Positions 1 through 41,064 of a DNA stretch of 41,064 nucleotides are shown here, one piece after another (the first letter of the stretch is position 1; each line of letters begins with the position of its first letter). The DNA lies in assembly GCA_000934665.2 (NCBI GenBank), contig JYFJ02003473.1, positions 1 through 41,064 on the forward strand, in the 5' to 3' direction. A model generated the notes under the pieces. That model did not search any database and was not told where the DNA came from. It was given only the letters and a program-made list of their open reading frames with translations. The position numbers and the translations under genes were made by a program. The stretch is from Catajapyx aquilonaris. Taxonomy: Eukaryota.

Positions 1-127
1 TGACGTGTATGTACACGTTATTTTCATTATCTTCGCATTAAATCTGTAGAAGTTACAGCCATTTCCCAGTGCCTACTTACTTCCCACCCACCCTGTACAT
101 CTCAACCTCTCAAGATTATTGCCTTTA

Positions 128-370
128 TTACAAACGCATACGCCAGATGAGGTTGAAGACTCTGGTCCCCTCGGGGGCATCTCTGGCTCCGGATTTAATA
201 TCTTCCGGATTCAGCTCCGGGAATCCCTGATTTCTACCTTCATAATACTGCTTCTCGTCGGTTCCTCCCCTTCTGCAATATTGATCAATCGAATGTATAC
301 AGTAAAAGGCCGCGTAGGGATCGGGGTGTGCCTGTATCGTTAATTTGAGACCGAAGGAACTGCTGGGGAC
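128..370 (-). CDS. Probable terminal coding exon of an unidentified minus-strand gene
   Basis: Minus strand: pyrimidine-rich acceptor ...tattcctctag| followed by 80 open codons VPSSSFGLKLTIQAHPDPYAAFYCIHSIDQYCRRGGTDEKQYYEGRNQGFPELNPEDIKSGARDAPEGTRVFNLIWRMRL and a TAA that overlaps AATAAA. Family not recognised. Confidence 0.5.
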   Translation of the reverse strand, partial: VPSSSFGLKLTIQAHPDPYAAFYCIHSIDQYCRRGGTDEKQYYEGRNQGFPELNPEDIKSGARDAPEGTRVFNLIWRMRL

Positions 371-1450
371 CTAGAGGAATACACTTGGGCTTTGGTTGGA
401 AGAAGGGGAAAAAAGCAATTCGGGACCAATATTGACGGCCGGTTTGGGAAGGTGGTATAGATGTTGGGTGAGTGTGGAAGCCGAAGAAGGAAACGTGACC
501 GGTAAGCATGAGGAATGGCGGCATTGAGTCGCTTCCACGAATGTCAGTGTCAGAGTTACAAGGATGGCCAATGGCGAGGGTGAAGGAGACGAAATAAGAG
601 GAGGCACGCTAAGTGCATTGGGATTAGCATTGATTGGGTGTGACTTGACTTGACCGACGAGAAGGTTTGGACATGTCAAAGGTTAAACACATTTTTCCAA
701 GTGTGGTTTAAAACGATGTATTCTTTTACCTAATATTATGAAAACTCCTGAGAGTAACTGCTCACATATAATTGAAATGCAGAACACTTCAGTTGAAACA
801 TTTGTTGCAGTGTAGCTATAGGCCCTACTTATGACCTCACTTTTTGATTTATATATTACAAGTTGTAAAAATCCCAGTTTGAAAATTCATAACTTATCCC
901 AATTGTCCATGTAAAATTTGTGCAAACCGGTTTATTGCATTACCTACTTGTGAGGGCGTTCACCGCAGCTTAAACGTATTAGGAAAATAATAAGTGTTGG
1001 CTCAGTATGGACACTTAATGCATTCGAAATGTGCATAACTAGAAAGGCTCAAAATATGGGAATATATTAATGTGATAACTGAACAGGAGTGAAATATATT
1101 GAGCTTCACTCTTCTAACAATATTTTTTCAGCTTCCACTCCAACAAAACATGATCGCCGACACGTCCTCAACTTCAGCACTTTTTATCGTACAGTAATGT
1201 GCGGAACAACTGCAGGTGGTCTACAAACGCCAGATTAAATTATGCACACGTCCACCAGCATATAGTTCATGAGACACGTATATAACCGTAACCAATGGGA
1301 AATTTGCCCAACCGCGAAAAGTTATAACACAAGTTTATTGTGGCTTGCTCCGCTACCTGGCATATACACGCGCCTTGAATTGTTAATCATAATTTTTTTT
1401 GCAAATCTGCAGTTTAATTCATACATCGAACCTGTCAGCACCGTACTTAC

Positions 1451-1530
1451 TCCTATATGTACAGTATTTCCACATTTTATTGTCACAGAACCTAAAGCTG
1501 CTGTACAATGCGAAGTAATTTCGGTCGGCA
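1451..1530 (-). CDS. Possible internal exon of the same minus-strand gene
   Basis: Acceptor ctctctgcaaag| and strong donor |gtaagt; 80 nt, open in two frames. One frame (VPTEITSHCTAALGSVTIKCGNTVHIG) is phase-compatible with 1614-1875 upstream and 128-370 downstream. Confidence 0.25.
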
Positions 1531-1613
1531 CTTTGCAGAGAGCAGGCAAGACCAGGGCAAGACAGTGCAGTTGGCATAATGCGAAGCCACCCGAGAGAAA
1601 TCTCTTTCCTCAC

Positions 1614-1875
1614 CCAGACTCGTTAGAGAAAGAGAAGGGGCCCAGGCAGTTTGATCATGATTAGCAAGGCTTGGTGAGGGGGCTAGATCCTCCTTAGAGC
1701 TGTATATCTGACTCAGGGGTCGCCTTTGGAAGCGACGAGGAAATGGAGACGCCGGCGCCCGAGACGCCCTCCCAGAGTCCATCCGCTGCTGCTGTTGCCT
1801 TGTCTCCATGGCCTCCGACTCTTTATGGTGCTGAACCGGAAGCTGTGGCAGATCGATACCTGGCGACTCCTCCAT
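1614..1875 (-). CDS. Possible first coding exon (low-complexity, S/P/Q-rich) of the minus-strand gene
   Basis: ATG at 1875 with an in-frame upstream stop, MEESPGIDLPQLPVQHH...SLSLTSL, ending at donor G|gtgagg; 83-nt intron to 1530. No recognisable homology. Confidence 0.2.
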
Positions 1876-3067
1876 TGCTGCGCCTCAAATCTTCTCTCAG
1901 GGCATAGCAGAAGCTTCACACAAGACTCTCTCTATACCATCCCCCCCAAAAGGCAGGAGGAGGGGATGTTGTCATTGCCAGGTGCTGCTCCCACAAATTC
2001 ATGGTGGAGTCATCTTAGTATCCTTCTTTTATGGCCGGCTCCTGGAATGGCGTCTAGTGCTTATAGTTGTCAAGGAGAGCTGAGTTGATGGCTGCCCTGT
2101 ATATACAAGGTGGTCCAGAGCAGTGGTTTATATCGACAGTTTGGTTTTTTAAAGCTGCTAGTGGAGTTGTTGGACACCTTGTACACTAACCTGTAGTTGT
2201 TTACTCGCCACATCAGAATACTGTACGTGTAAACAGCGTGGGTTGTGGCCTTGTTTCTCACGGTATGTGGACATTATTTTCATTTTGTCGCCGACTCTAA
2301 AAACACATCCAGTCTATTCTGAACCGACAGCATGTACTGTTTAATTGGCAAATCAATACTTTTTACAGCTATGTGTTCGATTTTAGAGCTGAAAATTCTG
2401 TACAGGCCTGTTCAGCAAATAGCCCCATCTGCATGACAAATGTGGTGCGATTATTAAATTACTCCCTCCATAATATGGGCCTTGCTGAAACTTCTCCGGC
2501 GCAGTCGTCCTATGGTTCAACTTGATGCATTAGCTTTACGGGTGAGAGGGAGGGGAGAGAAAAAAGTTCTTGTTATCGCCCAGGAGAGAGAGAACGAGAC
2601 AGAAAAAAAAAGTTCTCATCTCGAGGCATCTACGCTGAGTGTCCTAGAAGTTGCTTTGATGTCGTCTACGTCGTTAACTGCGGCCGTAGGTTAAAAAGTT
2701 GGCCCCCAGGAAAATGAGAGCAGTGTTTTGCACAACAGCAATGTTTAAAGCACGAACCGTAGGATTAATGTTTCACCCACCAGGAAACGAGCCTCTGGGA
2801 GTGTCTCAAACGACACCGCAGAATCTTTTTTTTTTCTCCGAGGTTACCCATGCATGGATTAAAATTTTAAACTTCATTTGCATCCATGTTGCGATTCATG
2901 AGGGCTTCTCTGGGTTTAAACTGTAAGTTGCAGAAAGGTCCTGCAGTCGCCATGATTTTGGTGAATAATGCTATTCCGTTGAAAATTATGTTCACCTCTA
3001 TTAGTCCGGGTGCTAAGGGGTTGAACTTTGCATTTTGTGACACAATTATGAAGCTCGGTACACTTGC

Positions 3068-3305
3068 TCTTTGGACACTTCTGATCATATCTGGACGTGG
3101 AGTCACGATGACCACCCCGGTGGAGGTCAATTTCGCAGGGTTGCCATAACTACCTTATGCAGCATCCTTTAGGAGTTTAGGATCTTCAATTCGGTGACAA
3201 AAACATAAACTCGCCACAATAATTGGTCTTTGGATACTTCTGAACACGTCTGGATGTGTGGCCATGATGACTGACCCCCGCTGTGGGTCACTCGCAGGGT
3301 TGCCA
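3068..3305. repeat. Diverged direct repeat, two ~80-nt copies (3068-3146, 3227-3305)
   Basis: Both copies start TCTTTGGA(C/T)ACTTCTGA and end TCGCAGGGTTGCCA. Confidence 0.75.
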
Positions 3306-6300
3306 GATCTAACGCACCCAACAAACCTCTCTGCGAAGATATCTGTTTTTTCTTAACCCGGATATGCCAGAATTATTTTGTGTGTTAAATCTTTTAAATA
3401 TTTTCCATTTTATGAGAAAATGAAGAACTAACTTGTGCTATATAATTACATGGGATGCTAGGCTTGAAATCAAGCCTTCAAATGGATACCAGATCACAGT
3501 TTTTTATCCAGTTCCTTATGGTCACAACACCAAAAGCACAAGGTTTCATGAGTCTCTCGATCTTTTTATCTCATTAGCTGCTTTCAAAGCTTGAGATCCT
3601 TCCTCCGTTTGAACTCATGTCTCTCCAGGAGTTCTCTTGACGGTCCCTGCTTTCTGGTCTTAGAGCAAAGGGGCCAATCCCTTTTGGAGTCTACACTTTT
3701 GGAGGTTGGGGTCGGAGGAAAAGCGCGCCTTGCCAGGCAGTCACTATCCTTTATCATTAATGACGTGGCCATCCAGGAAATCCTCCGCAGCTTCTCTCTT
3801 ATAGTGCTCAGCACCCTTTCCCTCCAGAAAGAGCATCCAAGTGGAGAGGAGCAGCAGCCCTTATATATAGATATATAGGAAAGGAAAACTTAAGACCTCC
3901 GCCTTAGGGTTTTGATAGTGGTCTGGTTGAAAGAGCTAAAGTATCGCGCAGCTGACGGTTTTCCTGCTGCCACGATGGATGTTCCCCGTCAGAAGACTTC
4001 ATAAAGTTAATGCAATTCTGCCACATGTCCTTGTTAGCGTTTGGTGCTCATCATAACGAAAGACGGGGGGCCCTAGCTTGCTTTTTGCCCCGATGAACCT
4101 CCATGGAAATTCCCTGGCTTTAATATGTAACCTTTTATGCAACGACTCAACTCGGGTGGAAAAATACAGTTCCAGTCGTTAGTACCGAGTTTGCTGGAAT
4201 TGAATAAGAGAGTTGGGTGAACCGACGTTATTCCTGTGGGAATGAACAAAAAAAATTGGGGGGTGTTTTGACTAGGTGTGCACCGGGTTGTATTAAAGTT
4301 TGCGGTTATATTTATGTAATGTTTTGTTGGTTTGTTTTTTGGGGGGGGGGGCCATGTGGGCGGAATTTCACAGGTGGTGCCTTTTTGGACTTTTGAGGTG
4401 TGCAAACTCGATTGCTTTCATGCTGCAGCAACGCGGGTGTGGATTTACTAGGTTTCAGTGTATTTCCGTCCAAATGGGTTTGGCATTCTCAGGCTCTGAT
4501 GCAATTTATTGCAAAATCCTCTTCATTAATTCATATCGGCGAGTTCCAAAAGTGATTTGCAGGGAGAGGTCACCCAGCTTTACTCGAGCTTTTTTTAACG
4601 AAAACAACGGCCCCGAGCTAAACTCTCCTTAATGCAACGCATTAACCGGTATGCGACCTTTTCCTTCCGGCTTTGTTACACCAAAAATGTACATTTTCAC
4701 AGCCCTTGCTAATCTCTAATTCAATTTGGGCCATGGCTCTACGGATAATTTTAAGTCTAGTAAATTAATATTTGCAAGTGAACATTATTTGTTATAAAGA
4801 TTATCTGAAAATCTTCCTGATTATCCATAAGAAATTCTGCTGTAAGACGAAACATTAGTGAAGATTTTCGGAATATTAGACAATTCTGAAGCATTTTTAA
4901 CGTAGAAATTCTGTATCTGAAGCAGAATAAGTCTGGCACAGAGGCAATGAGGTGACGTGTGACATACACCGTAGGGTTTTCCTGTACAAAAATGTCAAAC
5001 CTGCCCGAGACTGGCCCGAGGGATCAGTTCATGCTAATTCCAAAAAAATTGCAATTACCCGAGTTCGGTGTAATTGTTTTGGTTTTGTTGTTCTTGGATA
5101 AGACACAAAAAAGACTTGATTGTATCCCTCCATGATTTGATCCCAACCGAATCTGTAGAGTGAAACCCTCTCCCTGGAGTGGAGCGCATGCTGTGCGTTC
5201 CATTTCCTTTCATCGGACGTTCAGCATTATCTTCCAGAACTATTTTTCTTCCCTTAAGCCGGCAGCCTGGGCTCGAGTTGTTATTCGCTTACGGAAGAAA
5301 AAGCCTCGACCCTGCTTTCAATCGATTTCGACTTAAACACTCGGCTGGGTTTGTGTTATGAGACAGCAGCTCCTCCATCTCCATCCGGCCAACCCACATC
5401 ACGTAACCTGTCTTCTGCTTTCTTTTCTTTTTATTCGCTTTCAGGAGACCGGTTTCTCTCTCTCTCAGTAGATAAAAATATATGCTTATAATAATGCTGC
5501 AAGTGAGCATGATGCGGGTCACACAAGGCTGGTCTGGTCAGATTGGGTGTGTTTGCATCTCTCTGCAAACCCAGGCCCGGGACTCTATTTCATAGGCAAA
5601 CAAGGCTAGTTGGGGAAACTTTCCGGGGGAAGTGAGAGATGGAAGGTAGAGGAAAAGAGAAGGTTTTGTGTGTCCTCAGCCTAGTTTGTGCAGAGGCTTC
5701 TGAGGAGATTGGATATTCTGAATTGTTATCTTCCTCCCAACGCTAGTCGTGCGATGAACCAGGCCAAAATCTGGGGGTTCTAATTTGAACCTTGGATGCA
5801 AATTAGGCCTCAGGCGCCGGACCCTCCCTCTAAGTACATAATCACTTCCATTACACTTTACCACCTGTGCATGTCAAGGCAATGACGCTATGGTATCACT
5901 TCGGTTAATACAGTTTAGCCTGAGGAAGAATAAGAGTTTTTTAAATTCCACGATACATTTCAGCAAAAAATGGGGTCATCGCAGAGCTCAGATGAAGAAA
6001 TTCAATGACGTCTTGTCATCTGATGAAAAGGTGCAATTCAGTACGAACCGAGAGGGAAATCGAAATCGCACTATTACCCTACTCAATGGGTCTTGAATCC
6101 CACCCACCTAACCACCCCCCCTTTTTCTTACAACCCAATGTCGTCTTCCAATATTCCGCAGAGGACTCCAGTCAGGCAAAGGGTAGAACTATGCGAATTG
6201 AGAGGATTTTTCTCTCGAGGATCAAAAAAGTCGCATGGAGAGAAAGAGACGATTGTTCTCAGAAACGAGACTGCTTGTTGCTATGCTCTTACATGACACA

Positions 6301-8928
6301 ATACTCTCCAGGAATTTGAATGGCGAAGCACGTTTTAATAAGAAAATCCGGTCGATTTGGAAGAGGGTTTTACGAATTTTTTTATCGCATTTTCTGGTAA
6401 AGACATCTGAATTGACGTCCCAGGAAGCGAAATAAAAAGCGGTTAAATCTGCGAAACAGACTGTGCTCATATAATCCTGGAAACCCCCCATCTAGAGACT
6501 TCATCAGGACCACAAAGGAAACCCCCCCGCTCGTCTCGGACACACCTTTTGTTCGGTAGCAGTCCGGCAATAAATCCGACTCCCCTGGTTCCACCCACGC
6601 CTTTCCAAGATGGGCCTCTGCGTAAATAGCAAATCGTGACCAAAATTCTCAAAGAAAACAGGAAAGTTTACACGTGGCAGAGAAATTTAGAGATGGAAGA
6701 AGCTGAGAGGAACAGGCAGTAATGTTAACTATGAGTGTACGAAGAAAATGCTTCTGGAAAACTTAACAAGATTTTTTTTTGTTCCTTGAGGTTTCCAGGC
6801 CACGAGACGGAGAAGATTGAAAAGACTTGATGCCCTGCAATAAAAAAAGTTAGCTGCGGTTGTTGCGTACTTGGTGCTGCATAACCAGCCTTTATGAGGG
6901 TATTACGTTCCTCGGGTGCGGTCTGACACTTGTTAACATTTGGCAGTTACTGTCTCGGGGCAGTACGCTCGTTGTCTTGGCTCGGGAAAAGAAAATTCAC
7001 AAAATTCTGGGAGATGAAACAAAAATTGAAGTTGATTGCTTTGGACATTTAGATAGAACCAAGCTGTCGTATATTGTTGGTAAGGAGATTATTTTGATCC
7101 TGTTAAATATTAGCAAGTGGTATCAACTGAGACATTGCTAAACTTTGCATAACAGGAGTTGCTGACTAAGTAATGACCTTGCTAAAACCTCGGAGCATGT
7201 ACACAACACTATGCAGCACACTGTAGATTCACTAAACCTTGCGTCAGCGTCCACCGTTCCAAAAAAAATGCAAGTGCATGCCCCGACAAAAAAAAAATAT
7301 CCCTCAAAAAGTATGGCGAATATCACTGTAGAAGCGATGAAACCGGAACGAAATTACCACAGAAGGCGGGCCAATTATCATGACATGGGTCCGCATTGTC
7401 AACGGAACATTAGCGACGATTAGTTTTTCAATGGGTGATTACCAGAGAGAGAGTGTGTGTGCCTGGTAGGCCCCCACTGTGTATATGTTGAGCCCCGGGT
7501 TTTTTGGACACTACAGAATAGTTGGGCCGAGGGGAATTGCCAACCCGGAGATTCTAGCGGACGAAAAATCGAATTACAAACTGACCAGCTTCCATCAGGA
7601 CCGGCAGCCGGGGCAAAAATCCGCTAAACGGTAGATAATCCAGTGGACGTTAATGAAAGCGTGAGCCTGCATTTCCCCTCTAGAGTTAGTCACTATAGTT
7701 AGGAAAAATCGATCTAGGATTGATTGGTTTCTCAGGAAGATATTGCTTCTCGATACTCTCCCCTTTTTTATCACCCTGGACCAGTAGGGACTTCGATCAA
7801 CAGATTGAGTCGTCACGTGTCGTCCCTTCCCATCTAGCTGCAATTTTTGGTCCTTTTTTGACTGGTCTAGGATGATGGTCCACTTTTGTGGCTGCGAAAT
7901 GACTTTTGCGCGATGGATGGTGGGGACCCATCACACATCATTTCCTTACCATCTCGGACGGCTGCACACTATGCCTCTGCTGGAAGAGATTGCCTTTTTC
8001 CTGCCCCATTTTACTAGCTTCTCGCATAAACATGCAGAGTTTGATTGCGATAATTCGGGGAATTGTGCTATCATCGTTTGTCACCAGATGGAATTTTTTA
8101 GTCACACTATAGTAAGAGTAAGAGTGATGAGACACTTTTCTCCATTGAACGCTATATTATTAATATCATATTTCTTAAATACTGTATTAGCGACTCGTAG
8201 TAAGAGAACCGATGCCACAAAGGGTGTTCCGTAATAACACTGAAAACAATCTAAGGTCAACTCCTTTGAACTTCCCAGTCTCGGTTCAGAGATAATTGGT
8301 TTCAAATAGCCTATTGTCAGTATTGTTACGCAACATCCTGTGTTTCAGGCGTTACATGTTAGTAAAATTCATAAGAGACTCCGGTCTACTCCGGACGCAG
8401 GATTTGGTATGGTTGTCGTTCCCCCCTCGGGTGCGTATCTCCCATGGAAAGCCGCAAGAACATTCAGACCGCTTTTCTAATTACACAAGCGGGGGAGCCG
8501 ACTTCTTTATAACGGCTTGTAGCAGCAGGCTGCTTTAATTACCGCCGGCTTCACTTATCCGGGCGAACGTCCGGCTTTTCTTGTGGCCTGAGCCCAGAGG
8601 AGTGGGGATGGGGAAGGAAAGCATCCGGAGCCATTAAAACAGTGGCACTTCCTTTATGGGTCAGCATTTTCCTCTGGAGGGAGGAAGATCACTGGAAAAG
8701 GCAAAATGGGTGTCCTCCACGAAAACCATGAATTCCGAAGTCATTATGGAGAAAGGAGACGGTTTAGGAAGATGAACCAATAGCTCGATAATGGCTGCTA
8801 CTATGTAGCTATAAGCGCTAACTGCTATCACTCCCTAAGAACTGTTACAAATATTGGGATAATGAGCAAACAAGCAATTAAACAGGTAAGAATTGCAGTG
8901 ATTGTCCCTATTCTTCGCTGCCAAATTG

Positions 8929-9053
8929 ACACATTAGTGCAGTGATCTCTCAGTAGGAATGAGCCTAACCACTCTTTTTATCGCAGTGATTGCCCCTATA
9001 TAAAAAGAGCTGTTAGGCCCATTCCTGCTTGAGAGATCAGTGCACTAATGTGT
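8929..9053. repeat. Long imperfect inverted repeat (fold-back), ~53-bp arms and 18-nt loop
   Basis: Left arm ACACATTAGTGCAGTGATCTCTCAGTAGGAATGAGCCTAACCACTCTTTTTAT is the near reverse complement of ATAAAAAGAGCTGTTAGGCCCATTCCTGCTTGAGAGATCAGTGCACTAATGTGT. Confidence 0.85.
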
Positions 9054-12000
9054 AATGTCACTAACTGCTGAAATGTGTGAGGAACCTCACAAGGCATTAA
9101 TTGGAGCTTTAATCTCGACTCGTACGGACCTGGTGGATGAGCGAAAAAACCGGAGCTTTAGTATGCAAATTTATGTAATACCCAATCGGATGGTCAGGTC
9201 AGGTCGTAGGGCTAGAAAGTGGAGATGGACCGATTGGACAGGTATAATCTGGGCAGGAGTGCTTTCCTGACTGACCACCCGAATGAAGCATTTGTGGAAA
9301 CGACGGTTGATGAATTCAGACGCGTTTTCATCCCCAACCAGATCCAACCGAGTCGCGACTGGATGCTGCAAGTGCTGTGCAAACTGCAGCCCTGCCCAGG
9401 ATATATAGTATATGAATTATTGGCCGTTGCGGGGGAAAAATGAGCGCGCAGCTTCACATCCGTGGGATCGATACCCGTGTAGGTAAGACTCGAATGGTGT
9501 ACTAGTAGCTATTATGATGACAACACCCGGTACGTAACATGCGAGGGGGGGTTCTCCAGTAACAAGTGGATATGCCTTCGCCTCCTTTTCCGGGATGCGA
9601 AGGATCTCTTCTCCCATAAAACTCTCCAAGTCGAGCGTAAATCGGTCTGAATCAGCTCCTAAGTTTGCGGGAAGTACTCTCTGCTTCGGGGGAGGCTTGC
9701 CAGACGCCTTTGGATTTATGCAGGTTTTGCTCGGCTCCAGTTTCAACCAATAAAGTGTCAAAGGGTATATTGCTTCACTCTAGATATTGGGCTTTGACAC
9801 GATTCATATTTTTCTGAAAATGTGCATGAGTGGTGCAGGTGCAGGTTTTCACTTTGCATCGAAGGATTGTAATGTAATTTAGTAAAATATGTGAGCCGTT
9901 TAAGAAATTAGGAAATGATGTCATTAGATTACGAAGTACGTAGCAGATTTTAACGTATATTCATTGCGACATATTACCCAGTGCATGTCATACGGATCAA
10001 TCCCATGTGAGCTAGAGTCAACAAAGAGCAAAGTGGACACTTTCCTCTGTGGCGGTTTGTACTTTTTCCATATTATCAAATCAGCTATTCAAAAATCACG
10101 GTGTTTGCGTATGCCGATACAGGAATTGAAATTCAGGTAATCTTATAATGGCCCCTGCGTTTATCGGCGAAGCTTTTTTTTCTCCCTATGAGCCTTGCTT
10201 CAACATTGCAGAGCAAGCCATACCCACTCGCTTTTTTATGTACGAAGGAATTGCAAAAATGAAACTGCAGCAGTCCTGCTTCGAGTTCAAATATTATTAA
10301 TGTGATTCCATTTCCAGCAATTGGTCCACATGACATATTTTTGGCAATAACCCCAGCTCCAGGCATAGACGACACTTCACTCATCGGGCCATTCTTTCAC
10401 GATTCTGACTAATGCCACGGCATTTCTAAAGACGAACCTGTGACAAGTTGGTATACACTTCGTCTCACCAGGCTATACGAACCTTGTATATCACTGGGGT
10501 CCACCCTCCCCATCTTGTATGATGGATAGTTTAATATTTCTTGAAATGAGTCTTGGCTCCAGGAACAGAGAAAGCGATTTATTAACCCAGTTCTGTAGGT
10601 TTTCTGTCTTCAATATACAGGGTGTACTGACAAACTTTAATAGTGATTTTTTGGTCACTGCGGATAGTGATGTGATGTGCGATACCGCGTTCAAAATATA
10701 TTGATCATAACATGACCATACAACACTCCTCTACTGGCCAGGAATTCACATGGCGAAACACCTCTCTTTAATGAGTTCTAGTCGTTTATAGCTCATATTC
10801 CTATCCCAGCACTTTTTTCTGTGGAAGGGGAAGTGATGCTTCCGGCCAGTTTTTTGAAGGAAAAGCATTGCTCCATCCGGACCATCCGAGCCGGATTTCC
10901 TGATGCCGAGCACCTCCGGAAATCCAGAGGCCCCGAACCGACGCCAGAGGAATAGGATTTCTGTACTAGTCAGGTCAACAGAGAGTTTTCTTGGGCCTGG
11001 TTTTTTTATCGCAAGGTGGAGGAAAATACTACGGATTTTGGTATGACTAAAGCTGAGTTTACAACATTTGATGGAAGCGTTATCGGCCGCATATACGTAT
11101 GTGGCAACAATCATTTACTATTATACGCTCCGAACGGGCCAAGTTAGTTAAAACAGCCTTTTGGCGGCAATTTGTAACCAAATTCGGGCTAATTTCACGT
11201 CATTCAATGTATCCCAGCTATGTGGGCCGTGTCAAACCCTCCCCAGATAATGTATGACATGTAAATCTGATTAACTTACCTGTTTATTCATGAAAAACGG
11301 TGAGCGCGGGAAACCTGATAGACTGATAATGTTAAGCACCCACAGCTTTAAACGGCGTCAGTGAATAAGACGAGAGCGAAAATTTTTACACAAAAATCGA
11401 GCGCGACCTTTTACAGCCCGTTAATGAAAGTCTTCAGAGCCCCGGAGCCGTTTACATATTTTCCATAGTGTTATGCAATTAAATACCAGGCATCATACGT
11501 TATTCATAGCGCCTCCGCATTATTGCAGACGTAGTTTGAATACTGACTGGGCAATCTGTCGTCTATGCAAATTCTGGACCTTGGAATCATATTCCTCCGG
11601 AGACGTCCAAGTAATGAATCAATTTCGCATTCAGTCGGCGGTCACCCCCTCAAGACATCGATCTGCCTTTTCCTCTCGTATTATATTCCAGAAGTCCAGA
11701 ACCTTGTCCAGAACTATATGGCCACATGTATACTCGGGAGGATTTTGTTCACTATTTTGGCCTGATGTTTAATAACAGCTAAGGGGTAAGTTTGACCTAC
11801 CTGGCTGCCTACTGTGGCTTCCTAGTTTTCATGTTGCCCCCCCTCTGGTATTATGTTCCTAATCAGAGAGTTGCAACGCCAACAGACTTCTTTCCACAAC
11901 CGTATATTCCAATTTTGCCAGGGCGTGTTCCTATTTGCTTCAGGGAGTTTCCAAACAACTGCTGTAAGCTGAGGTTAGCCGTAAATGGAATTAAGACTTA

Positions 12001-15000
12001 GCCCCTGTGCTGGATGCTGCTAAAACAAGCAGCGCCCCAGATCGTTGGAAGGAACATCACGTTTCATTGTGGTCTTGGTGTTATCGGGAGGTGAAACTAT
12101 AAATGGTGGGATTAATATTTACTGCGTGGCTTTAACTTTGGGGTGTGGGAATTGCTGAGGGGTTTGCCCTAAAAATAATATTGATGAAAGGGGAAGTGCA
12201 CTGTCGGTCAGGTCGCGACCTTCTCTGAATGTTTAATGACATAATCTGTGGCGGACATACAGTACCCGCGGTACCCGCTTTGTCGATTACATTGTACTTT
12301 ATCGTGCTAAATTGCTTCTCACATAGTCAGTTCATGCGAATAAATGCCAAAAACATTTCATTTAGGCAAGAAGACAGTGTATACTTGTTAGGTCAATATT
12401 CATTGATGATGTATCATGTACCTCCGGCTATGTTTTAGTGTGAGTAAAGTACATAAGTTATCTAGGATTTATCACGTGAAAAGTATGTGCTCATAATCAA
12501 CAGTCATTCGGATTGCCCCTCGTATACAGTGCAGATCCAGGTGGCATTCAGAGCAAAATTGAACTCGGCTGCGAAGGATCACTCTTGGGGCAGTTTAAAA
12601 GCAATGCGAACAAAACAACGCTACATTTATGAGGCATAAAGGGGGAAAAAGTGCAACTTTTATAAGCTGTATCCGCGAATTTATTCGTCCATAAACCTTG
12701 CTGCACGCACCCGTCATGTACGCCAAGGCAAAAGTATGAATCCTTTTTTTTGTGAAGCATGCTTGAATTCAAGTAAGCAGTCAGGACATACTGGATGTGG
12801 CGTTTTAGCGAATAGTCTAAGAAACATTCTGCTGGTTTTTTTCCAGACTAATGCTGGATCTCATTTTTGTTCAGTGCAATCTCGACGATTAATGCTTGAT
12901 AGCCACGCCATGCACCCCCTTCAAATGCATTTGCCACACACAATGGCAATAACAAGGTTCATTAATTGTGACGTGAAAGGGATTGTGGACTACAAATAAC
13001 CCCCCCCCCCTCCAATTTTTTGCAAACCGATCGAATCCATTTCCGCATGCAACTAGTAATTTGTTAAGATTAATACATGCAAAACATCCATGGTAATTCG
13101 ATGTCAAAACACCCCGCTTCATGCAATATTATAATGAAGACACGTCTCTCGGGCGCCAACTATATAGACCACGTGAATACTAAAAAATAATGTGGATTTG
13201 TAGTTGCAAATATTTGAGTATGTCATTATCAAAACCAGGCTATATCTTCGTCCTGCCGAACACTTCGAGAATTCAGTGAGTCTTTTCACGGCCCAGACGG
13301 TCTTGTCCAATGGGAAGTGTTCACGTATTTGAAAATGTTCCATATATTGAAAATATGACTTTAGTGTTGAGATAGCCTGGTTTTGATACTTCCATTTCGT
13401 ACATCCAACATAATTTTGTAAATATTTGCAATTAAGCTGAGATTCTCCGCAGTTGCCTGTAATTCCTCCAAGACTAGACCGCAGACTTGGGTTAGCCCTA
13501 ACCGTTGTCGTTTGAGTCGAGCCCATCTTGGTCCTCATATGAATCCTGGCCTTATTTCGTGTTGGGGGAGTGTTTGGTGGGCTGACAAGCAGGCATCTAA
13601 GGTCCCCGAGAAAGGCAAGCGCTGGAGCGCTTGTCTCGGAAGACTGCTTCCCCACTCGTGGTGGCGCTGGAAATTAATGGAAATTCCACAGACGGGCGCG
13701 TGGTATACCGAGTCTGATTTCATTAGCAAGGAAAGGAGGATGCGGAGGATCCCATGAGAAACTTGCCTCAGCCAACTAAGCCAGTTGGAGGCACGGACAC
13801 ACACAAAAATTGTATGTGTTGGTACCAATAACATAGAACTTTAGGGAGAGATCATGGGGGAGCAAAAGGGCGGTAGCGACTTCATGAATAGGGATCCGTG
13901 GGGGCTTTTATTTCGCGTTTTACCCCCCAACCCCAACCCCTCTAGCTTTATGGATGTCTCGGGCAGCTCGTGGGGATTGCAAAAGGCTTTTGTTGGCGCG
14001 GTCCAGGTTGGCGCTCTCAGAATGGTAACTTTGGAATTCATTTTGGGTGGGTGGGTGGATGCTGTGGGGGATCTCTTTCCCTTAAAGGCCATTGTGCAGG
14101 GGCTGAACGAGTTGGGGTTATGGCGTCCAATTCAATTAAATGGGAAGTCGGTTATTTTTGGGCGGGAAAAAACGAGGGAATTTCCCTGCTGGAAAATTTA
14201 GCAAGTAGCCTACTGAGTAGGCGGGCCATTTCCTTAGTAGTGAAAAATAATGTTCTCTCTGACTCACAGTGAGTAGATCAAATATTAAAGTAAGGTACCA
14301 TATGCCTGGATTTGAGCAAAATATTTAATAGCATTGAACGAGCCACTCGCGAATTCCGTTTTGTCTAATAAGTTAAGTGATAATTATTCACCCTACACCT
14401 ACAGCATAGCAAGCAGTACTACTTTAGATGATGAATGGTGTCACTCAAACTAATTTAGGAGGCCCATTTTGGAACAGCATTTCTAAGCAGCTTTTAAAAT
14501 GTTCTCCGTCTTGCACCAACCCTACTCATTTTTTCATAAATGCAATCAAAATGAACGAGAGCGGAATTCTTACACCAAATATTTCCTCGCACATAAAAGG
14601 CCTTTTGTCGCCTCCACCTTCTACTCAACCATTGTATGAATATTACACAAGTTCATTGAAGTGTGCACATACAGCTCGACATGAAAGATGAAGTGCGCTC
14701 CAAGTTTCTGATTGGTATCAACACCTTCTTCTGCCTGCTTGGCCCGCTTTATGTCATGTCCAAGCTTGAGGCAAAAGGTCGTCAGATACGTGCCTGGACA
14801 GCCAGTCCCAACGGAGCAATGCTTTTGCTGACGGCGGACATCCGGGACCGAGGGCCCCGAGTCCTCAAATGCAAACGAGCGTGTCGAAAGAGGCGCTTAG
14901 CTGGAACCTCCGGACGCAATATCCTAAATGGGGACCCCCCCCCCTCTTCTCTTTCCGGGTGCTACACACAGGGGGGCGTTTGTTTCCCTAAACCCGGTTG

Positions 15001-18000
15001 GGCTTAGTCGACCAGATTCGGCGGTTTCTACTGCCGAAAATGGAAGAGGTTTTGGAGCTCCGGATCAACTCTAACAATTGTTTCATTTTCGACCAGTGGG
15101 TGCGGTTTCTGGTGGCCAAACGGATCTGAATTCGGCAATTTGGGGATAGCCGGCCAGACACACATTTTAAGGATGGTTCTGACCTATGATTTCTTCCAAA
15201 AAGGAGCATCCGGGAGGTTTATTTGCTTTGGACGTAAGGGTCTCCTTTTTTCTACAGTTATCTTGTTAGATTGGCGAACGTGAGATCGATCCGAGCAGCA
15301 GGTGAATCTGCAGGTCCTGCTCCCGGATTTTACCTCTTTATATACGGTTGGCCAGCACTCTGGATCATTTTCTTCCATTTTACAACCTGGTTTTAGAGCG
15401 GATCCAAGAGCGACTAATTGAGGCTATAGTTATGAGGCTCTTCCAATCGGGCGTTTATTGTTCGTGACGAAATCAGGTTTCCTTCACAATTTCCTAACCG
15501 TGCCATGGCATCTGCCTTGTTAGGGGGAAACTTTTAATCGCCGTCAGGTACTTGGCTTGGAGTAATTAAAGCTTGGAAAGGGGTAAAGTTTGCCAACACA
15601 GAAAATCATGAGCGTCTGGACTAGTTTCGGTATTAAGCGAAATGAGGCTCCCCAAATTATTTTCGAGTGGGTTTTTATTCATTTCCTGTACTGAAGTATC
15701 ACGCAGAGTCTTTGAGCCTAATTTCAGCTGACCCACTCAACTATTAAATTTTTCAGACAATAATGCTTGAATCGACGCAAACTCTCAGCATATTGAGTGA
15801 ATATTGTCTGATATTTCGTAATTTTTAACTTCAATTTTTCAATACTAACTAGTGGTTTAAGCGGTTCTATATAAATCGCGATAAATTTGAAAGCTTGTTA
15901 CTCAATAGCAAGCTTGATTAATCGATTTCATGAGGGCGATTAGTTGAGGCCGGGGGGGTTTGAAACGGGTATTAAATAATCTGGTGGCCCCACTTTTTTC
16001 CCGGTTAGTGCGACCCAACATCGGCAACATGCTCAGCGGGACCAACCCGGTTTTAGGTGTCGGTCAGCAGGCACCACCCGAGAGTTGAACATGAAACCGT
16101 TGACTGGCTCCTAGACACCTAGCAGAATCCTTGTGAAATAGGAGCAGGTCGGATTCTACGAGACTTTTTTAAAAATCTGAACACGAGCAAAAATTAAAAA
16201 TCCCTCAGCGCGACTTCAAAGTTTTCCGCTATTTTTAAAACTCGTTTTAGCAGTTAGCGGAGCGCACATATGTGGACAAACTTGGCCTCCGTGATTCGCA
16301 TGCCGGTTTCCCCAATTTTAAGCTGACTACGTATATTCGGTAATTACAAAATTCGTTAATGACTCGTGATACAAATTGGCGTTTGATTTTTTTAGACCAC
16401 CGTGTGGTGTTACGTGGCCGGTAACGTCGTTCTGGATCAAAGAGCATGTGAGAAAATTCGACAGTCGTAATTGCATAAGCGGGATTTGCGGCATGTAACT
16501 ACATCAAACCACGTTTTCCAAAATGTTGCGATTTACTACGTGTATGAGTACATGTAGGCAAAATTGTGACGTTAGAAAAAAATTATGTTAGGCATTTATG
16601 AATTCCAACAGTGTAGTGATTGTCTAGTTTTGACCAAAATTACTGTAGGAGTGTCACCCGATATGACACCGCTTTCTGTCCAATGTCATCGCCCGGAATC
16701 ACTTGTTGCTGGCGTTCTCCATTCCAGCTCATTCCCATTTGGCCATTGTGCCTCTCGACCCAAAATCCTGGTCAGGTTGAATTACAACCGTTGTGAAAAG
16801 TGGAAATGACGACGCAACGCCCCCTCGGATTTTACTCGTTCAAGTAACTCAACGCGGCTTGGATCCGATAAAGACGTTTATTAGGGGCCCTGCTGTCGGA
16901 GCCGGTGGAATCAGTTGATAATAAAGCCTGTTTATCGAACGGCCCTGGCGACGGAGATTTCCGGCAGCATCCGCAGTAAAGACACACTTCTACCGGGCGG
17001 AGAAACTCGATATTTACAGCGACACTCGGAAGAGCTTGTTTCTAAAGGAGAAGCGACCAACTTGTACTCGAGGAATGGAATTACGCCATTAGCAACGGGC
17101 CTATGAGCACATATCATTTTGAGTGTCAAGTCGCAGTTTGCCTTCTGACAGGCTGTGGGCGGGCCTTTGTGTACAATTCGTTAACCTTCCCTCCTTTGCA
17201 CTGTGCCAAAGTAGGTTGCGACGATTCCTCTTCTTCTTATCTAGGAGGAGCCAACTGTTGACTTTTGCCAGCAGAGAGAGAGTCTACTGGGACGGAAACC
17301 CAAGTGTCCAATTAGCTACTTTGCATGATTGACATTAGTGTTGTTGGAGACAAGAAAACCCGGGGAGCTGTTTTGAATTTGAAATAACTTGTGAGGAGAT
17401 ATCCGGAGGAGAGGTCTCGAATGTCATCCGGAATACATATCGAACAACGGGGCCAAGATTTTGTTCCTTCTTTTCCTGCAGGCGAGTCACGCAATGTCGT
17501 ATTTTACATTCCATCAGTTTCCTCACCATGTCACCTGTGGTCTGGAGGAAATTGAATCGCAACCTCAATACTCTTGTCTGGAGAAAGAAAAATGGAACTG
17601 AAGAAAGGGAGAGGAAAAAGGAAGTGGGATCTGGGAAATCCGGGCGGAGGGTTTTCCGGATCTTCTAACGACTCCATGCCGGATTCAAAATAAAAAAGTA
17701 AACCAAAATTGCGTGTCCACAAATAATTGTCGAAATAAGAAACACATTAGCGCAATTTCGGATGAGAAGATGCGGCCTCTCTCTGGCCGATTAAAATTGC
17801 AACTGCAGTCGGCGTTAATTAGCTGCTGGATTTTGCAGGGAATACTAATGGCAGGCATGAATTTGTGCGGCTGCATCAGCCCATTCAAATTCCGGGACAA
17901 ATTTGTGGTCGTGAATATTTCCCACCGCGACGACAACACTCCATGCATTTTGCGTGCCCTGGTGATGTGTGACATGTTTATTTTTGCAAAGATCAGTGCT

Positions 18001-21000
18001 GGTATTTTATAAGCAGTGTCCTCGTCCGTCCTTTGCGGTCTCTCCATGGCGAATTTTTGCGCCCAAGCCTTTTTCCGGCAATAAGCAATTTGCGACACAA
18101 TTTTGAAAAGCATTACCAGGTGGCTGGAGGCGCTACCAATCCTATTTGTACCATGAAATCGAAAACGTAAACTCCCGTAAAAACGGTGCATCACTGCTAA
18201 CCACGGGGAAAAAAAAGTTGAAGAGTGTCTGTAACCACAAATGGGTTTTACTGTCGCGAATTTCCTCTCCTGAAGTCAATATCCGGGCATCGACCTGAAG
18301 TGACCTCATTTGAATCAAGAACAAGTACAGCAACACACAGTGTTTTTCTTTAATCAAGAATTCCGTCAGATTCTCCACATTATGAAGCCTCAAAGTAATC
18401 CGCTTAATATCTCTGCCTTCACTGTACATTTTCTTACATTTCATTTGGCTCAGCGTCCTTGTTATTCCCAGCGGAAGGAACAGACGCTGATTCGTCATCG
18501 TGATTCAATTTTTGCGACGACATTGGGCCAGCTTGGATTTCCTCGTCATTCCTCGACGATGAGAGAATGGTGTGGGAAGGCCTGCGGATGGCGCCATCTG
18601 GGCCAGTAATCAGATTCTGTCACTACACGTCTTTCAGGGTTGTTCGTCGAGGCTATAACGACCCGGGGAACACCTTGATTTGAAGGCGTTGGCACACCCC
18701 GGAAGAGGCCCATCCCTTTCCGGATAAAAAAAAGGACGAAGAAAGAGAAAAGAAACTCTGGGAGGGTAGCTCCTCTTGCGAATTGAGTTTGCGGTTATTA
18801 AGCGTCTTATCCCCGAGGCTAAATTAAGGGCTGTAATAAGCCGAGCTGGGAATTGAAAATGACCAGCAAGCTTTGCTTTCCAGAGTAACTCGCCGCCAAA
18901 TTAATTCCCAGGCGCACCTTTGTAATGATTATTGGGCTCGCGGTGCACCCGAGTTTAGCGATGTTGTGAACTCATTCGTTACATCAAAACCCGGAGGTTG
19001 CATTTATGTTATTTTAGGTGTAATTTTTGCCAATTACACAAAAGCATGTCTTCCACCTTCGCGGTCGTTCGCGGTAATCCTGACACCTATACAACACTTC
19101 ATGCACGTGATATGACAAATGGAACCGTAGTATCGTCCATGAGCAGATGAGATGGAATCAAAATGGCGGGTGGAAAAAACCGTTTTGATAGCGTATACAG
19201 TTTCTTGGTGCGACACATTCTGCAGTAATTAAGCCTTGATAGGACAGATGTCAGGTTGCTTTCTCTTTGACCAAGGACTGTTCCTTTCAAGTGATGGGCT
19301 GCCTAGAGTGGTTCAGGTCGTGCCGAGGCAATGAATCCGATTCACACTAGCTCCAGGGTTCCCTTTCATCAGAATTTCCGAGCTGAGCTTCAGGGGCGCG
19401 ATGCTGAGCCCAGAATTTGGGTGACCTGTTCTCTTCTCTCCCTCTCTCACTCCTGTCGAAGGCAATCTCGATAAAAGCCTTGCCAGCACGACACTGTCTT
19501 TTGTTCCTTCGACGTCGCCTTTTCTTCGATGCAGCTACCTTACAAGGAATGGGACGTCCTAGGGAATAAGAGCTCATCTCTGTACTGCAGGGAGGGTGAG
19601 GGAGGGGGGGGGGTTTAAAGGCGGATTGATTGAATAATTCAGCTTCAAAGTCGCGCCCTATGAGCCTCAGGCAAACACAGGATTTCGATCCGGTCCTTTT
19701 TGTGCAAAAAGCCGTTTTCTCCCTGTGACTTGACTATTTCGTAGGTCACATTCAGAGCCAATCGTTTTTCTGCGGGAGCCTACATGTAGCTTTCCTTTTT
19801 CGCCAATTTTGATGGCACCTCCCAGTAGCCTGGCAGGGCGCGTGCCATTTTAGACTACGTGCCGTGGAAATCATTTGGAGCACAGGAGGGGAAAAACACA
19901 CCTAACGAATCCGCCTTTTATTCGTGCGACTCCAACCCCCTTGGAAATAATTGATAGAATTTAATAGGATTCGCCACCCTTGAATCTATTTTCTGAATTC
20001 ACTCTTTTGTCTGCAGGAAATGGACTGATTTATGTTTAATTGGCTCGAAATGAAAGTGCGGGAGGGGCACCCTGCAAGGCTACTTTTCCTAAATTTATGA
20101 ACATGCAATATTAATTCCTGTGGTAGTCTGAGTGTATGGTATTAGGTGTGTTTGCAGAGCCATAACTCACTCGGCGCAGTTTGTTGTTTATCTAAACCCG
20201 GACAGAGAATATTACAGTTTTGCAGCGCGTACCAAGCAGTCTATTTGCACACCTATTATTATTCACATCATGAGGTCACCCACAACAAACAATTGCAGCA
20301 TCTCTTTTGTTCTCACAGAAAAAGGGGGTGTTGACCTGACCCCGTGGCTTGAATCCCAGCTGTGCGTGTGCGCCCAGCAATAATTGATTCACGTTTTAAT
20401 CAACCGCTTGTCGCCGCCTTTGTTGGAATGCACAATCACTTTGACTGGTCTACCGCAGTGACAAAATAACCGGTCGCCTTTTCATCGCCAAGGGTTTGAC
20501 CGGGAAGCAATTTAGAGAGTGACCTCCCCCAATAGCTGAATAGATAAAAAATAGCTGAAACTCGGTCACTTTTGAGGCACTTTGAAGAGGACCTCGAGCT
20601 ATCTGGAATGGAATGGTATGGTATGAAAGGTCCGCTGTCATATCGACGGGGCCCAGGGTTTTCAATTGGGAACGGGCGTCGCGGAAGGAAACTTTCCCAT
20701 AGGACGGGCACAATCACGCTGGGCTCCCTGCCTCTTTGGAATTCGGGTCTCAAACCCATGGCATAAAACGACGGTGGGTGGGGGAGGGTGGGCGACAAAA
20801 TTAGCTGTGGGCACCCTGGTTTCAGATTGCCCCTGGAAAAGCCATTGACAACTCGCCAGGTGTGTCGATAAGTACGAAATACTGTACACAGACTGATAAG
20901 ACCGCATATCGATTTTTATTGCGGTCCTCCAAGTGTAACGGCCAATAACCACGCCCCTGTGTTCGTGTCCGATTCGTCTTGACGAGCCATCAGATTCGGT

Positions 21001-21055
21001 TTTTATGGCGTTGGGAATGATAGTGAGGTGTAATTGTCTCGGTTACTTTTTTCAG

Positions 21056-21195
21056 AATCATCGCAAGGGCCTCACGAACGCCGTCTTCTGGAGACTCTGC
21101 TGAAAGGATACAACTTGCTGGAGCGACCGGTGGCCAACGAGACAGAACCGTTGCAGATCAGTTTCGGGCTCACCCTTATGCAGATCATCGATGTG
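21056..21195 (+). CDS. nAChRalpha6: nAChR alpha (alpha6/alpha7-like) exon 2, mature N-terminus
   Basis: ttttttcag| (x)AA then SSQGPHERRLLETLLKGYNLLERPVANETEPLQISFGLTLMQIIDV |gtgggt; 140 nt; typical alpha7-family GPHE..L..Y..LERPV. Confidence 0.95.
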
Positions 21196-21923
21196 GTGGG
21201 TATCCCATGACCAGTGGGTACAAAACGGAAGGTTCATCATTGAAGGTCGTCGCACTAGAACAAACCCGAAGCAAAGCATTAGTTTCATCACATTCGTCCA
21301 AAGTTTGCAAACCTTGAGCATGCTGGGTGCAAACCAATTCTCTTGTGTCAATTAGTCCAGCCTGGTGCGTGCTCCCGGATAGTTGTTCCCCGGCGCTGTA
21401 ATCGAGAGCACGGGTAGATGGTCTCTATTCACGGGGTTCAATTTTACCAAAGCGATCGGCAGTCCCCAGGTGAATCCGAAGCTCACCATGCTCGGGGAGT
21501 TTGGCCAAAGGGAGGGGAAACACCCGAACTGGAAAACCAATATTGTTCCTCGGGTCGCGGAAAGGAGAGAAGCATTCTCCAAACCTTCTCCGAGGGAACT
21601 TCCTGTATACACAGTATACCCTAGGAAACTTTTTTTGGCGTGATAAATCAGGTTACACAATGCTGTTATTGTGCATAACATGTTATACATTTATACGTGC
21701 TCTCAGACAGCGTACGGATAATTTCTGTGAATTATTAGATACACGGGAAAGCAAAGCTGAGGTAGACTCATTAGCATATTAGCTGAAGACTACTCTAATG
21801 AATCCTCCGGACGAGGTCTTAATTGCCTCTCACGGTAGATTGCTGAATTGGATTTTCACTACCGTGCTGCAAAGGGATGTATCGATTCAACGAGACCTAA
21901 CTTGTCCCTTTTCTTCCTTCCAG

Positions 21924-21968
21924 GATGAGAAGAATCAAATCCTAACTACAAATATTTGGTTAAACATG
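21924..21968 (+). CDS. nAChRalpha6: nAChR exon 3 (loop D), single copy, 3a-like
   Basis: ttccttccag| DEKNQILTTNIWLNM |gtaagt; 45 nt. Confidence 0.95.
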
Positions 21969-23542
21969 GTAAGTGACTGGGCAAGCACCTTCCAAACTGG
22001 AGATTTCATTATTTTCAACAAAAAAACGACACAGAACTAAAAAGAGAGAGAATCATTGCTATGAAAAACGATCCATTCCCTTAGGAGAGGAACAAGTCTG
22101 ATCTCATCTCGAGAGCTCGTCCTTCCTGAATTTCTGTTGTCGTTTTCGAGAAGATTTTGGGGCCGTGAGGGTAGGATATGGGAGGCGGGATGGGAAGCAC
22201 ACAATAATATGAAAAAAAAGAGCTGAGTATTTTTCTTTGAAGGGCTAAGCTATTGATCTACCCGCGAACATTGCCGAGTGGCCATTTTTCTTGTTCGGAA
22301 GCGAACCCTCAGGGCGCGTGCCAACAAAGCGAGCAAAAAGAGAGAGAAGCCTATACGAATGTGAAAATCAAACTTTTTTTTTCAGAACCGTTTCGAAACC
22401 AACAGAATCGCAATCAGTTCATCACGTCTAAACCTTGCCCCCTTACAGAAACCGAACCAACGAGTTGGAGCTAAGGTCGTTACCTCCAGAAACTAAGTTA
22501 ATTAATGTCTGCAGGTATACGGATTCGTTTTGTTCCCATTGAAATGATCGTGTTTTTGGCTCACAAGTTATTTTTGGAGTAGCTAATATTTGGCCGAATT
22601 TTCCACTAATAGGCACAGAGCCCAGATATGCCTGATTTTTTGTCAAATTAATTTTTTTTGCAGCAAATGGCTAAAAATCTATCTGATTTACAAGTGTCCA
22701 TAGGACTCCGGGTAAAAAATAAAATAACATATGATGACAAATTGAAGCCAATTGCGGCTGATGTATCCTGAAAGCTATGCAACCAACCTTCAACGTCAGC
22801 TATCTCTGCAGTAAACTTTTAGTGCTTATTTATCCCTCAAATCGTTCCAGCAACACTTATGAAAAGTTTTCAGGCTACGAAACTTGTGAGGTTTTGTAAA
22901 GTTTCTGGCTGCAAAGCGGATTTTGGAGGCTGGGTGTGTGCGGATCTTTACCATCAGAGCCCAGAAGATTTGTTTGAAGCGAGAGATCCAGCAGCAATCC
23001 ACATCAAAAGGCGTGGCAGCTGGTCCCCAGACTTGGTTGGGCCCCGTGGTTTCAGATTCAAGCGGCCGAAAAAACTCTAGGTTCGCTTTCATCCTCCACC
23101 GAACCGAGGCGGTGCCTTCAGTTTTCTTGGGAGGTTCCCCTTTTTTTTGTAAAAGTCTCCAAAAAAGGGTGGAGGATCATCATAGGGACCTGCCCCTTGG
23201 CGTCAGGTTCGATTAAGAGCAGGAATAAATGGCTTAATTAAGACGCCGATAGGGCTTTCACAGGGAAAGATTAATCGCGTCCAGAGATTTGAAAATGTCA
23301 AAAAAAGGGCTCTCGCTTTTGAGACGCAGAAAATTTTCCCTCCGCCCACACACAAAAAGGTTAAGTCTGTTGGACAGTTGAACATCCGTTAATCATGCTT
23401 TTTCGGATAAGATTCCTGGGGAGTTCTTAAGGCGGTCTTTAAAATGGTGCAGGTTGCTAGGACAGGGGGATTAAAATGTAATGAGGAACATCGGAGTGTA
23501 GCAAGCTTCCAGGAAAATTGATGCAGCTGTGTTAATTTCCAG

Positions 23543-23652
23543 GAATGGAATGACTACAACTTGAGGTGGAACAGCTCAGAGTACGGCAACGTAAAGGACC
23601 TACGTATTCCCCCTAACAAAATATGGAGGCCAGACGTGCTCATGTACAACAG
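23543..23652 (+). CDS. nAChRalpha6: nAChR exon 4 (loop A)
   Basis: aatttccag| EWNDYNLRWNSSEYGNVKDLRIPPNKIWRPDVLMYN(S) |gtaaca; 110 nt. Confidence 0.95.
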
Positions 23653-25361
23653 GTAACACCAATCTGGCCATAGGGATTCCAATTCAGCACAAAGTTCAGG
23701 GGATATTTACCAAGCTCCTCCTTTTTACAAATCCATTCTTTCAATATATATTTTTTATAATATATATAAAAAGTGCAATGACCCACAAGATTCGGATACG
23801 CGGTGTAGCAGGAAAGAAATGATTCTCCCCAAGTTTGGAAAAGCTTGTCCTTTCAGAAATGTACGTAGCTCTGGCCCATTTCTACGTATCTCCCGCGCGG
23901 TTCGGAGCAGAGTCAGCGAAGGAGAGAAAAAGAGTGAGAAAAGCGAGTGAAAGAGTGAGAGTAAAAGAGAGAGGACACAAAAGGATTCCATCTATAAGGC
24001 TTTGTATGCGGGCCATGTCCTTTTTGCCCACAAACCCTCTTTAGAAAAAAAAATATTCCCAAGTAAGATAGATTTGTTGTCTTTTCCTTTTGCCTACTTG
24101 GAGCGACCCCGAGGACATGGGTCAGACGGAAGGAATTTTCTGCCAGCTGCATCTTGCTCACTTTTGCAAAGATGCAGAACACCAGTTTTTTTTGTAAAAT
24201 ATTCCATCCCAGATCCTTTTCTGATCGTGAGATCATTCACTTGGCATGCATTTCTCTCTCAATTATTACGTAGACATATATACAGTATGAGTCAAGCAGT
24301 TTGTCCAACCGTCAGCTAAATTGGTCCAAAACAACATTGATAACGACAGAAGTGATTGACAAAAACTAGCCAACAGTTTGATTATTATTTGATCCTTCTC
24401 TATGTAGGTACTCGTAGTGCAAGGTGTTTTTAGAGTTGCTTAGGGTCAATCAAGCTGGAGGCTGGACAGTTCTGACCCACCCTGTATATACACTTGTGTG
24501 TCACTCCTCTGGTAGGAATGACAGTCGGACATTTATTTACTTCTCTCTCAAAGCCTGTGACTCGCTCTCTATTTTTGTCCATTTCACTGACATTCGGGAC
24601 TTGTTGCAAGTTGCATGCTCTCTGGTTGTTTCAACATATATTATCATAAGTACAGTATATAATTGCTCCCCCCCCCACGCCCCCCTGACAAACCCCCTCC
24701 GCCCTCCAACTGAAAGAGAGATATGACCCTGCATTTGGGCCTGCTTTTAAGACGGAACTACAACTGTCAGCTGCCGTTGTTGTGGGCCACTTGCACTATT
24801 TAGAGCCGACCCTTTCACGGCAGGAGGAGCCGCGCGCACTGGGAGCGGGAAAATATGTTTCAAAATATTTTACAATATTTTTTGGTTTTACATTTTGAGT
24901 TTGAATTTTATACAGATTTTCGACGAGCTTTTTGAGCTTTTTTTTGGTTCCCAGCTCCCCGAGCATGCCGTTTTCTTCCCGCACTGGAAGGGCTGGAGTC
25001 CCCCTCGGAATCCATCATCTATACATAGTATTTTTGAGGACTTTCTTTACTTTCTTTTTGTCAGTGTTTGTGGAGGAGCGGGATGAGAATTTGGAGTTGA
25101 ATTCGGGTGCATAACTGCTGCTGCTGTTTGCATTTTCCTAAGGCCCAGTTTGCTTTCTTTGCATTAACATATGAGCTGCTAGTAACGTAAGTGTAAGATT
25201 GCGTCACAATGTGAACAGCAGTGGTCAGCTTGATCGGTCGGAAACCGCCAGATTGCCCTTGTCCAAAAGGGTGACCTGTCCGGTTTAATTTGCAATTTTT
25301 GGCAACAAAAAAACCGTTTGTTTAATTCGAACTCGTCATTCTCCAATCCCCGCCAATGAAG

Positions 25362-25542
25362 TGCCGATGAGGGTTTCGACGGGACCTATCACACAAACAT
25401 TGTGGTCAGAAATAACGGTAGCTGCGTGTACATTCCGCCTGGCATCTTCAAGAGCACATGCAAGATAGACATTACGTGGTTCCCCTTCGATGACCAGCGC
25501 TGTGCCATGAAGTTTGGCAGCTGGACCTACGACGGCTTCCAG
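25362..25542 (+). CDS. nAChRalpha6: nAChR exon 5 (loop E, Cys-loop, loop B)
   Basis: aatgaag| (S)[60 protein letters not shown] |gtacat; 181 nt; Cys-x13-Cys loop. Confidence 0.95.
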
Positions 25543-25706
25543 GTACATACACGTACTAACCCCCAGAGCGCCGCTGCCAGCATTCAATCCCACCCTCAAC
25601 CATCTCTCTCTTCACATAATATTAAGTCCATCTCTAGGTAATAGGCCTTCCCTGTTCTCTCCGTTCCCGTTCTGTGCTGTCCCTTGTCGAGTCGTCGTCA
25701 GTCATG

Positions 25707-25729
25707 GTCGTTGTGTTTCCGGCCACAAT
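25707..25729 (+). promoter_or_regulatory. Candidate editing-complementary sequence (ECS) for exon 5
   Basis: GTCGTTGTGTTTCCGGCCACAAT can pair with exon nt 25399-25419 (ATTGTGGTCAGAAATAACGGT): about 20 bp including G-U pairs, one A-C mismatch and a 2-nt bulge. Confidence 0.55.
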
Positions 25730-27254
25730 TTCTTTTATCAAAAAAATGAGATAGTTGGCTAGATATTACGATGTGCTTCTCCTTCTCGAGTGTGCATCTC
25801 TGATCGCATGCGCCCATTTTGTACGCACTTAATCGTGGTGTGCACAGTATGTGGCGTCGGGCTCGGTTAAACACACACATACACAGACGGCTTTGTTTGT
25901 GTTTCTTTATATTGTGCGGTTACACTTTTGATGATATTAGAGCGGATGAAACAAGGGGCGGGACGCAGATTGGGGCTCGGAGACCTATTCATAGATCAGG
26001 CAGGATGATATTGGACACCCAAGGAAGAAAGAGGGGCGTCGGACTGCCGGACCTTGCTTAGTGGATAGCCGCCGCTCCAGCTCTGAACAAATCGCCGATT
26101 TTGACCGCTCTGCACTGCTTCATCAGGAGGGGTACCATGCAGAGGTCTGCCATTTTGCATGGAGCCTGACCAAAGGCGTTTCTTCCTCTAACTTGACGCC
26201 ACAGGCAACTCTGGTACATTCCAAATGAGTACTTAGCGTCCAAGTTGACCAGTCGTTTTGCGCGTCCAGGCTTGACCCAATACCTCCCAACTCCCTATAC
26301 CTCTGAACCTTTGTTGCCTGGAGGGCAGTTCCACTGAATGGCACGGCTCGCTCTGTCGCAGAGAAATCGACGACCCGAGCGTTTTTTTTTTTCTTTCACT
26401 CTTCGAAAACCAATCTGGCGAATGCTGCAAGACCCAATTGATGAATCCGCTTTTGTACCTCGTTCGGGAGCGAGTATGAGACGGAATTTGTACCAATGCC
26501 CGGCGACTCGTTTCCTCTAATGGACGGAGGAGATGGTGCTGTGGAGCTGCCCTTGACAACCTATGGAGTTAGGGGAGGAAGCGCCGGGGAGAGAAGCAGG
26601 CTTCAACCGCCGGAGGGCCGATTCCACTCATTCACATTTCTCTTTCCAAGTTCATTTCTCTCTCACCTCTCACCGGGGATAACAAAAAACGACGTTAACT
26701 TATTTGTACCTCTCCGCAGTCTCTTGTCTTTGTATGTCTGTTTGCGTCATCCCCAAGTCACTATCCCAACGTCCCTCCGAAAGCGAGAAAAAACAACATC
26801 GATTTCTATGAGTGTTTTCGTCGTAGAATGTGCATGATTTAGTTTTTATTGGTGGTGTGCACGGTTGTGCTTAAACGGTTGGACTCGCATTGTTACTTCC
26901 TGGCTTTGTTCAGTCAGTTGGTGCTGTAAAGAGGCGGAAAAATGTTAGGTGTAACGATCTAGTCCGACCGATTGTGGCTGTGAGTGTCTTAATTTCTGAC
27001 AACCCCTGACCTACATGCCCAGGTGTTGTAATTACGAAGATTTTTGCCACTGCTTCCGTGGAAGCTTTCATGTGCGCCGTAAGTGATATCAGCCTTCGCC
27101 AAACCTCCAATTTTTGTCCCCCTTTACTGTCCTTTGTTTCCAACAACTACTTATATATGTGTGGCTCCAGTGTGCTTTGGATGTGTGGATGTGTGGCTCA
27201 ACCCCCCAGTGGAGAAATGTTTTGGAAAATCCACTGACAGGACTCTACTTTCAG

Positions 27255-27330
27255 TTGGATTTATCTTTGCAATCGGAGGAGGGGGGCGACCTCAGCAGCT
27301 TCATAACCAACGGAGAATGGGAGCTCATAG
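27255..27330 (+). CDS. nAChRalpha6: nAChR exon 6 (loop F)
   Basis: tactttcag| LDLSLQSEEGGDLSSFITNGEWELI(G) |gtgagt; 76 nt. Confidence 0.95.
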
Positions 27331-27568
27331 GTGAGTCCAAGGGTTCGTCTTAATATGTGTGTATCCCTGAGGTGCGACTTGCTGTTGGAGTGAACGCCTT
27401 GGTGAATGTGGACTCGCTCTGAAAGAAGACACACTTGTTGAAATCCACATTTAAAAAAAATAATTAACAAAAATTCTTTTGAACCATGTCACTCTTTCGA
27501 GCGAGACGTGAGTTTGGTTGTGGGCAGCCTTTGTTTTGACTCTTGGTCCCCATGACCTTCTCCATTAG

Positions 27569-27763
27569 GAATGCCCGGTAAGCGCAACGTCATCTACTAC
27601 CAGTGCTGCCCGGAGCCTTACGTGGACGTGACTTTTACCATCCACATTCGGCGGCGGACCCTGTACTACTTTTTTAACCTCATCGTCCCCTGCGTGCTCA
27701 TCTCATCCATGGCCCTGCTCGGCTTCACACTTCCGCCCGACTCTGGCGAGAAGCTGACGCTAG
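27569..27763 (+). CDS. nAChRalpha6: nAChR exon 7 (loop C with vicinal Cys-Cys, M1, start of M2)
   Basis: tccattag| [64 protein letters not shown](G) |gtaaat; 195 nt. YxCC marks an alpha subunit; GEK is the cation-selectivity motif. Confidence 0.97.
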
Positions 27764-28558
27764 GTAAATCGCCCCCAGCAGAGGTCGGTGCTGTCACTTT
27801 TCCTTATCATTCAGCCAACCAAAAATCAAGACTCTATATTTCAAAAAAAATTAAAATTAAAAAATGGCGCAGAGGCGATTTTGGTAACTATTTTTCAAAG
27901 TGTGTTTGTTGTGGCCACGGATGCAGTCGCGAAAGAAAGAAAAAAATAGCAAAATATTTTTTCCATGGCCCATAAGAGCAGCACTTGTAGTGGTTGTTGG
28001 GTGCTGTTCCCTCTGCTGCTGCGCAACTCGTCAGTAGTGTGTAGTGTGAGACACTAATACACACTTTTAGAAGTTTTGTAACCCTTGCAGCCAACACGAC
28101 CCAATGGCTGGGACACGCCCAGGGATCCACGACGCGAGCAAATTTTTAGCACTTGGCAAAATATGGGCACAGACGACAAAAGAAATTTGGGAGAGACAGA
28201 AAATGTATAGTCTTCCAACACGAGGCAGCATCTACACCGGGGGAAGACAAACCGGAGGACAAAAAAAATATATATTTCTATATATTTTTCAGTCGAGGGC
28301 ATTTATTACACAGCGTAGTTTACACCTTTTTTTGGGAGCCGGTAGTAGTACTAGTTTCAAATTTTTAATCCATCTTTTACGCAGGAAGAGTCGCCGTTTT
28401 TAGCTGGAACCGTTGTGCGGACCCCGTCAGACTACGTTTTTGGGGATTAAAAAAGAGGTTTTGTAGGACAAAAGAAAACACATGTGTTTTGTGATCGAGC
28501 ACAGCAAGGTTTCCCCCTCTCATTTTGCTCATCCACTTTGATCGTTTTGAATTTGCAG

Positions 28559-28645
28559 GAGTCACCATTCTGCTTTCCTTGACTGTGTTTCTCAACTTAG
28601 TTGCGGAAAAGATGCCCACCACTTCAGACGCGGTTCCGCTCATAG
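28559..28645 (+). CDS. nAChRalpha6: nAChR alternative exon 8a (M2 and M2-M3 linker)
   Basis: atttgcag| (G)VTILLSLTVFLNLVAEKMPTTSDAVPLI(G) |gtacgg; 87 nt; MPTTSDAVPLI resembles insect alpha6 exon 8a. Confidence 0.93.
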
Positions 28646-28724
28646 GTACGGCTCATACAAAAACCAAAAGAAAAAAAAGAGAGAAAAAAAGAAGTATGTA
28701 GATTTGATACCCCGGACAATGCTT

Positions 28725-28746
28725 TTGATACTTGGAGAAAGGGGGT
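28725..28746 (+). promoter_or_regulatory. Candidate selector sequence for exon 8a
   Basis: TTGATACTTGGAG (28725-28737) is the exact reverse complement of 31593-31605; GGGGGT (28741-28746) can add 6 bp with 31584-31589. Confidence 0.7.
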
Positions 28747-30142
28747 TTTTTGGTAGCACTTGTAGCTAGAGCAATTTTGGTTTTGATTTTTTGTCGGTAG
28801 GCAGTGTGCTTTTTGTGTTTGGTTTTTTGTGCCAGCCCCGATGCAACCGCACAATGTGTTTTTGTTACAAGCCCGCGACCAAGATTTTCAAATAATATAA
28901 AATGAGAAAAAAAAGCAAATATGTGACAGGAATCGCGCGATGACCCGAAGCGACGCTGCTGGGCGTGAGTGTGTATAAATGTGATTGGTGTGCGTGCGTG
29001 TCTGTTTTTGTGGGTATTTTTGCCTCCCGTTCCAGTTGTGTACACGTGCACGGTGGAGCCGACTACGTAACCGCTGCCTTCTTCTCCCCTTTATCTTCCC
29101 ACCAATGGTGAAGTATCATGGCTGCCAGAAGTGGGGTGTGGTGGGGTGTGGGACTCTATGTCTCGCTCTTGCAAAAAGAAAATGGAGAAAAAACATATAT
29201 AAGCGAATCCCTCCACGGTCTGTAGAGATGGACGTCGGTTGGAGGACACTCACAAAATGCATTAGTTGCATTGGTATCTAAACTGCTGGTCATATATGTG
29301 CAAAAAAGAATGGTTCTGACATAAAAATTGCAAGATTTTGGGTCAATTATGCCAGCCAGTTCAGATTGTTTATGGAAGCTAACAAAATCTCAGGTAAGCA
29401 TTTATAAATACGTGCAGTAGTACCAATATGACATAATTTTTATATCTTTGTGCTTTGTATATTTTTCCGAGCAGGTGGTGTGTTTAAATTCGCAACAAGT
29501 TTAATAATACCGAGCAATTTTTAGAGGTCTGCTTCACGACATCGTACACTGAGCAAAAAAGTTGAAAAAATATTTTTGACTCTGCTGCTAACAAACTGCT
29601 TGGTAAAATAAATGGACGAAAATTTTTCCCCCATTTTTCCCACCCTTCCTTGAGAGGTGTCCAGCTGAGGCTACAATATTGTGCCCCTACCTGCTACCTC
29701 ATTGCCCATGGGCCGATCAACATGATTTGCTGTCGACACAGTTCAGTCCTCTGCCAGAAATTTCAACCTCCCTTTAATGAGCCCCTGGGCTGCACGAAAC
29801 TTTGCCATTAGCCTGTGGAACAAGTATACGATCTGATGATGGGTTCCTATTGTTAATTTTGGCCAAGACGCATGGCCTTGTTTATAGAGTTGAAGAATTG
29901 GCCTCAAATTTTGTCATTTTTATGTCGACGTTATGCACGAATTGGGCCAGTGTTTTAGCTGCTACCGATACAACTCAATGTAGTGTTAACTGCCCTTGAC
30001 TGCCCCAAATCCATTCCTAGAGACCGTGTCGCTCCCTCCGTCCGTCACCCCCCCCCCCCNCTCTCTGTCACACACACCCCCACCCCCCCTGCAGACACCA
30101 TGCAACAGAGCCAGCTAAGCCTTTGCACTCTCTCAATTTCAG

Positions 30143-30229
30143 GCGTCACCATCTTACTTTCGCTGACCGTGTTCCTGAACCTCGTGGCCGAGACCCTCCC
30201 CCAAGTGTCCGATGCCATCCCGTTGTTAG
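30143..30229 (+). CDS. nAChRalpha6: nAChR alternative exon 8b
   Basis: aatttcag| (G)VTILLSLTVFLNLVAETLPQVSDAIPLL(G) |gtagag; 87 nt; matches insect alpha6 exon 8b as I recall it. Confidence 0.95.
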
Positions 30230-30298
30230 GTAGAGGACCCTGTTTGCCGCTGTGTCGCTCTTGGCGTTTCGTTTCCCCCTCACTCCACACCAACTGTG

Positions 30299-30320
30299 TG
30301 ATACTTGGATTGCTGGAGGG
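30299..30320 (+). promoter_or_regulatory. Candidate selector sequence for exon 8b
   Basis: TGATACTTGGA (30299-30309) pairs with 31594-31604 and TGGAGGG (30314-30320) pairs with CCCTCCA (31585-31591): 18 Watson-Crick pairs. Confidence 0.7.
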
Positions 30321-30428
30321 ACGAGATCGGATAGCCCTGGATTATATAGCACTTCCTTATTATTATTATACTGTTCAAACTGAGAATAGAGAGAGAGCTC
30401 TCATATTATAGCTCTCTCTGCTGAGCAC

Positions 30429-30451
30429 TATTATTATTATTATTATTACAC

Positions 30452-30485
<34 letters not shown>
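30429..30485. repeat. Compound (TAT)n/(CTA)n microsatellite between exons 8b and 8c
   Basis: About 6 TAT units followed by about 11 CTA units. Confidence 0.95.
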
Positions 30486-30489
<4 letters not shown>

Positions 30490-30558
30490 TTACCTACTTT
30501 GATTGAGAGGAGTTTTTTGCCGCTCTTTTCAAACTTGGCTGCATTTTGTTCGTTCCAG

Positions 30559-30645
30559 GTGTTACAATCCTGCTGTCTATGACAGTTTTCTCCCACCTGG
30601 TGGCAGAGGTCTTGCCCCAGTCTTCCGACGCTATCCCCCTTATAG
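30559..30645 (+). CDS. nAChRalpha6: nAChR alternative exon 8c (divergent M2)
   Basis: cgttccag| (G)VTILLSMTVFSHLVAEVLPQSSDAIPLI(G) |gttagg; 87 nt, open, same phases as 8a and 8b; not represented in this frame in the ORF track. Confidence 0.9.
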
Positions 30646-31583
30646 GTTAGGATGATTTTCTGGCCTTGGTTTTCACGACCTGTGACTGTATATTTACCGC
30701 ACGGAACCTGCATTTTGCAAACATACGGGATCTTATCTCACTCAGCATTATGTACTATACTTATATACATACTTATTATTATTACTTACCTACTATATAT
30801 TTATTAGAGTATATATATACCAGCACAGACGCCTATATATATATACCCACCGGAAACCTAGGTTTCCTTTTCGAGTTTGGTTACTCACTTAGGCAAGATT
30901 CCATTTTTAAACCTGTTGTTTGCAGCATGAGGCAGTAGGTTCCAGCATGTTTTCGAACGATGCGAACTTGGTCCGTAAGCTTACGTTTTTCCTTTTTCCA
31001 CGTCTCGACCTTGGCTTCGACTTCTTCGAGCATGAAGAACGGTCTGGCTTCCTTGTTTCTTTCCAAATACCAAGCCCCCAACAGCCCCATGCCCCCCTTA
31101 TATGAGAAAAAAAATTTACCAAAAAAATAAACCTATCGACTGGCCCGCCAATATTCTCTCTCTCGCTCTCATTCTTATGTCTATATTTTTTCTATCTTTC
31201 TCTATTTCTCTAACCCAGCTTGCCCGCCGAAGAGCCGCGCGGCTGCCGCATCCAAAACAAAAAATACCCCAAAACCCCAAAAAAGAGAAAAAAAAATTGT
31301 GCCCCCCTTACCCCCCCACAAGCCCCCTCTTTTTCTATCTTCTCTGTCTTTTTTCTCTCGAATCTTTGCCTTCGATCTCTTTGCTGTCGCTCCAGTTTTT
31401 TCACATTTTTGATCGTACATCCATTTTACAGGAGCCATCGCTGGAGGATTACGGGAAATGGGAAGATTTTTCGCTCTTACCGACAGGATTTTACACAGCG
31501 AAGGCCTTTTTTTGAAGCCACGAGTAGCGAATAATTTTAGCTACTGGTAGTTTATAGATGACACTAGTAAAATTTTTCGCACC

Positions 31584-31605
31584 ACCCTCCACCTCCAAGT
31601 ATCAA
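31584..31605 (+). promoter_or_regulatory. Candidate docking site for mutually exclusive exon 8 splicing
   Basis: ACCCTCCACCTCCAAGTATCAA is complementary to both selectors through the same core TCCAAGTATCA. Confidence 0.7.
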
Positions 31606-32491
31606 CTGACTCTGTCCCTTTTCGTGTCTTTGTTAGTCATCTACCTATATACGTTCTTTATTTATTTACTTTGTTTGTTCTTTCCTTGTAAGGCATGGAT
31701 TTTGAGTATCGGCAATTTTAATCTGTCCAGTACTTAGAGAACGACTTGATATCTGGGTAAGTGTAGATTTGCATTTGTTCCGAGGAGAGACTAGTCGACA
31801 TCCACAGAATGCAAGCGACACACCAAAAAAAAAAGTATAATAAATGGGGGGGATAATATTACATTTTTCGGACAAACCAAGTTTTTAAAAATATATTTTT
31901 TTAAAAATAATTATATACATACTGCAGGAGTGATCGTGTCGCCAGCAAGCGTCCCGTGTGAAAGGTTATGCATGTGATGATATAATTGTTTACATATATA
32001 TTTTTTTCTCAATGAAATATGTTCTTTGCGTGTCTGTTTATTATTTCTTTGTTTGCGCTCGCCACAGGGGAGCCGCTGCATATGCTGCACTCAATAACCA
32101 ACCGGCTAATTATTTGTTTCTATGGGGGAGTGGGGTGAAAATTTTATGACTGCGTTGCAATGAGAGGGAGCTAACAAAAAAAGTGCTTGTATTTTTTACT
32201 TCTTGCATGTTGTGATTTCTCGGCGATGGAAAAGACGGTAATTTGCACACTGAGTCTTTCTTTGCCGATAGCTAAAATGATGTAAAGCAATGATTGTTCC
32301 AAAAGTACATTTTCTTAATAAAAACATAATGTTGGTGCTAAAAATTGGAAGAAAAAAAAGAACAAAATTGAGCAGATAAATGATGCTTTTTTGCGTAGAG
32401 AGATAGTTATTTTCGACGCAATGTGTTGTATAATCCTGTTGGTACGACGGAAATCAGTTGCACCCGATCTCACAGTGCCGGCAATTTCCAG

Positions 32492-32601
32492 GCACTTATT
32501 TCAACTGCATCATGTTCATGGTAGCGTCGTCGGTGGTACTGACGGTCGTTGTGCTCAACTATCATCACAGAACGGCTACCATGCACGAAATGCCTCCATG
32601 G
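32492..32601 (+). CDS. nAChRalpha6: nAChR exon 9 (M3)
   Basis: aatttccag| (G)[36 protein letters not shown] |gtgagt; 110 nt. Confidence 0.96.
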
Positions 32602-32779
32602 GTGAGTCTAATTCCTTATAGTCACGAACGGCATCCTTCCACCTCCGCTTTGTTTCATCCTGGCATGATGCAACCCAACGAACACGCTTTGTATTTGCTC
32701 ACTCTTGAAGAGTAAACATCATTGTCTGTTGTGAGTGTCTTTTATAGTCTAGTAATGTTGTCGCCTCTTCTTCCTCCAG

Positions 32780-33247
32780 GTGAAAAGCTTGTTCCTGCAG
32801 TGGCTGCCGTGGATCCTTCGTATGAGCCGGCCGGGCAAAAAGATAACGCGCAAGACCATCATGATGAACCACAAGATGAAGGAGCTGGAGCTGAAGGAGA
32901 GGTCGTCCAAGAGCCTGCTGGCCAACGTGCTGGACATGGACGACGACTTCCGACAGACGGCGGCGTCCAACACTTCCGGCTTCTTCCGCAACTCATCTTC
33001 CGTGGAGGACACGTCGCATGGTCTGTCACCCTGCGCCGCAACCCAACGCGAGCTGCAGGGTATTCTCCGGGAGCTCAAGTTCATCACGGGTCGCATCAGG
33101 AAGGACGACGACGAGTCGGAGGTCATCGGTGACTGGAAGTTCGCCGCCATGGTGGTAGACCGGTTCTGCCTCATTGTCTTCACCCTCTTCACCCTCATCG
33201 CCACGTTGGCCGTGCTCTTCTCGGCGCCGCACATTATCGTCCAATAG
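32780..33247 (+). CDS. nAChRalpha6: nAChR terminal coding exon (cytoplasmic loop, MA helix, M4, stop)
   Basis: ttcctccag| VKSLFLQWLPWILRMSRPG...ERSSKSLLANVLDMDDDFR...DWKFAAMVVDRFCLIVFTLFTLIATLAVLFSAPHIIVQ TAG; alpha7-family motifs; all exon phases from exon 2 join in frame. Confidence 0.97.
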   Translation: MKSLFLQWLPWILRMSRPGKKITRKTIMMNHKMKELELKERSSKSLLANVLDMDDDFRQTAASNTSGFFRNSSSVEDTSHGLSPCAATQRELQGILRELKFITGRIRKDDDESEVIGDWKFAAMVVDRFCLIVFTLFTLIATLAVLFSAPHIIVQ

Positions 33248-33462
33248 GAGTGCGGGAGAGAGAGAATCCCGATTATCCGGACGGTTCGGATCATCCGGAA
33301 GAGGAAAGTGCGCACCTGCGGACGGTGCTACTTGCTGGTACACTCACTTCACACGCACGCACGCACACTATCAATCTGACTCTATCCGGGGACATTATGA
33401 CGGTGTGGAAGACGATGGCCGGCGGGACCGGTGCATGGCGTCGTTCCAGCCCGAAAAAAATT

Positions 33463-33479
33463 AATAAAACCAAAATAAA
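33463..33479 (+). terminator. Two candidate proximal polyadenylation signals
   Basis: AATAAA at 33463 and 33474, ~220 nt after the stop; the true 3' end could lie further downstream. Confidence 0.35.
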
Positions 33480-36342
33480 AAAGACACGGTGAGCGGACCA
33501 AAATTTCAACGGGCAACGTTAGAATATTCTTGGTACTTGATTGGGTGCTGCTGGGAGGGGAGGGGGAGGGCGCGGAGCAACGACCAGGAACAACGAACTT
33601 GCAACAGTGGCAGCCTTTTAAACCAAATGAGGTGCTCCGTACCCTCCCGACTATTCTGTCGTCGTCTATAATCTCTGTTCGTGGTCAAAAAAAAAGAAGA
33701 AATGCATAAGAAGGACATGGGGGCCGGATGATGACTCGAGGTTGCCAGGAAGTAGCGACAATAGCAGCAATTATGCACACCTCTATCTCTATCTCTCTCG
33801 AGACGACTAGAACCGGTACCTACAACAATAATGGAAGATCTCGAAAAACAATAACGGATTTTTTTTTTTCGATGGAGGGGGAAATAACGTAAAAGTAATA
33901 ATGACAGTTGACAGCAACAAGAGCCGTGGTGCAATTTTTGGTGAAGAACAAGGAAAACACAAAGAGCCCCCGAATAGAAAGAAGAGGCAAAAATGGATGT
34001 GATTTTTCGGGGGCGTCCATTTGCTCATTTTCAAGTTTTCACATCTTTAGCCAAATCTTGAGTGTATTTTATCTAAGGAAAGAGAATGTTTGTTGGCGTT
34101 CGTCTCTACGACTTTGTAGACCTGTCGGATAAAAAAATAATAACCCTTTTGTTGACCCGACCCTCAACCCTTATACCCTCCCCATCCAATAAGCTGTTGT
34201 CCTTTGCCTGCTGCATCTGAACAAAGTATGCCACGGTGGAGGTTGCAGCCAAAGACACTGTGCTGTTGTTACACATCATCATGATGTTTGTTTGTTTATT
34301 TGTTTTTGAATATTTTTTTTGGTTGAGGCTTGTTTATAATCATGAAGAAAATATGGTTGCAACAACTCTGGTTACAGTTACGAGTTGGAAAAAAATATTT
34401 AAGAGAGAAAAAGAGAGATACAGCGTGGATCGAGCTTGCGTCTGTCCCCCCTACCCCTTATTATATCCCACGTCATAGTTTTCCATTGCCCGACAACGTT
34501 GTGTGTTTTGTAATCCACCCGAATTGTAGGTGGGACATGTATAGATGAAGGACTGAAAATGTCAATACAAGACGATGCCTCCTTTGCTTTTTGCAGGAAA
34601 AAATAACCACGCACACTGTCATTTTGATATAACCCTCTCCACCTTATAGTACCAACCGGTAGATCGCGGTAGAAAGTATATAGTTTTTGTGAATTATTTT
34701 TCAGGAAATGTTCTCACTGAGGTTAAGTTCTCTGCCATGATTCTATACGGCGCGGTAGGCAATATATTCCTAGTTTCCGATTTACGTGACTATTAGACAG
34801 AGTTGTGCATCGTGTACAGCTCAACTGTTCCAGAGAAAGGTATGTTAATGCCATCTGTGGGACCACATGACAAGTTCCATCCAATGTGGACCCTTTGTAA
34901 GTAACTATACACACTTTGAAAGCTACAATAGGGTGCTGGGGTAAAGCAAAACTCTTATTTCCCTGCCTCTTTATCATCATCATCAACTGGGGACTTGGTC
35001 AATGCAATCCTCTTGTTTGCGTTCCTGTAGCAATGACGTCGACCACTGCAACAATGACTGTATGATGGCACGTTTCATGTAGGTCTGGCTGATGGGAATT
35101 ATGCATTGCTTGATACTTTATGGACGACATACAGCAATTACGAGTATTGCAAGTTGTCGATGGAATCGGAAGAGATCTGCCTTAAAATATTGACTAATTT
35201 TGGCACAGGTAAACACAAACTTTTATTGCTTGTAAAAGTTCATTGAAGTGGGGGCAGCTTTTTTCCAGTTCCGGCATTGTGGCATCGGAATATTATAACT
35301 CTTTGATTATAACTACTGTTGACATATGGGTCGAGTTGAACCTTGCAGCACTTGAACAGATAAGCTATACCTTGCATTCATTCACACATCTCTCCCACAT
35401 CCATCACTCGTCCAGGTCACGTCGATGAATCGTGCGTTGATACTGTATTAATGGTCACCACCTGGTTAACCTGGTCACCATCACCACTCCCTGTGGTCAC
35501 AGAGATGGAGATGCGTAGTATCCACTGATCTTCAGTGATAGTATCTAGTATTATACTACGATTTGTGTGCCCAGTGGTGACCTTAGGTGGTGACACTGGC
35601 AGCGCCCCAGGCAGGAGGAGGGCTAACCAGAACGTAACCTAGAAGTCGAGGACGCCAAACCAATAACAGTACGACCGAGCACAGCCGAGCATGACATTAT
35701 TTTTTAATATGATAGTACAGCATGTGTATACTGTACATGTATGGTTAATAAGTACATATTATGTCATGAGTAATTAAACTGTTCTCCCGATTATCCGGGT
35801 GCATATTATATATGCATAGGTAAAACAAAGAGAAGTCGGGTAAAATGTCAATTTTTCTCGCAAACATACTTTTCCAGGAAGAAAAACTACAATTCTATGG
35901 GAATTTGTCTAATTTCGATTTAAAATCTAATTTAAAGCAGAATACCATAATTATGTCAAGTATACAGTTGTTCATTAAAAACCGGTGAATAGCACATTTT
36001 AAGGTATTTAGGACCATTTTCCGATTATCCATGGTTGTATTATATTTATGATGAAGTGGAGGTGGAAAGAAGAAAGAAAATAGTTTCCAGTCAGTAGTAC
36101 TTCATACAATTTAAGACATAATTTTATATGTGGTGATCTGGTGAACCCTGTATACATAGTACACCACAAATAATAACTAAGAGGTAAAGGTCTGGATCAT
36201 ACAGATGTTGCAAGCAGTATACATAGCATGCCCTTATTCAGTATTAGCAAAGTGGTAACTACATGTGTAGGACAATATAACTTCACTGTAAAACATATCA
36301 CAAGCTATCGAAGGAGAGAGTAGGCCTTCTTCCAGTGGCGCA

Positions 36343-36417
36343 TTACTGGAAATTTGCATAAGTATCGAAAGATTCCAAGAATGCCAATGCACAGTCACAG
36401 CAGTGTTTATACTGGTC
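36343..36417 (-). CDS. Receptor-type protein tyrosine phosphatase-like gene, last exon (D2 C-terminus)
   Basis: ctccacag| DQYKHCCDCALAFLESFDTYANFQ TAA; QY motif and F..YANF tail typical of RPTP D2. Confidence 0.9.
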   Translation of the reverse strand, partial: DQYKHCCDCALAFLESFDTYANFQ

Positions 36418-36486
36418 CTGTGGAGAGAAATGCTTATGAGAGAGAATAACATAGCTTGTGATTGTTATTTTGTACAAGTGTCTAAC

Positions 36487-36622
36487 CATGTGTCGGATGA
36501 AGTAAGGATTGCTCCGACGAACTGCCTTAACAGCCAAATAAACATCGACCTCATGTTCTAATTTCATCTTCTCAAACATGAAAAAGGCTCCAACAAACAG
36601 ACCACAGGCAGATGCACCATCG
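36487..36622 (-). CDS. RPTP D2 exon, second half of P-loop
   Basis: tttcag| (Y)DGASACGLFVGAFFMFEKMKLEHEVDVYLAVKAVRRSNPYFIRHM |gttaga; 136 nt. Confidence 0.9.
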
Positions 36623-36696
36623 CTGAAATAACAAGAATAATTATTTCTGTCAGATTAGGAATAATGGTGGCCTGAATATTCTGATCATTAACGGAC

Positions 36697-36848
36697 TAGC
36701 AAGTCACTGTGATGGGTCCACCATTGGCTGGAACCTTCTCCAGGAAATGGTACAGACTGAGGAGGCTGGTCTTCTCCAGAGGCAAGATGAAATTTTGCGG
36801 CCAGTTGAGGAGATGAATCAGGCAGATCTCACGAGGCTTCTCAGACAG
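36697..36848 (-). CDS. RPTP D2 exon, WP loop to P-loop Cys
   Basis: ttttgcag| LSEKPREICLIHLLNWPQNFILPLEKTSLLSLYHFLEKVPANGGPITVTC(Y) |gtccgt; 152 nt. Confidence 0.88.
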
Positions 36849-36915
36849 CTGCAAAAGAGAGAGCCAAATCAGTTATAATTTTGGTACCAATTAGCCAAAT
36901 TAGTAGTGTTCTGAC

Positions 36916-37044
36916 TCTGAGTATGTTCTTCAAAAGTATTATCCTCTGAGTGATGTTGCCATCTGTTGTTTCCTCCTTGGTTTCCAGTCTCAGATAACCG
37001 GAGCTAATCACCTCATCGTTTGTGGGCCAGAACACCGGCGTATC
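36916..37044 (-). CDS. RPTP D2 exon (FWP motif)
   Basis: gcgcag| DTPVFWPTNDEVISSGYLRLETKEETTDGNITQRIILLKNILR |gtcaga; 129 nt. Confidence 0.85.
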
Positions 37045-37143
37045 CTGCGCAGGCACGGATTAACTTTGGTCAAAAACAGTTTATCTTGTATCCAGAGAGA
37101 GAAATAATGAAGTTGGTTTATCGTTTATAGATAATATTTTGAC

Positions 37144-37599
37144 CTCATTTTCGGGGTCAGGTTGCTGCAAGACGACAACTGTGAGCGACATCTTCTCGTA
37201 GACCATGTGCCAAAAGTGTTGCTGGGTGTGGGGCAGAGGCAGCTGGGTGGCGATGAAGCGGTCCTTCTGTTGGTATCCTTCTACTGAAACTGTACTGATA
37301 AATTGCCTGCGTTGGGCCTGGTTCGTGGAGGAGATGGTGATCAGGCCATATGAAGGGGGGCAAAAGAGAGGCTCTTGGGTCAGCTCCTTTACCTCGGGAA
37401 AGAGAGGCCCATGGTAGGCCAGCATTTTCTCCCTTTCTCTCTCCAGCTTCTTGTACTGCCTCTCGTGTTCCTGCTGGACCCCACTTCCTGCAACATCTCT
37501 CACGAGGTGGAATTGAGACTTGAGCTCGTTGCAAGGCATACTGTAATTCTCTCCGAACAGGATCTCACACAATGTGACATGCGCACACTCGTATTGCTC
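37144..37599 (-). CDS. RPTP exon: end of D1, linker, start of D2
   Basis: ttaacag| EQYECAHVTLCEILFGE...VEGYQQKDRFIATQLPLPHTQQHFWHMVYEKMSLTVVVLQQPDPENE |gtcaaa; FIATQxP and FWxMV motifs. Confidence 0.9.
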
Positions 37600-37675
37600 C
37601 TGTTAAGCAATAATAACCAGGTACACACAGTGTAAACATTCTCTGTAGAATAATTAGCCACGGTTAATTCCTTAA

Positions 37676-37811
37676 ATATTTGTTCACCAGGTACATCCTG
37701 TTTTTCCTCATGATTCCAAGTTGCTTTGGGAAATCAACCATCCCGACTGCAGATACCGTTTTGAGCATTGTGTCCAGCAGGATGAAAGTACCGGTGTTGC
37801 CAACTCCTGCA
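37676..37811 (-). CDS. RPTP D1 exon, second half of P-loop (3' boundary uncertain: 37676 or 37688)
   Basis: ggtgcag| (T)AGVGNTGTFILLDTMLKTVSAVGMVDFPKQLGIMRKNRMYLVNKY; the homologous boundary reads |ttaagg, and an alternative canonical donor lies 12 nt earlier. Confidence 0.85.
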
Positions 37812-37875
37812 CTGCACCAAGGATAATAATATTGTATGTAAGAATTTCATTATTCTGCTGAAGATATTAGCTCAC

Positions 37876-38003
37876 GTGCAGTGGACGAGTATTGGTCCTG
37901 GTCCAGAAGGAATCAGGCTCAGCTTTTTAGCGAAAGATGCAACAGACTGCGAGTAACTAGGAACTCGGAGGTCTGGCCAGGTTGTGAAATGAGCGTGGAT
38001 CAA
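37876..38003 (-). CDS. RPTP D1 exon, WPD loop to VHC
   Basis: attgctag| LIHAHFTTWPDLRVPSYSQSVASFAKKLSLIPSGPGPILVHC(T) |gtgagc; 128 nt. Confidence 0.92.
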
Positions 38004-38065
38004 CTAGCAATTTCACAAGATTAAGTGACACATTCAATGGTAAAAGAAAGTATCTCTTTGATTAC

Positions 38066-38209
38066 CTGTCGTTCTTCTCCACAACGTTGAATAGTGAAGT
38101 GACGGATGGCATAGTCAGCCAGAATTGTAGAGGTTTTGTTCCATCGAACATTTATTTCATCAAATACTTCGGACTTGTTATCGTCAGGCCAATATTGTAA
38201 GCATTTTCG
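38066..38209 (-). CDS. RPTP D1 exon (KCxxYWP); further upstream exons not found in the window
   Basis: tttttaaag| RKCLQYWPDDNKSEVFDEINVRWNKTSTILADYAIRHFTIQRCGEERQ |gtaatc; 144 nt. Confidence 0.9.
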
Positions 38210-38343
38210 CTTTAAAAAGATCCCATTTCTAGCATGCAAATAATTTAAAGTATGGGACGCAAAAGAAGTTGCAAGTTAATCAAGCCTTTTATCCAGCACC
38301 AAATGATTTTCCCAGCATCTATTCCAAGAATAATAAATTCATA

Positions 38344-39167
38344 CCATATTACATCCCATATTGCGCCACGCCGGTATACGAGGTCGACCAGCATGCCGGT
38401 ATAACCCGGGGGTGGCCGGCATGCCGCAATACCCGAGGTAGATTTCCATAATTTTGATCCTTGTCAAATTTTTTGGAATGTGTGATACTGTATTAAAATA
38501 ATGCTATGGTAAAAAATGTGCGAGTACAGGGCTGTGAGAATGCAAGTTCATCTGTTTCACAGGGCATAAAGTGTGACCAATCCGACTGTCAGCCTGCTCT
38601 GAGAGTGGAACCCCCATAAACATTACAAAGAATTTGCAAAGGATCAAGGCAAATTCCTTCAGTCCTTCATTTGGCCAGGGAGCATATTATACTTACATGT
38701 AGTATATGCTCCCTGGTTTGGCTATCAATAGTTCGCTGGCCACAGATCTCGTTGACAGTCAGAAGATCACTCTGCGTAATGGTATTAAGTCTGAGAAGCC
38801 TCGTCACTCAGATAATAAAATCCAAACCAAACGTATGAAATATCCTGGTAGGTATGCTTCCCTTCTAGCAGCCTTGCTGCACTTTAAATTGAAAATGTTG
38901 CCGTAAAATTAGAACTTAAAAAACGATCTTATGGGATGTGTCAGGCGATAGAAGTGTCCTGGGCTGTATCCGTACCGTAGAACATGGTGTAATGCATTCC
39001 TTTGAGTAATAATAATATATTTTCATAGAGATAGTAAGTAAACCTCGTCTTATACTGGCATACCTCGCTTAGACCGGCATCCCGGTATAGCCACCAGGTC
39101 GAGCGTTTTTTTTAAAACTGGTCGACCTCGCCTTCACCGGCGTGCCGCAATATGAGAGGTAATATGG
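38344..39167. mobile_element. Non-autonomous DNA transposon (MITE) with TA target duplication, Tc1/mariner-pogo-like
   Basis: ~50-bp imperfect terminal inverted repeats CCATATTACATCCCATATTGCGCCACGCCGGT..CGAGGTCGACCAG and CTGGTCGACCTCG..ACCGGCGTGCCGCAATATGAGAGGTAATATGG, flanked by TA on both sides; no transposase ORF. Confidence 0.8.
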
Positions 39168-39374
39168 TACTTGGTTGTGCCTGACTGGTTGTGAGTCTAT
39201 GACAGTAGGCCTACCCAATAAGTCATATTAACACCATCGAAAGATCTAGTAAAGTCATCTCCCTTATAATGCAATGACTTTTCTCTTTGTTGCTGTGCCA
39301 CCATTATGTGAGAACTTTTAAATATCGCTTCGCTAGTGTGGAGGTGTTGTGCATACATTCCACTTATGATGTCT

Positions 39375-39425
39375 CATTACATTACATTACATTACATTAC
39401 ATTACATTACATTACATTACATTAC
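39375..39425. repeat. (CATTA)10 microsatellite
   Basis: Perfect pentanucleotide array. Confidence 0.97.
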
Positions 39426-39682
39426 GGCTTAATTCCCATAAAGGGGTAGCCAGTTGTGACCAGGTTATACATGGCCACCTCGTTAAGACCAACAGAATGA
39501 CACCTCCGGTGGATGGTCAGGCCATGCAGAGTGTTAATGAAGGTGATGAAGATGAAAACAATAACATGGTCACATATATACACACACACAATATTATACA
39601 GTGTAAAATGACAAAACATGATGTCTCACGCCATCTCATGCAGTAGAATAATCATGTAAGAAGCATTACCTTTCCCTTTTCT

Positions 39683-39931
39683 TCTAAATATGTCAGATTC
39701 ACGCAAGGGGGTAATCACTCGACTGAAAAGTGTACACCGGAGTACCAAATTCAAGGAGTACCAAGGAGTACCGAGGAGTACCTGGGAGTACCAAGGAGTA
39801 CCTGTGAGTACCGAGGAGTACCAAGGAGTACCAAAGGAGTACCGAAGAGTACCACTGCAGGTGTACACCGGAGTACCGAAGTGATTACCCCCTTGATTTC
39901 ATAACCCGAGCAACGCCGGGTATCCTGCTAT
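39683..39931 (+). mobile_element. Short non-autonomous Helitron/Helentron-like element with internal 10-nt minisatellite
   Basis: 16-bp inverted repeats CAAGGGGGTAATCACT (39704-39719) and AGTGATTACCCCCTTG (39880-39895) enclose about 11 GGAGTACCAA-like units; 3' hairpin ACCCGAGCAACGCCGGGT followed by CTAT; 5' boundary uncertain. Confidence 0.6.
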
Positions 39932-41064
39932 CTCTTGATATGTTCTAATCAAAATTTTCTCTCATGGATATTAATCCAAACTGGTGATCAATACCTATCA
40001 ACACAGTGACTTTATTTAGAAGTTACTGCATTATAAACAAAAAAATCCCGCAATTTGCTAGTGCTAGTTGCAATTCACTATTTTTGAAGCCATTGTATGT
40101 GCGCGAATGTCACACAGCGTAATAAATTTGCGATGTAAACTGTCCTAAAAGTTACTTCAAAAAAGCAACAAGCTGTGCAAACACAACGAAATTTTGCTGC
40201 TGAATGGGGTAGAGTAGATTGGTAAATCGATTTATTGGATGAAATAATCGTAATATTAATGCTTGTTTACTCAAATATGGACTATGTCGGTGCCTATATT
40301 GATTCATACTTTGGCTCGCTTGCATACCAAGCCCGGTATATGCAACCTACTTGTATAGTAACAGGTCATGCTGAGGTGTGCACCCAGGCATTTGACCATA
40401 GAGATAGAGCATATCCGGAGTGGGGTGGGTGGGGGGGTTGATCTAACCCAACCCCCCCTATCCAGCCCTATGAGCAGCCAGGTACTCCCTGGTGCAGCTC
40501 CATCTTTCTCATCTTGATCTCCAAAGAAGGCGGACGTGCGTGCTTCTCGCCAGGTCTACAGACAACTGCCGTGGACCGAATATTGATGTCTCATCCTCCG
40601 TCAAGTGGAGTCAAGTTGGACATCGGGTTAAGCCACGCACACCTAGCACTATAGACAGCCCTGGAATGCATGAATGGTGAGTACAGCAGCGATTAAAAAT
40701 CCGTCGTTTACAGGTTTACATCACGCAGCAATTAAGGGTCGGTTGTACCAGGTCAGATAATATCGGATTATTGCCTACTCAAATCTGTATTTGGTACGAA
40801 AAACATTGCCCTAAATGTCCTAAACTGTCAAATAATTTGTTCAGGCAAGAATCTGAGTTAACAGACATGGTGCAGCAAGAACAGTGTAAGCAAAAAAAAA
40901 CAAAAAAGCAAAAAAAAGCAATGAGCAGTAAAACCAATAATTGCTTGCGACTAGCTCCATTAGAAATGCTGGATTTGTGCAATAAAATGGGGCTCGACGA
41001 ATGACCCTTGACCTTGGCGCATTGCAATGTAGGTATGCCATTGAATGTCATAACTGCTGGTCTG

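Follow-up and report, generated by a model that had tools for sequence, protein, structure and literature searches.

A candidate docking-site/selector system of competing RNA structures at the TM2 exons of an alpha6-type nicotinic acetylcholine receptor gene

A candidate RNA switch among three pore exons

A downstream docking-site/selector system of competing RNA structures probably acts on the TM2 exon of an alpha6-type nicotinic acetylcholine receptor (nAChR) gene in Catajapyx aquilonaris; we put the probability of this candidate mechanism at about 70%. The gene lies in a 41,064-nt genomic stretch (contig JYFJ02003473.1), referred to here in its entirety as the window. We observed the sequence elements of such a system, their non-random arrangement, RNA contigs in which each of the three exons is used, and the recurrence of the arrangement elsewhere, including one compensatory change.

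In the model that we propose, three tandem 87-nt TM2 exons (8a, 8b and 8c) would be used singly, and a dock in intron 8c-9 would pair with either selector A or selector B, never both. Whichever helix forms in a pre-mRNA molecule would loop out the exons between selector and dock, thereby bringing the donor just upstream of the paired selector near the acceptor of exon 9. Helix A would lead to inclusion of 8a and helix B to inclusion of 8b, with 8c being used when no helix forms. Physical pairing in vivo, the direction of its effect and the exclusion of upstream exons are the parts of this model that we infer.

The receptor gene and its alternative exons

Judged by its domains and closest protein matches, the gene in the window is an arthropod alpha6-type nAChR gene. 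It encodes both the Cys-loop ligand-binding domain and the transmembrane domain characteristic of alpha6/alpha7-type receptors (PF02931, E = 5.4e-21; PF02932, E = 7.4e-17), and the peptide of exon 7 contains YYQCCPEPY, with the vicinal cysteines of loop C. The best protein matches to a C-terminal open reading frame of 163 aa are 65-73% identical and derive from Carausius, Bovicola, Periplaneta and others. All are insect proteins named nAChR alpha6 or "alpha-7-like" at source, and there is no near-identical protein among the matches. The alpha6 nAChR is the target of spinosyn insecticides, and its exon 8 encodes the pore-lining TM2 helix. We also sought the paired alternative exon 3 (3a/3b) found in insect alpha6; a simple pattern search, which a diverged second copy could escape, returned one exon-3-like copy, at 21924.

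The exons and pairing elements are collected in Table 1. RNA contigs supplied the edges of exon 7: loose ends at 27566 mark its 5' side, and GT..AG joints leaving 27761 (+2) mark its 3' side. A preliminary description of this DNA had proposed that the three exon 8 variants are 87 nt long and in phase, and their coordinates, AG/GT borders and common frame bear this out. The three encoded peptides are similar, all beginning VTILLS.

Table 1. Exons and candidate pairing elements of the exon 8 cluster, in window coordinates
Feature	Position	Strand	Basis
Exon 7, constitutive (loop C with vicinal Cys, start of TM1)	27566..27763	+	Open reading frame, peptide, PF02932
Exon 8a, alternative (TM2), 87 nt	28559..28645	+	AG/GT borders; joints 7->8a, 8a->9 (runs X5, X7)
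Selector A (candidate): 13-nt core 28725-28737 and second helix arm 28741-28746	28725..28746	+	Motif search, pairing
Exon 8b, alternative (TM2), 87 nt	30143..30229	+	AG/GT borders; joints 7->8b, 8b->9 (run X6)
Selector B (candidate): 11-nt core 30299-30309 and second helix arm 30314-30320	30299..30320	+	Motif search, pairing
Exon 8c, alternative (TM2), 87 nt, without selector behind it	30559..30645	+	AG/GT borders; joints 7->8c, 8c->9 (run X6)
Docking site (candidate): C-rich arm 31584-31591 and core 31593-31605, complementary to both selectors	31584..31605	+	Intron 8c-9
Exon 9, constitutive (TM3)	32492..32601	+	Open reading frame; joints into 32490 (+2), out of 32600 (+1)

Public RNA contigs show how these exons are used. 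Their junctions, all GT..AG, comprise 7-8a-9 in runs X5 and X7 and 7-8b-9, 7-8c and 8c-9 in run X6; each of 8a, 8b and 8c is spliced to exons 7 and 9. The three 87-nt exons and their contig joints fit a tandem array of homologous alternative exons with one variant per mRNA. Joints of the 8a->8b, 8b->8c or 8a->8c kind are not listed in the four RNA runs; contigs cannot prove absence, so we attach no evidential weight to this.

Two selectors and one docking site

The exact 11-mer TGATACTTGGA occurs at 28726-28736 (+) and 30299-30309 (+), and its reverse complement at 31594-31604. At no more than one mismatch, and counting the reverse complement, the window contains no match beyond these 3, which places a single candidate dock in the intron next to the cluster. 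The selectors start 81 nt past the end of 8a and 70 nt past the end of 8b, and the dock lies in the 8c-9 intron, 949 nt downstream of 8c and 888 nt upstream of exon 9. These values agree with the preliminary description, which had put the 11-mer about 80 and about 70 nt past the 8a and 8b donors and its complement downstream of 8c, with no further copy in the cluster. The layout it proposed is present: each of the two non-terminal exons has a selector behind it, and a single dock that both would share lies in the last intron. Its pair of exclusive helices (13 bp plus 6 bp for 8a, 11 bp plus 7 bp for 8b) was recovered as well. In predicted helix A, the 13-bp stem is followed by a 3x3 internal loop and the 6 bp, which include one G-U; in helix B, a loop separates the 11-bp and 7-bp stems. 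Selectors A and B, next to different exons, share overlapping dock bases, and because both helices would occupy the dock at 31594-31604, they are mutually exclusive.

Selector A and the dock are covered at single-copy depth (20.4, in contigs of the probable source DNA run), so the 11-mer is not the common dispersed repeat that the preliminary description had considered as an objection. The distance of 2.9 kb from selector A to the dock counts against the model. In run X6, contigs at approximately 90-95% identity span selector A and the dock. Among the differences listed for these divergent contigs are 28739, 28740 and 28745, which would displace the second helix by a single pair and keep it if the dock is unchanged; we offer this as a remark on consistency only.

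Behind 8c, the best candidate selector reaches only -5.5 kcal/mol against the dock, a lack that fits the idea of 8c as the default exon. Scanning 30646-31100 for pairing with the dock yielded at best -12.7 kcal/mol. A decayed third selector was considered on the basis of a weak likeness, by eye, at about 30716-30735, and was rejected at the same -5.5 kcal/mol. We found no element that would keep 8a out while selector B pairs, and this includes a search of intron 7 for an upstream dock: introns 8a-8b and 8b-8c share only an 8-nt word with its reverse complement, a length that is unremarkable when set against the shuffled introns of the main triad test, the intron 7 test itself having been run without shuffles.

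Chance expectation and pairing energy

The triad arrangement is far beyond chance. No dinucleotide shuffle (0/2000) gave a word of at least 11 nt common to introns 8a-8b and 8b-8c and complemented in intron 8c-9; the longest shuffled triad word was 10 nt, reached in 2 of the 2000. A second shuffle run returned 0/300, and the window's 5 triple-shared 8-mers were equaled in 0/1000 shuffles. An alignment statistic for a common dock (30-nt windows), which copes poorly with gapped two-part helices, gave 0/40. Pairwise complementarity is ordinary: the 13-mer between introns a and c was reached in 106/2000 shuffles and the 11-mer between b and c in 181/2000. Three or more matches at no more than one mismatch, anywhere in the window, occurred in 7/100 shuffles.

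That pairwise runs lie within chance is one argument for regarding the elements as accidental, or as a neutral and functionless relic of the duplication of an exon with its flank. Similar selector offsets could remain from a tandem duplication, and by arithmetic from the intron lengths about 0.1 occurrences of an 11-mer confined to introns a and b would be expected. The longest word directly common to introns 8a-8b and 8b-8c is 11 nt, the length of the selector core, and its offset behind the two donors is nearly equal; the report of this position counts for the pairing model. The triad shuffles argue against a chance or relic origin, as do the flanks of the two selectors, which look unlike apart from the core when compared by eye, and a distant locus (L042, below) that has the same motif and layout though its introns cannot be aligned with those of the window. 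We consider an origin by chance or as a relic very improbable.

Predicted pairing energies are compatible with selective helices without distinguishing them on their own. The selector-dock duplexes reach -30.8 and -30.7 kcal/mol in 35-nt contexts. In cofolding with 120-nt contexts, where local structure was allowed to compete, the selector A windows are the best dock partners among 23 windows of intron 8a-8b (gains of -38.2 and -31.4, the next being -20.7), and the selector B window is the best among 7 windows of intron 8b-8c (-19.3). The preliminary description had proposed RNAduplex as a check; a scan of 40-nt windows did not single out the helices, the selector-dock duplexes ranking 4th of 26,426 and 5th of 5,249. 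Duplex energy by itself is not exceptional in these introns, and we dropped it as a criterion because G-rich/C-rich tracts ranked above both helices. A further candidate stem flanks 8a (28387-28421 with 28846-28881, -35.1 kcal/mol).

Relation to known systems

Downstream docking-site/selector systems were reportedly first described by Yang et al. in 2011. The exon 4 and exon 9 clusters of Dscam1 are also of the downstream-dock type. Other such systems include 14-3-3zeta, Mhc and MRP1, as summarized in the accessible text of Ivanov & Pervouchine 2018 (PMC6071210). As far as that summary goes, the arrangement in the window resembles them in having tandem homologous exons used singly, one dock past the end of the cluster, selectors located in introns that follow variable exons, and shared dock bases that would make the helices exclusive. 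It differs in that the host gene encodes a Cys-loop ion channel, that the variable exon encodes TM2, and that there are two candidate selectors for three exons with none behind the last. The principle of competing selector-dock pairing also links it to Dscam1 exon 6 (Graveley 2005, via the available portions of PMC6071210 and PMC1919356), where the layout is mirrored, with the dock upstream of the cluster and a selector before every one of many variants. We rejected an array of that kind, with a selector per variable exon, for the window, given the pairing values obtained behind 8c (-5.5 kcal/mol; scan best -12.7 kcal/mol). In human ATE1, according to the part of PMC7797038 available to us, two intronic elements likewise compete for one partner at mutually exclusive exons (7a/7b); this vertebrate gene differs in having two exons and additional ultra-long-range helices, and has no sequence relation to ours.

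The helices might instead form but act otherwise, by repressing the neighboring donor, by driving back-splicing of the looped-out exons or solely as a substrate for double-stranded RNA editing. The direction of the effect in our model derives solely from analogy, and selector A and the dock flank 8b plus 8c in the sequence geometry of inverted repeats around circularized exons. The possible extra stem around 8a further suggests that other structures may contribute. Set against these points, no back-splice or strand-change joint is listed in the four RNA runs, from which contigs cannot prove absence, and the layout matches the downstream-dock systems in the portion of PMC6071210 cited above. 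We give such alternative actions little credence.

The closest precedent by gene is insect nAChR alpha6, which belongs to the same family, has the same exon 8 a/b/c cluster and undergoes alternative splicing of exons 3 and 8 (Jin et al. 2007, PMC1919356). The available part of that paper cites competing base-pairing as a general mechanism only; it contains no intronic helix for exon 8, and the word "docking" is absent from it. We found no report in the literature searched that ties nAChR alpha6 exon 8 to docking/selector pairing, consistent with the preliminary description, whose author was unaware of one, and the searchable open-access sources offer no cis-acting explanation of how 8a, 8b or 8c is selected. 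The kind of mechanism is known; its occurrence in an alpha6-type nAChR gene appears to be new, in that we could not find an earlier report.

If the model is true, the dock and selectors constitute a switch made of testable, mutable elements that set the ratios of channel isoforms. Mis-splicing of alpha6 has been tied to field resistance (PMC2792709 and PMC5111602, in the portions available). An ion-channel gene would also join the short list of genes with competing RNA structures, which for D. melanogaster comprises Dscam, MRP, Mhc, srp and 14-3-3zeta in the accessible text of PMC6071210. Both the conservation and the turnover of pairing sequences would then be traceable across arthropods.

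Recurrence in other loci

When we compared the exon 7-10 region of the window with 80 other loci by blastn, the only intron similarity was microsatellite. The introns of L042, an unrelated metagenome contig from a distant species whose exon 7 protein is 83% identical to that of the window, are equally unalignable. L042 nonetheless has the 9-nt core TGTTACTTG at +244 behind exon 8.1 and at +165 behind exon 8.2, each copy followed by a purine-rich block with GGAGGAGG, and complements of both core and block in the last intron. Its predicted duplexes have energies of -39.3 and -40.5 kcal/mol, and its triad is nominally significant (5/300 shuffles; 6/1000 by 8-mer count). Selector 2 of L042 is the best match to a probe made from the window dock, a result reached in 0/400 shuffles; the L042 dock alone is insignificant against the window probe (182/400), selector and dock together give 18/400, and the common-dock alignment statistic (30-nt windows) gives 18/40. 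At core position 3, all three window elements have A and all three L042 elements have T, which would keep the pair. By sequence comparison, conservation with compensatory change is limited to this one position and two species.

TACTTG is invariant in 9/9 aligned elements from three species, as would be expected of a binding site for a splicing-regulator protein acting on each intron, with the inverted copy in the last intron being either incidental or another type of site, and with no role for RNA-RNA pairing. The unexceptional duplex energies are compatible with such a site. Yet in the window, L042 and L021 alike, it is invariably the last intron that holds the third copy, on the opposite strand; the second block is complementary too, and the dock carries the counterpart of the A-to-T change. 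A further lineage (L028/L032, below), in which the same architecture has an unrelated core, fits pairing better than a fixed motif. We judge a protein site without pairing to be unlikely and the docking-site/selector model the better account of these features.

The preliminary description had called for conservation in related species. L042 provides the layout, the motif and the one compensatory change; L002, the closest locus by exon sequence (protein identity of 95% for exon 7 and 96% for exon 8a), has no triad (124/300 and 821/1000 shuffles). The triad of L014 is nominally significant in one test (4/300 shuffles) and insignificant by 8-mer count (56/1000). In L021, pairing by the TACTTGG copies is weak (-17.7 and -20.2 kcal/mol), and these copies may be coincidental; the locus has a stronger triad of its own (0/1000 shuffles by 8-mer count; 1/40 by the common-dock statistic). 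The flanks of L014, L021, L015, L012 and L023 are too diverged, or mutually too close, for footprinting. A pattern combining the exon end with the selector had 0 matches among metagenome contigs, and the exon 7 peptide had no relatives among prokaryote genome contigs.

From these comparisons we draw a tentative evolutionary reading, to which we give slightly less than even odds. The two-part helix, in which a TACTTGG core and GGAGG-type arm would pair with a CCAAGTA core and C-rich arm, may be an ancient RNA code for choosing the alpha6-type TM2 exon. It would have been compensatorily retained in arthropod lineages with unalignable introns and replaced elsewhere by unrelated dock/selector pairs of the same architecture, such that sequences turn over and the mechanism is conserved.

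L028 and L032 are a third lineage with the same layout and a different conserved core. The sequence CAACCATTT lies behind exons 8.1, 8.2 and 8.3 in L026, L028, L030 and the related L032. The last intron of L026, L028 and L030 holds its reverse complement; the L032 sequence stops short of that intron. For L028, the 8-mer count is insignificant (102/1000 shuffles), and the common-dock statistic is 4/40. Between L028 and L032, the introns are unaligned apart from two non-exon matches. One is 79% identical over 47 nt, and the other, the sole non-exon match at 100%, is a 16-nt island that holds the selector behind 8.2.

TM2 exon cluster and its inverted intronic words

A Cys-loop receptor gene lies on the plus strand of the window; its ORF pieces match the Pfam families Neur_chan_LBD and Neur_chan_memb, and its exon 7 peptide contains the vicinal cysteines typical of an alpha subunit. 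A 163-aa C-terminal ORF is 65-73% identical to insect proteins named nAChR alpha6 or "alpha-7-like" by their sources; one centipede protein and one barnacle protein reach similar scores, and no near-identical protein was present in the collection searched. Downstream of the receptor gene, ORFs on the minus strand (37081-38275) resemble pieces of another gene and, judged by eye, suggest a tyrosine-phosphatase-like protein.

Three alternative exons, 8a, 8b and 8c, share one frame and encode similar TM2 peptides, in keeping with the preliminary description of 87-nt, in-phase exons. Each of the two non-terminal exons is followed by a copy of an 11-mer (selectors A and B), and the reverse complement (dock) lies once downstream of 8c, as had been described. 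The claim that no further copy exists also held: at up to one mismatch, both selectors and the dock are the sole matches in 41 kb. The helices have the makeup first proposed: helix A pairs 13 bp and, past a 3x3 loop, another 6 bp; helix B pairs 11 bp and, past a loop, another 7 bp; and the two occupy identical dock bases. No selector was found behind 8c, where the best candidate pairs with the dock at only -5.5 kcal/mol. The dock core (31593-31605) resembles the intronic part of the metazoan 5' splice-site consensus minus its first two bases, so the selector core would resemble the 5' end of U1 snRNA. This might hint that a decayed donor gave rise to the dock, or that U1 binds there as well.

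Coordinates of the exon 8 cluster, its pairing elements and candidate counterparts at related loci
Feature	Position	Strand	Detail
Exon 8a	28559-28645	+	87 nt, AG/GT borders
Exon 8b	30143-30229	+	87 nt, AG/GT borders
Exon 8c	30559-30645	+	87 nt, AG/GT borders
Selector A core, TGATACTTGGA	starts 28726	+	81 nt behind 8a
Selector B core, TGATACTTGGA	starts 30299	+	70 nt behind 8b
Dock core, reverse complement of TGATACTTGGA	31594-31604		949 nt behind 8c, 888 nt before exon 9
L028 CAACCATTT	6839, 8053, 8708; 11106	+; -
L032 CAACCATTT	5702, 7446, 9374	+
L021 TACGTACAAC triad	4676, 6452; 10097	+; -	behind non-terminal exon 8 copies, complement in last intron
L014 ACATTTAGCAT triad	5146, 6040; 8053	+; -	behind non-terminal exon 8 copies, complement in last intron

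All three exons are used. Four of the seven public sequencing runs found were compared with the window. Exons 7, 8a and 9 are joined in contigs of runs X5 and X7, and 7, 8b and 9 in contigs of the metatranscriptome X6, which also holds 7-8c and 8c-9 joints. Every joint is GT..AG at the predicted borders; those in X6 have short sides of 27-29 letters, and contigs as evidence cannot prove that double inclusion is absent. Unspliced contigs of divergent sequence in X6 also cover selector A and the dock.

Significance of the triad

The feature is real and non-random. A word of at least 11 bases common to introns 8a-8b and 8b-8c, with its complement in intron 8c-9 (a triad), arose in 0/2000 dinucleotide shuffles (maximum 10, in two shuffles), and the five triple-shared 8-mers of the window introns were matched in number in 0/1000. 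The claim that the 11-mer exceeds chance therefore stands for the triad but not pairwise: the 13-mer complement between introns 8a-8b and 8c-9 was reached in 106/2000 shuffles, and the 11-mer complement between 8b-8c and 8c-9 in 181/2000. At least three window-wide matches at up to one mismatch occurred in 7/100 shuffles.

The helices did not stand out by duplex energy, proposed earlier as a check; G-rich/C-rich tracts score better, and the helices come 4th of 26,426 and 5th of 5,249 window pairs. When dock pairing was scored by cofolding with 120-nt contexts, such that local folding competes, selector A windows were the top dock partners in intron 8a-8b (gains -38.2 and -31.4 versus -20.7 for the next, n=23), and the selector B window was the best of seven in intron 8b-8c (-19.3).

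The 11-mer might instead have belonged to a common dispersed repeat, which the preliminary description had named as grounds for rejection. In the DNA run that is probably the source, contigs cover selector A and the dock at single-copy depth, so the elements are not part of such a repeat.

Recurrence at related loci

With the exon 7 peptide as query, 165 relatives emerged from metagenome contigs; 80 of them were kept (L001-L080), and none has intron sequence in common with the window. Most stayed outside the triad tests, having zero or one exon 8 or being spliced, cDNA-like contigs. Five loci with at least two exon 8 copies and then a last intron were tested (L002, L014, L021, L028 and L042). 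L040, with a single non-terminal intron, entered one test only; L026 and L030 share the arrangement of L028 and were not counted apart; L015 and L032 come without the last intron, L032 serving just for comparison with L028.

We take L042 to be the decisive locus for the docking-site/selector reading. Its exon 7 shares 83% identity with that of the window, and the final of its three exon 8 copies is of the "TVFS" type, like 8c. A 9-nt core, TGTTACTTG, lies at +244 behind its first copy and +165 behind its second, and in both places a purine-rich block with GGAGGAGG comes next; the last intron holds the reverse complement of both core and purine-rich blocks, giving duplexes of -39.3 and -40.5 kcal/mol. 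This triad was found independently of the window (5/300 shuffles for longest word, 6/1000 for 8-mer count). Its motif nonetheless follows the window's nearly base by base: by hand count, selector 2 agrees with the complement of the window dock at 19/23 positions. The sole core difference is an A in all three window elements and a T in all three L042 elements, with the pair kept. Against the window probe, the L042 dock alone was not significant (182/400 shuffles), selector and dock together gave 18/400, and a 30-nt-window statistic was not significant (18/40). Conservation with compensation, suggested earlier as a check, is seen in L042, which has the same layout and one compensated A/T change. 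In L002, whose exons are the most similar to the window's, no triad was detected (124/300; 821/1000 shuffles).

Separately, an extra short intron following the Q codon seemingly interrupts exon 8b of L002 (3341-3565). Tandem exon-7-like copies occur in L042 (1743-1934 and 2966-3157) and L040 (1111-1302 and 2185-2376), with 58-62% protein identity between copies, which suggests a putative alternative exon 7 cluster in this lineage.

Other lineages carry different words. CAACCATTT follows the first three exon 8 copies in L028, L026 and L030 and in the related L032; the last intron of the first three loci carries its reverse complement, L032 ending before that intron. The L028 triad reached 3/300 shuffles for longest word; its 8-mer count was not significant (102/1000). 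Between L028 and L032, whose introns are otherwise hardly alignable, only one match outside exons is 100%, an island of 16 nt holding the selector behind 8.2; the one other such match reported is 79% over 47 nt. This alpha6-like cluster has six variants, CAACCATTT being mostly followed by GA, and no such selector was found behind 8.4 or 8.5. L014 has a candidate triad (4/300 for longest word, 56/1000 for 8-mer count). In L021, TACTTGG copies are arranged [+, +, -] with weak pairing, and a partly palindromic core, TACGTACAAC, forms a stronger triad of its own; L021 is ambiguous as support for a shared motif, and we count it as support for the architecture. It is possible that the two-part helix is ancient and that the gene family as a whole uses the architecture. 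In the alpha6-like contig L017, 13 nt at 3428 (plus strand) match the selector consensus (TGTTACTTGGAGG); the match lies ~1.6 kb upstream of exon 7, outside any exon 8 cluster, and may be chance.

Proposed mechanism

The analysis shows that two selectors behind the non-terminal exons share one overlapping dock, that all three exons are used, and that the arrangement recurs with one compensatory change. The best reading, to which we assign a probability of about 70%, is that an alpha6-type nAChR gene chooses among its TM2 exons by a docking-site/selector RNA switch, the layout first proposed. The downstream-dock systems treated in the available part of Ivanov & Pervouchine 2018 (PMC6071210) serve as the model for looping in this cluster. 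By analogy, a selector-dock helix would loop out the intervening exons and favor joining exon 9 to the exon directly upstream of the paired selector; with no helix, 8c would be used. An upstream dock that could keep 8a out when selector B pairs was not found in intron 7, where the longest shared word, 8 nt, is of ordinary length judged against the shuffles of the main triad test. Steric hindrance is unlikely, intron 8b-8c measuring 329 nt, and nonsense-mediated decay (NMD) cannot remove double inclusion since the exons are in frame.

The earlier impression that such pairing is undescribed for nAChR alpha6 exon 8 agrees with the full-text literature searched, although supplements of Yang et al. 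2011 and Hatje & Kollmar 2013 might predict it. The accessible portion of Jin et al. 2007 (PMC1919356) mentions competing base-pairing only in general terms, as a mechanism, and does not use the word "docking". For D. melanogaster, the available part of PMC6071210 names Dscam, MRP, Mhc, srp and 14-3-3zeta as genes in which competing structures have been reported.

Other structures and assembly features

Exon 8a is flanked by complementary segments (28387-28421 and 28846-28881, -35.1 kcal/mol) whose pairing would loop it out, a possible candidate stem; the upstream arm lies within a block (28361-28424) that is alignable in a divergent X6 contig, unlike its surroundings. The tracts that outrank the selector-dock duplexes in energy scans pair a G-rich stretch of intron 8a-8b with C-rich stretches of intron 8c-9 (29126-29153/31304-31334, -36.4 kcal/mol); by eye, the former may also be complementary to a poly-C/CA tract just upstream of 8b (30040-30095).

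Within intron 9-10, 32635-32696 is a high-copy dispersed repeat, with a depth of 1647 versus ~20 elsewhere in source DNA contigs and numerous loose ends. The window's single N (30060) falls inside a poly-C run. Source-run contigs are interrupted at ~30048 and again from 30417 to 30495, an interval with ATT and TAC microsatellites in which a repeat (30418-30494) is skipped, and a perfect inverted repeat spans ~30388-30420. A separate contig of low depth (6.37) carries exon 8b and selector B and matches the window except for 25 gap letters.
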